Below the pieces are notes generated by a model that saw only the letters and a program-made list of their open reading frames with translations, was not told the origin of the DNA and made no database searches. From a bacterium (GTDB lineage: Bacteria; SAR324; XYD2-FULL-50-16), in NCBI GenBank assembly GCA_032250835.1, contig JAVVEA010000001.1:32001-96000 (forward strand): DNA of 64,000 nucleotides. The letters are read 5' to 3'. Position 1 is the stretch's first letter; each line of letters begins with the position of its first letter. Positions 1 through 64,000 of this stretch are shown piece by piece. Position numbers and translations under genes: made by a program.

Positions 1-2
1 AT

Positions 3-1190
3 AAAAGCCGCCCTAGCCAGATCGAACCGGGCCTGGACGGTTATTTATTGAAGCCGCTTAGTATCGGCGACTCTTTAGAAAAGCTCGCCCGACCTCAGGT
101 GCAGCAAGACTTACCGGTCAGTCGTTTAGACCCCTTAACGGAACTGCTGCGGCCCCACATGATTTTCCGCAGTCCGGTGATGCGCCAACGCCTGCATATG
201 CTCCCGCAGATTGCCGCCAGTGGGCATGGGGTGTTGATCACGGGCGAGACGGGCACGGGTAAGGAAGTGGTCGCCCGCGCCTTGCATCATCTGAGTTCTT
301 TTAAGCAAGGGCCTTTTATCGCCGTCAATTGCGGGGCCATCCCCGAGACCTTGATCGAAGGCGAACTGTTCGGGCACGAGAAGGGGGCCTTTACCGGTGC
401 TGGGAATACCCACAAAGGTAAATTTGAGCTCGCCGAAGGGGGCACGCTGTTCTTAGACGAAATCGGGGAAATGCCTTTGGTGCTTCAGGCGCGTTTACTG
501 CGGGTTTTGGAAGAGCGCCAGTTGTACCGGGTCGGCGGAGAAAAGGCCATTGAGGTCAATGTGCGGGTCTTAGCGGCCACTCGGGTGGGCCTGCGTAAGG
601 CCGTAGAGGACGGCCTCTTCCGTCAGGACCTCTATTACCGTCTCAATATTTTGCCGGTCCATTTGCCGCCCTTGCGCGAACGCCGCGAAGACATCCCCCT
701 TTTGGCTTGGCATTTCTTAGAGCGGGCCTTCCATGAAGCGGGACGCAGCGCCCCCTTGCCCAGCCTTACCGACGCGGCCATCAACCTTTTATTAGACCAA
801 CCCTGGCATGGCAATGTACGCGAATTGCGCAACCTGATGACCCGCTTGGCGGTCCTGTTGCCCCCCCAGATCGCCTATATCGAGCCTAAACATCTGCGCG
901 CCTACTTTCCAGAGGCTATAGAGCAGCCTTCAGAATCTTTGGAGCCTAGCCCTAGCGGAACCCACCGTTTTAGTTCCGGGGTGATCGAATTGGACCAGAA
1001 GCCGCCTTCGCCCGGCTTGACGCAAAGCAATAAAGAGGGGATTTTTATACCCTACGGGTTGGAGATGGAAGAGGCCCAACGCCGAATTTTAGACATGACC
1101 CTCAACCGCACAGGCGGCAACAAAAGCGAAGCCGCGAGGATCTTGGGCATGAGCTTAAGGACCGTCCGCCGCCGCTATAACGAGTCTTGA
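3..1190 (+). CDS. NtrC-family sigma-54 enhancer-binding response regulator (5' end outside window)
   Basis: Walker [15 protein letters not shown] loop, [19 protein letters not shown] and a C-terminal Fis HTH. The frame is open back to base 3 and reads ...GLDGYLLKP, the end of a receiver domain, so the TTG at 48 is not the true start. Confidence 0.9.
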
Positions 1191-1193
1191 ACT

Positions 1194-2138
1194 ATGAAAA
1201 GCATCTTTATTGACGGGCATTCGGGCACTACCGGTTTGGAGCTGCAAGAGCGGCTCGCTGGACGGGAGGATTTAGAACTCCTACTGATTGATGCCGAACT
1301 CCGCAAGGATGCAACGGCCAAAAAGCAGCTCGCCGCCCAGGCCGATTTAGTCGTTCTCTGCTTGCCTGATGAGGCGGCCGTAGAAGCGGTAGAACTTTAT
1401 AAAGATTTGGGCTGCAAGATTTTAGACGCCAGCACCGCGCACCGGACCAACCCCGCCTGGGCTTACGGCTTGCCGGAGTTGTCACCCGAGCAGCGCGGGA
1501 AAATCAGCGGTGCCCCGTTGGTAGCTAATCCGGGCTGTTACCCCACCGGTTTTTTGCTGCTGGTCGCGCCCTTGGTTCGTGCCGGGCTGCTACCGGCCGA
1601 TTATCCGGTAGTGGTGCATGCTATGAGCGGTTATTCCGGCGGCGGGCGGCAGATGATCGAAGACTATGAACAAGAAATTGATTCTTCTTGGGCCGCCAGG
1701 ATCTACGGTTTGGACTTAAAACACAAACACAAACCCGAAATGTTCAGTCATTCGGGCCTGAGCCGAGCGCCGATTTTTGTGCCCCAGGTGGCTGACTTCC
1801 GCCAGGGAATGTTGGTGCAGGTGGCACTACACCGGGACCTACTAGGCCTCAAGAGCCCCGATGCGCTAGTCGAGATCGGCGCGATTTGGGAGCAAGCCTA
1901 CGGCCAGGAACGATTCATAGAGCCCCTTGAAGGCCCCAGTCTTTCGGCTTTAGATGGGAAGTTTTTAGCAGCCACAGCGCTCAACGGCACCAACCGAGTG
2001 GAGTTGATGCGCTTTGGGCAGGAGGATCAAATCTTGCTCTGCGCCCGCTTAGATAACCTAGGCAAAGGGGCCAGCGGCGCAGCGGTGCAAAACCTTAATT
2101 TGATGCTGGATCTGGAAGAATCGCTGGGCTTAGACTAG
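1194..2138 (+). CDS. argC: N-acetyl-gamma-glutamyl-phosphate reductase (type 2, short form)
   Basis: IFIDGHSGTTG N-terminus, ANPGCYPT catalytic Cys, SGYSGGG, DNLGKGASGAAVQN. Confidence 0.95.
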   Translation: MKSIFIDGHSGTTGLELQERLAGREDLELLLIDAELRKDATAKKQLAAQADLVVLCLPDEAAVEAVELYKDLGCKILDASTAHRTNPAWAYGLPELSPEQRGKISGAPLVANPGCYPTGFLLLVAPLVRAGLLPADYPVVVHAMSGYSGGGRQMIEDYEQEIDSSWAARIYGLDLKHKHKPEMFSHSGLSRAPIFVPQVADFRQGMLVQVALHRDLLGLKSPDALVEIGAIWEQAYGQERFIEPLEGPSLSALDGKFLAATALNGTNRVELMRFGQEDQILLCARLDNLGKGASGAAVQNLNLMLDLEESLGLD

Positions 2139-2425
2139 CCGTGTTTGGGGTGCTCACTGACCTGTAGGATCGCGTAGCGGACTACGTCATCAACATCCTG
2201 GGCGCTGACTTCGCGGTTTAAGATGATACTCCCGGCGTGGGCATAGGTCGCGGGCAAGCGCGATAAAGATAGGGCGTAGACATCTTCAATGCACATACTG
2301 CATTGGTCGAATGCCGGGTACTCGGGCATCAATTTTCTGATCGAGCCGACCACCAGAATCTCGCAGATATTTCGTACCTGCTCTAGCGAATGCCCGTTGA
2401 CTTCATACTTTTCTTTTTTGCTCAT
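2135..2425 (-). CDS. ComFB-family small protein (probable cyclic dinucleotide receptor)
   Basis: NxxE...CxxCxxDVYALSLSRLPxxY pattern typical of ComFB. GGAGG RBS before the ATG at 2425. Confidence 0.75.
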   Translation of the reverse strand: MSKKEKYEVNGHSLEQVRNICEILVVGSIRKLMPEYPAFDQCSMCIEDVYALSLSRLPATYAHAGSIILNREVSAQDVDDVVRYAILQVSEHPKHG

Positions 2426-2446
2426 CAATCCTCCCTAGATGAACTC

Positions 2447-2476
2447 ATTATAAGCTGCTTTGCTTCGCGCTGGCAA
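2447..2476 (-). promoter_or_regulatory. sigma-70 promoter for the ComFB-like gene
   Basis: TTGCCA-N18-TATAAT on the minus strand, just upstream of the RBS. Confidence 0.65.
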
Positions 2477-2485
2477 TCAATTAGC

Positions 2486-5257
2486 CTAGATTCGACGGCC
2501 ATAGCGGGCCAATAGGTCTTGCAACCCAAAGGGGTCGATGGGTTTGGCGAGATAATCATCCATACCTGCGTCTAAATAGCGTTCACGGTCCCCTTTCATG
2601 GCGTTGGCGGTCATGGCCACGATCCAAGGCCTCACTTGACGGCCCACCAGATTGCGGGTGACCTCTAAACCATCCATCTCGGGCATTTGTATGTCTAGTA
2701 ATAACAAGTCGTACTGCTGGGCATCAATCATCTTTAAGGCTTGCAGGCCGTCGGTGGCCAGGTCCGCTGCAAAGCCCATCTTTTCTAATAGCTTGAGGAC
2801 CAAAGCTTGATTGAGCTCGTTATCTTCAGCAATCAAGATGCGCAAAGGGTGGCGTTGCCCTAAACCCGCATCCAGGGTCAACACATTCTCCAGTTTGCGG
2901 CTCGAAAGCATGCCTAGGGCGCGGTCCATGTTTAGGAATAGCGCCTCTAAGCGGACCGGCTTGTTGACCAGTAGCCCGCCCGGGCAAGCTTCTTCGATGG
3001 GGTCTCGATTTAAAAAACCCAGCTTGACCATGGGCAACTTCCGGGCTTTTAAAGCCACACAAAAGGCGTTAAGTTCTTGGTGATGTTGGTGGATTTCTTT
3101 GGGCAGGTTGATCAACAACAACCCGTTGTCTTTAAGATCCGCCAACTGCTTGATCGCTCCATCGAGGCTGAACATCTCCGGGTTTAAACCCTCCTGGCGA
3201 AGCAGGCTGGCCAAATGGGAACGGTGCACCGGGTCTGAGTCGAAGAGATAAATTGGCCGACCTTGGAGACTTGCCGAGGCTTTAGGTCGTTCTAGTTGCC
3301 TAGAGCTTAGAGTCGATTCGATGGTGAAATAGAAGGTCGAGCCTTGATTCGGCGAACTTTCAACCCAAATCTTTCCACCCATTAATTCAACCAACTGGCG
3401 GTTGATCGCCAAGCCCAAACCGGTGCCGCCATAGCGTCGGGTGGTGCTGGAATCTAGCTGCTTGAAGGGCTCGAAAAGGGATTCTTGGGTGGAGGGATCG
3501 ATTCCGATCCCTTGGTCTTTGATAGAAAATTGGAGGGTTAGTCTTTGGCCTTTGTGTCGTTCAAGTTTGACCCCAACGATCACCTCGCCTTCATCAGAAA
3601 ACTTGATCGCGTTGCCCACCAAGTTGATTAAGATTTGGCGAATCCTTACCGGGTCGCCCATGACCGTCTCAGGCACCTGGGGGTGGACGTGGTAAAGCAG
3701 TTCTAAACGCTTGGCCGCTGCCTTGGAAACACAGAGGCTAAAGGTTTCTTCAATCACTACTTTGAGGTTCAAGGGCGAGGATTCAAACTGAATCCGAGAG
3801 CTTTCGAGCCGCGTAAAATCTAAGATGTCATTGATCACCGTCAGAAGGTTTTCACCACATTGGCCGATGATATTAACAAATTCATTTTGTTCGGAACTTA
3901 ATTCCGTCTGACTCAGGAGGCTGGTCATCCCCAAAACACCGTTTAAGGGGGTGCGGATCTCGTGGCTCATGGTGGCCAGAAATCGGCTCTTCGCCATGAC
4001 CGCGCTTTCTGCGGCGCTCTTGGCCCTAGAAAGTTCGGCCAAAGTGGCTTTGCGCTCGGTGATGTCGCGCACCAAACAAGCCAATCGGCCCTGTTGGGGG
4101 ATAAAGGCAAATATTTCCAGGCTTTTGTTAATCCGACGGGCGTCGACCTCGAAGCGAGCGCTTTGGCCGGTCGTTGCTACCTCGATCAATTGCTCAAACC
4201 AATCGCGATTGCCTTGGGTGACCAGCGCACTGAGCGGCGTTTGGGCAAAGGCTTGGCCTGAGTAGCTGGTAATTTCGGTGACGGCCCGGTTGGCTTCGAC
4301 AAAGGCAAAGTCCGAAGGTAAGCCGGCCTCGTCGCAGACCACATCAAAGAGGATAAAGCCGTCTTCGGCGGCTTCGAACAGGGCGCGGTATTTTACCTCC
4401 TGCTCGGCCAATTCCAGTTCCGCTTGCTTAGAGGTGGTTACATCACGCACCACAACGGCCGCCTCTTTCACCCGGCCTTGCTCGTCTAGGTTGGGGTAAA
4501 AGATGCTATGAAACCAACGTTCGCCAACTTGGTCGGTCTCAGAATTAGTTTTTGCCTGGGCCACGAGGATTTCATATCGAGAGCGAAACACCTGTAATTG
4601 CTGGGGCTCTAAAAGATCCCAGAGATTTTGGTTTAACAGCTTATCTAAAGGGCGTTTGAAGTAGCTGGAAGCTGCTTGGTTGGCCTGTAAGATCGCCCCT
4701 TCGGGGTCGAGCAGCATGATCAGGGAAGTTGGGGCGTCCAGCAAGGTGCGGATGCGCTCTTGTTGCCGGTTGAGTTCCAGCTGGGTGTCGTAGAGTTCCT
4801 GGACATCTTTGGCGACCAACAGGAGGTGGGGTTCGCCTTGGAACTGGATCACCTTTCCTGAGATCAGCGCCGTCTTTTTTTGCCCATTGGCAAGATTAAA
4901 CTGTCTTAGCTGAACCTTCAATTCGCCCGTTTGAGCCAGTTCTCGGTAGGCTTGTTGTCGTTCCTCTTCAAAGCACCACAGGTTGATATCTCCGGCAGTT
5001 TTGCCGATCAACTGGTCACGCCGGTATCCGGTCAAGCTCAAGAAGCCTTCATTCACGTCCACCACTTGGTGGTTGTCTAGGCGGGTAATGGTAACGGAGA
5101 CGGGGTTTAGCTCGAAGGCGACGTGGTAGCGTTCCGCCTGCAAAGTAAGGGATTCAAGGCGTTCATCTTGGGCCTGGACCTGCCCTTGCAACTGGGCAAT
5201 TTGGGCTTCCAGTTCAAGAATGCGTTTTTGTGCCGCCTGTAAATCGCCGTTGGACAT
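2486..5257 (-). CDS. Soluble hybrid sensor histidine kinase (multiple PAS, HisKA, HATPase, degenerate REC, REC)
   Basis: FLATMSHEIRTPLNG H-box, NLVGNAIKF, GGTGLGLAI, C-terminal LLLLDIQMPEMDG receiver, and PAS/PAC-like segments ending (R/K)D(I/V)(T/Q). Confidence 0.92.
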   Translation of the reverse strand: MSNGDLQAAQKRILELEAQIAQLQGQVQAQDERLESLTLQAERYHVAFELNPVSVTITRLDNHQVVDVNEGFLSLTGYRRDQLIGKTAGDINLWCFEEERQQAYRELAQTGELKVQLRQFNLANGQKKTALISGKVIQFQGEPHLLLVAKDVQELYDTQLELNRQQERIRTLLDAPTSLIMLLDPEGAILQANQAASSYFKRPLDKLLNQNLWDLLEPQQLQVFRSRYEILVAQAKTNSETDQVGERWFHSIFYPNLDEQGRVKEAAVVVRDVTTSKQAELELAEQEVKYRALFEAAEDGFILFDVVCDEAGLPSDFAFVEANRAVTEITSYSGQAFAQTPLSALVTQGNRDWFEQLIEVATTGQSARFEVDARRINKSLEIFAFIPQQGRLACLVRDITERKATLAELSRAKSAAESAVMAKSRFLATMSHEIRTPLNGVLGMTSLLSQTELSSEQNEFVNIIGQCGENLLTVINDILDFTRLESSRIQFESSPLNLKVVIEETFSLCVSKAAAKRLELLYHVHPQVPETVMGDPVRIRQILINLVGNAIKFSDEGEVIVGVKLERHKGQRLTLQFSIKDQGIGIDPSTQESLFEPFKQLDSSTTRRYGGTGLGLAINRQLVELMGGKIWVESSPNQGSTFYFTIESTLSSRQLERPKASASLQGRPIYLFDSDPVHRSHLASLLRQEGLNPEMFSLDGAIKQLADLKDNGLLLINLPKEIHQHHQELNAFCVALKARKLPMVKLGFLNRDPIEEACPGGLLVNKPVRLEALFLNMDRALGMLSSRKLENVLTLDAGLGQRHPLRILIAEDNELNQALVLKLLEKMGFAADLATDGLQALKMIDAQQYDLLLLDIQMPEMDGLEVTRNLVGRQVRPWIVAMTANAMKGDRERYLDAGMDDYLAKPIDPFGLQDLLARYGRRI

Positions 5258-5376
5258 GGATTGGATTCCTTTGACCCAGTTTAGATTCTAAAGGGTAGTT
5301 CTCTTAAAAACTTTGCGCTAGAATGATAATTCAAGGAACCGTTAAAATCCATCTAGATTGAAAAGGATGTTTTGTT

Positions 5377-5613
5377 ATGGCAAGAAATAGAAAGAGTCGA
5401 TTCCCCTGGATGAGTCTTATCCTGGCCCTGGCCCTTTTGGTGCTAGCTCTTAAATACATTCCGCCGGTAAACGATTGGGCCCGGGGCAATCTGCCTGAAG
5501 CTGTGTTGAGCCTCATAGGTGAGCGGCCTAAAAACTTCCTTGAGCGCGGAGCCGACGGCTTGGGCAAGGGCTTGGAAAAGGCTACCGATAAGGTCAAAGG
5601 CCTATTGGAATGA
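5377..5613 (+). CDS. Small membrane-anchored hypothetical protein
   Basis: Basic N-terminus, one hydrophobic helix, amphipathic C-terminus; AAGGA upstream. Confidence 0.6.
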   Translation: MARNRKSRFPWMSLILALALLVLALKYIPPVNDWARGNLPEAVLSLIGERPKNFLERGADGLGKGLEKATDKVKGLLE

Positions 5614-5615
5614 CT

Positions 5616-5990
5616 TTAAAGAGCGGCTTTGAGCCGATCTAGCAGTTCTAATTCTTCGGTTTCGAGAATCTGGTCGGCTTGCATCACTTCGGTCATCAAT
5701 CCGACCAAAGCTTCGCGTTCAGCCCTTTCTAGCTGGGGTAGTACTTTCTCAAAAAAGCCATCGGCGTGGTCTCTGGTGAGGCCGTCGAGCGGAAGGGGCG
5801 CGAAGAATGCGACGACCTGCTGGTCGATGAGGCGGAAGAACTCGTTTTGGTCGCCCATCTCTGGGGTCCAATGGCTAGTCGTAAAATTTTGGATCACCGA
5901 GATTTCGTCATCGTCCATATAGCCGTCCACTGCCGCCATGATAAAGGCCGCGAAAACGATGTGGTGGAGAGACTCTTTGGTTAGTTTCAT
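5616..5990 (-). CDS. TerB-like (tellurite-resistance fold) protein
   Basis: MAAVDGYMDDDE ... VMQADQILETEELELL, the twin ADG..E motifs of the TerB fold. Confidence 0.7.
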   Translation of the reverse strand: MKLTKESLHHIVFAAFIMAAVDGYMDDDEISVIQNFTTSHWTPEMGDQNEFFRLIDQQVVAFFAPLPLDGLTRDHADGFFEKVLPQLERAEREALVGLMTEVMQADQILETEELELLDRLKAAL

Positions 5991-6101
5991 GATTCCCCAG
6001 AAAGGATTAAATCCTTTGTTACATTCCTATCCTTACTCCATCTACGCTAGAGTTTAAAGTAAAAACTGTCCCAGAGTCTTAAACAATTGGGCTAGCAGAA
6101 T

Positions 6102-6521
6102 TCACTCTAATCGGGGCCGGTGCCACCCTAGTAACCGGGGTAAGACTTCCACCGGCTGGGGCTGGTTCAGGCCAAAGTCGCCAAAAAATTGGGTTCCATT
6201 ATGTTCGAGCCGTAACCAACGAGGGAATTTTTTGCCCCAGTGCTTCACCGGTAAATCGAGCTTGCCCCCGGGCGTGGGGCCAGCTGAAATCAGGGGGCGG
6301 TAGACCAGCGCCAGATGATTCCCGATCCAATAAGGGGCCAAATCGATGGGGCCCTCTTCGCTGATCTGGAGTTCTTTGCGGACTAAGTCGTCGATCAGCA
6401 GGGTCATTTGTACAAACAGGGGTGAACTCCGGGCCGCAAGTTGGCGGTGGGCACGACGGCTTAATTGCAACCTGAGGGTCCGGCCGTGGCAGTTAAGTTG
6501 TTGGATCATGAAGCGCTCCAA
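6102..6521 (-). CDS. Conserved-type hypothetical protein
   Basis: 139-aa ORF. LSRRA..QL..R..PL..QM.L and PRWLRL...F.G.FG segments recall an uncharacterised proteobacterial family (from memory, unverified). Confidence 0.55.
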   Translation of the reverse strand: MERFMIQQLNCHGRTLRLQLSRRAHRQLAARSSPLFVQMTLLIDDLVRKELQISEEGPIDLAPYWIGNHLALVYRPLISAGPTPGGKLDLPVKHWGKKFPRWLRLEHNGTQFFGDFGLNQPQPVEVLPRLLGWHRPRLE

Positions 6522-6598
6522 GTGGTTAAATCCTTGCCAAATAGCTTAGCAGAAAAAACTTGGTAGCGGAAAGGAAAATTGGCGGGGCCTTGGCGGGC

Positions 6599-6630
6599 AA
6601 AAAAAAGCCCGGCAGAACCGGGCTTTTTTT
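6599..6630. terminator. Intrinsic terminator (symmetric A/T flanks)
   Basis: A8-GCCCGG-cagaa-CCGGGC-T7, just downstream of the 394-aa minus-strand gene. Confidence 0.85.
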
Positions 6631-6652
6631 GAGGTTGCAGCTAGGCGGCAGC

Positions 6653-7837
6653 CTACTTTTTCTTAGAGGCTTTGATCTCCTCTAGCTCTTCTTCTTTTAC
6701 TTCAGCCTTTTTCTTAGGTGCCTTTTTAGACTCCGCCTCTTCTTTACTCGGCACCCGGGTTTTGGGCTCAGGGACCAAGGTCGGTTCTTCTTCCACTGCT
6801 TCCTTGGCGGCCTTCGGGGCGGCTTTGGGCTTGGATTCTGATTTGTTGAAGTTGATTGAGCCTTTGAACTCGCCTAGGTCGGGGTTGTTCATGTGGGTCA
6901 TCTCGGTGCTCTTGACCATCACCGCAGCGTAAAGGCTGCTGCTCACTTCGGTGGCCGCTTTTAGGCGTTCGTCTTGGACCTTATTTAAGGCGTCGTAAAG
7001 ACTGTCGCCCACTTGCTCGCCAATCGCTTTGCGCGGGTCTTTGGTGAACACGGTATTGAACTGGATGTTGTTCAAAATCTTCTTGCGGGTGTTTTCTTTT
7101 AGGCGGCTACGCTCCAATATAGAGCCCAATTCCTTAAAGACCAGCGATTCGTTGATCTCAAGGTATTGGCTGCCCGACTCGTCATAGGCCAGGAAGTTTT
7201 GGTTTAAGATCTGTTCTAGGTTGTAATAAACCAGATCGATGATCTCTTGGCCCGAATCGAGGGGCAGGAACATCTGGGCATGGTTGATGGTCTCGCCTTG
7301 TGCGTGGATGCGGTAACCAACATAGATATTCAAGCCCTTGGCTAGGGTCTCGTCTAGATAATTACGCCCAGGGGTAGGCACTTGATTCTCGGTGGATAAC
7401 ACCACTCCGTCCAATACCCTAGCGGCCATATCGGGCCGGGTTTGGCCTTGGGCAAAGTGCCGCTCCATTTCGCGCATCAAAAGGCTGTTGCCCTGACCGC
7501 TTAAGATGGTGTTGGCAATGCCGAAATGACTCGACTTGGGGTCCGCCGAGTAGTAGTAGCCCATAATGGACGTGTAAATAGACTTGGCGAAATTGCGGAT
7601 GATTTTGTTTTCATCCGAAAGGCAAGGGATCGACAAGACCACCCGCTCGGGGTTAGCCAAAGGTGTATCCAAAACCAATCGAATCGCCGGTTCGGCGAAA
7701 AGAAAGGGGCGGATGTTGGCTTCGATTTGATCGATAACTGCTTCTTCGTCGCTGAAGCGGATCTCGGCGGCTTCACTGCCAAGCATGTATTGGCGGCCAG
7801 TGCCGCAGGATTCGACGTGCCAGGCGCAATCACTCAT
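6653..7837 (-). CDS. Hypothetical protein with Lys/Glu-rich disordered C-terminal tail
   Basis: 394-aa ORF with GAGGAG RBS, own promoter and own terminator; no family recognised. Confidence 0.8.
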   Translation of the reverse strand: MSDCAWHVESCGTGRQYMLGSEAAEIRFSDEEAVIDQIEANIRPFLFAEPAIRLVLDTPLANPERVVLSIPCLSDENKIIRNFAKSIYTSIMGYYYSADPKSSHFGIANTILSGQGNSLLMREMERHFAQGQTRPDMAARVLDGVVLSTENQVPTPGRNYLDETLAKGLNIYVGYRIHAQGETINHAQMFLPLDSGQEIIDLVYYNLEQILNQNFLAYDESGSQYLEINESLVFKELGSILERSRLKENTRKKILNNIQFNTVFTKDPRKAIGEQVGDSLYDALNKVQDERLKAATEVSSSLYAAVMVKSTEMTHMNNPDLGEFKGSINFNKSESKPKAAPKAAKEAVEEEPTLVPEPKTRVPSKEEAESKKAPKKKAEVKEEELEEIKASKKK

Positions 7838-7890
7838 GAACGGCTCCTCAAGTGGATTAGGGGGGTTGGCACCCTAGGAGTTTTAAGGCA

Positions 7891-7920
7891 AATCTAATGG
7901 AATCTCGACGAATAAGTCAA
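7891..7920 (-). promoter_or_regulatory. Putative sigma-70 promoter
   Basis: TTGACT-N18-TAGATT upstream of the 394-aa gene. Confidence 0.5.
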
Positions 7921-7968
7921 CGTTAATAAAAAAACCGGCGGACCCCGCCCCAAGCCTCCCCAAGCGCT

Positions 7969-9093
7969 ATGACCCAGTTGGATCCGGTAGATTTAACCAG
8001 ACATTTGATCAGCCTAAACAGCGTCAATCCCCCCGGTAACGAACGTCCTATCGCCTTGATGTTGGACGCTATCTTATCGCAATCTGGGTTTCAGACGAAA
8101 CTGGTGGATTACGAGCAAAACCGCTCCAGCTTGATTGCTTGGTGCGGAAGTGGCGACAAACCGGCTCTTTGCATGACCGGCCATATGGACGTGGTCCCCT
8201 TGGGTCAGGCCCCCTGGACGCAGGACCCCTTTGCCGGGACCATCGAAGGGGACCGACTCTTTGGGCGTGGGGCCTCGGATATGAAAGGTGGGGTGGCCGC
8301 CATGGTTACCTCGGCGATTGAGGCGAGGCACCGGTTCGCGGGTTTGGAGTTGGTCTTGGTGATCACCGCGGACGAAGAGGTGGGCTGTACGGGAGCAAAA
8401 GTTTTATTTGAAGGCGGACACCTAAACCAAAAGGTTGGCGCTATTTTGGTCTGTGAACCAACCAGCAACCTCCCTGATTTGGGCCATAAGGGCAGTCTTT
8501 GGCTCGAAGCGATACTGCGGGGCGTCACCGCCCACGGGAGTACGCCCCACTTAGGTGAGAACGCCGTTTATAAGGCCGCAGAAAAGGTCTTAGCAGTTCG
8601 GGACTTTCAGTTTGATCCGGTCGAACATCCGCTCTATGGTCGTCCGACCCACAATGTCGGCAACATCAAAGGCGGCTTGAACATCAACTCAGTCCCAGAC
8701 CGAGCCAGTTTCCATATAGACATCCGTACGGTGCCCTCAATGGACCATCAAGCGCTTACAAACCAGTTTAAACAATTGTTAGGCCCTGAGACGCAGTTGC
8801 GGGAGGTGATCAATGTTGAGCCCGTAGAAACGGACCCACAAGATCCCTGGATTCAGGATTGTTTGGCACTGCTTAAAGACCACCAGGGCCAAGAACCCCC
8901 GATCCGAGGCGGGGTCTACGTGACCGACGCATCGGTCTTGGCTAAGGCCTACGGCAAGCCCCCGGTTTTGGTTTTAGGCCCCGGAGATTTCGCCCAGGCC
9001 CATAAAACCGACGAATCCTGCTCAGTCTCTTTGATCCATGAGGCCCATCAGCTTTACCTAGAAATATTAAAACGTTGGTCCCAGCGGCCTTAG
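7969..9093 (+). CDS. M20 family metallo-deacylase (ArgE/DapE-like)
   Basis: GHMDVVP, GRGASDMKGG, ADEE, EPT, AHGS and AHKTDE metal-ligand motifs. Confidence 0.9.
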   Translation: MTQLDPVDLTRHLISLNSVNPPGNERPIALMLDAILSQSGFQTKLVDYEQNRSSLIAWCGSGDKPALCMTGHMDVVPLGQAPWTQDPFAGTIEGDRLFGRGASDMKGGVAAMVTSAIEARHRFAGLELVLVITADEEVGCTGAKVLFEGGHLNQKVGAILVCEPTSNLPDLGHKGSLWLEAILRGVTAHGSTPHLGENAVYKAAEKVLAVRDFQFDPVEHPLYGRPTHNVGNIKGGLNINSVPDRASFHIDIRTVPSMDHQALTNQFKQLLGPETQLREVINVEPVETDPQDPWIQDCLALLKDHQGQEPPIRGGVYVTDASVLAKAYGKPPVLVLGPGDFAQAHKTDESCSVSLIHEAHQLYLEILKRWSQRP

Positions 9094-9172
9094 GGGGCGT
9101 ATATAAATAAATTCGTATAATCAGCTTACTGGACCTTAATCAAACAGTGTTTTATTAGGTTGAAGTTTTTTC

Positions 9173-9201
9173 TTGAGTAAATCCGATAACTTGGCTAAGA
9201 T
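9173..9201 (+). promoter_or_regulatory. Putative sigma-70 promoter of the CBS-sdh operon
   Basis: TTGAGT-N17-TAAGAT; an imperfect palindrome TAATcAAAC-agt-GTTTtATTA lies just upstream at 9137-9157. Confidence 0.5.
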
Positions 9202-9326
9202 TCCCGAACATTTTCTATTCGCCATCCGGGTACTCGCCGCATAGGGTTTGAACCCGGGGCCTACAGGCCGGACAGGCCGAATTTCCAGCGACCCACAATA
9301 CCCTAAAGAACCTCTAAGGTTGTGCT

Positions 9327-9770
9327 ATGGAACAGTTGAAAAAGATTCGCAATACGCCGGTTTCAGAATTGATGTCCAAAAACTGCCCCGTAATCGAAGG
9401 CAGTAAAATGGTCTCGGAAGCTTTGGCTTTGATGAAGACCCACGGCGTCACCGCTTTGGTAGTTAAACCCCGCAGTGAAGAAGACACCTTCGGCATTGTT
9501 ACCGAGGCGGATGTCTTAAAAAAGGTGGTGGACCCCGGTGAAGAAACCTACGCCGACCTCTGGAACACCCCGGTTTATCAGATCATGACCAAGCCCTGCA
9601 TCATGGTAAACCCCGGCATGCGCGTTAAATACGCTTTGCGCCTGATGGGCCGCCAGCGTATCCGCCGCCTATTGGTGGTGGACGGCAACAACCTACTTGG
9701 ACTGCTCGAAGAAGGCCATGTCCTCAGCGCTGTTCAAGAGCTTCCGGTTAACAAAGGCGTAGCCCTTTAA
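9327..9770 (+). CDS. Tandem CBS-domain protein
   Basis: VSELMS...GIVTEADVL...VYQIMTKP...RRLLVVD...LGLL CBS pair. Confidence 0.9.
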   Translation: MEQLKKIRNTPVSELMSKNCPVIEGSKMVSEALALMKTHGVTALVVKPRSEEDTFGIVTEADVLKKVVDPGEETYADLWNTPVYQIMTKPCIMVNPGMRVKYALRLMGRQRIRRLLVVDGNNLLGLLEEGHVLSAVQELPVNKGVAL

Positions 9771-9794
9771 TTTCGAACCTTTTAGGGACCCATC

Positions 9795-11495
9795 ATGCCT
9801 TACGATATTGTCATCGTTGGAGCCGGTGGCGGCGGAATGTACGCCGCCCTGGAAGCGATCCGCCGTAACCCGAAGTTGAACATTGCGATCATCTCGAAGG
9901 TTTACCCTACCCGCAGCCATACCTCGGCTGCCCAAGGCGGTGTGAACGCGGCTCTGGCGAACAAGCACAAAGACGACACCATCGACTTACACATCTTTGA
10001 CACCGTCAAGGGTAGCGACTACTTAGCCGATCAGGACTCCGCGACCTACCTCTGCGAACAGGCCCCGATCCTGATCCGCGAGCTTGAAAACCTGGGCGCG
10101 CCCTTTTCGCGTATGGACGACGGCACCATTGCCCAGCGCCCCTTTGGCGGCGCGAGCAAACACCGCTGCTGCTACTGCGCAGATAAAACCGGCCTGACGA
10201 TCTTACAGACGCTTTATGAGCAGTGCCTCCGGTACGGCATCAAGTTCTTCAACGAGTTTTTCTTGCTTTCTTTAGAGCAAGAAGATGGTCGTTGCAAAGG
10301 CGTGATTGCCTTGGAAATGAAGAACTCCAAGATCCATAAGTTCGACGCCAAGACGGTGATTTTCGCCACCGGCGGCTACGCCAAGATGTACTGGCATCGC
10401 AGTTCAAATGCCGCAGGCTTGACCGGTGACGGTGGCGCGGCCTGTTTGCGGGCGGGCATTCCGCTGAAAGATATGGAGTTTGTACAGTTCCACCCCACAG
10501 GCTTGCGTAAGTCGGGCTTGCTGGTCACCGAAGGTGCCCGTGGCGAAGGTGGTTATCTGCTCAACAAAGACGGCGAGCGCTTCATGAGCCGCTATGCCCC
10601 CGAAAAGATGGAATTGGGCCCCCGAGACTTGGTTTCTCGTAGTATTGAAACCGAAATCCGCGAAGGCCGCGGGTTTACCTCTACGGCTGGCGCATACATC
10701 AACCTAGACCTCACCCACCTGGGTGCCGACTTGATCAAAGAACGTTTGCCCCAGATCCGCGAGTTGTCCATCCAGTTTGAGGGTGTAGACCCGATCGTCG
10801 AGCCGATCCCGATCCGGCCCACGGCCCACTACTCTATGGGCGGCATCGACTGCAACACCGCATGCGAGACCGCCATCCAAGGCGTTTACGCTGTAGGCGA
10901 AGCCTCTTGTGTTTCGGTTCACGGGGCCAACCGCTTAGGCGGTAACTCGCTGCTGGAAATCTTAGTTTTTGGTAAGCGAGCGGGCCAAGAAGCGGCTGAT
11001 TTGGCAGCTAAGCTACCGACATCAGAGGTTCATAACTCTAAGTTGGAAGCTCAGGAGACACGGATCAAGAGTTTCTTCGGAAAAAGCCATGTAGAACGCT
11101 ACGATGTGATCCGTACCGAATTAGGCGACACCTTGGCCGATAACGTAGGCATCTACCGCTTTGAAGAGGCCATGAAAAAAGGCGTCGAAGAAGTGGCCAA
11201 CTTACGCGAACGCTTTAAGAAGGTTAAGGTCGCTGACCACTCCAAGGTCTTCAACACCAACCTGATGCAGGTCTTGGAATTAGGCAATATGCTCGATTTG
11301 GCCGCCTGTGTAGGGACCGGCGCTTTGGCCCGCGAGGAATCTCGCGGTTCCCATTCACGCACCGATTTCCCCACCAGGAACGACGAAAAATGGCATTGCC
11401 ATTCGATCTTCCAGATGGACGAAAAAGGTGATATTAGCCTGTCGACCAGAGAGGTCACCGGCGGCAAATACGAACTGCAGGAAAGGAAGTACTGA
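9795..11495 (+). CDS. sdhA: Succinate dehydrogenase/fumarate reductase flavoprotein subunit
   Basis: GAGGGG FAD motif, [10 protein letters not shown] (covalent-FAD His), [22 protein letters not shown]; no Tat signal. Confidence 0.95.
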
Positions 11496-12478
11496 TGGAG
11501 GATAAAAAAGAGATTACTTTTAACGTCCTCTGCTTCAACCCAGAAGTAGACGAAAAGCCTTATTTCAAGAGCTACGACATAGAATTGGAAAAGGGTATTA
11601 CCGTCTTACGGGCGTTAAACTACATCAAAGACCATGTAGACCAGAACCTGACCCACCGCTTCTTTTGCCAGGCCGGTATCTGCGGTTCCTGCGCGGTGCG
11701 CGTTAACGGCGTTTCGAAACTCGCTTGCACCACCCAGGTTTGGGATGAATTGGAAGTGAGCAAGTCCGCCGACACCATTGTGGTCGAGCCGCTAAACAAC
11801 TTCACGATCATGCGCGATCTGGTGGTTGATATCGAACCAATGGTCGAAAAACTGGTCAAATATAAGTCTTGGGTGGTTCCGGCCACCAAAGACGCTGATT
11901 TGGGCATCAAGGAATGTGACGTAAAGCCCGAGGAGTTTGAGCCCATCAACGCGGCGACTGACTGTATCCTTTGTGCTTCTTGTTACTCCGAATGCACCAT
12001 TACGGAAGGGTCAGAACAGCAATTCATCTCTCCTTTGGTGATGCTGCGGGCCTACCGCATGAACAAAGATACCCGCGACACCATCGGGGCCGAGCGCCTG
12101 AAGGTGTTGGTCGAAGACCATGGTATCTGGGACTGCACCCACTGCTACCGTTGTGTGGAGTCTTGCGTTAAAAATATCCCGATCATGGACGCCATCCAGG
12201 GCCTACGCGAGGAAACCTTCAAGCGCGGTATGACGAACAGCGAAGGTGCCAGGCACGCCAAGGTCTTCTTGGATGACACCATCAACCTGGGCCGCGCCAA
12301 CGAGGTTACCTTACCGCTGCGCACCTTGGGCCCGATCGGTTCACTAAGCCAGATTCCTTTCGCCATCAAGATGGGCCTTAAGGGACGGGTACCGCCGATT
12401 ATCCCGCACAAAATCGCCAGCCGCAAATCCGTTAAGCGTATGCTGACGGAAGTGATGAAAGACAGCAAACAGGACTAA
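11495..12478 (+). CDS. sdhB: SDH/FRD iron-sulfur subunit, type E (extended C-terminus)
   Basis: CQAGICGSC [2Fe-2S], CILCASCYSEC and CTHCYRCVESC (second 4Fe-4S type motif). Confidence 0.92.
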   Translation: MEDKKEITFNVLCFNPEVDEKPYFKSYDIELEKGITVLRALNYIKDHVDQNLTHRFFCQAGICGSCAVRVNGVSKLACTTQVWDELEVSKSADTIVVEPLNNFTIMRDLVVDIEPMVEKLVKYKSWVVPATKDADLGIKECDVKPEEFEPINAATDCILCASCYSECTITEGSEQQFISPLVMLRAYRMNKDTRDTIGAERLKVLVEDHGIWDCTHCYRCVESCVKNIPIMDAIQGLREETFKRGMTNSEGARHAKVFLDDTINLGRANEVTLPLRTLGPIGSLSQIPFAIKMGLKGRVPPIIPHKIASRKSVKRMLTEVMKDSKQD

Positions 12479-12504
12479 GCCTTAGGCAACGTTAAGAGAA
12501 AAAC

Positions 12505-13365
12505 ATGAAATACGCTTATTACATCAGCTGTGTAAACGAGTCGATGACCAAGGAATTGGACAAGTCTTTGTTCCTTTGGAACCAAGAATTGGGCATCGAA
12601 TTGGTCAAACTAGCTGACGGAACCTGCTGCGGCGGAAGTAACACCGACTTTGTCCACCCCAACGTGAACTTGGTCAACAACGCCCGCAATATCGTCTTGG
12701 CCGAGCAGATGGGCCTAGACTTGGTAACCAGCTGCAATACCTGCCTCTTAGGGATTCTACATGTTAAGCACCAGCTAGACACGGAGCCCAAAAAGAAGGA
12801 AATGGTCAACCACTACCTTGCCAAAGAAGGCATGGAATACAAGGGCACCAGCGCCGTCAAACACCTCTTGTGGGTGCTCAATGAAGACTATGGCCTAGAT
12901 AAGATCAAAGCCAAGGTCAAGAAGCCCCTGACGGGAGTCAAGTTTGCCAGCTTCTACGGCTGCCATATCCTGCGCCCTAGTGAGTTGATGGGCAAACATG
13001 ACGATCCCTACGCCCCTCGGTCTTTAGATATGTTGATCGAGGCCCTCGGCGGCGAGACCGTCGAATATGAGAGCAACAACAAGTGCTGTGGGTTCCACAC
13101 GCTGTTGGTGGCTCCTGAAGAAAGCTTTAAGGTTGGCGGTAAAGCCGTGGCCGAAGCCGTTCAGGCCGATGCCGACTACATCGTTACCCCCTGCCCGTTA
13201 TGTCATATGTCCTTGGATAGCTACCAAGACAAAGGCATGGCTAGCCAAGGCAAAAGTGGCTCTATGCCGATCCTTCACCTATCCCAAGCGGTCGGTTTGG
13301 CCCTAGGTTATAGCGAAAAGGAACTGGGGATCGACAAACATGTGGTCACCGCCCGCATTGCCTAA
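12505..13365 (+). CDS. CCG-domain (HdrB-like) anchor subunit of type E SDH/methylmenaquinol:fumarate reductase (MfrE-like)
   Basis: Two CCG domains: C..CCG..CNTC and GCH..CCG..CPLC. Confidence 0.88.
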
Positions 13366-13392
13366 CTTTAGTTACTCCACGTAATCAGCATC

Positions 13393-13417
13393 AAACCCCA
13401 CGCAAGTGGGGTTTTTT
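13393..13417 (+). terminator. Intrinsic terminator of the sdh operon
   Basis: AAACCCCAC-gcaa-GTGGGGTTTTTT. Confidence 0.85.
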
Positions 13418-13495
13418 GTTTGGGCCCTTTGCTTTGGGAATGGGCTTTGCTAGTATAAGGGTTCAAGGATAGAATCTATTATTTCCGGGGGAGAT

Positions 13496-13780
13496 ATGAT
13501 CAAAACCACCCATAAGCTTTGGCTGGTCACATTGGGGCTGGTGTTTAGCGTTTTCTTGATTGGCGTACCGACTCAGAGCGCTTTGGCGCTGATTGGTGAA
13601 CGACCGCCAGCACCATCCGATAAATCGGTTCCTTACCGCAAAGCCTTTAAGTGTTACGGTAAATGGGTTAAAAGCAAGCGACAGGTTATGAGTCGCGATG
13701 GATACTCGGTTCCTCACGTAGGATATAAGTGTGTGGACGATCCTTCGATCCGCAAGAAGATGGTCGAATCCGGCCAGTAA
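13496..13780 (+). CDS. Small exported hypothetical protein with two Cys
   Basis: GGAGA RBS, Sec-like signal ending ALA, basic mature part. Confidence 0.65.
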   Translation: MIKTTHKLWLVTLGLVFSVFLIGVPTQSALALIGERPPAPSDKSVPYRKAFKCYGKWVKSKRQVMSRDGYSVPHVGYKCVDDPSIRKKMVESGQ

Positions 13781-14093
13781 GGCACCGGTGGCAAAAGCGC
13801 ACTGGGCGCTTTTGCCCATCTCCACTTATCGGACTGAGCCTTTTTCTTCTATGCCTACGCGGGCCCCTAGGCCCGCGAACCCCTAGCTGCGTCTTCGGCC
13901 ATTTGGGGGTAACTTGACGGCGCCCGCTAGGCTGAACTTCCCTAAACTTTGCACCGCCCCGAACCGCATTGCCGGTATGGGGGTAAAAGTGTTCCTAGCT
14001 CTAGCGCCTAGTCAGGGGTAATTCTTGCCCTAAAGCTTCCGCCCCAGCCTTTTCTATGTCTGTCTCGGTCTTACCGGCCGGTTTGAGATAGGT

Positions 14094-15491
14094 TCAGTAT
14101 TCAAAACTATCGCCTGGGGCCGGATAACTGACGTTCATAAAGCCCTTAGAGCGGAAGGCGTCGATTAAGCTGTTGGCTTGTTCGGGCTCTCCATGGACTA
14201 AGAAGATTTGTTTGAGCTTTTCGGGCTTTGAATACTGTACATAGTCTAAAATATTCCGCCGATCTCCATGGGCACTAAAGTGGTCTAATTGTGCCACCTT
14301 AGCTTTAACCTCATATTCCTCGCCAAAGATCTTCACCTTCTTTTCGCCGTCCATGATTTTGCGGGCCAACGTATGTTGGGCTGAATAGCCAACAAACAAA
14401 ATCAGGTTGCGGGGGTTGGTGATGTTGTTTTTTAGGTGGTGCATGATCCTCCCGCCTTCGGCCATACCCGACGCACTGATGATGATCGCTGGATAGGGGA
14501 GCGAGTTGAGGGATTTGGACTGCTCTACGTCTTCTACATAAGTTAGGCTTTGAAATCCTAAGGGGTCGCGTTGTCCCTGTAAAAAGATGCGGTCAGTGGC
14601 CCGGTCCAGGTATTCTGGGTAGTGCCTAAAAACCTCGGTGGCCTTGATCGCCATGGGGCTATCCACGTAGATGGCAATGTCGTGGATGCGGTTTTGATCA
14701 AAAAGACGGTGCAGGTGGTAGACAATCTGCTGGGTCCGACCAACAGCAAAGGCGGGGATGATGATTTTTCCACCGGCGCTGGCCGTTTCGTTGATTAATT
14801 GGGCCAACATTTCCTCGGCATCTGCTTCATCGGGGTGCAGTCGGTTGCCGTAGGTTGTTTCGGTGATCAAAAAGTCTAAATCCCTGATGGGGTCTGGGTT
14901 GCGGATCAGCGCCATGTCTTCGCGGCCTAAATCACCGGTAAAGCCAAGGCGGAATTGGCGCCCCTCTTCATGAATATCCAACAAAATACCGGCAGAGCCT
15001 AAAATATGTCCGGCATCGCGGAAGGTCACGTTGACGCCGGGGCCTAACGGTAACTCCTCATTATATTCTATCTTTTCAAAGTGCTCTAAACAATTTTCAA
15101 CGTCTTTACTGTCGTAAATAGGGGTGACCGGGGGCTGGTGGCTCTTTTGGCGGATTTTATTTACAAACCGAACGTCCATTTCCTGGATAAAAGCCGAATC
15201 CTTTAACATGATCTTACAGAGATCAACGGTCGGTCCGGTGGCCAGAATTTTGCCCTTAAAGCCTTTTTTGACCAGGTTCGGGATGTTGCCACTGTGGTCG
15301 ATGTGGGCGTGGCTGAGCAGGAGCCAATCCACTTCGGCGGGATCAAAGGGGAAGTTCTGGTTTTTTTCGTACATGTCTGAACGGCGGCCCTGGAAGAGGC
15401 CGCATTCCAGTAGAATCTTCAATTCGCCCACGGTGATTAGGTGCATTGACCCTGTGACCGTTTGGGCTCCGCCGAAAAATTGGATTAACAT
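14094..15491 (-). CDS. Metallo-beta-lactamase/beta-CASP ribonuclease (YSH1/TTHA0252-like)
   Basis: SHAHIDHSG, AGHILGS, ETTYG, AFAVGRTQ, SASGM, FSAHGD. Start moved to the ATG at 15491 (RBS GAGGGA). Confidence 0.92.
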   Translation of the reverse strand: MLIQFFGGAQTVTGSMHLITVGELKILLECGLFQGRRSDMYEKNQNFPFDPAEVDWLLLSHAHIDHSGNIPNLVKKGFKGKILATGPTVDLCKIMLKDSAFIQEMDVRFVNKIRQKSHQPPVTPIYDSKDVENCLEHFEKIEYNEELPLGPGVNVTFRDAGHILGSAGILLDIHEEGRQFRLGFTGDLGREDMALIRNPDPIRDLDFLITETTYGNRLHPDEADAEEMLAQLINETASAGGKIIIPAFAVGRTQQIVYHLHRLFDQNRIHDIAIYVDSPMAIKATEVFRHYPEYLDRATDRIFLQGQRDPLGFQSLTYVEDVEQSKSLNSLPYPAIIISASGMAEGGRIMHHLKNNITNPRNLILFVGYSAQHTLARKIMDGEKKVKIFGEEYEVKAKVAQLDHFSAHGDRRNILDYVQYSKPEKLKQIFLVHGEPEQANSLIDAFRSKGFMNVSYPAPGDSFEY

Positions 15492-15611
15492 GGATTCCCT
15501 CAAATAGGTTTGCAGCAGGTTAACGGACCTACTAACAAAATGCCAGTCCTTTGATCTTCGGCCTTTAGGGCCGAAAAATCTTTTCAATTAGGTACAGTTG
15601 GTTTATTCTGA

Positions 15612-15962
15612 ATGCACCGAATATTAAGGCATAAAATGCTCAAATGGTCAGGTTGGATTTTATTGTTCTGTTGTCTGGGTGCTAGTGCCCAAGCCCAAGA
15701 GGGCCGTAACCTCTATTTTGAGTCCGGTTGCGATAGCTGCCACGGGCCGATGGGTATGGCCCTGGGGACGCCTACTTTGGCGGGACGGGAAGTGGAAGAT
15801 TTGCTTTCTAAGAGCCTGATGATCCAACACAACCAAAACCCTACGGGCGCATCCCTAATGATGCGCGAAAACCCGGCGATGGCTAAACTAGACGCAGTTC
15901 AACTGAGGGAGATTGCAGTCTGGCTATCCCAATTAGACCCCAACAATCCAGCTGAGGAATGA
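15612..15962 (+). CDS. Monoheme class I cytochrome c (c553/c4-like)
   Basis: Signal peptide (AQA), CDSCH, PTLAG, Met ligand candidates. Confidence 0.8.
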   Translation: MHRILRHKMLKWSGWILLFCCLGASAQAQEGRNLYFESGCDSCHGPMGMALGTPTLAGREVEDLLSKSLMIQHNQNPTGASLMMRENPAMAKLDAVQLREIAVWLSQLDPNNPAEE

Positions 15963-15963
15963 C

Positions 15964-16890
15964 ATGAGGCTACTTACTCGATCGGACTTTGACGGCTTGG
16001 TGTGCGCTGCCCTGCTGTACGAAGCGGAAGTGATTACGGACATCAAATTTGTACACCCCAAAGACGTGCAAGATGGCAAGATTGAGGTTGGTCCAGATGA
16101 TGTGCTGGCGAACGTGCCCTATGCACCGGGCGTGGGCCTTTGGTTTGACCACCATGCTTCCGAAGACGACCGCCTCAACCTCAAAGACGGAATGAAGTAC
16201 GAAGGCCAATCGACCAAAGCGCCGTCTTGTGCCCGGGTGATTTTTGACTACTACGGCGGGGCCGAGAAATTTAAAGGGATGGTGGCTAACGGATTGATGG
16301 AAGCGGTGGACAAGTGTGACTCGGGCCAATTTGACCGCTCCGACATTTTAGACCCCAAGGGCTGGGTTTTGCTCTCCTTCATTATGGACCCTCGCACCGG
16401 TTTGGGCCGCTACAAAGACTACCGCATCTCCAATTATCAGTTGATGGAGAAACTAGCCCACAAATGCCGCCAGGAATCAGTAGAAGCCATTTTAGGCGAC
16501 GCCGATGTAAAGGAACGCATTGACCGCTATTTTGAGCAGGAAGCCGAATATGAAGGCATGCTCAAACAATACACCCAAACCGATAAAAACGTTTTGGTGA
16601 TCGACCTGCACGACTGCTCTGAAATCGTCACCGGCAACCGGTTTAAGGAATATGTGGTCTACCCGAACCAAAACATCAGCATCCGCATCATCTGGGGCTT
16701 CCAGAAGCAAAATATGGTGATGACCGTGGGCCATTCGGTATTTAACCGGACCAGCAAGACCGATGTGGGCAAGTTGATGTTAAAGTACGGCGGCGGCGGC
16801 CACCCCTATGTGGGCACTTGTCAAGTCCCCACTGAAGACTGGGAAAGGATCCGCGACGAGATCATCACCCAGCTGAAAGCCGACGGTTAG
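15964..16890 (+). CDS. DHH/DHHA1 phosphoesterase ('exopolyphosphatase-like', NrnA-like)
   Basis: RLLTRSDFDG, WFDHH, YGGGGH. Confidence 0.85.
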   Translation: MRLLTRSDFDGLVCAALLYEAEVITDIKFVHPKDVQDGKIEVGPDDVLANVPYAPGVGLWFDHHASEDDRLNLKDGMKYEGQSTKAPSCARVIFDYYGGAEKFKGMVANGLMEAVDKCDSGQFDRSDILDPKGWVLLSFIMDPRTGLGRYKDYRISNYQLMEKLAHKCRQESVEAILGDADVKERIDRYFEQEAEYEGMLKQYTQTDKNVLVIDLHDCSEIVTGNRFKEYVVYPNQNISIRIIWGFQKQNMVMTVGHSVFNRTSKTDVGKLMLKYGGGGHPYVGTCQVPTEDWERIRDEIITQLKADG

Positions 16891-16919
16891 TCGGTTAACC
16901 CTTCAATCCTCAGTATTCT

Positions 16920-17372
16920 ATGGAAACAACACCCAATGCCTCGCGCCGCGCCCTTTTGGGTGCTGGTGCTGCCGTCCTCGGGGTGGCCGCTTTGAGCGGG
17001 CCTCTGTCCGCTCAAATGGACCATTCCCAGCACGGCCCGAAAGGTGCCTATGCTCAATTGATTCAGGCAACCAATCACTGCCGGTTGACCGCTTTAGCTT
17101 GCGAAAAACACTGTATTTCGGCCCTTAAAACGGGCGATACGGAACTGGTAGATTGTTTAGCCAGCGTAACGGAGATGTTGCCGGTAATTGAGGCCACCAA
17201 TCGTTATGCAATCCTTGATGCCACCCGGCTGAAGGAGTTGGCCGCAGTTTGCGCCCAAGTCTGTGCCGACTGCGCCAAGACCTGCAAAAAGCATATCAAG
17301 GAGCATAAGGAGTGCAAAGACTGTTACGACTCCTGTCTAGAATGCGAAAAAGCCTGCAAAGCCGTCGCTTAG
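16920..17372 (+). CDS. Tat-exported four-helix-bundle copper storage protein (Csp1/DUF326-like)
   Basis: SRRALL twin-arginine signal; 13 Cys in CxxxC/CxxC helical arrays. Confidence 0.85.
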   Translation: METTPNASRRALLGAGAAVLGVAALSGPLSAQMDHSQHGPKGAYAQLIQATNHCRLTALACEKHCISALKTGDTELVDCLASVTEMLPVIEATNRYAILDATRLKELAAVCAQVCADCAKTCKKHIKEHKECKDCYDSCLECEKACKAVA

Positions 17373-17398
17373 TCGGCTAGGCTTTTTGCGGGGGAATC

Positions 17399-17421
17399 AG
17401 GGGCCGAAAGGCCCCTTTTTT
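17399..17421 (+). terminator. Intrinsic terminator
   Basis: AGGGGCC-gaaa-GGCCCCT followed by a T run. Confidence 0.85.
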
Positions 17422-17878
17422 ATGGCCCTGGTAGGGCCCCGCCCCAGCGTTCGCCGTGGCAAAGGTAACAAGAGGGGCCCAGGTCTCCTTTTAGATCGAG
17501 GCCATGGCAGCCGGATAGGGCGCAGCTGGACTCTGGGCTATGCAGCCCTGCCGCGTGGAAATAGCCGCCGTACAGTAGATTATGCCCCGGTGCATAGCTG
17601 CGGTGGTCTTGATAATTATCGCTCCACTTGACTCCGTGGCAGCTATAACAAGAGGGCCCGTTACCGCCGGTTAAGTCGCTGCCATGGCAGCTCGAAGAAC
17701 TACAATAGCTATTGGGGTGTTTATAGTCTTCGCCGTGGTACACCCCGTCTTTATTTTTGCTGTGGTAGCTATCGTATCCCTGCCCGCTGTCTTCTTCGGT
17801 TTCCTTGGACTCATCCCCCGTAGGGTCTAAGTCAGACGCTTTGCAGCCTATAAGGCTCAAGGAGAGCAGCAGAACCAA
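17420..17878 (-). CDS. Tetraheme c lipoprotein (2 CX4CH + 2 CXXCH); start uncertain because of a T9 tract
   Basis: Lipobox LIGC; CSSSSCH, CYSCH, CALSGCH, CYLCH; paralog of 23150-23878. Confidence 0.8.
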   Translation of the reverse strand: MVLLLSLSLIGCKASDLDPTGDESKETEEDSGQGYDSYHSKNKDGVYHGEDYKHPNSYCSSSSCHGSDLTGGNGPSCYSCHGVKWSDNYQDHRSYAPGHNLLYGGYFHAAGLHSPESSCALSGCHGLDLKGDLGPSCYLCHGERWGGALPGP

Positions 17879-18017
17879 AAAAAAATTGGCTGATTCTTCA
17901 ATTTAACAAAAACTACAACGGGGTTTGCTTGGTGGATGGGCGTTGCCCTTAGACCCCAATAATCTAGCTAAACCTGCCCGCAAAGAAAAGGGAAAAAACC
18001 ACCGAAGCTTGTGAGTT

Positions 18018-18551
18018 CTATGCTTTAAGGGGCTTCTTCGAAAAGAGGGGCCAAAGAATCAAGAAGCTCGCTATCCCCACCCCCAATACGCTCATAGTCG
18101 CCGAAGGCGTGGCTAGCCAGGATAGGTTGGCCTTTGCTGCGCCAGTGCTGCCTAAAGAGGGAGCCAAACGCCCAGCGAGCATCCAACAGAGCGGATAAAA
18201 CAGGGCGCCAAAACCCAATAAAAAGGCCGTTAGGCTGCGGAGTTTTCGCTCAACCGGTACCAGCGCCAAGCCCAGAATCAAGACCAAGGCGGTGGTGCCC
18301 ATACCGGTGGCGTGGAAGTGGGCGCGTTTGATGTAGGTCCATGATTTGCCCAATATCTTGTCCATTTTGCTCTGGTCGCTATGGTAGACCTGTTCAAAGA
18401 CCGCCTGTGCATCGTCTCGGAGGCCTGCTTTGATGTCGTCTTCAAAGACTCCGAAGTAGATCCCAAGGCTAAAACCGTAGATCAGCGACAGCAAGGCCAG
18501 CATTGTACCAATGCGCATCTCACGTAAACCAGACAATAATACAGCCGACAT
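18018..18551 (-). CDS. Four-TM membrane protein with RAHFH motif
   Basis: Four hydrophobic segments, HxH motif, AAGGAG RBS. Confidence 0.75.
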   Translation of the reverse strand: MSAVLLSGLREMRIGTMLALLSLIYGFSLGIYFGVFEDDIKAGLRDDAQAVFEQVYHSDQSKMDKILGKSWTYIKRAHFHATGMGTTALVLILGLALVPVERKLRSLTAFLLGFGALFYPLCWMLAGRLAPSLGSTGAAKANLSWLATPSATMSVLGVGIASFLILWPLFSKKPLKA

Positions 18552-18666
18552 ACGACTCCTTTAGGTGAGGTCGGTTAATCCAAGTGTCCTAATGCAACCT
18601 AGGGGCTTAAAGCTAGCTCCCCGTTAAATTAAGGTAAAATTTTTGAAATAGGGTAATGTATCGGGA

Positions 18667-19338
18667 TTAGACCTTGTATTCGAGCATGTACCCAACGCCA
18701 CGGATGGTGTGGATGTATTCTTTGGGGGTTAATTCCTCTAGTTTCTTGCGGATGGATTTGATGTGAACATCCACCACATTGGTCGTCGGGTCGAAATCAT
18801 AGCCCCAAACGTTTTCCAGGATTTGGGTCCGGCTAACGACACATTCTTGGTTGCGTACCAAGTACTCTAAGATCGCATACTCTTTGGGGCGTAAAACCAG
18901 TTCTTTACCGGAGACATAAACCCGGTGGCTCTGGGTGTTAACTTCCAAACCGCCTACCTCCAGCTTGATCATCTCGGTTTGTTTGCGGCGCAGCAGGGCC
19001 CGGACCCGGGCAAGAAACTCTTCGAAGCTAAAGGGCTTGGTCATGTAGTCATCAGCGCCCATGTCCAGGCCTTTGACCTTGTCCGCCACGGTGATTTTGG
19101 CGGTCAACATCAAGACCGGAGTTTGTAACCCCCCTTCACGCAGGGCTTTGCAGACTTTAAATCCTTCCATTTTGGGCAGCATCACATCCATCACGATCAC
19201 ATCGTACTGCCCCGTTAAGCCATGTTCTAAGCCTGCTTCGCCGTCGGTGACGAGGTCAACCGTGTAGCGCTCTTCTTCTAGGCCTTTTTTAATGAAGTTG
19301 GCCACGCCTTGTTCGTCTTCGATCAATAAAATCCTCAT
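18667..19338 (-). CDS. OmpR-family response regulator (CusR/CzcR-like)
   Basis: IEDE, MDVMLP, GADDYMTKPF, VWGYDFD..TNVVDVHI, TIRGVGY; ATGA overlap with the upstream gene. Confidence 0.95.
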   Translation of the reverse strand: MRILLIEDEQGVANFIKKGLEEERYTVDLVTDGEAGLEHGLTGQYDVIVMDVMLPKMEGFKVCKALREGGLQTPVLMLTAKITVADKVKGLDMGADDYMTKPFSFEEFLARVRALLRRKQTEMIKLEVGGLEVNTQSHRVYVSGKELVLRPKEYAILEYLVRNQECVVSRTQILENVWGYDFDPTTNVVDVHIKSIRKKLEELTPKEYIHTIRGVGYMLEYKV

Positions 19339-20027
19339 GGGGTCCTTAATTGCTTATTTTTGATCTCTGCGCAACCGAAGAAGCCCTGCTCCATCAACAC
19401 GGTGATGTTGTCCTCGGCGAGCAGTTTGGCCGCCGTTTGGGCAGAGATTTTATTGTCTTTGTTTTCTGTATAGGTTTCGCAGAAAAATACCTTAAACTTA
19501 ACCTCTAAATCATCTTTCACCTTCATCAATCCAGCCCGGTAGGGCTTAACGTCAAACTCGGACTGCTGGATGGTGAACTGGCCGGTGACTTTCACTACCG
19601 GGGGGATATATTGGAAGTGGGTGCTGATTTCTAAAGGGCGCTTGACGCCATGCATTTCTATTTCACCGACTACCTTCTTGGGTTGTTCGGCCGGCTTGAA
19701 GTGGTCTAAATCGACCACAATGGTCGGGTAGGTGGTGGCGTCCATGTAGCCGGGTTTGTTGAGCACGTCCTCTACCATGGGGAGGTCGAATTTTAGGTCC
19801 TTAAACCGGAGCGTCAACCGCCCGGTATACAAACCATGTTCCTCCAGCAGTTCCCCCTCTTGGCGGGTTGCTTCCCCTTTAAAGTCAAAAAAATTGGTTT
19901 TGCCCGCAACCTCGATATAGCCCTTTTGGAGAATCCGGTAGATCTCGTGCCCTTCCTCTTCTTCGGCGGCCCAGAGGGACCCCGCCATCAAGCATAGGCC
20001 AAAGATCAGGGTGGTCGTCGCTTTCAT
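19335..20027 (-). CDS. YceI-like periplasmic lipid/quinone-binding protein with C-terminal extension
   Basis: Signal peptide, MDATTYPTI, GEIEMHGVKRP, FTIQQSEFDV. Start at 20027 overlaps the stop of the 16-heme gene (ATGA). Confidence 0.75.
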   Translation of the reverse strand: MKATTTLIFGLCLMAGSLWAAEEEEGHEIYRILQKGYIEVAGKTNFFDFKGEATRQEGELLEEHGLYTGRLTLRFKDLKFDLPMVEDVLNKPGYMDATTYPTIVVDLDHFKPAEQPKKVVGEIEMHGVKRPLEISTHFQYIPPVVKVTGQFTIQQSEFDVKPYRAGLMKVKDDLEVKFKVFFCETYTENKDNKISAQTAAKLLAEDNITVLMEQGFFGCAEIKNKQLRTP

Positions 20028-21484
20028 TTGGTCTCCGGAGCGGCAAAGTCGCCGAAGCGGTGGGTCCGTTTCAAGCGTTCCTTGCGTTCTTCGTCCGTCA
20101 GGGCCTCCTTGCGGGGGCCATACTTCTTCTCTCGGTAGTCCCAGAGGTCGCCAAAATGCTCGTTGTGGCATTCTACACAGGCCTCTCGGACCTTTTTATA
20201 GGTTACGCTCTGGTGCTCTTGCTTGTGACAGGTAGCGCAGTTGACGGTGCGGAACATAGGGTCCGGGCCGATGGGTTGCCCCTGTTTGTCAAGCCAAGCC
20301 CCCTCCATAGCGGACCGTACCGCGTAGTGACAGCCTTCGCAGCTGGCTTTTTCGCCCATCAGGTACTGTCCCTTGGGGTGGCAGTCTTTACACTTGACTT
20401 GGGAATGTAGCTGCTTGATAGGGAAGTCGGTCTTGTCGTGCTTAAACTCCTTTCCCCACTTTGCCGAGAGGTCATGACAGCGGCTACAGGTATCCGGAGC
20501 AAACTGCGCCTGATGCGGGTCTTTGTGGCAATCGGTGCACAGGGAAAAGCCCTTGCGCTTAAAGTCTTTATGGTCCCGGCTCGTATGGCACTTTTCGCAG
20601 TCCACCCGCTTGTGTACCCCCACCAATTTGAACCGCGTTTTTTGGTGGTCAAAGCCCTTAGCTTCTTTGGGGTCTAACATCTTAGACCAGTCTTCGGGGC
20701 TGTGGCAGCTAGCGCACTGCTCGCCGCTGCGTCCCTGGTGGGGGTCGGCGTGGCAGGTGCTACACTGCTGGCCCAGCTTTTCGAAGGGCGCAAAGTCCGG
20801 GTGCTTTTCGTCTTTGTGGTGGCAGGCTATACAGGTCAGCTTGCGGTGTTTGCCCCGCAGCTTAAAGTCCGATTGTTTTTCGTGGTCAAATTTGGTCAGG
20901 CTCCAGGCTTGGTCCGTATGGCAACTGCTGCATTGCTGGTCTTGAAACTGGGGTCCATGTTCCTTCCCGTGGCAAGACAAACAGTCTTCGGTTAAGCCTA
21001 AGAAGGTCTCCCCTTCGCGCTTGCGCTGGTCGATTTTCAGGCTGCGGACGGCTTCTGACTGGTATTTGGGCTGGTGGCATTCCTCGCACTTAAGGGGCTG
21101 GTGTTTGCCGGTGAGGTCGAGCTTGAGCTTGGAGTGATCCACCTGAGCGGGGTCAAAAAGCTTACCTTCGCGGCCCTTGTGGTCGGTATGGCAGCTTAGG
21201 CAGTCTTTGGATCGATTGGCTTCGAGTCCGTGCCAGCCAAGACGCTGGTCGATGCGGGATTTGATCTCCTGGTGGCATTCGAGGCACAAGAGGTCGCTCA
21301 CGCCCTTGTTGAGCGTATGGCATTGCATACAACCCAGCGTGGTCTCTAGGTAAAAATGGCTTTTAGAGAGGGGGCCGGGGCTGAGCATGTCGCCCAGCTT
21401 TTCCACCATGTTTTTATCCTGCGCCCAACCGGGCAGGGCCCAAAAAAGAAAGCCCAGCAGCAGCAGCCCACGTTTAATGGTCAT
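20024..21484 (-). CDS. 16-heme periplasmic cytochrome c with c3/c7-like triheme repeats
   Basis: 16 CXXCH counted; Sec signal after the ATG at 21484 (RBS GAGGAGG); repeated (F/V)DH..F.L.G.H...CxxCH..CxxCH.DPH..CxxCH...W modules. Confidence 0.92.
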   Translation of the reverse strand: MTIKRGLLLLGFLFWALPGWAQDKNMVEKLGDMLSPGPLSKSHFYLETTLGCMQCHTLNKGVSDLLCLECHQEIKSRIDQRLGWHGLEANRSKDCLSCHTDHKGREGKLFDPAQVDHSKLKLDLTGKHQPLKCEECHQPKYQSEAVRSLKIDQRKREGETFLGLTEDCLSCHGKEHGPQFQDQQCSSCHTDQAWSLTKFDHEKQSDFKLRGKHRKLTCIACHHKDEKHPDFAPFEKLGQQCSTCHADPHQGRSGEQCASCHSPEDWSKMLDPKEAKGFDHQKTRFKLVGVHKRVDCEKCHTSRDHKDFKRKGFSLCTDCHKDPHQAQFAPDTCSRCHDLSAKWGKEFKHDKTDFPIKQLHSQVKCKDCHPKGQYLMGEKASCEGCHYAVRSAMEGAWLDKQGQPIGPDPMFRTVNCATCHKQEHQSVTYKKVREACVECHNEHFGDLWDYREKKYGPRKEALTDEERKERLKRTHRFGDFAAPETK

Positions 21485-22148
21485 GGCCCTCCTCGGACTC
21501 TCCAAGCTGCAAGCTGTGGTGTTCTTTGACATAAGAAATCGGCACCACTCCGTGGATGATCCCCATAAACCCCTTGCGGGTGCTGGGGTTGATGGTGGCC
21601 ATAAAGATATGTCCGCTCAGCAGGCCAATGGACCCCAAGGCGATTAGGGTATGGCTCCAACGCGGAAGCATGCCCTGCGGGAAGAGCCACAGCCAGATAC
21701 CGGTGGCCTGAAGGGTCAAGCTGATCCCCATCATCAAAAGGCTATTGATCTTTTGGCCCATGTTAAACTTACCGGCCGCTACATGCAGCTTTTTGGGCTG
21801 GGCTTTGATCCACTCGATGTCTCGTTTTTCTATGGTCAAGATTTGCCGCAAGTTATCTAAAATCGTGCGGGTGTTGCCAATAATACTCACCAAGGGCGGG
21901 GCAAGGATCAACAAAATGCCAAAGAGCTTGTGCAAGTCGCTGATAAACTCGCTGCGCTCTTGCAGGAAAAGACCCTGAACGGCTAAAGCCAAACCGCTGG
22001 CTAAGAGCACCAAGAAAGGCAGCCCATGGCCCCAATGCAGCAAGATTTCGGTTTTGGTGAACCGCAGAAAGGTCTTGCCCGGCTGCACGGGAGGCCGGAA
22101 CCCCTCGAGCTGATCTTCTAAGTGTTCGATTTGATCACCGATGGACAT
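21474..22148 (-). CDS. Diheme cytochrome b, FdnI/Ni-hydrogenase cytochrome b-like
   Basis: LLHWGH, LHKLFG, GKFNMGQK, WSH...GHIFMA; four TM helices. Confidence 0.88.
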   Translation of the reverse strand: MSIGDQIEHLEDQLEGFRPPVQPGKTFLRFTKTEILLHWGHGLPFLVLLASGLALAVQGLFLQERSEFISDLHKLFGILLILAPPLVSIIGNTRTILDNLRQILTIEKRDIEWIKAQPKKLHVAAGKFNMGQKINSLLMMGISLTLQATGIWLWLFPQGMLPRWSHTLIALGSIGLLSGHIFMATINPSTRKGFMGIIHGVVPISYVKEHHSLQLGESEEGHDH

Positions 22149-22150
22149 GG

Positions 22151-23140
22151 CTATATCCTGTTCTGCTGCAAGAAAATTTGTTGGCCTAAGCTGACACGGC
22201 TATCTCTGCGCACCAGTCGAACTTCAAAAAATTCGGCTCGACCCAACAAACTCCGCGAAAAGGTAAAAACCTGCTCATAAGTTTCGCCGGCTTTGATGAA
22301 GTCTTTGTTTTCAGCGTGAAAGACCCGTTGCTGCTCTTCGATCACCTGCCCAGAAGCCGACTTCAGGGAAACAATCAGGTCCACCGCCTTAAATCCAAAG
22401 ATCCCTGCCGGAACGCCGTGGGGGATACGGTGGGACAGGCGCAGCGAGATCGGCAGGCCCCTTTCGGTTTTAGGGAGGAGTTGGTGGGTCGCCGTGAACC
22501 AAGGGGCTTCGCCTGCTGGAGCTTGAGGGAGCGCGTCGAAGGTGTGTTTCTTGGTATCCATGCGCCAGTGAGCATATTGCATGATGCCCTTGACGATCAA
22601 CTTGCGGTAGGCCGCGGGCATGTGGCAATCCTGGCAGGTTTGAAGCTCTTTGCCCTGGGCTTCCAGGCGCTTTTCGGTGGCTTTCCATTGCTCGAAGTGG
22701 GCTTCGTGGCAAGTGCCGCAAAGCTTACTCTCCAAGAAATAGGGATCGCTCATCTTGACGTAGTGGGCGGGCAGAACAAAGTGTGGGCCGCCAATTTCGC
22801 CGTCAGGGGTCAGGTGGCAGGTCACACAATTGACCCCTTCCTTGGCGTGTTCTTGGCGCAGGGTGACTTTGTCGGTCCCATAGATTGGCATGGCCCGGTG
22901 GCAAGCCAAACATTTTTCAACCTGGTAGTCGTCCGTTTCCTTGCGGAAGGCCTCGGAAATCCAGGCCTTGGCGTGGCCGCTTTCCTTCCACTCTTCATAT
23001 TCGTTGAAGTGACACTCACCGCAACCTTCAGAAGAAAAACTATTGGGCGGAGCTTCCACTATCTCGCTGTGGAGGAAACAGCCACTTAAGCTAAAGGCAA
23101 CCAGCGAGATTAAGAGTGCCTTAAACAGCCTTTGGTTCAA
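22151..23140 (-). CDS. Pentaheme c554/c552-like lipoprotein with beta-rich C-terminal domain
   Basis: Lipobox LSGC; CGECH, CLACH, CVTCH, CGTCH, CQDCH; EW..SGHA motif. Confidence 0.88.
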   Translation of the reverse strand: MNQRLFKALLISLVAFSLSGCFLHSEIVEAPPNSFSSEGCGECHFNEYEEWKESGHAKAWISEAFRKETDDYQVEKCLACHRAMPIYGTDKVTLRQEHAKEGVNCVTCHLTPDGEIGGPHFVLPAHYVKMSDPYFLESKLCGTCHEAHFEQWKATEKRLEAQGKELQTCQDCHMPAAYRKLIVKGIMQYAHWRMDTKKHTFDALPQAPAGEAPWFTATHQLLPKTERGLPISLRLSHRIPHGVPAGIFGFKAVDLIVSLKSASGQVIEEQQRVFHAENKDFIKAGETYEQVFTFSRSLLGRAEFFEVRLVRRDSRVSLGQQIFLQQNRI

Positions 23141-23149
23141 CGTGGTCCC

Positions 23150-23878
23150 TTATTTAGCCGGGGCTAGGTTATCGTTGTCACCATCGGCCCACTCAGCACC
23201 GTGGCAGCGGTAGCAACTAGGGGCACCGGTGGTGGCATCGCCGGTGAGGCTGGCTCCGTGACAGGAAACACAATTGGTGTAGGGGTTATTCTTGCCTGAA
23301 CCGTGCATCACTCCGTCTTCGCTGTCATTGTGTGGGTAGCTGCTGTAAAGCCAACGAGCACCGTGGCATTCGTAACAGCTAGGCTCGGTTGTGCTGCCGC
23401 CTTTTAGGTCCGACCCATGGCATTCGGTGCAGCTGCTTTCGGGGGTATAAAGCCCGGTGGCGTGGTAATAGCTGCCTTTAAGCTCCGTATGGCTCTCTAA
23501 AGCGGTCCATTTGTCTCCGTGGCAGCTGTAACAGCTCGGTCGGCTGCGCTTGCCGGTCAGTGCGGTGCCGCCATGACATTCAGAGCAATTGTTCTTAGCG
23601 CTGAAGTAGCCGTGCTTGTGCATGACCCCGCTTTTGTTGATCTGGTGTTCCGACTTGTCCCACATCACGCCGTGGCAGTCATAACAGCCGGGAATCCAGC
23701 CGTTGCCTTTGAGGGTGATGCCGTGGCAGGCCGTACAGTCCTTAGCGCCTTGATAGAGCTTTTTGCCATGCTCTGCGCCGTCCAGGTCGATGTTGTGTGA
23801 GGTGATCCCTTCCTTACAGCCAGCCATAGCTAGCGCCAGGAAAAGAAACCCCACAATGGCTAAAATTGAAGTCCGCAT
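23150..23878 (-). CDS. Octaheme c lipoprotein built of four tandem diheme repeats
   Basis: Lipobox MAGC after the ATG at 23878; 8 CXXCH. Confidence 0.9.
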   Translation of the reverse strand: MRTSILAIVGFLFLALAMAGCKEGITSHNIDLDGAEHGKKLYQGAKDCTACHGITLKGNGWIPGCYDCHGVMWDKSEHQINKSGVMHKHGYFSAKNNCSECHGGTALTGKRSRPSCYSCHGDKWTALESHTELKGSYYHATGLYTPESSCTECHGSDLKGGSTTEPSCYECHGARWLYSSYPHNDSEDGVMHGSGKNNPYTNCVSCHGASLTGDATTGAPSCYRCHGAEWADGDNDNLAPAK

Positions 23879-24441
23879 ACTAAGCTGCCTCCGATCAGGC
23901 CCCCCCAAGAGTTTACAATGCCGTCACAGGTGACTAGGTCCCAAGACATACTTCCGCGCAACAGCAGCGCGCCATAGTGGATATCTTTAGCGGTATAAAA
24001 GGGGCTAGGGTCGCCCAACTGATTCCCGCCAGAAACCTGTAAGTCCTCAGTCATCTCCGCGAACCCGTAGCCGATACCCGGCCCAAAGCTAAAGCCGCCG
24101 ATGTCCTTTTCTAAAAAGTAGCTGAATTCGTAGGCGATCAGCTGGACCGTAACGGCCGCAGTCAACCCCCGGTCACTCAGGTTACCGGAGCCCGACAGGT
24201 TATGGTAGGTGAAGGAAGTTTCTTGGTTGTCAAAGCCAATAAGCCCCAGGTCGAGACCCTCGGTTTTGTAACTGGCAATCAGGTCTAGGCCGAACAGCGG
24301 CATGATCTGCGTGGTGACGCCCGTACCGGCTTGTAGCTTGATATCGCCAGCCTGGACCGGGCTTGACCAAGTTAACAAAAGGCAGGTGGCCAAGGTGGTC
24401 AGCCAAGCCGTAGGGCGCATCTTCAAGGAGTTTTTCTTCAT
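23860..24441 (-). CDS. Small putative outer-membrane beta-barrel protein
   Basis: Sec signal (VQA), alternating hydrophobic strands rich in G/F/Y, C-terminal Phe (GLQF). Confidence 0.65.
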   Translation of the reverse strand: MKKNSLKMRPTAWLTTLATCLLLTWSSPVQAGDIKLQAGTGVTTQIMPLFGLDLIASYKTEGLDLGLIGFDNQETSFTYHNLSGSGNLSDRGLTAAVTVQLIAYEFSYFLEKDIGGFSFGPGIGYGFAEMTEDLQVSGGNQLGDPSPFYTAKDIHYGALLLRGSMSWDLVTCDGIVNSWGGLIGGSLVCGLQF

Positions 24442-24528
24442 TGGGGTCTACCGATCAAGCGTCACAGGGTCTTAGGAGTGGTTGGTTCCGTCAATGGTGC
24501 CGCAGGCGTACTGCACGTGACTGCGGGT

Positions 24529-24582
24529 ACTTTAGGCCCCTTAAATGAAGCGAAAGTGAACCGTAGATGAAATGCAGTTCAT
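24529..24582 (-). promoter_or_regulatory. OmpR/PhoB-type direct-repeat promoter of the multiheme operon
   Basis: On + strand: ATGAAG-N5-GTGAAC-N5-ATGAAA-N5-TTCAT (24545-24582). Minus-strand -10 TAAAGT (24529-24534) lies 10 bp from the proximal repeat. Confidence 0.75.
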
Positions 24583-24617
24583 CTTAAGGCCAAGACTAAC
24601 ATAAACTGCCTATAGGA

Positions 24618-25871
24618 TCAAAGAGAATTGATCTGGGTAGCTTTACCTGATTGGGGTAGCAAGATTTCCGCAGTAAAAAGGCCCGTATCGTCGATGCCGA
24701 GGCGTAACTTGCCTCCATGCGAAAGGACAATATAATTCACAATATTTAAGCCTAATCCTTTGCCGGAAGCTTGGAATGCCTCGGTATTCGATCCCCTAAA
24801 GAAAGGGGTGAGCAATTCCTTGGGCTTCATACCCTGGGTGGCCTTGGATTGGTTGGTTAGGGTTAGGCGCACGAAAGCCTCCTTGCGCTCGGCCGCTAAG
24901 TGGATCGAACCGTTTTCCACGCTATATTTTATGGCATTATCCAACAGGTTCCCTAAGGCCCGAATCATTAAAGTGGGGTCACAAAACAATTCAATCTCTC
25001 CGCCGCCTGCGTCAATTAATTTCAAAGATTTTGCCTCGATGCGCGGGCGCAGTTCTTTGAGGAGGTCGGCCAGCATCTCATGTACCGGAACCCGCTCTTT
25101 CAGCAGGCTTAAGGACTGAAAATTAGCACTAGCCAACAGGTAAAGGTCCTGCAGTAAGGCGATCACCCGGTTGGTCTCTTTTAGCCCTAAGGCAATGAAT
25201 TCGCGGTATTCCTCGGGTTTACGTTCTTTGCGTAAGGAAACCTCCAAATTGCCTTTGATGGAAGTCAAGGGAGAGTGCAATTCGTGGGTTACGTTAGAAC
25301 TGAAGTTTTCTTGGAACCTAAAGGCTTCGGTAATGGGCCGCATGGCCAGGATCACCAGTAGTCGGCCTAAGATGAAGCTCAAGAGGACAATTCCGGGGCT
25401 AGAAAGCAAAACCAACCGCAAAAAGCGCTGTTCGTAATTCAGCAGTTGCGTGATCGGCTCGGCGATGCGGCCTAAGTAGGTTTTATCTAACCTAAAGTAG
25501 TGGATTAGGTAGCGTTTATCCCCAAAGTTAACGACCTCAAAGACTTGGTCGTCTTGATCGGCCTGGCGGAATAACCTTTGGTTGATTGGTAAGGTGAAAT
25601 AAACTGAATTGGAGGTTTGGCTGAGCAGCCGCCCATCATTGCTGAAAATCTGGAAAACTTCGTCTTCGTTGATCTGGGTGAACTCCTCAAAGTCATTGAG
25701 GCGGTAATGATCCACAAACTCTTCGCGGCCATCTTCTACGATGTCGGCCTTGAGGGTGTCTAAGATGGATTCGTGAAGATAAAAGTAGCTGATCGAAAGC
25801 ACCAACACGCTAAAGGAGATGATCCCCAGTGTGAACAACGCGGTTAGGCGATTTTTGGTCTCTTGGATCAT
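24618..25871 (-). CDS. Membrane sensor histidine kinase (OmpR-pairing, CusS-like H-box)
   Basis: Two TM helices, FSSNVTHELHSPL, NLLDNAIKYS, GKGLGL. Confidence 0.92.
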   Translation of the reverse strand: MIQETKNRLTALFTLGIISFSVLVLSISYFYLHESILDTLKADIVEDGREEFVDHYRLNDFEEFTQINEDEVFQIFSNDGRLLSQTSNSVYFTLPINQRLFRQADQDDQVFEVVNFGDKRYLIHYFRLDKTYLGRIAEPITQLLNYEQRFLRLVLLSSPGIVLLSFILGRLLVILAMRPITEAFRFQENFSSNVTHELHSPLTSIKGNLEVSLRKERKPEEYREFIALGLKETNRVIALLQDLYLLASANFQSLSLLKERVPVHEMLADLLKELRPRIEAKSLKLIDAGGGEIELFCDPTLMIRALGNLLDNAIKYSVENGSIHLAAERKEAFVRLTLTNQSKATQGMKPKELLTPFFRGSNTEAFQASGKGLGLNIVNYIVLSHGGKLRLGIDDTGLFTAEILLPQSGKATQINSL

Positions 25872-25874
25872 GGG

Positions 25875-26462
25875 CTACTGGGGGATTCGGACATAGTCTT
25901 CAGAATAGACGCCGGCTGCGGCCCGTTGGTGGCAGGCCACACAGTTGGAAAGGCTCTTGATCGCCGGGCGAGCGATTACGGTGGCGCTGACCTCGTTGTG
26001 TTCGTGCCTAAAATAGGGCAATTCGGTGATGCGCATCGGTGCTTCCCCTTGGATCGACCGAACTAGCTTTTGGGCCCGGCCACTGCTTGAGGTTTCGGCC
26101 GCATTGCCCAGCAGATAGCCGCGCACCTGTGCCAGATTGGCGGCATCTAGAACGGCGTCGTCGCCGAAGTGGTCTTCTAAATGGGCCAATACCCGTTCCC
26201 AACTTTGGCTAGGTAGTAGTTCAGCCTGATAGGCAAAATGGCAAGCGCCACATTCGCTCAGGTAAACTTGGTTGGTGATGGGTTTGATGTGGCGTTCGCT
26301 GATCTCCTCTTTCTCGCGGTGTCCCTCATGGGGAGCTTCCTCAAAGAACATCTCCATAAACCCTTCGCGCTCGCCCCGCTCAATGGAATCTGCCCAAAGG
26401 GGGGCGGATAATGAAAGACAACCGAGAAAGGCCAAAAGAAACCAGAGGAGCGAACGATTCAT
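25875..26462 (-). CDS. Diheme cytochrome c (DHC family)
   Basis: YLSECGACH.AY..ELLP..SW...LEDHFG, RITELPYF..EH, SNCVACH. Confidence 0.9.
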   Translation of the reverse strand: MNRSLLWFLLAFLGCLSLSAPLWADSIERGEREGFMEMFFEEAPHEGHREKEEISERHIKPITNQVYLSECGACHFAYQAELLPSQSWERVLAHLEDHFGDDAVLDAANLAQVRGYLLGNAAETSSSGRAQKLVRSIQGEAPMRITELPYFRHEHNEVSATVIARPAIKSLSNCVACHQRAAAGVYSEDYVRIPQ

Positions 26463-26475
26463 AAATCCTTAGAGG

Positions 26476-26916
26476 CTATAGGGAATAGATATACTCAAGA
26501 AAATCCCCTTGTTCAGTGGCGGTGCAGCTGCGCTCAAAGGTCCACTTGCAATTACGCCGGAACCATTTCTTGATTTTTTTTTCTTTAGTGAAGCGCTCGC
26601 GGTTCACAGCTGGCGACAGTGGGTCGATGGGCTTGCCGGTAACGGCATGTTTACTGGGCAACATGGGGTTGTCTTTGTGGCAAGTGGCGCAGGTACGCTT
26701 GTCGCCGTCTTCGCTATCGATATGTTCTTTAAAGTAGAGGGTTTTGCCGCGTTCAGCCGAAAAGGCGGTGAAGGCTGGGTCCTCTTGTTTCGCTTCTTTA
26801 GCTAATTCCTGCATAAAAGCGGTCACCGTCGGGTTTTTGGGGATCGCAGCCCAGACAGTTTGGGTTGAAAGTAGAGCGATAAGTCCAGCGGCAAGACCAG
26901 TAAACAACGTCTTCAT
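26476..26916 (-). CDS. Sphaeroides heme protein-like monoheme cytochrome c (SHP/DUF1924)
   Basis: FSAERG, CATCH, TGKPIDPLSPAVN.ERFT...KWFRRNC.....R.CT. Confidence 0.9.
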   Translation of the reverse strand: MKTLFTGLAAGLIALLSTQTVWAAIPKNPTVTAFMQELAKEAKQEDPAFTAFSAERGKTLYFKEHIDSEDGDKRTCATCHKDNPMLPSKHAVTGKPIDPLSPAVNRERFTKEKKIKKWFRRNCKWTFERSCTATEQGDFLEYIYSL

Positions 26917-26978
26917 CGGGTTTTCCTACAAATTTTAGGTTGCTCTCTCCGCCGAAAAAGCCTTTATGCGAAGGCCTC

Positions 26979-27032
26979 AATGTAAACGGCAAAGATGAAG
27001 AATCAATTAAGCCTGAATGAACAAAATTTCAT
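26979..27032 (-). promoter_or_regulatory. OmpR/PhoB-type direct-repeat promoter of the shp-dhc-kinase operon
   Basis: On + strand: ATGAAG-N5-ATTAAG-N5-ATGAAC-N5-TTCAT (26995-27032). Minus-strand -10 TACATT (26979-26984) lies 10 bp away. Confidence 0.75.
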
Positions 27033-27079
27033 GTTCCTTCGGCTTTGGCAATGGATTCGAAAGAAAGAGGAGGCTGGAA

Positions 27080-27805
27080 TTATGGCTTGAGTTTGATGAT
27101 CAACTTATCAAATTCAAGGTTGGTTTGCTCGAGGATCGGCTCTAGGTGGCCGGTTAAATCTTTTATCAAAGCGCTCGAAGACTGCTCTGCGGCTCGCTCG
27201 ATACGCTGACCCAGGCGGCTCATGGCGGCGGCTCCGACGTTGCCGGTCATGCCGCGGAACTTATGGGCCCAATCGCGGAGTTCTATAAAGTCCTCTGCTT
27301 CAAGCATTTGTTTGATTTGCTGGATCATTATGGGGGCATCTTCGGTGAAGATGTTGATCAGAGACCTCACCAAATCTGGGTCCACTTCTTTTCTGGACTC
27401 AATTAAGCGGAGGTCTAATAGGTCGCCCGGAACCCACTGGTCCCGCTCGTTTAATTCAAGGTTTACGGCGCGGATACAGTCTTGAAAGGCCTCTAGGTCT
27501 AAGGGCTTGGGTAGATAACAAAACCAGCCCTGCTCGGGGGTGATCACCGGGCCGAGGCTGCTTCCAAGTCCGACCCAAAGGGTAGCTTGGGCCTGCAACT
27601 GCGCCATGGCAAACAACTCTTCATTGTCCGTCGAGAGTAGGACTAAGTCGAAGGGGTCGTTTTTTAAGCATTGGCTCATTTCTTCTAGACTGGTGGCTAT
27701 ACAGGCCTGTTGGCCGACGAATCGCAAGAACTGTTCTAACACGAGCCGGTCGGTGTTTCGGTCTTCGGTTGCCAAAATCTTTAACATAGGTATTTCATTT
27801 TTCAT
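27080..27805 (-). CDS. Pseudo-receiver plus Hpt phosphotransfer protein
   Basis: REC-like N-terminus (ILATED, DLVLLS, YLPKP) and Hpt motif WAHKFRGMTGNVGA. Confidence 0.8.
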   Translation of the reverse strand: MKNEIPMLKILATEDRNTDRLVLEQFLRFVGQQACIATSLEEMSQCLKNDPFDLVLLSTDNEELFAMAQLQAQATLWVGLGSSLGPVITPEQGWFCYLPKPLDLEAFQDCIRAVNLELNERDQWVPGDLLDLRLIESRKEVDPDLVRSLINIFTEDAPIMIQQIKQMLEAEDFIELRDWAHKFRGMTGNVGAAAMSRLGQRIERAAEQSSSALIKDLTGHLEPILEQTNLEFDKLIIKLKP

Positions 27806-27955
27806 TTCGGTGACCCCAATTGCCCGTTTCGTTAAATTTTACGGTATGCACCCCGATGAGTCGAGTAAAATCCCCTAATAATCCTTGGCCTAAAAACTAG
27901 GTCGTGGTAGCCTCGAGCTAGCCACAACCTTGTTAACTGAACGAAACAGGACCCT

Positions 27956-28555
27956 ATGAATTACTTTTTTGGCCGCCGCCTACTTAAAACCTTAGTGATC
28001 GCTTTGGCCCTAACTTGGACCGGTGCCACCGTACAAGCTGAGACCTTTACCGTTGACCCTGTCCATTCGACCATCGGGTTTCGGGTCCCGCACATGATGA
28101 TTTCAAAAGTCCGCGGTAATTTTAAGGAATTTACCGGCACCTTTGATTTTGACGAAAAAACCAAAAAACTGAGCCAAATCAAAGCAGAGGTTCAAACTGT
28201 TAGCTTGGATACGCAGAATGAAAAGCGAGACGGCCACCTGCGCAGTCCCGACTTTTTTGATAGCCAAAAGTTCCCGATGCTTCGCTTTGAAAGCACCAAG
28301 ATCACCCAAAAGGGTGATCGCTACGAAGTGACCGGCAATTTGACGATCAAAGACGTAACCAAGTCGGTGACGTTAAAAGGCGAACTCCTGGGCGTAGGTA
28401 AGGGCTTTAAAGGTAAAACCCTGGTGGGCTTTGAAGCTCAGGGCGAAATCAACCGAAAAGACTTTGGGATGACCTGGAACCGTATGATTGAAACCGGTGG
28501 CTTCGCCGTCGGCGACGAAGTCCAATTGGTCATCGAGATTGAAGCTAGTAACTAA
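27956..28555 (+). CDS. yceI: YceI family polyisoprenoid-binding protein
   Basis: VDPVHSTIGF, RDGHLRSPDFFD, GNLTIKDVTK, INRKDFG. Confidence 0.92.
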   Translation: MNYFFGRRLLKTLVIALALTWTGATVQAETFTVDPVHSTIGFRVPHMMISKVRGNFKEFTGTFDFDEKTKKLSQIKAEVQTVSLDTQNEKRDGHLRSPDFFDSQKFPMLRFESTKITQKGDRYEVTGNLTIKDVTKSVTLKGELLGVGKGFKGKTLVGFEAQGEINRKDFGMTWNRMIETGGFAVGDEVQLVIEIEASN

Positions 28556-28577
28556 AGAAGGGCCTGCTGCGAACCCC

Positions 28578-29045
28578 TTAGGGGTTGTGGTACTTTTCGC
28601 CCTTTAAGATAGTCAGAGCCCGGTAGATTTGTTCTAGCAGAAAAAGACGGACCATTTGGTGGGTTAGGGTAAGCTTGGAAAGGCTCAAGGAGAGGTCGGC
28701 GCGTGCCTTTAAGGCATCGCCGGCTCCCCAAGCTCCACCGACGACCCAGTCAATTTTACCAAAACCCGCCAAGGCCTGCTTTTCCAAGTATGCGGCTAGC
28801 CCTTCGCTGCTGAAGCTTTGCCCCCTTTCGTCTAGCAAAATGCAGAGCGCTTGGGGGTCTAGTTTGTCCATGATGCGGCCCGCTTCTTCTGCCTTGGCTG
28901 CCTTAGGGTCGGTCTGGTTGGATTCTTTTAAGAAGACCAACTCGACCTTACTATAGTTCACCAAGCGCTTCAGGTAAATTTGGCAACCCTCAAGGAGGTA
29001 GGACTCCTTGGTCTTGCCCACCAAAAGCAGGCGCATTTGCCTCAT
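28578..29045 (-). CDS. rlmH: 23S rRNA pseudouridine-1915 N3-methyltransferase
   Basis: LDERG, VVGGAWG, SLSKLTLTHQMVRLFLLEQIYRA..I..G..YH. Confidence 0.95.
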   Translation of the reverse strand: MRQMRLLLVGKTKESYLLEGCQIYLKRLVNYSKVELVFLKESNQTDPKAAKAEEAGRIMDKLDPQALCILLDERGQSFSSEGLAAYLEKQALAGFGKIDWVVGGAWGAGDALKARADLSLSLSKLTLTHQMVRLFLLEQIYRALTILKGEKYHNP

Positions 29046-29383
29046 TGCACCCGGCGCGACTGAGCTCGCTTGTGCATTTCTTCAATATGGTAGACTTCAC
29101 GCAAGTCCTCTTCAAAAATGTGGAGGATCACGTCGTTGTAGTCCATTAAGATCCAGCCCCCATCGGTTTCGCCTTCGACCCCCAAAGGATAAATACCCTT
29201 TTCTTTGACGGCGAGGTGGACCTTATCATGGATACCCTTGGCATGGGCCGAGGAGGTGGCGCTGCAAAGCACGATGTAGTCGGACAAGGAGGATTCCCCA
29301 ACGAGGTCGATCTCGACGATGTCTAAGGCTTTGCTGTCTTCTAAGGTGCTGGTGATCAGCTTAAGTAAATCTTGGGCTTGCAT
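29042..29383 (-). CDS. rsfS: Ribosome silencing factor
   Basis: KALDI, DYIVLCSATS, WILMDYNDVILHIF...REVY; nadD-rsfS-rlmH synteny. Confidence 0.95.
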   Translation of the reverse strand: MQAQDLLKLITSTLEDSKALDIVEIDLVGESSLSDYIVLCSATSSAHAKGIHDKVHLAVKEKGIYPLGVEGETDGGWILMDYNDVILHIFEEDLREVYHIEEMHKRAQSRRVQ

Positions 29384-29389
29384 AGTTTC

Positions 29390-29971
29390 CTAGTGGTGGC
29401 TTGACATCCAAAGCTTTAGAGCTTCTGGGTGTAGCCAGTTTTGTTCTACCAGATCGGTGAGGCTACCGCCGCGGATCTTGGTCGAAGAGACCGGCGGTAG
29501 GTCCAGATCCAACCATTGGACCCGGTCCCCGGCAAATTGGGTGGCCTGACTTAAGTCGGGCGGTGAGCTAAGATGACGCCTGAAAACTAGTAATCTGGCC
29601 ATCTTTAAAATTTCAAGGGCCTCAAACCATTGTGGAAAATGAGCGAAGGCGTCTTCTCCTAAGATCAAAAACAAGTGGTCGTCGGGGTAAGCCCGGCTAA
29701 AATGACGCAGACTATGGGCGGTGTAACTTACCTCAGTGCGGTTCATTTCATAAAGCTCAATCTGTGCGTTAGCTAAGTCGGCGAAGGTGGCCCGCAGCAT
29801 ACTTAAGCGAAGCTCAGAGTCTAAGGGCTCCTGATCTAGCTTAAAAGGGCTCTGGTAAGCCGGGACCACTAAAATACGATCCACCTGTCCCAGGGCCAAA
29901 ATTTGGCGGACAATTTGATAGTGGCCGAGGTGGACGGGGCTGAAGCTGCCTCCGAAAATGCCTAGATTCAT
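29390..29971 (-). CDS. nadD: Nicotinate-nucleotide adenylyltransferase
   Basis: GIFGGSFSPVHLGH, SYT, ILGED, VSSTKIR. Confidence 0.93.
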   Translation of the reverse strand: MNLGIFGGSFSPVHLGHYQIVRQILALGQVDRILVVPAYQSPFKLDQEPLDSELRLSMLRATFADLANAQIELYEMNRTEVSYTAHSLRHFSRAYPDDHLFLILGEDAFAHFPQWFEALEILKMARLLVFRRHLSSPPDLSQATQFAGDRVQWLDLDLPPVSSTKIRGGSLTDLVEQNWLHPEALKLWMSSHH

Positions 29972-30122
29972 TCGGGCGGGGCGGGAGATTTGGTTCCCTT
30001 TTTGCTTTCCCTAAGGTCGAAAACCCTGCCGCGTCAAGTTCGGGGCAGGATTAGAACCACTTTAATAAGCCAATCACCGGGTAGGGGTGCACCGGGAATG
30101 GCGTCATATCAGTTAAGGCCTT

Positions 30123-31733
30123 ATGGCAATTTACCGTTTCTTGTCAACTGCAATGGCCGCTTGTAGCGTCGCCTTCGTCTTAACTGGCGATCTTTGGGCA
30201 CAGTCGCGAGCGATTGTTGAGCGCGGCGCTGGCAAGACCTCAGCCAACTTCCAGGTGATTGACCCCAAAGCCTTCCGCAGTGGCGGTGCTTTCAGCACGG
30301 ACCTCTATGTGGTTGGCGGTGGCTTTGCCGGATTGATCGGCTTGATGATTGTTTACGCGATCTACCGAAGCATCCGCAATAAACTGACGACCAAGCGTCT
30401 TAAGCGCTACAAGCAAAAAAAGATGCTCAGCAAGATGTCGGCGCTGAATATGTCCAGCGATTCGGCCGACGCCCTGACCGATATAGCCAAACGAACCGGT
30501 AACAAGGTAGATGAGCTTTTAGCCGACAACCGGCTCTATGAAAAGGCGCTCAACGAACTAAAGGCCCAAAATCCTGCGGATCCTCTTTTAGGATATGCTC
30601 AGACGATCCGCGAACAAGCCGACTTTGTTTTTAGCAATCCTAAGGTCAATTTCGTGGTCACCCAGATGCTCGAGGTGGGCCAAGAGGTCCGCGTGTTCGT
30701 CACCCACCAGGGCAAGGAACATAGCTTTGTAACCCGCTTGCTGCGGGTGACCAATAGTGAACTCTGGCTACGTCCGCCCAAAATCAAAGGGAAGGTGGTC
30801 AAATTGACCTCATTTAAGCGCTTTGAACTGCGAGTCTATCGACCTCAGGACGGCGAGTACCACATGTTTTGCGATTTGCGCCGCCAGATATCGAAACCCG
30901 TAGACGCCCTGATCATCGGCCATGCCTTACAGGTGATGCGGATGAACCACCGCAAACAAGAACGTATCGCCGTTGAGTTAGAACGCAAAATTGCTTATGT
31001 CCTGCCCAAACAAAACACCCAATTCTCTTTCGGCGAATTTGAGGCAGTGCAAAACACCGTGACTTTGGTGGACCTTTCTTCGGGCGGTGCTCGCTTGGTG
31101 ACCGAAGGGTTACCCGAGGGCGTGGACATCGGCACCGAAGTTTTGATGGTGATTCCCGAAACGGGTCTGCGCAAGAAGCTGCGTTCTCATATTGTACGCA
31201 TCGACAAGGAACCAGAGGGTAAGTTGATCTTTTTGCATCTGATGTTCTCTAATTTAAATGAGCGCGACCGTCACCAGATGGAAAAATTCATCCATAACGT
31301 CAATGCCGGGGCTCAAATAAAGAAGAAGCGCAAGGTGGCCATGCCGCCTCAAGTAAAAGCGATTTTGGGGGATAATTCCCCCACCGATGGCTTCACAGAG
31401 GCTGTGAACGGGGCCGATCAGAGCGGCCAAGACGACCAGCCGGTCGAACGGACAACGAAGCAGTCATCGAGCCAGGTCGCCGACATGAGCTTAGAGGACT
31501 CCGAGAAAAATGATGCAGATCCGTTGGACGAAAACTTAGACTTGGATGAAGTCTTGCATGAAGCAGCCAATAATCCCCAGCCCGGACGCTCGATAGAGGA
31601 GGTCGAAGACCCGGATCAAGCGCCCAAGGGCATGGGCGAAACTACCGATAAAGACGCCCCCATTGAGGACGATTTGGACCTTTCAGAAGATGATGGGATG
31701 CACTTCAACCCTGATAAAGACGATGAAATCTAA
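30123..31733 (+). CDS. Membrane-anchored PilZN+PilZ c-di-GMP receptor with acidic disordered tail
   Basis: N-terminal hydrophobic segments, RKQER (RxxxR) and DLSSGG (DxSxxG), D/E-rich C-terminus. Confidence 0.8.
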   Translation: MAIYRFLSTAMAACSVAFVLTGDLWAQSRAIVERGAGKTSANFQVIDPKAFRSGGAFSTDLYVVGGGFAGLIGLMIVYAIYRSIRNKLTTKRLKRYKQKKMLSKMSALNMSSDSADALTDIAKRTGNKVDELLADNRLYEKALNELKAQNPADPLLGYAQTIREQADFVFSNPKVNFVVTQMLEVGQEVRVFVTHQGKEHSFVTRLLRVTNSELWLRPPKIKGKVVKLTSFKRFELRVYRPQDGEYHMFCDLRRQISKPVDALIIGHALQVMRMNHRKQERIAVELERKIAYVLPKQNTQFSFGEFEAVQNTVTLVDLSSGGARLVTEGLPEGVDIGTEVLMVIPETGLRKKLRSHIVRIDKEPEGKLIFLHLMFSNLNERDRHQMEKFIHNVNAGAQIKKKRKVAMPPQVKAILGDNSPTDGFTEAVNGADQSGQDDQPVERTTKQSSSQVADMSLEDSEKNDADPLDENLDLDEVLHEAANNPQPGRSIEEVEDPDQAPKGMGETTDKDAPIEDDLDLSEDDGMHFNPDKDDEI

Positions 31734-33177
31734 ACAGGCAATGAAAGTACTGTGGGCCTCGTTGCTGGCCGCAATGATAGCAGCACCGGTAATGGCCCAA
31801 GTCCAAGCTTCCGGTCGTTTGTTACAGCAAAAAACCTATAATTTTGCCACCGAAACCGACCCGGCTGCGGGCGGGAAAGTAGGGCAGCAAGATACGGGTA
31901 ACTTTATTGAAGACAAGCTCTTTAAAATCGTGGCCGACACCTACGCCCGTCGCGATGAGCATGCTTTCTTGAAGCTTTATGAGTTTTTCTTAAAAAGCTT
32001 CCCGAACAGCCAACGACGAGCGGAGCTGGACCAGTACCGCGACAAGTTCTTCTATTCTGAAAACCTCAATATTTATAAATTGGGCGGTGCCTTGGTGGAT
32101 CTGCAAGCGCCGGAGTCTAAAAATTGGGACCAGTTGTCCGACCTGTTCCGCCAACTACGCCAAAAAGGCATGAAATTGGTGCAGGTTGAAGTCGCCCAAG
32201 AGGCGGGAGAACAGATCTTCTTGTTCGCTAAAGGCGGCGATAAAAGGGGCTATTTTTTCAAAAACGACAACGGCCCCCTGTTAGATGATATTTTGGACCG
32301 TATGTCCGAATTGGCTCATGAAAACGACATGAAGCTGCTGGCTTCCTTGCCATTGCGCGATTTGCCGTCCTTGGACCGCCAACCGGTGATGTTGATGGAT
32401 TCTTCTTATAACCCCATCAACCATGACCTACGTCTCAACAATAAGTTGGATTTAACCCATCCGGCCGCTTTGCCCTACTTGTTGAACTTTACCGAAGCCT
32501 TAGCCAAAACCAAGGTAGATGGCATCATCATCAAAGACGACTTCACCTACGCCCCTCAAGAGGGCTTTTCGGAAATGTCGATCCGGCGGTTTAAACTGGA
32601 CACCGGGATTAGCTTAGACCTACAGAACCTTGTGGTTTCCTACCCAGCCAACGGCGATTTTGGCCTGGTCGGCAAGGAAGAGTATCAGGTTTTCTTGGAA
32701 TGGCGCGCCCGGCAGATCCGCCAATTGTTGTGGGATTTTGTTGAAGCCAGCCGAGAATTTCGCGCCGAGTTCACGATTGGTATTGAGCTAACCCCTGAGA
32801 TGCTCGATAGCAACGAACAATCGGCCTTTATGCGATACGGAACCTCGGTGCGTATGCTTTGGGACCTACCGGTTGATTTCCAGGTGTTAAAGTGGAGCTA
32901 CCAAGACGGCAACAATGAGAGTGACCCAGAGGTTTACTTCGGCGCGTTAAGCCGGCTGCAAGAGCTGATGGACGCGGATCGTAAAGTTTATTTGAAGGTC
33001 CCCTTGAACGACCAGACCCGCAACGTGATCATGTTAAACCAACGGATCAGGCGTCATTTGGTCTGGATGTCTGAACATGAGGGCCTAGAACAGGCCATTG
33101 GACCCATCGACCGGCGTAAGGATTGGGACTTCCTACACCACCGAGTGGTTGAAAAATTAGAAGTTCCAGGCCAGTAA
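31723..33177 (+). CDS. Exported PgaB C-terminal (GHL13/GH153)-like TIM-barrel protein
   Basis: Signal peptide; GYFFKN, LAHENDMKL, VDGIIIKDDF...EGFS, EWRA.QI resemble the PgaB C-domain. Confidence 0.6.
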   Translation: MKSKQAMKVLWASLLAAMIAAPVMAQVQASGRLLQQKTYNFATETDPAAGGKVGQQDTGNFIEDKLFKIVADTYARRDEHAFLKLYEFFLKSFPNSQRRAELDQYRDKFFYSENLNIYKLGGALVDLQAPESKNWDQLSDLFRQLRQKGMKLVQVEVAQEAGEQIFLFAKGGDKRGYFFKNDNGPLLDDILDRMSELAHENDMKLLASLPLRDLPSLDRQPVMLMDSSYNPINHDLRLNNKLDLTHPAALPYLLNFTEALAKTKVDGIIIKDDFTYAPQEGFSEMSIRRFKLDTGISLDLQNLVVSYPANGDFGLVGKEEYQVFLEWRARQIRQLLWDFVEASREFRAEFTIGIELTPEMLDSNEQSAFMRYGTSVRMLWDLPVDFQVLKWSYQDGNNESDPEVYFGALSRLQELMDADRKVYLKVPLNDQTRNVIMLNQRIRRHLVWMSEHEGLEQAIGPIDRRKDWDFLHHRVVEKLEVPGQ

Positions 33178-33225
33178 ATGGGCTGTGAAATTCTTTAAAT
33201 TCAATGGATAGCCCCTGAATCCTCT

Positions 33226-33260
33226 AAATACCCCTTTCGGTCTACTGGAAGGGGTATTTT
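33226..33260. terminator. Bidirectional terminator hairpin between convergent genes
   Basis: AAATACCCCTTTC...GGAAGGGGTATTTT. Confidence 0.75.
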
Positions 33261-33264
33261 GCCT

Positions 33265-34479
33265 TTAAAGCAGTTGGTTTAATTGGAACAGCGGCAACAT
33301 CACCGCTAAGACAATAAAGCCCACCAACAGGGCCATCACCAGAATCATCACCGGCTCCAGCAGAGCCACCAAGCGCTCTACTGCATGGGTTACTTCCTTT
33401 TGCAGGTTGCTGCTGATCTTTGAGAGCATGTTGTCTAGCTGGTCGCTTTCTTCGCCGACTCGGATCATCTGGACCACGCTGGCCGGATAAAGGCCCGTCT
33501 TTTTCAGCGCCGCCGAGAGGTCCATACCCCGGCTGGCAATGTCGTTACTCATTTCATCAAAGGGGTCTTCAAAGATCCGGTTACCTAAAACCCCCTTTAA
33601 AATAGCCAAAGAATGCTTTAATTCGACGCCCGAAGACAAAAGAGTGCCCAGCGTTTGGCAGAAGCGATAAAGGATCATTTGCTGGGTTAAATGACCGATT
33701 ACCGGGAGTTTGAGTAATATGCGGTCTTTGAGCAGCTCACCTTTGGGGGTTTTAAGCCAAGAGCGGATACCCCAAAAGGCACCGGCAAACGTGAGCGCCA
33801 CCAAAATAAAATGCTCGCTCACCACTTCACTAGTCCAAACCACTACTTGAGTCGGCAAGGGAAGTTCGGCTTCGAACTGGCTAAAGATAGGCGTGATCTT
33901 AGGTAAGATGAAGGTGAGCATAAAGAGGATGATCAACATCCCCAAGACGGCCATGATCGCCGGGTATATCATGGCGTTTTGGATCTTCTGGCCCAGTCGC
34001 TCATCTTCTTCGCGGAAACGGGTCAATTCGTCTAAGACCTGGGCTAAAGTGCCCCCGGCTTCACCAGCGCGGACCATGGCTGCATACATCCCCGGAAAAT
34101 GCCGGGGGCGCGACTCTAAGGCCGCCGCTAGACTAGAACCTTCGGTGATCTCTGATTTGATGTCGGCTAAAAGGGTCTGGAAGCTTTGGTCTTGGTTCTC
34201 TTGGATCAAAATATCCAAGGCGCGGTCATAGGGAATGCCCGCCGTGGCGAGCACCGAAAATTGGCGCGTAAAGGCGGTGATGGTTTTGGCGGGGACCTTT
34301 TGCTTGCGCTGACCGCGCCACTGAAACAGCGAGTTTTTGGCTTTGGCGGGCTTCAGCTCAATAACGTACCAGCCTTTGGCCTGTAGCTTGGCAGCCGCTT
34401 GGCGGGCGTTGGGGGCGTCGGTTTTGCCCTTATGATTTTTACCCGCCTGGTCTAGGCACTGGTACTCGAAGAGCGCCAT
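33265..34479 (-). CDS. gspF: Type II secretion/type IV pilus inner-membrane platform protein F
   Basis: FTRQF..L..AGIP, MVRAGEAGG.L, AMIYP, MIRVGEES, LLEP. Confidence 0.9.
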   Translation of the reverse strand: MALFEYQCLDQAGKNHKGKTDAPNARQAAAKLQAKGWYVIELKPAKAKNSLFQWRGQRKQKVPAKTITAFTRQFSVLATAGIPYDRALDILIQENQDQSFQTLLADIKSEITEGSSLAAALESRPRHFPGMYAAMVRAGEAGGTLAQVLDELTRFREEDERLGQKIQNAMIYPAIMAVLGMLIILFMLTFILPKITPIFSQFEAELPLPTQVVVWTSEVVSEHFILVALTFAGAFWGIRSWLKTPKGELLKDRILLKLPVIGHLTQQMILYRFCQTLGTLLSSGVELKHSLAILKGVLGNRIFEDPFDEMSNDIASRGMDLSAALKKTGLYPASVVQMIRVGEESDQLDNMLSKISSNLQKEVTHAVERLVALLEPVMILVMALLVGFIVLAVMLPLFQLNQLL

Positions 34480-34488
34480 AGACGGCCT

Positions 34489-35868
34489 TTAGATAGTTTT
34501 AGAGAACTTCACCTTCGGGGCCTTTTCTCCGGTCAAATAGGCGTCAAAACGCATGCAGATGTTGCGCACCAAAATTTTGCCCCAAGAGAGCACCCGGATA
34601 TGTCCTTCGCCGACTTCGACTAAGCCCTCATCGATCATGTCCTCTAATCCGGCCATTTCCTTTTGGAAATATTCGGTAAAGTCCAGATCAAACTCTTCTA
34701 AGAATTCGTCGAAGTTGACGTAGAAATGACAAATCAAGCGGATGATGGTCCATTTTCGGATCCGGTCATCGTCAGTAAGGTGGATTCCGCGCGCTCCAGC
34801 CAGCCCTTCTTGCTCAATGGCACTTAAGTAGTCCGGCAGTTTTTTCTCGTTTTGTAGGAAATATCGCTCGCTTTCGCCGATGGAGGTGATGCCAATGCCC
34901 ACTAAATCGACACCCGACTTGGGGCTATAGCCCATAAAGTTTCGGTAAAGCCGCCGTTCTCTTTGGGCGACGGCTAATTCGTCGGTCGATTTGGCGAAGT
35001 GGTCCATCCCGATGTACTCGTACCCGGCGGCGGCGAAGCGGCTGATGGCCTCAAAGAGGATGTTCAGCTTCGTTTCTTCGTCGGGTAGGTGCTCGGCGTG
35101 GATGAGCTTTTGGTGGGGCAGTTGTTCGGGCAGGTAAGCGAAATTGTAGAGTGCTAAGCGGTCGGGAGCTAAGGAGATTACCTGTTCTAGGGTCTCGCGC
35201 ATACTGGCCAAGGTTTGGTGTGGCAGCCCGTACATCAAGTCTAGGTTGACCCCGGTGAACCCGAGCTGGCGGGCCTTGTCGATATGTTCCTTGGTGATCT
35301 CGTAGCTTTGGACCCGGTTGACTGCTGCTTGGACCTTCGGATTGAAGTCTTGTAAGCCCAAGGAAAGACGGTTAAAGCCTAGCCCCGCCAACATCTCCAA
35401 TTGGCCTTCATGGGTCGAACAGGGGTCCACCTCAATGGCCAATTCGGCGGACTCTTCAAATTCAAAATGCTCCCGCAATTTGCCTAAAATTAAGGCAAAT
35501 TCCTGGTCCAACAAGAAGGTGGGGGTGCCGCCGCCAAAATGCAACTGGCGGATTTTTTTGTGGCCCAGGCCAAAGGAGGCTAAGGTATCGATCTCCTTGA
35601 GGAGGTGGGTCACGTAGTCGGTGGCCTTGCCTTGATTTTGGGTGATCATGGTGTTGCAACCGCAATAGCTGCAACGTTCACGGCAAAAGGGGATGTGGAA
35701 GTACAGCGAAAGAGGGCGCGAGCTTTGGCCTAACTCTTGGTACCAGTCACGCTGGGTGCCTCGGTCGACGGGGCCCCAAACCGGTGCGGTCGGGTAGGAG
35801 GTGTAGCGGGGGCCGCTGACGTTGTACTTTTCGATCAATTCCTGCGGGAGCCGGTAGCTCTGGTTCAT
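34489..35868 (-). CDS. hemN: Oxygen-independent coproporphyrinogen III oxidase
   Basis: GPRYTSYPTA, YFHIPFCRERCSYCGC, GGGTPT, IGMDHFA, RNFMGY. Confidence 0.95.
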   Translation of the reverse strand: MNQSYRLPQELIEKYNVSGPRYTSYPTAPVWGPVDRGTQRDWYQELGQSSRPLSLYFHIPFCRERCSYCGCNTMITQNQGKATDYVTHLLKEIDTLASFGLGHKKIRQLHFGGGTPTFLLDQEFALILGKLREHFEFEESAELAIEVDPCSTHEGQLEMLAGLGFNRLSLGLQDFNPKVQAAVNRVQSYEITKEHIDKARQLGFTGVNLDLMYGLPHQTLASMRETLEQVISLAPDRLALYNFAYLPEQLPHQKLIHAEHLPDEETKLNILFEAISRFAAAGYEYIGMDHFAKSTDELAVAQRERRLYRNFMGYSPKSGVDLVGIGITSIGESERYFLQNEKKLPDYLSAIEQEGLAGARGIHLTDDDRIRKWTIIRLICHFYVNFDEFLEEFDLDFTEYFQKEMAGLEDMIDEGLVEVGEGHIRVLSWGKILVRNICMRFDAYLTGEKAPKVKFSKTI

Positions 35869-35877
35869 CTCGGCCTC

Positions 35878-36747
35878 TTAAAACAGGGAGCTGCGTTTTT
35901 CGGGCAGCGTGTAGACCACGTCTCCCTGATGAATTTTATCGCGGTCGCGGGGGTCTAGCTCGACCCAGGCGTCGTTGGCTTGAACCTGGATCACCTCGGC
36001 GGTGGCCAGCGCTTCTGAATAGCTGATCACGCCGGTGTTGAGGCCTTGGACCAAATCTCTTTCGATCTTGCGTTTGCGGATCTGAACCTTACGGCCTACT
36101 TGAAGGCCTAGGCTAGAGCCCAGTGAAATCTTGGCTACCTGCCGGTCGCCCCGGGTTTGTAGGACAAAACCCATCAAGGGGAAGGCGCGTTGGATCACCG
36201 GTTTGACCTCTTGGCGGGATTCGGCGGGTTCCGAAGAGTCGTAATTCAGGTTTTCCTTAAAAACCACCTGCCCGCTATCGACCTTAAAGACCGTTAAGCC
36301 AACGATCGCTTTAAATCGGTCCACGCCTTTTTCCAGCTTCGATGAGGCAATGGAAAGCTCGGTCTGCATCACAAATTGAGCGCCTAAAGCTTTGCCTAAT
36401 TCGATCGCCTGGGCGGCACTTTCGGCTCGAAAGCCCCGGTAGTCGCTTTGGCTTAGGAGGTTTTCAACCCGGCGCTGTTCGATGGGCGCAAAGGCGGCGT
36501 AGCGGGACAAGCTATCTGCGGTAAAACCCAAGATGGCTTCTTCGCGTGCCTGAGTCACCGTGGGGTGTTTGTGGGTGATCAGGTTGACATATAGTCGGGG
36601 TTTTTGGAGCAGCTCGTTTTCTTCGGGCGGGAACGCGGTCTTTTGTTCGTCAATAGCGGTGAGCGGAAGTTTTGTCGGTTCCACCTTTTGGGGCGCACAG
36701 GCAGCCAAAAGTAATACCAGACTCCAAAGCGCTAGAAAACGCAGCAT
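35878..36747 (-). CDS. Lipoprotein, CsgG/FlgT-like architecture
   Basis: Lipobox LAAC; AIELGKALGA..V (CsgG/TolB-N-like); C-terminal ISLGS..GLQVG beta domain. Confidence 0.6.
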   Translation of the reverse strand: MLRFLALWSLVLLLAACAPQKVEPTKLPLTAIDEQKTAFPPEENELLQKPRLYVNLITHKHPTVTQAREEAILGFTADSLSRYAAFAPIEQRRVENLLSQSDYRGFRAESAAQAIELGKALGAQFVMQTELSIASSKLEKGVDRFKAIVGLTVFKVDSGQVVFKENLNYDSSEPAESRQEVKPVIQRAFPLMGFVLQTRGDRQVAKISLGSSLGLQVGRKVQIRKRKIERDLVQGLNTGVISYSEALATAEVIQVQANDAWVELDPRDRDKIHQGDVVYTLPEKRSSLF

Positions 36748-36858
36748 GGGGCTATTATTGGAAGGGGTTGTTGTTTTCTTGATGGCTTAGAGTAAGCCAA
36801 AGGGCAGGGGAAGTAAAGCCCCAGCAGCCCCCCGGAGGGAGGCTGCTTACAAAGCTAA

Positions 36859-38523
36859 TTAGAGAAGCATAAAGGCGCTACCGACCACAATCGTCGGCAG
36901 TAAGGCAGCCAAAGCGAGGTACAAGGGGACCACGCCGTCAGGGAAATATTTGTTTAAAATCGACTGACCTGCCGGGTTCGGCGCGTTGGCAATGACCGTC
37001 AAACCACCACCGGTTACCGCACCAGCAACCACCGCGTACTTCATGGTGTCGCTAAAGTTAGGCACCAAGGTGGCTAGGTAGGTGATCGCTGCGTTGTCGT
37101 TGAAGGCTGTTAAGACCGTGGCCCCTAACATCAAAGGCAATTCCCCTAAGCTACTTAAGACCGGCTGAATCCACCAGGCCTGAAGGCCGCCGTGGGTAAC
37201 CAAACCAGCCAAGAAGAAACCGACCAACAGGGCGGGCTTGAGGTCAAGGCGGTTTTGGTGGTGTCCGGTAGCTTGGTGGAAACCGATGTAGAACAAGAAG
37301 GCCCCAATAAACAGCGGGGGATGGTGGGCGTTGAACACCGTCCAAACCATGAAGGCCACGTGGACTAACATGATCCAAACCGGAACGGGGTCTTCGCGTA
37401 GGTTCCAGTTCAGGGTCTTTTCGGTTTCGTCGATAGCCGTGGCTTGCGGGCTGTCAAGTTTCTTGAACTCCCAGCGGAAGATCATGAAGTAGATGGCGTT
37501 GTTGATCATGATACCCACCACCGCCTTCCAACCGAAGAAGGTCGCCATATGGGCCATATCCCAGCCCCAAGGTCCGGCAACCATCAAGACCGGCGGCGCG
37601 GCGAAGTGGGTGATGGTACCGCCTACGGAAATGTTCACGAACAACAAGCCGATGGTAGCGTATTTGAACTTGCTACTCGGTTTTTTGTTGTAAAACTGTT
37701 TGGCCAATAACATAGCCGAGATGGTCATAGCGCCCGGCTCGGTGATGAAACTGCCCATGATGGGGCCGATGGTCAGGATCGTCAGCCACCAAGCGGCGGT
37801 TTTACCGCCCAATAATTTGGCAAAAACGGCCAAACCCTTCTCGGCCAACTGAGAGATCGGCCGGGTTGCGGCTAGGGCCATGATCACCACCACAAACATC
37901 GGCTCCGTATAGTTTACGTTGCTGATATATTCAATGGGGGCTTGGAAGCCCTTAAAATAAACCATGGCAAAAAACAAGGCCAAGACCCAAATGCCAAAGA
38001 CCGCTTCGACTTCACCTAAGAAGTGGAAGATTTCTGCTTTAAAGCTCACCTTATCAACCACTTCGCCATGGTAGCGAACGGGCTGGTTCTCGGCGCGAAG
38101 CTTTTTGGCGTGCTCTTCGGCGGCCACGTGGGCGATGTGGGTGAAGCGGCTGGCGGCGAAGGTGTGCAGGATCGCCATCAAGAAGATCAAGCTAGCCACC
38201 AGGTTCAGGGGTTCCATGCCGATCCGGTTGGACAACTGCTCCCCCACGCTTTTGTCCATGTCTTCGTAGATCGGCAGTGGTGGCGGGAAATGGACGGCCT
38301 GGACGAAGTGTCCACCTTCCTGATTGGCTTCGAACCGGGGCTTGGGCCCGAATTCTTTGTCTACATGTTCTCCTGGCTTCGCTGGTGCGCCCTGCTCAGT
38401 GTTCGTAACGGAGTTTTGCGGCTCCGCCATCGCAGAGGGTTCAGACTCGTTGGCGAAGACTGGCGTGCCTAGAGTGGCCAGTGAGATCAAAGCGGCTAAT
38501 AATAGTGAAAGCGAAAGTCTCAT
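36859..38523 (-). CDS. Putative Na+/H+ antiporter (DUF1504-like)
   Basis: FHFLGEVEAVFG, GSFITEP, NISVGG, TAFNDNAAITYL, GGGLTVIANAPNPAG; many TM helices. Confidence 0.85.
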   Translation of the reverse strand: MRLSLSLLLAALISLATLGTPVFANESEPSAMAEPQNSVTNTEQGAPAKPGEHVDKEFGPKPRFEANQEGGHFVQAVHFPPPLPIYEDMDKSVGEQLSNRIGMEPLNLVASLIFLMAILHTFAASRFTHIAHVAAEEHAKKLRAENQPVRYHGEVVDKVSFKAEIFHFLGEVEAVFGIWVLALFFAMVYFKGFQAPIEYISNVNYTEPMFVVVIMALAATRPISQLAEKGLAVFAKLLGGKTAAWWLTILTIGPIMGSFITEPGAMTISAMLLAKQFYNKKPSSKFKYATIGLLFVNISVGGTITHFAAPPVLMVAGPWGWDMAHMATFFGWKAVVGIMINNAIYFMIFRWEFKKLDSPQATAIDETEKTLNWNLREDPVPVWIMLVHVAFMVWTVFNAHHPPLFIGAFLFYIGFHQATGHHQNRLDLKPALLVGFFLAGLVTHGGLQAWWIQPVLSSLGELPLMLGATVLTAFNDNAAITYLATLVPNFSDTMKYAVVAGAVTGGGLTVIANAPNPAGQSILNKYFPDGVVPLYLALAALLPTIVVGSAFMLL

Positions 38524-38709
38524 TGCTTCCTTCGATAGGTTAGCTAAGTGTACGGACCGTGGCCCAAAGCTTATGCTCTGTGGACGAACTTCTGTATAGC
38601 CTTCTTTTTAGCTGCCTTTCAAGGATAAAAAGAAAAATGCAAAAACCGCCCTCTGCACCCGTGGAGCCAGCCTTACACGGGTACTGAAAGAAAAATTTGA
38701 AACCGGCGG

Positions 38710-38763
38710 TTGCCATTTTAAAATTCTTGTTTCATATTGAACTCATCGAGAACAAATGTTCTC
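38710..38763 (+). promoter_or_regulatory. recA promoter with putative LexA (SOS) box
   Basis: TTGCCA-N17-CATATT (38710-38738) followed by the perfect palindrome GAGAAC-AAAT-GTTCTC (38748-38763). Confidence 0.7.
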
Positions 38764-38807
38764 TTTTGAACCTGCCCCCTGGGGGGCCTAAGCCAAAGGG
38801 ATTCAGG

Positions 38808-39851
38808 ATGTGGGATAAAGAAAAGACGCGTGCAATTGAAGGGGCCTTAAGCCAAATCGACCGCCAGTACGGCAAAGGCGCAATTATGCGCATGGGCGAA
38901 GAAGGGGCTAAAAGCTACCCCTGCCACCCGACCGGGATTTTAAGTCTGGACGTGGCCATGGGTATCGGCGGCCTTCCGGTGGGCCGGGTGGTCGAGATTT
39001 ACGGCAAAGAGTCCAGCGGCAAAACCACCATCGCGTTGCACGCCATTGCCGAAGTGCAAAAGAAGGGCGGCGTAGCGGCCTTCATTGATGCCGAACACGC
39101 GCTGGACGTCCAGTATGCCCGTAAGTTGGGCGTCAAGGTTGAGGACCTACTGCTTTCCCAGCCCGATTACGGCGAACAGGCCTTAGAAATCACCGATATT
39201 TTGGTCCGCTCCGGTGGGATCGATTTGATCGTCGTGGACTCGGTAGCCGCCTTGGTGCCCCGCGCCGAGATCAACGGTGAAATGGGTGACAGCCATGTAG
39301 GACTTCAGGCCCGCTTGATGTCTCAGGCGCTGCGTAAATTGACGGGTAACCTCAATAAAAGCCACTGCACCATCATCTTCATCAACCAACTTAGGATGAA
39401 GATTGGCGTCATGTATGGAAACCCTGAGGTCACGACCGGCGGTAACGCCCTAAAGTTTTACGCTTCGGTCCGCTTAGACATCCGCCGAGTTACGGACATC
39501 AAGCAGGGTGAGCAGATCATCGGCACCCGCTCGCGGATTAAGGTGGTTAAAAACAAGATGGCCCCTCCTTTTAAAGTGATCGAATTTGATATCATGTTCG
39601 GCGAAGGCGTCTCTAAGCTAGGTGACGTGCTGGACTTGGCGGCCGATGCGGGCATCGTCAAAAAGAGTGGCTCTTGGTACAGCTATGGTGACGAGCGGAT
39701 CGGCCAGGGACGTGAAAACGCTAAAACCTACCTAGACGAACATCCCGAAATGGCCAGCAAGATAGACCAAGCGGTACGCGCTCAATATGAATTTGGCGGC
39801 GCTAACCTACCGGTGCGCGCTAATGAAGAAGAAGCAACCGAAGAGGATTGA
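38808..39851 (+). CDS. recA: Recombinase A
   Basis: [39 protein letters not shown]; real start is the ATG at 38808. Confidence 0.98.
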
Positions 39852-40181
39852 TCCCAAAGGCCCCGAATCCATTAGATGCCTCGGTCTTTGGGTCTTGGCT
39901 TTCCTTTGGCTTGGGGCTAAAGCCCGGTACTTGCCCGTTGCCTTAAGCTCGCCCCCAAGGGCTGGGCTGGACCAACGTCCAGCCCAGCTGTTTCATGGGT
40001 CTTCCCCACTCAGCTCACTACCTCGTTGGTCCTACGGATTCTTGAATTTACGCTTAAGACCTTGAGTCGAACCGGGGCACCTTGCTCCAAAGCCCGCCGA
40101 GCCTTGTCCCCTTCGGATCAAAAAACTCCCAAAAATTCCCTCTTGATCTTTAGCCGGTCTTTTGCGTATATTGGGCTAGTT

Positions 40182-40208
40182 TTAGCACTCAGCTTCATTG
40201 AGTGCTAA
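40182..40208 (+). promoter_or_regulatory. CIRCE element (HrcA operator)
   Basis: Exact TTAGCACTC-N9-GAGTGCTAA, downstream of TTGATC-N18-TATATT (40143-40172) and upstream of groES. Confidence 0.97.
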
Positions 40209-40286
40209 TCGTAATTTTAGCATGCTGAAACAGGCTTTTGGGTTTCCTGAGCCTCAATTACCAACATCTTACGAGGGAATTGGAAG

Positions 40287-40577
40287 ATGCAGATCAGACC
40301 GTTGCATGACCGCGTTATCGTTAAGCGCAAAGAAGCTGTTACCACGACCGCAAGCGGGATCATCATTCCCGACACGGCCAAAGAAAAGCCCCAAGAGGGC
40401 GAGGTAATCGCCGTTGGTAAAGGCGTCCGCAAAGATGACGGCAGCTTTGCTGCTCTGGACGTCAAAGCAGGCGACAAGATCCTGTTCGGCAAATATGCCG
40501 GAACCGAAATCAATGTGGAAGGGGACACCTTCCTGATGATGAAGGAAGACGAGATTCTCGGGGTGATTGAGGGTTAA
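40287..40577 (+). CDS. groES: Co-chaperonin GroES
   Basis: [28 protein letters not shown]. Confidence 0.98.
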
Positions 40578-42296
<1,719 letters not shown>

Positions 42297-42325
42297 TCCC
42301 CCAGTCCCTAGTCTAGCTTTTTGAG

Positions 42326-42363
42326 AAGACCGGCGTTCCCCCTGGGAGCGCCGGTCTTTTTTT
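42326..42363 (+). terminator. groESL intrinsic terminator
   Basis: AAGACCGGCGTTCC...GGAGCGCCGGTCTTTTTTT. Confidence 0.9.
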
Positions 42364-42468
42364 GTTTTTAGCAGAATTTTTGAAGGCTCTTAAAATGAGT
42401 TTTACTGTTTCGCAGAGCAATAAGCTGTTAAAATGAGAGACAACACACTTCCACCCTTAGAGGCAAAA

Positions 42469-43164
42469 ATGACCTTTCAAGAACTTATGTCGCACCTGAA
42501 GGAAATTGGCACCGAACAAAACCGAAAGATCTATCGGCGGCATGGTGCCGGTGAGTCGCTTTTCGGTGTGAGTTTTAAGGATTTGGACCGGATCAAGGCG
42601 GAACTGGGCAGCAATTTGGATCTAGCGCGCAAGCTTTGGCAAAGCGGCAACGCCGATGCCCGTTCCTTGGCCTTGAAAATTGGAGAGGAGCTTAGTTTTG
42701 AAGAAGCCCAAAAGTGGGCCCAGGAGGTTAACTACTACGTCCATGCCGAGCTTTTAGCCAAGCTGGCGGCAAAGCGCGATTGGTCCTTAAAGGCCTTAAA
42801 AAAATGGACCCAAGGAGGGTCCGACTGGCTTCAGGCTACGGGCTATGACTTGCTGGCGCATTTGCTGAAAGAAGAGGCTAAATTAAAGGCAAAATTGCCC
42901 TCCTTCGAACTGGATGCCGAAGAGGTGAAGGGCTATCTGCAGATGATCGAACAGCAAATAGGCCAGTCGGCCAACCGGGCTCGGCACAGCATGAACCGTG
43001 CATTGATCGCAATGGGTACCTATCGCTCGGAGTTGCGCGACCAGGTTTTTGAGGTCCTTGAACGGATTGGACCGGTCCAGGTAGACCATGGGCAGACCGA
43101 CTGCAAAACCCCTAGCGCGAAAGAGTATATCTTAAAGGCGCTGCAAAGGGGTTCTAAGAAGTGA
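42469..43164 (+). CDS. AlkD-like HEAT-repeat DNA alkylation repair protein
   Basis: IYRRHGA..LFGV, LWQSGN.DAR.LA, IGPVQVDHG.T.CKTP. Confidence 0.8.
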   Translation: MTFQELMSHLKEIGTEQNRKIYRRHGAGESLFGVSFKDLDRIKAELGSNLDLARKLWQSGNADARSLALKIGEELSFEEAQKWAQEVNYYVHAELLAKLAAKRDWSLKALKKWTQGGSDWLQATGYDLLAHLLKEEAKLKAKLPSFELDAEEVKGYLQMIEQQIGQSANRARHSMNRALIAMGTYRSELRDQVFEVLERIGPVQVDHGQTDCKTPSAKEYILKALQRGSKK

Positions 43165-44302
43165 TTTGGCGAACCTGCTGTACAGCCGAAGCGAAGGCTT
43201 TGGCCGCCTCGGCTGGCGACCATTTTAACTCTAAAGGGCTGAAGCTAAGCCGCAAGGTGCGGCGGATTTGCAGGTCGTTAAGGCCCAGCGCACGCAAAAC
43301 TGGGCTTAGCTTTTTTGAGCGCGCCTGACAGGCACTCCCCTGGCTGGCCAGAATCCCTTCGGCGGCGAGGTGGTGCAGCAGCACCTCGCCCAGCGCCCCG
43401 TCCATATACAAAGCACGTATATGGGGGACCCGCTGAGCACCCCCGACAAAATGCAGGCCCGAAACCTGATCGCTGAGTTTTTTAAAAAACGAATCGGCCC
43501 AGTTTTCGACTGCCTCTTGGTTGGCCGCGCGGTTCGACTCGGCCCATTGGGCGGCCCAAGCCAGAGCCCGTATGGCCGGTAAGTTTTCGGTGCCCGAGCG
43601 TAACCCCGACTCTTGCCCGCCGCCGCTAATTTGAGCCTCCATCGGGATATTGCGGGCCCGCAGTAGGGCCCCGGCTCCGAGCAGCCCATGGACCTTGTGA
43701 CCGCTGATTGAATAGAGGTCTATGCTCCATTTGCGTAAGTTGGGCTCGATCTTGCCTAAGGCTTGGACGCCATCGCTGTGGAAGACGGCTTGGGGAGCCT
43801 TTTGGCGGATGACTCTCCCGATTTCGGCTAGGTCTTGTACCAGACCGGTCTCACTGTTGACGTGTTGGATTGAAACCAATGTCGTCTCCGCCGATAACTT
43901 GGCTTCCAAATCAGCCAAATCCACTTGGCCGGTGGCGGGCTCAATCTCGACCCAATCAACTGAACCGCCGATGGATTGGTACCATGCGGCCGCTTCGGAG
44001 ACGGCTTTGTGTTCGAGATGGGTGGTCAGGAACCGCCCGCGCGGTTTACCGGCGCGGAACAAGACCCCTTTAATTGCCAAATTGTCTGATTCGGTGCCCG
44101 AAGCAACAAAGGTAACCCCTTCGGCAGGCAGGCTGAACAACTGCCCTAGCGACATCCGGGCCGCTTGTAGCAGCTTGCGCTGCTCTAGGCCCCAAGGGTG
44201 GACTGAAGAGGGGTTGGCGTGGGGTTGTTGGTAATGCTGGTGCAGTAGCGCCAGCACTTCCGGGTGTGGGGCCGTACTGGCGGCGGCATCGAGATACAGC
44301 AC
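43154..44302 (-). CDS. Cysteine desulfurase, group I (IscS/NifS-like)
   Basis: YLDAAAST, ANPSS.H, SGTESDN, SGHK (PLP Lys), RSGTEN, GSAC. Confidence 0.9.
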   Translation of the reverse strand: MLYLDAAASTAPHPEVLALLHQHYQQPHANPSSVHPWGLEQRKLLQAARMSLGQLFSLPAEGVTFVASGTESDNLAIKGVLFRAGKPRGRFLTTHLEHKAVSEAAAWYQSIGGSVDWVEIEPATGQVDLADLEAKLSAETTLVSIQHVNSETGLVQDLAEIGRVIRQKAPQAVFHSDGVQALGKIEPNLRKWSIDLYSISGHKVHGLLGAGALLRARNIPMEAQISGGGQESGLRSGTENLPAIRALAWAAQWAESNRAANQEAVENWADSFFKKLSDQVSGLHFVGGAQRVPHIRALYMDGALGEVLLHHLAAEGILASQGSACQARSKKLSPVLRALGLNDLQIRRTLRLSFSPLELKWSPAEAAKAFASAVQQVRQITS

Positions 44303-44304
44303 CC

Positions 44305-45114
44305 TTATCCGGCCAAATGGCGGTAGGCATTTTTAAAGAAGCGCAGCCCTTCCCCGTCCGTCTCCCCTTTTGGTAGGCGGGTCCAGTGGGGGTGGTTGGT
44401 ATGGTGGTTATAGGCTTCTGGGTGCGGCATCAGACCCAATACGTTGCCCCCGGCATTGCCCAGCCCGGCCACGTTGTTCCATGATCCATTGGGGTTGGCG
44501 GGGTATTCGGCAGTCGAATTGCCCTGGTCGTCGGCGTAATATAACAGGTCCAGTGCTTCGGCTTGAATCCGTTGGGCTACTTGCTCATTGGACACCACAA
44601 TCTTGCCCTCTCCGTGGCGGATGGGCAGGTAAATTTGCTCGATGCCCTGTAAGAAGATATTGTTGGAGCGCTCGTTGACCTTGGTGTGGACCCAGCGGTC
44701 TTCGAAGATGCCACTGGAATTATGGGTCAAGGTTACGGACTGGCCGCCTTGGGCCAGTTCTTCAAAGGGAAGCAAACCTAGCTTAACCAATAATTGGAAC
44801 CCATTGCAGATTCCCATCACCAAATGCCCTTGGGCCACAAATTCGGCGAGTTGGTCTTTCAGCTCGCCTTGGGCATTGGTGCTGTATTTGTATCGGTTGG
44901 CTCCGACCCTGGCACTGCCCAGGTAGTCGCCGTCTAAAAAACCACCAATAAAGATCAGGAAGTCGTAATCGCCCAAAGAAACCTGCCCACGGAGTAGCTC
45001 AAGGCTATGGCGTACCTCTACTTTGGCGGCGCCGGAACGCTCGCATGCATAGGCCGTTTCGCGTTCGCAGTTAAGGCCCAGGCCGGAAAGGATCAGCGTA
45101 CCTTTGTTGTTCAT
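44305..45114 (-). CDS. purQ: Phosphoribosylformylglycinamidine synthase glutaminase subunit
   Basis: GLNCERET, GGFLDGDYL, GICNGFQ, HGEG, YPANPNGS, LMPHPE. Confidence 0.93.
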   Translation of the reverse strand: MNNKGTLILSGLGLNCERETAYACERSGAAKVEVRHSLELLRGQVSLGDYDFLIFIGGFLDGDYLGSARVGANRYKYSTNAQGELKDQLAEFVAQGHLVMGICNGFQLLVKLGLLPFEELAQGGQSVTLTHNSSGIFEDRWVHTKVNERSNNIFLQGIEQIYLPIRHGEGKIVVSNEQVAQRIQAEALDLLYYADDQGNSTAEYPANPNGSWNNVAGLGNAGGNVLGLMPHPEAYNHHTNHPHWTRLPKGETDGEGLRFFKNAYRHLAG

Positions 45115-45213
45115 CGACTTATCAGGGGAAAGGGGGGTTGTTCAGGTCGTTGTAGCGCCTTTTTAAGATTCTGAAAAGCCCCGCCTTGACTAGTTGCCAA
45201 CGCCAAGGCGACA

Positions 45214-48200
45214 ATGGGCTTTACCCCTAATATGGCACCTATGAATCACCAGCCTGACGCTCCCTTTAACTTTTCTGCGGCCTTTGACGCTAAAAGCGTC
45301 GCAGGCCTGTCCCTTAAGGACCGCAAAGGGGTTTATAAGGAATTTTTCACCGAGCAGTGGGAGTCCTTTAAAGCCGCCGAGGCAAAGTCGGCGCTGCTCA
45401 GCCGAGACGCCTTGGTTGATGTGGCCCGTCTATGCCGCTGGATGAGTGACTGGATTGTGTTTAGCTGGGATTTTGTGGTCAGTGAAGAGCCTTTGGTGAT
45501 GCGCGAATTGGCCGCTGAGTCTAAGTCGAAGCTTGACTACCTGCGCTCTGGTTTACCTAAAAAATCCGAGAAAGCCAAAGAACTGAACCAGATTTTATAT
45601 CTCGAAGACGGCAGTAAGGCCCCCATGGACCCGGCTGAACATGCCTATTACGACAAGCTGCTGATCGAACTGACCGAAGAGGTGGTTCAGGGTGAAAAGG
45701 AAATGGCCCGCATTTCGGAGACCTTGCCCCAGTTAGAGTCCTATCGTTCTAAGCCCGGTGCCTACCGCAAGTTCTTTTGCATCATGGCCCGTGGGGGCTT
45801 TGGGCGGGGAGAGCTGACCTATTCGAGCGACGTGGACATTGCCTATCTGGTGGACCCGACCAACCGCAATCTTCTGGAACTTTCGGCGATTCAAGAGCTG
45901 ATCCGGCGGTTAGAAGAACTTTTTGTGGACCTTCCACTAGAACTGGCGAGCCAATACTTTGAGCTTCATGAGGATCTAAGCCGCTTTTCTGAGACCCAGG
46001 CACTACATGCGATCCCTTCTATTTTAGAAGCCAAGGTGATTTTAGGCAACGAGCGCACCTTGCGCGCCTTTAAGGCCCAGATGCGCCAAGCTTGCCCGAA
46101 GGAAAAGCTGATTCGGTTCCTCCGGACTCAGTCAGCGGAGTTGGTTCCCGCCAGGATCGACGAACTTCACATCAAAGCCGGTCAGGGCGGTCTGCGGCAT
46201 TTGCAGTATGTCTTTTGGACCCTAGTGGTGCTGTTGGAGCCCAACAAGACCACTACCTTAGAATTGGCCGATGAGTTGCTCCGCCGCCGCTGGATCACCC
46301 GCGTTGAGGCGGATATTCTGCGCCAGACCTTAGAATTTTATCTAGATCTACGAAACTTCCTGGGGCTTTTTGAGCATTACCGGCCTCAGTTAGCGCTTAT
46401 GGGTGAAAAGGACCTAGCCAAAGAGCCACTTAAGATCGACCGGTTTAACGACCGCGCCGCCATGGCCTATTTGAAAATCAAAGTCCGTTTCACCACCATC
46501 GACCAACTGGACCGCTTTCGCCTCAATTCAGCCAGGCAGTTTTCGCGGATCGCCGAAAAGGTGCTGTATCAGGTCTTAGACCGAAGTTTTGAAGAGAAAT
46601 TGACCCATTTCCGGCTGGTCAAGCACCTGCGTTCTAACGAGGTTCAAAAGCTGTTGTCTTACGATGCTGCCGGCAGGCAACGTACCAGCGATTTAAATCT
46701 ATTCTTGGATTGGGAGGCCCTATTTGAGCTCTTCTTGTATCTCGCCAACAACGGCAACGCCTTAAGCTCCCAATTGAGCGAAGGCTTTAGCGTTTTGCTT
46801 GGTGATTTGTATCCTAAGCTGGAGCAGATCCCTAAAGAATCGCTCAAAGATTTTATTTACCAGCTATTTAGGGCAGATTACGCTTCGGCGGCCATTGGGC
46901 AGATGTTAGAAATCTCCCTGCCTTTGTCGTCCACGGGAGATGCCAAGACGCTACTGGGCCTGTTCCTGCCTGAGGTGAATAAGATGCGCTATTTGCTGCG
47001 TAATCTTGAGGTGCATTCTTACCCGCTCTGTGAACATTCGCTGAAGGCGATCGGGCAAATGGAAAAGGAAATCGTGGCGTTCCGGTCTAAGGAGCCCGAG
47101 CTATGGCGGTTCTTAGAAGATGAAGACATTTTTAGCCTCAAGTGGTCGATTTTTTTCCATGACCTCGGCAAGATCAACCCTTACAAAGACCATGAGCAAT
47201 ACGGTCCGAAGTTGGCGGGGGGGATGTTGGTACGGCTTGGCTTTGACGGCAATTCAGACCAACTAGAAATGATCCGCTTGTTAGTACAGCACCACCAATC
47301 CATGGTGCGCTACAGTAAGCTGTCGACGCACATGGACCTAGGCATCCTTAAGTTCTTTGAACTCGCCCAGCGGGACCCTAAGCGGTTGATTTTACTTTAT
47401 ATGATCAACATCAGCGACTTCAAGTCCGTCAACGCCAGGATGCATGAAAAAGCCGGGCATCTAGAAGATTTTTTTGAGCGGACCCTGGCTATTTTAGAAG
47501 AATTCCGCCGCCGGGGCCATGAGAAGACCCTGACCCAAACGATCAACCACTTCTTAGACGCTAAGGTAGAAGAGCAAAAAGATGCGGTGGTTTTGGATCT
47601 TTTGCTTCGTCAGTCCTGTAACCGCAGCCTAGACGAGGTGATCACCGAGCCCCTAAAGGCGCTATCTACCGGCGAGGCCGAAGCCTTAGACAAATACCGC
47701 CGGGAGTTGAGCAGTTCGGCCCATTACATCCATCTAGGCGAATTAGACGAAAAGTCGCTAGAGAAGCACTACGTTAGGTTTTGCCGTATCTTAAGCGACA
47801 ACTTGAGCCGGCCGACCCGCTTTCTTTTGGCGGAGCCTTATATAAACAACTGGGATTGGTTTTTCGCCACCATCCCGAACCGTTACCTACTCAGCGCTTC
47901 ACCCCAGCGTTTAGCCCACCAGTTGATTGACTTCGACGCCGAGGAACGCGATGACCTTCGCTTTTCCTTTGTCAAAGGCGGCCCCGGTGAATACGATAGC
48001 CTGCTGTTTTACTCAATGCATGACTTAAATGTTCAGGCCAAAATCGCCTTTGCCCTCAACGCCAAGGGAATCAACCTTGAACTGGGCAAGATCAATCAAG
48101 TGCGCTATGCTGACGGTAAATTTGGCATTGTAGGCTTTTTCCAAGGGACCAGCGGGAACAAGGCCAATATTTCGGGCGTCGAGTTAGAGAGCATGGTGGC

Positions 48201-48579
48201 CAACCTGCAACCGCCCGATTTAGCCCACGGAGCCCACCGCAAGGCCTATGCCGGTATGGTGCAAGTGCAATACATGCTCGAGCGAGAAAAGGGCTATTTG
48301 GTGGTCGAGACCCTCGATGGGAGCTTTCAGCGCGAGCCGATCGAATGCTGGGCCGTAAAGGTTTCCTTGACCGATGCGCCCTATGGGTATTTCAAGATCA
48401 TGATGGCGCTACAGGCGCTAAACGTTACGCCGCTTCAGGTCACGGTGACCACCATCGGCAACCAGATTGTGGACTACTTTTATGTACGTCCCGACGATTG
48501 CGCCAGGCTAAAAGAAGGCGGTTTTGAGCCGCTACTCAGTCACTACATGGGCTCTGAGATACAGGCTCAGGGGATTTAA
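45214..48579 (+). CDS. glnD: Long, divergent GlnD-like protein (NTase-HD-ACT)
   Basis: ARGGFGRGEL..SSDVD, IK.G.GGLR, EHSL..FHDLGK, C-terminal ACT (TTIGNQIVDYFYV). Confidence 0.7.
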   Translation: MGFTPNMAPMNHQPDAPFNFSAAFDAKSVAGLSLKDRKGVYKEFFTEQWESFKAAEAKSALLSRDALVDVARLCRWMSDWIVFSWDFVVSEEPLVMRELAAESKSKLDYLRSGLPKKSEKAKELNQILYLEDGSKAPMDPAEHAYYDKLLIELTEEVVQGEKEMARISETLPQLESYRSKPGAYRKFFCIMARGGFGRGELTYSSDVDIAYLVDPTNRNLLELSAIQELIRRLEELFVDLPLELASQYFELHEDLSRFSETQALHAIPSILEAKVILGNERTLRAFKAQMRQACPKEKLIRFLRTQSAELVPARIDELHIKAGQGGLRHLQYVFWTLVVLLEPNKTTTLELADELLRRRWITRVEADILRQTLEFYLDLRNFLGLFEHYRPQLALMGEKDLAKEPLKIDRFNDRAAMAYLKIKVRFTTIDQLDRFRLNSARQFSRIAEKVLYQVLDRSFEEKLTHFRLVKHLRSNEVQKLLSYDAAGRQRTSDLNLFLDWEALFELFLYLANNGNALSSQLSEGFSVLLGDLYPKLEQIPKESLKDFIYQLFRADYASAAIGQMLEISLPLSSTGDAKTLLGLFLPEVNKMRYLLRNLEVHSYPLCEHSLKAIGQMEKEIVAFRSKEPELWRFLEDEDIFSLKWSIFFHDLGKINPYKDHEQYGPKLAGGMLVRLGFDGNSDQLEMIRLLVQHHQSMVRYSKLSTHMDLGILKFFELAQRDPKRLILLYMINISDFKSVNARMHEKAGHLEDFFERTLAILEEFRRRGHEKTLTQTINHFLDAKVEEQKDAVVLDLLLRQSCNRSLDEVITEPLKALSTGEAEALDKYRRELSSSAHYIHLGELDEKSLEKHYVRFCRILSDNLSRPTRFLLAEPYINNWDWFFATIPNRYLLSASPQRLAHQLIDFDAEERDDLRFSFVKGGPGEYDSLLFYSMHDLNVQAKIAFALNAKGINLELGKINQVRYADGKFGIVGFFQGTSGNKANISGVELESMVANLQPPDLAHGAHRKAYAGMVQVQYMLEREKGYLVVETLDGSFQREPIECWAVKVSLTDAPYGYFKIMMALQALNVTPLQVTVTTIGNQIVDYFYVRPDDCARLKEGGFEPLLSHYMGSEIQAQGI

Positions 48580-48609
48580 GCACAGACGTCTTCTAAGGGA
48601 GAGAATTCG

Positions 48610-49917
48610 TTGAGACAAATCAAGATCGGCCTTTTTGGCCTGGGTACCGTTGGGCAGAGCGTTGTTGAACAAATAACCACCAACCAAACCCTGATTCAAG
48701 CGCGTACCGGCTGCGAACTTAAGGTGGTCAAGGCGGTGGTCAATAATCCGGCCAAACCCCGTCAAGTCGATTTGAGCGGCGTTGAAATCTCCGGTGATCC
48801 GGCCTTTATCTTAGAGGACCCGACCATTGATCTGGTCATTGAGCTGATGGGCGGCTGCGATTTAGCTAAAGAGGTGTTACTCAAAAGCTTTGCGGCAGGA
48901 AAACCCGTGGTTACCGCTAATAAGGCGTTACTAGCCGAGCATGGTGCCGAGGTCTTTGGGGCCGCTTACCAAGCCCAAGCCTCCTTGGGCTTTGAAGCCG
49001 CCGTAGCAGGCGGGATTCCGGTGATCCGTGTCTTAAAGGAAGGTTTGGCCGGTGATCAGGTGACCGAGGTTTCGGGCATCATCAACGGAACGGCTAATTA
49101 TATCTTAACCTCCATGACCAACAAGGGTGAGTCCTTCATGGCGGCGTTACGAAAAGCTCAAGACAAAGGCTACGCAGAAGCGGACCCGACCTTTGATGTA
49201 GAAGGGATCGATACGGCGCACAAGCTATTGATTCTAATGAATCTATCTTTCGGGGGTTTGTTCGATTTTAAGCAGCTTTATACCGAAGGCATCACCGGAA
49301 TTGAGCCCGTTGATATTGAAATTGCAGCCGAGTTTGGGTATGTGATCAAACTTTTAGGTAAAGCCATCGACCGCGGCGGTCGCTACGAAGGTCGGGTCCA
49401 TCCGACCCTAGTCCCTGAAGGCGACATGTTGGCCAACGTAGAGGGCCCCTTCAATGCGGTGTCTTTGCAAGGTAACTTTTCGGGTCCGGTAGTCGCCTAT
49501 GGCCGCGGTGCCGGCGGACACCCTACCGCTTCGGCGGTGCTGGCCGACGTTGTGGCTATTGTGCGTCAATTAGGCGTTGATGGTGTGCCGGTTCCGCCGC
49601 TGTCGATGTTGCCCGCTCAGTTAGAACAAAAAGAGATCATGCCCATCGGAGAGGTGGAAAGTGAATATTATCTACGCTTTAGCGTAGAGGACCGGGTGGG
49701 TGTTATGTCGGAGATCACTCGGGTTCTCGGTGAACACGATATATCCATTGCTTCGATGATCCAAAAAACGCGCGCCGAAGAAGACGGCGAAGCGGTCCCG
49801 GTGGTGATTTTCACCCATTTGGCCTTAGAAATGGACGTGGTCAACGCCCTGTTGAAAATTGATCAAATGCCCTTTATCGCTCAAAAGACCCGTCTGATTC
49901 GTGTGGATCAAGACTAG
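48610..49917 (+). CDS. hom: Homoserine dehydrogenase (with C-terminal ACT)
   Basis: GLGTVG, VVTANK, FEAAVAGGIP, INGTANYIL, GYAEADP. Confidence 0.96.
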   Translation: MRQIKIGLFGLGTVGQSVVEQITTNQTLIQARTGCELKVVKAVVNNPAKPRQVDLSGVEISGDPAFILEDPTIDLVIELMGGCDLAKEVLLKSFAAGKPVVTANKALLAEHGAEVFGAAYQAQASLGFEAAVAGGIPVIRVLKEGLAGDQVTEVSGIINGTANYILTSMTNKGESFMAALRKAQDKGYAEADPTFDVEGIDTAHKLLILMNLSFGGLFDFKQLYTEGITGIEPVDIEIAAEFGYVIKLLGKAIDRGGRYEGRVHPTLVPEGDMLANVEGPFNAVSLQGNFSGPVVAYGRGAGGHPTASAVLADVVAIVRQLGVDGVPVPPLSMLPAQLEQKEIMPIGEVESEYYLRFSVEDRVGVMSEITRVLGEHDISIASMIQKTRAEEDGEAVPVVIFTHLALEMDVVNALLKIDQMPFIAQKTRLIRVDQD

Positions 49918-49944
49918 CGGCTTGAACCGCCCCGAGGAGTACCC

Positions 49945-51894
49945 ATGCCCATGAAAATCTTGGTCGTTGATGATAGCGCCATGATGCGCAAAATCATCCG
50001 CACCGAATTGCAAGGAGGCGGCTTTGAAACCTTCGAAGCCGCCGATGGTATTGAGGCGTTAGAGCAGGTGGCCCGCAACCAGCCGGACTTGATCACCCTC
50101 GACGTGGACATGCCCCGGCTCAACGGCTACGACACCTGTTTTAGGTTACGTTCGACAGAGTTAGAATCGGCGGTCCGCAAAATACCGGTGATCTTCGTGA
50201 CCGCGAACGACACCATCGAAGGGCGAAACAAGGGCTTTGAGGTAGGGGCCTCGGAGTTCATCACTAAGCCCTTTTTGCGTGGTGAAATCCTTAGTGCCGT
50301 TGAACGGACTCTAAAGCCAGAAAAGGCGATGCAGGGGCTTAAAGCGGTAATCGCCGAGGACAACAAGATTGCGCGCCAGCTGTTAGAATCGCTGCTCGAA
50401 GCCGAAGGCATCGAAACCATTGTCACTAAAAACGGCGTCGAAGCCTTAGAGGCGATCCGGGGCGCTGAACAGGACATCGACCTAGTGGTGACTGATTTCA
50501 TGATGCCTGAGATGAACGGCGACGAACTCTGCAAAAAGATTCGTTTTGAATTAGGCCTTAAAAGCCTTCCGGTGATCTTTTTGTCCGGTATGGCCGAACG
50601 CGACTCGATTTTGCAGATGTTTAAGGCCGGCGCTAGTGATTATGTAATCAAGCCCTTTGCCAAAGAAGAATTGCTGGCGAGGATTCGGGTGCATATGGAA
50701 GCGCGTCGCTTGACCCGCAAGCTGGAATATCAGGTGATGGAGCTTAAAAAGCTCAATAAACTCAAAGATGAATTCCTTTCGGTGACCAGCCACGACCTGC
50801 GTGCGCCGCTCAACGGGATCATGGGGTTTACTGAGCTATTGATGTTAGAAGAAGGCTTAAACAGCCAACAAAAGGAATACCTGGGGCATGTAAGGCAATC
50901 GGGTGAATTTTTGTTGGATTTGATCGGCGATATTTTGTATCTGGGCCGGATGGGCTCTGAATCTGCCGAAGTGGAGCAAAAGCCGGTCAGCCTCAAGCAG
51001 GTGATCGAAGCCAGTACCCAGACCCTGCGCCATATGGCGACCCCCAAGAAGCAGCAATTGGTGATTGAAAACCGTTGTCATACCGATCCGGTGATCATGG
51101 GTGACCATGGTTCCTTGATGCGGGTTTTTAATAACCTGCTTTCTAACGCGATCAAGTTCACCCCTAAGGAAGGGGATATCCGCCAAATCATTGAAGAAAC
51201 GCCCCAGCAAATCAGTATTTCGGTGATTGACTCGGGCATCGGTATTCCCGCAGACAAACTCCCCTTTTTGTTTGATAAGTTCAGCAAAACCAGCCGTTCG
51301 GGCACCTCTGGAGAGGCGGGCACCGGCTTGGGGTTAGCTATCACCAAAGAGTTGGTCGCCCGGCACCATGGCAAGATTGAGGTTTCTTCCACTGTGGGTG
51401 AAGGCACCCGCTTCACGCTAACCTTCCCGAAAATTGGGGCTGAAGTGGCGGCGAAAAAGCCCGCCACCGGGCCGGATTTGACTGCGCCCTTTAAGCCGGT
51501 GGAACCGCTACATTGCCTGCTGATTGACGACAACCAACTGAATTTAAAGCTGGGTGCTACGGTTTTAAAAAAGCAGGGATACAGCGTAGACACGGCGACG
51601 GACGGTCAAGAAGCGGTGATGAAATATATCGAATACCGCATGCAAAAAAGGCCACTTCATTTGCTCTTCATGGATGTACGGATGCCTGGGATGGACGGAC
51701 TGGAGGCGACCCGCAGAATTCGTGAATTCGAAGGACACAAAAAATTGAACCGCATCCCCATTTGGGCCATGACCGCCGGGACCAGCGAAAACGAAAAGCA
51801 AGCCTGCAGCCAAGCGGGTATGGATGGTTTTTTAACCAAGCCCATCAACCTGACGCAGTTGCAGGAAATGCTGGCCAAAACTCAGGACCAATAA
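49945..51894 (+). CDS. Soluble REC-REC-HisKA-HATPase-REC hybrid kinase
   Basis: Two N-terminal receivers (LDVDMP, TDFMMP), SHDLRAPL, NAIKF, GTGLGLAI, C-terminal MDVRMP. Confidence 0.92.
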   Translation: MPMKILVVDDSAMMRKIIRTELQGGGFETFEAADGIEALEQVARNQPDLITLDVDMPRLNGYDTCFRLRSTELESAVRKIPVIFVTANDTIEGRNKGFEVGASEFITKPFLRGEILSAVERTLKPEKAMQGLKAVIAEDNKIARQLLESLLEAEGIETIVTKNGVEALEAIRGAEQDIDLVVTDFMMPEMNGDELCKKIRFELGLKSLPVIFLSGMAERDSILQMFKAGASDYVIKPFAKEELLARIRVHMEARRLTRKLEYQVMELKKLNKLKDEFLSVTSHDLRAPLNGIMGFTELLMLEEGLNSQQKEYLGHVRQSGEFLLDLIGDILYLGRMGSESAEVEQKPVSLKQVIEASTQTLRHMATPKKQQLVIENRCHTDPVIMGDHGSLMRVFNNLLSNAIKFTPKEGDIRQIIEETPQQISISVIDSGIGIPADKLPFLFDKFSKTSRSGTSGEAGTGLGLAITKELVARHHGKIEVSSTVGEGTRFTLTFPKIGAEVAAKKPATGPDLTAPFKPVEPLHCLLIDDNQLNLKLGATVLKKQGYSVDTATDGQEAVMKYIEYRMQKRPLHLLFMDVRMPGMDGLEATRRIREFEGHKKLNRIPIWAMTAGTSENEKQACSQAGMDGFLTKPINLTQLQEMLAKTQDQ

Positions 51895-51951
51895 GGGCTT
51901 GCCTCTTTATTTTGGTTGGACTAGTCTGAGTAAATTTCCCTTCAACTAAGT

Positions 51952-52629
51952 GTGATGTCCAAAGAAGAAACCAAACCTGTGGCCCAGCCGGTACCCGAAG
52001 CCGAAGCGGCCCCTGTAGACGACGTTTTCTTTCATCTGGCCGACTATCTGTACCGCCACCGTAAGCTGTTCATTGGTCTGTTGGCGTTGGTCTTTGCCTT
52101 GATCCTGGTTGGGTTAGGCGTGCAAGAATACCTAAAGGCCCAGGACCAGGACCGCGACTTGCGGCTCTATCAAATTGAACAGCAGATGAGTCAGGTGGAC
52201 CAAATGGACCAGGCCGCCGAAGCGCTAGCCGCTTTTGCTGCCAGCGAACAGGGTACCCCCCAGGCGCGCATCGCCCGGCTGCATCGAGCCAACTTGCTCT
52301 CGGCCAAAAAGGATTACCTAGGCGCTCAATTTGAATTGGACCAACTGCTCAACCAAACAGACCCAAAAAGCGGGTTTTATGCGGTGGTGCAGGTTTATTT
52401 GGCCAATGTGTTGCGTGACCAAAACAAATTGGATGAAGCCCTGGCCGCCCTAGGCCGCGGCAACGCCCAGGTTTTACAAGACGCGCTTTCGGTAGAAAAG
52501 GCCGAAACGCTGATGCTGTTAAAAAAACCCGATGAGGCCCGGGCTTTGCTCGAACGGCTTCTTTCGGAGTATCCCGACTCGCTGTACCGTCAGCGGGCCC
52601 AACAACTGCTCAACGTCCTAAAATCATGA
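51952..52629 (+). CDS. YfgM-like membrane-anchored TPR protein
   Basis: Single TM, TPR-like helices, EYPDS C-terminal motif; adjacent to ispG. Confidence 0.7.
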   Translation: MMSKEETKPVAQPVPEAEAAPVDDVFFHLADYLYRHRKLFIGLLALVFALILVGLGVQEYLKAQDQDRDLRLYQIEQQMSQVDQMDQAAEALAAFAASEQGTPQARIARLHRANLLSAKKDYLGAQFELDQLLNQTDPKSGFYAVVQVYLANVLRDQNKLDEALAALGRGNAQVLQDALSVEKAETLMLLKKPDEARALLERLLSEYPDSLYRQRAQQLLNVLKS

Positions 52630-52895
52630 AGCTGAAGCATAACTATTTGGACCTGGTTGAAGAATACAGCGCTCCGCGCGAAATCAGCCAGTTTGAAAAG
52701 GTAATGGTCTTGACCACCCGCGCCAAGGACATCTACTCAGGTAAGACCTGTCAAGTTGAGGGGTTGGGCGGGCGTAAGCCGACCACCCAGGCTCAATACG
52801 AGATGCTGAACGCCTTGCTCGATCCGGTAATCACCGAGCGCCAGCCCGGCGAAAATCAAGATTACCTCGATTATGACGAAGAGGACGACAACTAG
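52626..52895 (+). CDS. rpoZ: Divergent RNA polymerase omega subunit
   Basis: SQFEKVMV..TRAKDI..G ... KPTTQA..E plus acidic tail, matching omega conserved regions. Confidence 0.6.
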   Translation: MKLKHNYLDLVEEYSAPREISQFEKVMVLTTRAKDIYSGKTCQVEGLGGRKPTTQAQYEMLNALLDPVITERQPGENQDYLDYDEEDDN

Positions 52896-52898
52896 TCG

Positions 52899-54602
52899 AT
52901 GATCGACTTCCCTTTGGAACCAGGAAGACGGCGCACCCGCATCGTTCCGATTGGTGACTTGTCGATCGGCGGAGAGCTTCCGCCGCTGCTCCAGTCGATG
53001 ATCACTGCTCCGGCGGCCCGGCCCGAACGCGCCTTAGCGGAGATTCGGGCGCTGGACCAGGCCGGATGCCGGTTGATCCGCCTCAGCCTCCCGACCCGCA
53101 AAGAATTAGACGCTATCCCCAAGTTGCGCCAGATGATGGCCGCAGAAGGCATTAAACGGCCTTTGGTGGCTGATGTGCATTTCTCCCCCCAGTTGGCTAT
53201 CGATGCCTGCGAATGTTTTGAAAAGGTCCGGATCAACCCCGGCAACTTTTCAGATAGCCCCAAAAACAGCCGCCCCGCCCCAGATGACCCCCATTGGTTT
53301 GAAGCCGGACATTTGGAATTGCAGGCCGCTTTAGAGCCCCTGGCTCAGGCCGCTTTGCAGTACCACAGAGCCATTCGTGTAGGGGTGAATCAAGGTTCTT
53401 TGTCTGAACGCTTGATGGGGCGCTACGGAGACAGCCCCGAAGGCATGGTCCGTTCGGCCTTAGAAACTTGTGACCTGCTGGAATCCTTCGGTTTGCGGGA
53501 CCTCGTGGTTTCGTTGAAGTCCTCAAATCCTTTGACGGTCCAAAAGGCGTACCGGCTCTTGGTGGCTATGCGGGCTCCTAAAGAATTGTTGCCCTTGCAC
53601 TTAGGCGTGACCGAAGCGGGCGACGGGTTGATGGGCCGGATCAAAAGCTTAGCGGGAATCGGCCCCCTGCTTTTTGACGGATTAGGCGACACCGTAAGGG
53701 TGAGCTTGACCGAACCGAGCGAACAAGAAATTCATTTTGGGCGCGACCTGCTCGCTTCGCTAAAGCCCTCTGAAGTGGTGGAGCAAGCACTACAATCTTG
53801 GTCTAGAGACCTGATGAGCACCCGGGTAGGCAATGGGCGAGCTTGGGTCGGGGATTTGTCCTTCGGTGCACATGAGCCCTTGGCGCTGGTAGCTTTTGAG
53901 GGTGACCAGCTGGCCCCAGTGGAACCCTCCTGGGAGCCTGACTTCCGGTTGCTAGAAAAGGATCAGGGGTGGTTTGGGCCTGCCGGCGAGCCGGTCCTGA
54001 GAGTGAGCAGCCGAAGCGAGCTTGATAAAGCGCGTCTAGAGCAAAATTGGCTGTTACTGCAAGCTAGCGAGCCCGTCCGGCTGCTGCGGCGTTTTTACGC
54101 AGAACAAGGGCCTTTAAAGCAACCCTTAGGCTATCTAGTGCAGCCTGAGGACTTTAAAGGCTTGGCTCCGATGACCGAACTGGCCTGTTTGCTGGGCGAA
54201 GGGTTGGTTGATTTTGTGGTGGTTGGCCAGGGGCTTGAAGCCAGTCGCTTAGAAGCCCTCACCTATCTACTGCAGGCGACCCGCAGCCGCATCTTCATGA
54301 CCGACTACATCGCTTGTCCTTCCTGTTCTCGTACGCTCTTTGATCTCGAAGCGACGACCGCCAAGATCCGCGCGCGGACCAAGCACCTAAAGGGTCTCAA
54401 ACTGGGCGTAATGGGTTGTATTGTGAACGGTCCCGGCGAGATGGCCGATGCGGATTTTGGCTACGTTGGGAGCGGTCCAGGCAAAGTGGACCTTTATCGG
54501 GGGCAAGAAAGGGTACGCCGCAATATCGACGAATCCGAAGCGGTAGATGCGCTGATCGAACTGATCAAGGCTTCGGGCCGTTGGCAGGAGCCAACCTCTT
54601 AG
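52899..54602 (+). CDS. ispG: HMBPP synthase, long three-domain form
   Basis: QSM, PLVADVHF, RINPGN, LHLGVTEAG, GDTVRVSLT, CPSC, GCIVNGPGE. Confidence 0.93.
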   Translation: MIDFPLEPGRRRTRIVPIGDLSIGGELPPLLQSMITAPAARPERALAEIRALDQAGCRLIRLSLPTRKELDAIPKLRQMMAAEGIKRPLVADVHFSPQLAIDACECFEKVRINPGNFSDSPKNSRPAPDDPHWFEAGHLELQAALEPLAQAALQYHRAIRVGVNQGSLSERLMGRYGDSPEGMVRSALETCDLLESFGLRDLVVSLKSSNPLTVQKAYRLLVAMRAPKELLPLHLGVTEAGDGLMGRIKSLAGIGPLLFDGLGDTVRVSLTEPSEQEIHFGRDLLASLKPSEVVEQALQSWSRDLMSTRVGNGRAWVGDLSFGAHEPLALVAFEGDQLAPVEPSWEPDFRLLEKDQGWFGPAGEPVLRVSSRSELDKARLEQNWLLLQASEPVRLLRRFYAEQGPLKQPLGYLVQPEDFKGLAPMTELACLLGEGLVDFVVVGQGLEASRLEALTYLLQATRSRIFMTDYIACPSCSRTLFDLEATTAKIRARTKHLKGLKLGVMGCIVNGPGEMADADFGYVGSGPGKVDLYRGQERVRRNIDESEAVDALIELIKASGRWQEPTS

Positions 54603-56167
54603 CGAGCCCCACCTCGTTGGTATTTAGAGATATTCAACTCCACCCGTTCCATCACCTCATTGAGCTCATCTTTGCTCATCAACAAGTTGGTCCGGTCGGG
54701 CATGACCGCGAAGATATACTTGAAGTATTCAGGCATCAGGTGAAGCAGTAGGGAGTTATCTGGGTGGCGGATTTGGCGGTTGATGAAGCTGGTCATCTGG
54801 TCAGCGCTCACCTTACGGAAGATCGGCGTAAAAACGCCCACCTCTTCTTCTAAAACGGCGGTTACGTCTTTAGGGTAAAAGGCGATAAAGAAGAACTTAG
54901 AGCAGAAGATTTTAGAATAGGCGATCATCTGTACCATCGCCAACAAGCTTTCCATCAATGAAAGTGGGGCCAACTGTAAATAAGAGGCCCCCACCCCGCC
55001 AATGCCCATCAAAAAGCCCAGCACCTGTAGGGTGATCCGTACCTTTTCTACCGCTAAATATTTAAAGTTATATCGTTTTTCAACCCAGTACAAATAGAGC
55101 CCGTGGTTGAAAGGCTTGGCTGCCATGATCACTTCTTCGGCGCTGGCTTCGCGCTCGCGTAGCTCCTTTTCGAGCTGTTTCTTCTTCTCTAGCGCTTGGC
55201 GGTTCATGATGTCTTGGATCACGTATCGACGGGTGCTGCGCATCCGGTCGGCCAAGACGATAATGAACTCGTTAGGGTTTTTCTGGTTTAAGTTGTCTGA
55301 GCGGAAGTCGCCGCGTTGGGAGACATAGTCGATGATGTCGTCGTAAAGCTTCTTGTTGTTGAAGTTACGGGTGTCTTTTTTCCGGTTGGGCTTTCCTTTG
55401 CGCCGTTTGTCTTCTTCTTCCTTGCGGTTGAAGTCACGGGCCATCTCTAGGCGGATGATCAGCGTATAGATGTCGGTGACCATGTCATAGAGGTCCGAAG
55501 AGATACGCATCATCTGGATGAAGACCTCACCTAAACTGGTCGCAAAGGCCGAGAAGTACTTGCCGGTGTCCTCGTGTTCAATCGAAGGGCGGGTGTTTAG
55601 GATGTGGCCATCGGCCATAGACTTGATTAAGCTTTCGAGCATCCCCCGGTATTCGGGATGTTCGTCTTCGTGCCAGATCAAGCTGGCCCAAGTGGTCGCG
55701 CCGTATTTTTGGGTGTCCTCGTTGGCCAACAAAAGACTGATGACGTCCAAAAAATGGGCGTGCATATCCGGGTCTTTGAGGTTGCGGTAGAGTAAGTCAC
55801 CGATGCGCGCTGTGGCCAGTGACTCGTCCATCTCCCGCTCGCTGATGGACGTAATCCGGGTAGCCACCCTGAGGGCAAAGTCGCGCGGGACCGCCCTGGG
55901 CTCGATTTCGACCATCTCCATGTTGATCTGGTCGTCGATTTGAGCTTTTTTATTGTCTCGTTTTGTGGCCGAAGAATCGGGCTTTTCTTGCGGCCCTTTG
56001 GGTTCCTTTCGACCGCCCTTACCAGCTGACCCGTTCTTTGGACTGGGCTTTTGAGCTTGCGGAGCCGCAGTCTCGGGCGGTACCGGAGGCTCTTGTACCG
56101 GCGTTTCAGGCGGGGGCGTGCCTAAAGACTCGGGACTGGGGCTTGACTGGTTGGTCGGTTGTTCCAT
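54599..56167 (-). CDS. Hypothetical membrane protein (Pro-rich N-terminus, helical/coiled-coil core, two C-proximal TM)
   Basis: Long ORF; likely start MEQPTNQ at 56167; no family recognised. Confidence 0.75.
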   Translation of the reverse strand: MEQPTNQSSPSPESLGTPPPETPVQEPPVPPETAAPQAQKPSPKNGSAGKGGRKEPKGPQEKPDSSATKRDNKKAQIDDQINMEMVEIEPRAVPRDFALRVATRITSISEREMDESLATARIGDLLYRNLKDPDMHAHFLDVISLLLANEDTQKYGATTWASLIWHEDEHPEYRGMLESLIKSMADGHILNTRPSIEHEDTGKYFSAFATSLGEVFIQMMRISSDLYDMVTDIYTLIIRLEMARDFNRKEEEDKRRKGKPNRKKDTRNFNNKKLYDDIIDYVSQRGDFRSDNLNQKNPNEFIIVLADRMRSTRRYVIQDIMNRQALEKKKQLEKELREREASAEEVIMAAKPFNHGLYLYWVEKRYNFKYLAVEKVRITLQVLGFLMGIGGVGASYLQLAPLSLMESLLAMVQMIAYSKIFCSKFFFIAFYPKDVTAVLEEEVGVFTPIFRKVSADQMTSFINRQIRHPDNSLLLHLMPEYFKYIFAVMPDRTNLLMSKDELNEVMERVELNISKYQRGGAR

Positions 56168-56477
56168 CGACGATTGCTGCCTAAAGTGTTGCACTGGAAG
56201 GGTTCCTTGGAGGTCCAGCCGCCAAGGCCGAGCCGAATAAACCGATCCACTCAAGGTTGATTATGCAGGTTTGATGCAGCTTTTACCGCTAAGGTTAAGT
56301 TTTTTTTAAAAAAACCTGGGCCGTCTTCAAAGAGAACTTCCAGCAGGGGGTCAAAATGGACCGGCCTATGGATGCCAGTTTACGACAATTTGTCGGTTAA
56401 GCAAAGTAAAGCGGGGGGGATCTAGTTAATTTGGGCTACCCAGGATGAACCCATTTTGTTAGACTTTTTTAAATTGA

Positions 56478-57509
<1,032 letters not shown>

Positions 57510-57521
57510 CCACGGAGCGCC

Positions 57522-58115
57522 TTGAAACCAAGCAATTCACGCCTTAGAAACCAGTCAAGACACGACCACGCCTACATTTCGTTGAAGGTCGAGGTCGATG
57601 GTGAGTGGCACTGGATCAAGGCGCTGCATTGGAACGAGATCGGCTTTAATTTCTTTTTCGATACCGCCCTCCCAATCGGTCAGGAGCTTCCGTTTAAGAA
57701 AGGCCTGACCCATTTTAAGGGCCGGATCGTTTGGCAGCGCCAAGAGGTAGATGGGGCTCGGCTGATCGACATGGCCTTAAACCTGATCCTCTTGGAACAC
57801 GTGATCGACCAGGAACACCAAAAGGATTTGGTGTTGATGTACGAGGTGATGGACATGGTGCGCGATGGCGAACACCCGGAATATAAACTTCAGTTTGCCG
57901 CCGAACACCTGAACCTGATCATCTCCGAAGATGACCTTCGCGGCAAAATCAACCAAAACCAGTGGAGTGAGCTGGGGCAGGTTGGCGTTGAGGTCGATTC
58001 GGACGGATGGGCGGACGTGGTTGAAGAGGCACTCAAGCAGTCTGAAGGGATTTTGGCTTTGGACGAAAAGGCCCGCCAGCGCAATATAGAAAAGTTGTTG
58101 GCCCTGAAGAAATAA
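57522..58115 (+). CDS. Hypothetical protein with degenerate PilZ-like N-terminal barrel
   Basis: RNQSR (RxxxR), HWNEIG, GRIVW, GVE pattern. Confidence 0.55.
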   Translation: MKPSNSRLRNQSRHDHAYISLKVEVDGEWHWIKALHWNEIGFNFFFDTALPIGQELPFKKGLTHFKGRIVWQRQEVDGARLIDMALNLILLEHVIDQEHQKDLVLMYEVMDMVRDGEHPEYKLQFAAEHLNLIISEDDLRGKINQNQWSELGQVGVEVDSDGWADVVEEALKQSEGILALDEKARQRNIEKLLALKK

Positions 58116-58128
58116 GCCTGAACTGGAT

Positions 58129-58173
58129 AAAAAAGCCCCCAGGGAATTTTCCGATTCTCTGGGGGCCTTTTTT
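58129..58173. terminator. Bidirectional terminator
   Basis: AAAAAAGCCCCCAGGGAAT...ATTCTCTGGGGGCCTTTTTT between convergent genes. Confidence 0.85.
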
Positions 58174-58625
58174 TATAAAATGATCTGGTTGGGCGCTTCG
58201 TCTTCTGGGAGCAAATAGTCCTCTAGATCGTCAGGGTCCACTAGGTTGCTGGGCACCATTTTGCCGGCCAGCGTGATCCCCGCCTTTACGGGCCCTTCTC
58301 CACCCATTAGGGGATGCCAATCAGGCAACGGCTGCCCTTCATAAACCAACAGATAAGCGCAGGTCAGGGGCATCAACTCGGCGATGTGTAGGTGCTCGAT
58401 CTTGATGCGGGTGCATTCAGGTTGCCGTTCGAAGCGGTTTTCGTAGTCCGTGCAAAGGCAAGTTTCCTGATCGATCAGCCAGCAGGCCACGTTGGTATAA
58501 CAAACCTCGTCCGGGTCCTCGTAAACCACTTTTTGCAGGCAGCAGAGTCCGCATCCGTCGCAAAGGGACTCCCATTCCTCTGGGCTCATTTGTTTGAGCG
58601 TTTTGGTTTCCCAAAAGGGTTTCAT
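58173..58625 (-). CDS. YcgN/UPF0260 cysteine-cluster protein
   Basis: FWETKTL..MS.EEWESLCDGCGLCC, CTDY, P.TCAY, WHPL. Confidence 0.92.
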   Translation of the reverse strand: MKPFWETKTLKQMSPEEWESLCDGCGLCCLQKVVYEDPDEVCYTNVACWLIDQETCLCTDYENRFERQPECTRIKIEHLHIAELMPLTCAYLLVYEGQPLPDWHPLMGGEGPVKAGITLAGKMVPSNLVDPDDLEDYLLPEDEAPNQIIL

Positions 58626-59386
58626 TTACGGTTCCAATCGTTAAGTGACCAGTCGTATTCTAGCCATTCGATCTTTTCGGCTTCAATCAAGGGCTTTGCC
58701 GCAGGCCAGCGAGGGGAAATGAAGCCAGACAATCCGCCGGGTAGGGACTCAAAGTCTTCGTCGAACCAATCAAAAATTTTCGAAAGCTTCAGTCGGCCCG
58801 CTTCTTGTCGGTTTTTGTTGGGGTCCTTTAAAAAGGCCCTCAAAGATGTTTCCAGTTGCTGTTCAAGCGTCTCCGCCCGGTAGGGTTCCCTGATAAGGTT
58901 TGGGCAGCTCAGCGAGGCGCAGACCAGGGCAAAATGGATGCGCCGTTCAGTGAATTGGGCCCGTAGCTTTTGGTGCTCAATTTCGTCTAGGCTATAATCT
59001 TGCCCGAAGAGCTGGAAAAATTCTAGCCCAAAGGGGCTGCGGTAAAAAGGGCCGATTTCTTTGATCGACTCCACCGGGTAGTGCTCGACCACCAACTGGA
59101 CGCTAAAGAGATTGTATGCATTGATCCAAAAGGCTAGTTGCTGCGACTCATTCCATGAGTCGAACTGGGCGCGGTCAAGCCGCCTAAACTCCTCAGTCGC
59201 CCGGTTCAGGGACGTCCGATCGGCCTTTAGGCTAGCGTAATCCAGATAGGTTTGGTGGCCCTGCTGGTGCCAAGCTTGCTCCAGTACCGCGTTCCAGGAG
59301 CCATATTGCAGGTCAAAAGCTAAAAGCGGAAAGGACCAGCCCAGGGCAAAAAGCAGCGGCAATAAAAGGCGCAAGGAGGCCTTCAT
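58622..59386 (-). CDS. DUF547 exported protein
   Basis: LAFWINAYN, RIHFALVCASLSCP, LSKIFDWF.EDF, YDWSLN; ATG at 59386 overlaps the upstream stop. Confidence 0.9.
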   Translation of the reverse strand: MKASLRLLLPLLFALGWSFPLLAFDLQYGSWNAVLEQAWHQQGHQTYLDYASLKADRTSLNRATEEFRRLDRAQFDSWNESQQLAFWINAYNLFSVQLVVEHYPVESIKEIGPFYRSPFGLEFFQLFGQDYSLDEIEHQKLRAQFTERRIHFALVCASLSCPNLIREPYRAETLEQQLETSLRAFLKDPNKNRQEAGRLKLSKIFDWFDEDFESLPGGLSGFISPRWPAAKPLIEAEKIEWLEYDWSLNDWNRK

Positions 59387-61536
59387 CCGCGCCTCCAGGT
59401 AAACCAACGGCGTAGTATCTTCAGGACTCTTTCGGGTTGGTGGTTCTTTTTCCATTCACCGGCGGCGTACTTGCTGGCTTCGGCCATGGTGGGGTAGAGA
59501 TGGATGCAGCTCAAGATTTTTTTTAACCCTAGTCGGTGTTTCATGGCCAGCACCCACTCATGAATCCATTCACCGGCATGGGCACCGACAATTGTGACCC
59601 CTAAGATGACATCCTTTCCCGGCTCGGTCAGTACTTTAACGAACCCTTCAGTAGCGTGGTCGGTAATGGCGCGGTCTAAATCGGCTAGGTCGTAATGGCT
59701 GACTTCGAAGGCGATTCCTTGGTCCGTTGCTTCGGCTTCGTTGAGGCCGACTCTAGCCACTTCGGGGTCGGTGAAGGTGCACCAGGGCATCACCCGGTTG
59801 TCTACGGCGAATTTCTTGAGCGGTGCGAAGAGTCCGTTGACGGCGGCGTACCAAGCCTGATGTGACGCCGCATGGGTGAATTGGTAGCCGCCCGAAACAT
59901 CGCCAGCGACCAAAATATTGGGAAACCTAGTGCGCTGGTAGGCATCGGGCCGCAGGGCTCCGCGGTCTACCTCGACCCCTAAATCTTGTAAACCCAACCC
60001 CCCTCCCTCGGGCACTCGACCCAAGGCGATCAGACATAGGTCAAAGGGGAATTCAAAGGGGTCCTGCTTTATTGTCCCCAGCGCCCAGGGCTGCCCGTCG
60101 CGTAGCTCAAATTGGGTGACCTCACTGTTGAGGCGGACCTCGACTCCATCCAGGCTCAAGGCTGCTTGGATCAATGCTGAAGCGGCGGGGTCTTCTCGCT
60201 TGAGCAGCCGCCCCCCTCGGTCTATTTGGGTTACTTTTGAACCCAGACTAGCAAAGGCCTGGGCCAGTTCGCAGCCAATCGGTCCACCACCTAACACCAG
60301 TAATCTCTGGGGCAGTTCTTTGAGCTGCCACAGGGTTTCGCTGGTACGGAAGGGAATGGATTTTAGTCCCTTGATTTGTGGCACCCGAGGTTTGGCTCCG
60401 GTGGCGATCACCAAACAGCGGCTGGTCAATACTTGCCCGGCCACTTCAACCCGCCAGGGGTCCAGTACCTTGGCCTGACCGGCATAAACCTCGACGCCCA
60501 AGGCTCGGTAGCGTTCCACCGAATCATGGGGCGCGACGGCGTCAATGCGGCGCTGTACCGACGCCATAACCGATCCAAAATCCACCTTAAATTGCGCGGG
60601 TTCCAGGCCGAGTGCAGCGGCTTGGCGGTTCAAACGCAATAACTTTGCGGTCTGCAGCAGGCTTTTGCTGGGGACGCAGCCTGTGTTGAGGCAATCCCCG
60701 CCCATTTTAGCCTGTTCCACAATGGCCCCCTTGGCCCCAACCACCTGGGCGATATAAGCCGAAACCAACCCGCCGGAACCGGCCCCAATGGCCAATAGGT
60801 CGAAGTCGAAGGATTTGGGTTTATGGTAGGGCTGGTATAGGCGGTGTTGAGCAAACCGCCAAAGACCCCATTTGGCGAACCATGGAAAGGCCCCCAGCAG
60901 GGCGAAGGCAAGGAGTAAACGCGGATCGGTGAAGTCTGAAGCGCTCTGGATTTCCCCTAGTTTAAGCCCCGCATAAACATAAACCGCAGTGCCCGGCAGC
61001 ATGCTTAGTTGACTGACCCAATAAAAGGTTCTTAAAGGAATCTGGGTCAACCCCATCAACAGGTTGATCACAAAAAAAGGAAAGATGGGCACCAGACGCA
61101 GGGTGGCCAGATAAAAAAGTCCGTCCCGTTGGAGGCCTTGGTTTAGCGTTTTTAAGCGCTTTTTAAAGCGCTTTTGGACCCAGTCGCGCAACAACCAACG
61201 AGAAAGCAAAAAGGCCAAACTAGCGCCGAGGGTACTTGCAAAGGAGGCGATCAGCAGCCCCACCTCAAGGCCGAACAAGGCACCCGAAAGTAGGGTCAAC
61301 CAGACCGCGCCAGGCAAACTGACGGCAACGGCGAAGGAGTAAAATAGAAAAAATAAAGTGAGCGTGTAGGCTCGGTGGGCTTGGTAGTAGGCCTCAAACT
61401 GCGCTTGGCGGTCCTGGACCCATTGCAGGTCGATTTGGGACAGCCAACCGCTCTGCCAGAGCCAACCGGCTCCGGCGAGCAGTCCTAAGACCAAAAGAAC
61501 CTTAAGACCCCAACTTGCGGTCCACTTAGGGGCCAT
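59383..61536 (-). CDS. DedA/TVP38 membrane domain fused to a class I pyridine nucleotide-disulfide oxidoreductase
   Basis: LRLVPIFPF VTT motif; GAGSGG, GGDCLNTGCVPSK, GGGPIG, HLYPT. Confidence 0.92.
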   Translation of the reverse strand: MAPKWTASWGLKVLLVLGLLAGAGWLWQSGWLSQIDLQWVQDRQAQFEAYYQAHRAYTLTLFFLFYSFAVAVSLPGAVWLTLLSGALFGLEVGLLIASFASTLGASLAFLLSRWLLRDWVQKRFKKRLKTLNQGLQRDGLFYLATLRLVPIFPFFVINLLMGLTQIPLRTFYWVSQLSMLPGTAVYVYAGLKLGEIQSASDFTDPRLLLAFALLGAFPWFAKWGLWRFAQHRLYQPYHKPKSFDFDLLAIGAGSGGLVSAYIAQVVGAKGAIVEQAKMGGDCLNTGCVPSKSLLQTAKLLRLNRQAAALGLEPAQFKVDFGSVMASVQRRIDAVAPHDSVERYRALGVEVYAGQAKVLDPWRVEVAGQVLTSRCLVIATGAKPRVPQIKGLKSIPFRTSETLWQLKELPQRLLVLGGGPIGCELAQAFASLGSKVTQIDRGGRLLKREDPAASALIQAALSLDGVEVRLNSEVTQFELRDGQPWALGTIKQDPFEFPFDLCLIALGRVPEGGGLGLQDLGVEVDRGALRPDAYQRTRFPNILVAGDVSGGYQFTHAASHQAWYAAVNGLFAPLKKFAVDNRVMPWCTFTDPEVARVGLNEAEATDQGIAFEVSHYDLADLDRAITDHATEGFVKVLTEPGKDVILGVTIVGAHAGEWIHEWVLAMKHRLGLKKILSCIHLYPTMAEASKYAAGEWKKNHQPERVLKILRRWFTWRRG

Positions 61537-62836
61537 TGTAGCCGCCTTCAACGAAGCTCGGCTGTCCGGTTGATTCGAGTACATCGCGCCACATTCGTCC
61601 AGCGTCATGCAAGGTTTTGCGCTTGCTGACTGCTAGAGAAATGGGGATGTTGCAATAGACACCGTGCCAGACACTAACCACCATCCCGGTTTTTCCGACC
61701 ATCGCCGCATGGACCGCGTTTTGCCCTAAGGTAGCGCAGTAAAGCCCGTCAGCCGTGTTGGCGGGGATGCTGCGGATCATGTAGCTAGGGTCGATGTACT
61801 TGAGGTTAATCCCCATGTCCCGGTCCTTAAAGTAGGTCTTCATCTGCTCGCGCAGGTAAATGCCGATGTCCTGCAATAACAAATTGCCCGAGGCGTCCCG
61901 CTTTTCTTCGGCTCCTTCAAAGTACTTTTGCCCCGCGCCTTCGGCGACCACAATCACCGCATGTTGGCGCAACTTGAGCCGTTCTTCTAAATCGGCCAGT
62001 AAGCCGTGAGGGCCTTCTAGATCGAAGTCGACTTCAGGCACCAAAACATAATTTACGTCCCGTTGGCTCAAAGCGGCGGCTGCAGCAATGAAGCCCGAAT
62101 ACCGCCCCATCAGCTTGACCAAGCCGATCCCAAGGGGAAAGGACTTAGCTTCAGCATGGGCGCATTTGATGGCCTCACAGGCAGCGTCTACGGCGGTCTC
62201 AAAGCCAAAGCTTCGCGAAATGAAGCTGATGTCGTTGTCGATCGTTTTGGGCACGGCCACCACACCGATCTTTTTGTCCCGCTTGGCTACCTCTTCTTGG
62301 ATCTTTTGCGCCGCCCGTAGGCTGCCATCGCCGCCGATCACGAAGAGGATATTGACGCCCTGACGGTCTAAGGTGTCTACAATCTGGTCGATGTCCTGCT
62401 GGCCCCGGCTGCTACCTAAGACGGTGCCGCCTAATTCGTGGATGTCGGTGACCGCTTCGGGGGTCAGGTCCAAAAAGGGCAAACCAAATTCGGGGACAAA
62501 GCCCTGAAGCCCAAACTGAGCGCCAAAAATCTTGCGCACCCCGTAGCCGTGCCAAAGCCTTAAGACAATACTACGGATCACGTCGTTTAAGCCCGGACAG
62601 ATCCCGCCGCAGGTGACGATAGCGGCGGTGACTTTCCTGGGGTCAAAGTAGACCTTCGCCGAGGGTAGGGAAGACTCGAAACAGATGGGTTCACAAGTCT
62701 TGCCCGGCTGCCAGTAGGGGTCATATAAGATATGCCGCTCTTGGACTTCTTCTTGGTGGTACTTAAAGGGGCTGGGGATTTTTGGCTCTCCCAGTGTTTG
62801 GACAACCGTTTGCGCGGCGGTCAGGGGCTCTAACAT
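61526..62836 (-). CDS. pfkA: ATP-dependent 6-phosphofructokinase (long, group X)
   Basis: TCGGICPGLN, GGDG, PKTIDND, MGRYSG, KYIDPSY. Confidence 0.92.
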   Translation of the reverse strand: MLEPLTAAQTVVQTLGEPKIPSPFKYHQEEVQERHILYDPYWQPGKTCEPICFESSLPSAKVYFDPRKVTAAIVTCGGICPGLNDVIRSIVLRLWHGYGVRKIFGAQFGLQGFVPEFGLPFLDLTPEAVTDIHELGGTVLGSSRGQQDIDQIVDTLDRQGVNILFVIGGDGSLRAAQKIQEEVAKRDKKIGVVAVPKTIDNDISFISRSFGFETAVDAACEAIKCAHAEAKSFPLGIGLVKLMGRYSGFIAAAAALSQRDVNYVLVPEVDFDLEGPHGLLADLEERLKLRQHAVIVVAEGAGQKYFEGAEEKRDASGNLLLQDIGIYLREQMKTYFKDRDMGINLKYIDPSYMIRSIPANTADGLYCATLGQNAVHAAMVGKTGMVVSVWHGVYCNIPISLAVSKRKTLHDAGRMWRDVLESTGQPSFVEGGYNGP

Positions 62837-63400
62837 TCACGTCTCCTGATGGATGAACACCTTTCGGCGGTAATAACGCAATTCTTCAACGGACTCTAAA
62901 ATATCGTCTAGCGCTTGGTGTTTACCTTGCTTTTTGAAGGGCGGTAATTGAGGGTACCACCTCTTGGCTAGTTCTTTGACGGTACTCACGTCTAGGTTGC
63001 GGTAGTGGAAATAATCGTCCAACAAGGGCATTTGTTTGACTAAAAACCGGCGATCTTGGTGGATCGAATTCCCGCATAGGGGGGTCACCCCTTTGGGGAC
63101 CAAGGTCTTAACCCAATCTAGGGTTTGCTGCTCAGCTTCTTTGAGGGTGATGCTGGAGTCAAGGCAGCGTTGGGTTAGTCCGCTGGCACCGTGGTGCTCA
63201 ACGCACCAAGCATCCATCCCTGCCAGCATCGCCGGATCAGTCGAAATAGCCAAATCAGGCCCCTTGGCGACCAGATTGAGGTCCCAATCGGTGGCCAAAC
63301 TGGCGATTTCGATGATCAAGTCATGCTCAGGGTTCAGGCCCGTCATCTCAAGATCCATCCAGATCAAGATTTGGGGGTGTTCTACATCCTTCGATTTCAT
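62837..63400 (-). CDS. orn: Oligoribonuclease
   Basis: [44 protein letters not shown]. Confidence 0.96.
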
Positions 63401-63999
63401 TCGATGCCGTTCATTCGTGAAAGCTGGAAGCTTTGGGTGTATCCGTTGACGTGGTTGATTACCTTAAAGGAAATCTCCCCTTGATGGTCGAGACTAAAGA
63501 TCTCTTCAACCTCATAGTTCAAGGGCTCGTCATACCGCATCACCTCCATTGCGGTCAAATCAGTTCCCTGCAACCGGGGGTCGAAGGGAAAATCGATTTG
63601 ACTCCAAACGGTCACCAATCCCGCCGGACGGTCTGCTTCGAATTGGCTACATTCTTGGAACCTAAACCGACCGATATTGTGGCTAGGGCGGTATCGACGC
63701 CGTAGCACCAAGGGGGGTTCGTTTTTGGCCGGAAGGGCTTGGTCTTTTTCAAAGATATTATCAAAAACCAGGGACTCTCCTTTGTCGCCTTCGCGCCAGA
63801 GCCCAAAATAGCGGGTTAAGGATTCTTTGAGGACAAACTGGTCGTTGTCGGCATCGCTTAAGATAGCCAGGCCGATGGCCACCGCTGAGTCGCAGTGGTG
63901 GCTTTTGCGGACCTTGTTCTGGCTGTAAATTTGCTTGAGTTTACGCGCCACCAGCGGGAAGTTAGACATGCCCCCGACCAAATAAATGGCGGTGAATTC
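63397..63999 (-). CDS. Hsp70-family protein, C-terminal part (5' end outside window)
   Basis: Frame open to the window edge; [13 protein letters not shown] and SAVAIGLAI Hsp70 motifs. Confidence 0.75.
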
Positions 64000-64000
64000 C

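Follow-up and report, generated by a model that had tools for sequence, protein, structure and literature searches.

Surveys of extracellular electron transfer rely on outer-membrane barrels of the MtrB, OmbB or Cyc2 type, and eight-stranded barrels of the OmpA/OmpX type have no room for a heme protein. On the inner-membrane side, CbcL of Geobacter, a HydC/FdnI-like cytochrome b with a multiheme cytochrome c, is used below -0.1 V, according to the available text of PMC6295460 and 10.1101/2021.04.15.440034. In the known operon for the sphaeroides heme protein (SHP), the diheme cytochrome c (DHC) is the electron donor to SHP (available text of PMC2909971), and MccSep, a multiheme cytochrome c, is a periplasmic polysulfide reductase (PMC13510729). 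Relatives of parts of these systems lie side by side in the window analysed here, a 64,000-nucleotide stretch of a SAR324 genome, in which all 12 minus-strand ORFs between 17420 and 26916 are co-oriented; every feature below is on that strand.

The preliminary description of this locus had counted eleven genes, and its total of 36 heme motifs (16+8+5+4+2+1) is reached only if the two CX4CH motifs, both in lipoprotein LP4, are counted, as the canonical CxxCH motifs number 34 (16+8+5+2+2+1). Its view of the core as tightly coupled, with overlaps or gaps of less than 10 nt, was borne out by intergenic distances of -19, +9, +2, -11, -4 and -4 nt (the MHC16-YceI distance being computed from an ATG at 20027 that overlaps the MHC16 stop), and 27032, where it had ended the island, proved to be the first base of a genuine conserved operator. 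Pfam and NCBIfam concurred on an FdnI-like cytochrome b, YceI, DHC, DUF1924 (SHP), HisKA/HATPase and an OmpR-type regulator, and the Pfam search gave no family for the barrel, LP4 or a four-helix protein. The core order barrel-LP8-LP5-cytochrome b-13/16-heme-YceI-regulator was kept in 7 of the 19 genomes of one family of SAR324, here an uncultured, sulfur-cycling lineage; it was intact in all seven cluster-bearing genomes, and a search of 69 other genomes of the phylum did not turn it up. Since gene order is conserved in six further genomes, at protein identities of 36-86%, the arrangement is not due to chance, and the barrel, LP8, LP5, MHC16 and SHP all occur in the same 7 of 19, so that the co-conservation on which the preliminary description depended was found, in a small sample of seven genomes, six of them probably one clade (support of 100/99 covers the five in the tree, G013 being left out). 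The fixed order and tight coupling of the six non-regulatory genes suggest a defined complex, and no described system was found to match the set, which as a whole is apparently undescribed, as had been thought.

LP5, cytochrome b and a long wire occur together elsewhere without the barrel or LP8, and the cluster must therefore comprise at least two modules and not the single chain first described. We envisage three under two-component control: SHP-DHC-kinase-regulator, cytochrome b with the wire and LP5, and the barrel with LP8. Operator 1 (26995..27032; ATGAA-N6-TTCAT-N6-TTAAT-N6-TTCAT, with an 11-bp period) lies upstream of shp-dhc-kinase, and operator 2 (24545..24582; ATGAA-N6-TTCAT-N6-TTCAC-N6-TTCAT) upstream of the operon that runs from barrel to regulator. 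Both are conserved in relatives. Copies of their consensus, ATGAA-N6-TTCAT-N6-TTCAY-N6-TTCAT, stand ahead of the two transcription units and of further cytochrome genes; the latter include scattered short LP8-type genes, one monoheme and one decaheme cytochrome. In a genome-wide scan with a matrix trained on relatives only, operator 2 scored best (34.4) and operator 1 second (32.6), with a top shuffled score of 18.0; triple pentamer sites at the 11-bp period numbered 6 in the genome versus 0.63 expected, and other spacings gave 0-1. The operators ahead of both the kinase and the regulator units support the autoregulation proposed earlier, in which the OmpR-family response regulator (18667..19338; closest model CztR/SilR/CopR, below cut-off), the presumed operator binder, would bind the TTCAT repeats and induce both units and several other cytochrome genes. 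The sensor histidine kinase (24618..25871) has two membrane helices; its periplasmic sensor contains an acidic patch (E51, D70, E71) that is conserved, and both kinase and regulator are nearest to heavy-metal two-component models.

The SHP homolog (26476..26916; one heme; PF09086, E 7.5e-35) matched cytochrome c'' (1e8e, E 2e-16) and SHP (1dw0, E 4e-14), and has Asn122 at the sixth-ligand position followed by the disulfide pair Cys123/Cys131, as in SHP operons. It is accompanied by a soluble DHC (25875..26462; PF09626, E 5.5e-40), and shp, dhc and the kinase gene are adjacent in the five of seven genomes whose contig extends there. As far as the available text of PMC2909971 describes it, these two upstream cytochromes with the kinase and regulator are the known SHP-DHC operon type (Rhodobacter, Shewanella, and Slit_1321-1324 of Sideroxydans), sharing the Asn-ligand SHP with its disulfide, the soluble DHC, the linked kinase and regulator and, in G002, an adjacent cytB-mDHC chimera upstream; in the present genome the chimera is on a separate contig, C13, without an operator. 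The difference is that here six more genes lie between kinase and regulator, and the cluster's own cytochrome b is FdnI-like, another type than the CytB/CytB-mDHC of SHP operons. That same available text mentions no multiheme partner (the word is absent), and the SK1 motifs quoted in it were not seen in the sensor alignment of the kinase.

The FdnI/HydC-type diheme cytochrome b (21474..22148) has residues H38, H73, H166, H180 and N129, invariant in 7/7 sequences, that align with FdnI H18, H57, H155, H169 and N110, which we take to be the heme ligands and, for N110, the quinone-site Asn. MHC16 (20024..21484), a periplasmic wire of three-heme repeats, has 16 hemes here and in two relatives and 13 in four others, and its distal ligands would all be accounted for by 15 conserved non-motif His and Met410. 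On L044, an unrelated metagenome contig, a cytochrome b is fused to a 16-heme wire directly downstream of an LP5 homolog (hhalign 99.5%), a natural fusion that upholds the link between the two proteins drawn at the outset. The divergent YceI-like periplasmic protein (19335..20027; PF04264, E 2.4e-12) carries a C-terminal extension with an invariant Cys pair. Two accessory genes lie further downstream. One (18018..18551), present here in three of seven genomes, encodes a four-helix membrane protein that contains an HxH motif and belongs to an unnamed family; the other (17420..17878) encodes LP4, a lipoprotein built of two LP8-type CX4CH...CxxCH modules, and a related short gene occupies its position in three of seven. 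A gene for the copper-storage protein Csp1 faces the cluster in convergent orientation; no such neighbour was seen in relatives.

LP5 (22151..23140), a pentaheme lipoprotein, matched 5ZE8 (E 1.9e-11 and 4.6e-16) and MccSep (E 2e-9), and in a structure search over 48,161 chains 5ZE8 ranked first (Z 10.6, rmsd 3.6, 130 aligned), the model being poor outside the Ig domain. With MccSep (ExtKL) and Thermochromatium tepidum c552 (5ZE8) it shares a fold with five hemes (five CxxCH), an Ig-like C-terminal domain, four conserved distal His and an H-x-x-P-x-G loop, but it differs from both in an insertion after heme 5, a lipid anchor and ~100 residues fewer. MccSep's loop for heme-2 Cys239, after heme 4, is deleted, and LP5 has no Cys other than those of the lipobox and heme motifs; the Sec325 position (U325, after GHSIPDG) is Ile247, with no in-frame stop. 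This Cys/Sec-free branch of the fold comprises 265 clusters at E <= 1e-30. Because only four distal His are family-wide for five hemes (152 sequences), with heme 2 lacking a conserved one, LP5 may be a catalyst and its heme 2 a terminal redox site, although the 12 closest sequences all have His148 and His191, either of which could close it. Homologs outside SAR324 lie beside cytochrome b or multiheme partners, with a barrel at 0/80 loci, many of them short, so the second module can work without the third.

The barrel (23860..24441) belongs to a lineage-specific family of 26 homologs, and its AlphaFold2 model (pLDDT 92) has eight strands, with matches to OmpA (Z 16.3, rmsd 2.6, 130 aligned), OprF (16.1) and OmpW (15.6). 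MtrB_PioB (PF11854) had no match in this genome, which is 97% complete, and the barrel no Pfam/NCBIfam hit, in keeping with its initial description as small and not MtrB-type. Its outer loops are conserved, as are an invariant His155 (its single invariant His), invariant Cys172/Cys189 and a C-terminal Phe; column conservation averages 0.57 for outer loops, 0.70 for upper strands and 0.29 for periplasmic turns, and in the model this conserved face points outward. The octaheme lipoprotein LP8 (23150..23878) is made of four tandem diheme modules, with eight conserved non-motif His by which all its hemes would be bis-His, and the first 19 nt of its gene lie within the barrel gene. An LP8-family gene, modular and coding for 4-10 hemes, follows the barrel gene in 11/11 copies, including four stand-alone pairs, ten with the identical 19-nt overlap and one with 13, and in 12 of the 26 barrel clusters the longest contig equals in length that of an LP8-family cluster. 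Barrel-type lipoproteins vary from 4 to 12 hemes, keep an HGKKLY motif and place the first heme 26-32 residues (mostly 27) from the lipid Cys; for seven LP8-type genes of full length, no barrel lies within 1.5 kb. LolA and a type II secretin, which could place lipoproteins at the surface, are both encoded in the genome.

From these parts we propose a quinone-linked, low-potential chain that would run across the periplasm to lipoproteins of the outer membrane, and whose likeliest job, tentatively, is surface electron exchange with low-potential iron or sulfur species. The second module would be a CbcL-like quinone:cytochrome c oxidoreductase with a wire crossing the periplasm, a partnership supported by the fusion; YceI, from a family known for quinone handling, probably handles quinone; and the barrel may anchor or present the length-variable heme wire of LP8, the outer face being the likeliest side; LP5 heme 2 and LP8 would be the end points. 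The quinone site of FdnI-type cytochromes is on the cytoplasmic side, a placement that favours low-potential partners: the proton motive force would assist electrons leaving quinol for the outside, and a strong reductant would be needed to drive them inward. The trans-envelope conduit first described is only partly supported: the barrel is too narrow to sheath a cytochrome, eight strands being unable to hold one, and no gene of the cluster accounts for the outer-membrane step. Outward flow is one possibility and does not follow from the genes, and to speak of no catalytic subunit, on finding no Mo, NiFe or flavin subunit, was too strong, as SHP binds O2 and NO and LP5 has the MccSep fold. A bolder and rather doubtful extension makes barrel-LP8 a new class of unsheathed conduit completing a heme path from quinone pool to surface, in which the first diheme module of LP8 would sit in or against the outer leaflet beside the barrel, meeting LP5 inside; the barrel, possibly an oligomer, might bind an extra heme by its outward-facing His155, and added diheme modules would tune wire length (4-12 hemes).

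A considerable, if less probable, prospect than surface exchange is a reductase system confined to the periplasm, without extracellular electron transfer, in which electrons pass from quinol via cytochrome b and MHC16 to LP5, as the enzyme, and to DHC-SHP. Heme 2 would then be open or His-switched, the substrate polysulfide, other sulfur species, NO or O2, the barrel a small-solute channel or structural anchor, and LP8 a redox buffer on the inner side. The LP5 fold family does include a periplasmic polysulfide reductase (PMC13510729), and only four distal His are family-wide for the five hemes. Dsr and an enzyme like PhsA/Psr are encoded in the genome, OmpW-like barrels rank among the nearest structures, and of 16 close LP5 loci outside SAR324 five have a cytochrome b next door and no locus has a barrel; shp-dhc here has also lost its adjacent cytochrome b, so the cluster's own could feed SHP. 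However, LP5 has neither MccSep catalytic residue and its heme 2 could be closed by His, no reason is given for a 13-16-heme wire to a membrane-anchored enzyme, and a 4-12-heme wire translationally coupled to an outer-face-conserved barrel is left unaccounted for.

Inward flow, in an Fe(II)-responsive regulon taking electrons via Cyc2, or from reduced minerals via LP8, to the quinone pool, is unlikely. A Cyc2-like gene on C10 has the signature AXPXFARQT-CxxCH-PXL, full-length homologs occur in 6/7 cluster-bearing versus 0/12 other family genomes, the acidic patch of the kinase sensor is conserved, Slit_1321-1324 of Sideroxydans (cytochrome b/monoheme/diheme) is Fe(II)-responsive (PMC8788666), and SHP operons of Ferrigenium are induced in nitrate-reducing Fe(II) oxidation (10.64898/2026.01.22.701106). 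Yet the six Cyc2-bearing genomes are probably that single clade, which makes the co-occurrence one event, the operator is upstream of 0/6 cyc2-like genes, no RuBisCO match was found in these genomes, and an FdnI-type site run inward would oppose the membrane potential and misfit a high-potential iron oxidase. Still less probable is a role as an electron capacitor or as a regulon against envelope redox stress, lacking any dedicated terminal substrate, in which the hemes would store charge in oxic-anoxic shifts or protect against O2, NO or metals; the scattered operators, the heavy-metal likeness of kinase and regulator and the convergent Csp1 gene favour it, and the fixed, tightly coupled core and the failure to see Csp1 next to the cluster in relatives argue against it.

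The direction of sulfur cycling in this lineage is unresolved (PMC6018805), and the proposed chain would give it a testable metabolism. Even without extracellular transfer the locus offers three subjects for experiment: barrel-lipoprotein pairs as a new family, a branch of the MccSep fold that is widespread and free of Cys/Sec, and an operator through which the SHP operon, itself poorly understood, joins a cytochrome regulon. An obligate pair of eight-stranded barrel and modular multiheme lipoprotein with a CbcL-like oxidoreductase would broaden the known envelope electron chains and, were the unsheathed conduit true, gene screens for large porins would miss it.

Compared with Geobacter CbcL/CbcBA, a likeness of architecture taken from the available descriptions and not of sequence membership, the cluster shares a HydC/FdnI-type diheme b coupled to a multiheme c of the periplasm, the two being fused in some lineages (L044), but its b is four-helix with all four His on one chain, its 13-16-heme partner is from another repeat family, and the operon is shared with lipoprotein cytochromes and a barrel. 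With OmpA, OmpX and OmpW the barrel shares the fold (Z 15-16) and a protruding extracellular sheet, but identity is 9-13%, it has no Pfam match, its outer, not inner, face is conserved, and it is obligately gene-coupled to a multiheme lipoprotein. Where porin-cytochrome conduits have a large barrel of 16 strands or more (26 in MtrB, PMC12133095; 16 modelled in Cyc2), the cluster has eight, and no cytochrome fits inside. A barrel beside multiheme genes including a lipoprotein, as in those conduits, was found for 11/11 barrel copies, and with MtrAB/MtoAB, OmbB-OmaB, PCC3, Uet and Cyc2 the cluster shares an operon logic of inner-membrane quinone partner, long periplasmic multiheme, outer-membrane barrel and variable-length lipoprotein multiheme (PCC3, PMC10734462).

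The cluster runs along the minus strand of the window (17420-26916). Its genes are co-oriented, as the preliminary description had it, although twelve were counted on that strand rather than eleven, and the 36 heme motifs came to 34 CxxCH, with 36 reached only by adding two CX4CH of LP4, the accessory last lipoprotein. The tight coupling of the core held up, i.e., the seven genes leading from a small outer-membrane beta-barrel through octaheme and pentaheme lipoproteins (LP8 and LP5), an FdnI/HydC-type cytochrome b, a periplasmic 16-heme cytochrome (MHC16) and a YceI-like protein to the response regulator are spaced by -19, +9, +2, -11, -4 and -4 nt (YceI-like start set at 20027). GC content is the same as in the window (0.50-0.55), and a scan for sigma-70 promoters and terminators gave chance levels (6 vs 5.8; 17 vs 13.5). 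A copper storage gene of the Csp1 family (16920-17372, plus strand) converges on the cluster across a terminator-like hairpin (17399-17416); it was ruled out as a member, not having been seen at this place in relatives. Elsewhere in the window (9795-13365, plus strand), SdhA/SdhB-like genes are followed by a CCG-domain protein where a membrane cytochrome b anchor is expected.

The gene set is conserved together, with an intact core order in all seven carriers. Full-length MHC16 homologs occur in 7 of 19 family genomes, six genera (one more genome has a weak match to a different cytochrome), and profile searches of 88 genomes of the phylum confined strong matches to LP5, the barrel and LP8 to the same seven, with no match to the barrel or LP8 in the other 81. 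The sphaeroides heme protein homolog (SHP, one heme) is present in the same 7 of 19, and its gene, with those for a soluble diheme cytochrome c (DHC) and a kinase, lies upstream of the core in five carriers, the contigs of the remaining two ending inside the kinase. A 4-helix membrane protein and an LP4-like gene, each in three of the seven, are accessory. In a gyrB tree of 23 rows (the relative G013, whose gyrB is frameshifted, was left out) five carriers group together with support of 100/99, without a resolved placement for G002, and the cluster has thus been inherited vertically within part of a single family and does not amount to many independent cases. A Candidatus Lambdaproteobacteria locus (L028) has a homolog at 67% identity, and the barrel and LP8 homologs that bear organism names are from Candidatus Lambdaproteobacteria and the SAR324 cluster, which places the window within SAR324 as broadly defined. 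A scan of the genome collection with MHC16 alone returned one locus, so that the cytochrome b-MHC16 pair is thinly sampled outside SAR324.

Both transcription units are preceded by a putative operator, ATGAA-N6-TTCAT-N6-TT(C/A)AY-N6-TTCAT, at 26995-27032 and 24545-24582; OmpR-family sites are typically pentamers at an 11-bp period. The triple repeat occurs six times in the host genome (G000) against 0.63 expected, and other spacings 0-1 times. Among relatives, the full triple was found upstream of the shp unit in 3 of 4 and of the barrel in 3 of 6; incomplete operators consist of two repeats in one relative and of the first inverted pair only in two, and G010 has no match to the operator. With a matrix made from nine relatives' sites, the two highest scores in G000 fell on the window sites. 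Eight G000 sites exceed the top score of three shuffles (18.0), and c-type cytochrome genes, among them those for an LP8 paralog and a decaheme, adjoin or follow six of the eight. The pattern also stands upstream of 7 of 13 barrel-less LP8-family places in these genomes. A conserved putative operator before both units, with the top scores in G000, supports the earlier suggestion that the cluster would be autoregulated. The site that ranks third (G000:C9:58072, plus strand; 32.2) lies ahead of genes for small membrane proteins and one resembling an ABC transporter, none of them for a cytochrome, and would be a puzzling member of the regulon. At L024:7806-9343 (G000:C42) the operator lies upstream of a membrane protein without a Pfam family and a decaheme cytochrome with an MHC16-like N-terminus, a pair that has a counterpart in G012, which has no main cluster (L021:8405-9837), and at L129 and L142 (G002:C158) it is followed by three tandem LP8-family lipoprotein genes with 7, 11 and 9 CxxCH.

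The first two genes of the cluster encode SHP, which retains Asn122 at the sixth-ligand position with a Cys pair after it, and DHC. Operons of SHP, DHC and cytochrome b with a kinase/regulator pair have already been described, with a proposed route from quinol via cytochrome b and DHC to SHP, which binds O2 and NO (PMC2909971). The SHP-DHC-kinase-regulator module is of this known type, and the novel genes are placed between kinase and regulator. A cytochrome b-DHC chimera is encoded directly before shp in G002 and on a different contig in G000.

In all seven sequences of the core cytochrome b, H38, H73, H166, H180 and N129 align with H18, H57, H155, H169 and N110 of FdnI, whose quinone site, next to the cytoplasmic heme, is made up of H169 and N110. 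A quinone site of this kind would conserve energy if a strong periplasmic reductant fed the quinone; run outward, proton motive force would drive quinol electrons to a low-potential acceptor. CbcL of Geobacter combines a HydC/FdnI-like b with a nonaheme c and is described as used for acceptors below -0.1 V, at a lower yield (PMC6295460, 10.1101/2021.04.15.440034). A comparable combination was found at metagenome locus L044, where the gene after an LP5 homolog encodes cytochrome b and a 16-heme domain in one protein of 743 residues, its b domain matching that of the cluster at 29% identity (hhalign 99.5%). MHC16 has 16 hemes in three genomes and 13, i.e., one three-heme repeat fewer, in four. 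All 16 distal ligands can be assigned, 12 of them to non-motif His that are invariant, three to further His of the additional repeat and one to Met410 (His in the L044 homolog), so that MHC16 is probably a wire. Solved structures gave only generic heme repeats as matches to MHC16 and LP8 (no hits from a single protein; best profile E 2.7e-7 and 1.6e-6).

The barrel model has eight strands (pLDDT 92; topology from DSSP) and resembles OmpA, OprF and OmpW at Z 15-16 and 9-10% identity; as G000 also has no MtrB/PioB match, the cluster was rightly described as having no MtrB-type porin. Among 7,999 candidates scored, 26 barrel homologs remained at 90% clustering. An LP8-family gene lies downstream of 11 of 11 genomic barrel copies, overlapping by 19 nt in ten, and three pairs carry consecutive locus tags in their sources. 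Four pairs stand alone, with no operator found upstream: L023:8331-9850 (G000:C38) and L036 with 10 hemes each, L038 with 6 and L039 with 4, the last (L039:1504-2061, G013:C30) having a barrel two residues shorter at its end, a tetraheme partner and a 13-nt rather than 19-nt overlap. LP8 is built of diheme modules, each with two additional His, and is therefore probably a closed wire like MHC16; its barrel-type subfamily has a fixed spacing between the lipid Cys and the first heme and a fixed HGKKLY motif. Barrel conservation is concentrated in the loops on the outer side and the upper part of the strands, and the turns on the periplasmic side vary. The invariant His155 sits slightly beyond the membrane belt on its outer side and, by strand alternation, faces outward; in the model this pattern points to a partner docking on the outside. 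Seven full-length LP8-type genes have no neighbouring barrel, so that dependence within the pair is one-way. A 398-aa gene beside the C39 LP8 paralog was considered as a large porin partner and rejected, having no family and occurring at one of 13 distinct barrel-less LP8-family places (15 loci). A predicted barrel-LP8 complex (score 0.02, mark 0.32, no controls folded) speaks neither for nor against pairing. G000 encodes LolA and a type II secretin.

LP5 matched the pentaheme c552 of Thermochromatium tepidum (5ZE8) at E 4.6e-16 and MccSep at 2e-9 by profile, and 5ZE8 was its top fold match (Z 10.6), using a model from a 7-row alignment that is poor except in its Ig domain (mean pLDDT 57) and in which heme-2 ligation is not readable. 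MccSep is described as reducing polysulfide in the periplasm; four of its hemes are bis-His, and heme 2 has Cys239, beside Sec325, as its ligand (PMC13510729). In LP5 the Cys loop is missing and Ile stands in for Sec; by its residues, it is not an MccSep. Across 152 five-heme homologs (LP5 and 151 of 187 fetched, the others being excluded by length or number of motifs) near-invariance is limited to four non-motif His (H56, H126, H199, H241), H148, Y189 and H191 being confined to the 12 closest, and with four His for five hemes, heme 2 would either be open or have a clade-specific His closing it. Nonetheless LP5 is the best candidate as catalytic end point, and the earlier statement that no catalytic subunit is encoded has to be qualified. 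Of sixteen close LP5 loci outside the cluster, five adjoin cytochrome b (four of b6 type, one fusion) and 11 another multiheme, and none of 80 outside loci, many of them short, matches the barrel, YceI variant, SHP or DHC. In L040-L044 the LP5 homologs are accompanied either by split genes of cytochrome b6/PetD-like type and cytochromes of 10-11 hemes, no Rieske gene being seen, or by the cytochrome b-16-heme fusion; upstream, L041, L043, L044 and probably L040 have an aminotransferase class III gene. In L047 and L049-L055 the partner is a conserved triheme protein, one segment of which resembles cytochrome c', and in L045 the homolog precedes a cytochrome oxidase operon.

G000 encodes DsrAB with DsrMKJOP-like genes, one heme-copper oxidase, NiFe hydrogenases, NapA-like and PhsA/Psr-like molybdoenzymes, NrfAH-like tetrahemes and a Cyc2-like protein (the Nap, Nrf, DsrMKJOP and cbb3 labels being a reading of sequence), and gave no match to a bc1-type cytochrome b. 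An eleven-heme cytochrome lies immediately 5' of the PhsA/Psr-like operon, which has sulfur-transport-like genes (L025:2631-9877, G000:C40); the direction of sulfur metabolism in this group of bacteria is left open in the account of PMC6018805. The Cyc2-like fused cytochrome-porin (L150:8274-9509; G000:C10:28273-29508, minus strand; AXPXFARQT...CxxCH...PXL) has full-length homologs in five relatives. It suggests a potential for iron oxidation in this clade, and Cyc2-like genes occur in 6 of 7 carriers vs 0 of 12 other family genomes; the gyrB tree rules out this co-occurrence as independent evidence, the six being probably one clade, and the operator is absent from all six cyc2-like loci. An inward iron-oxidation branch is rather improbable.

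For the electron path, lipoprotein sidedness, direction and substrate, we infer an envelope-spanning low-potential electron chain that would end at barrel-anchored surface cytochromes, a reading that is quite possible if short of probable. A purely periplasmic reductase, which a catalytic LP5 would suit and the barrel-lipoprotein coupling would not, is a somewhat doubtful alternative. A capacitor or stress role is very improbable. For the envelope-spanning chain, passage of the outer membrane by a sheath-free conduit is unlikely. The literature searched yielded no description of the barrel-lipoprotein pair or the cluster; the genes could still appear in gene tables that supplement SAR324 or FeGenie-type surveys. 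Compared with porin-cytochrome operons, the cluster is alike in layout, but by the test that defines those operons it falls outside them.
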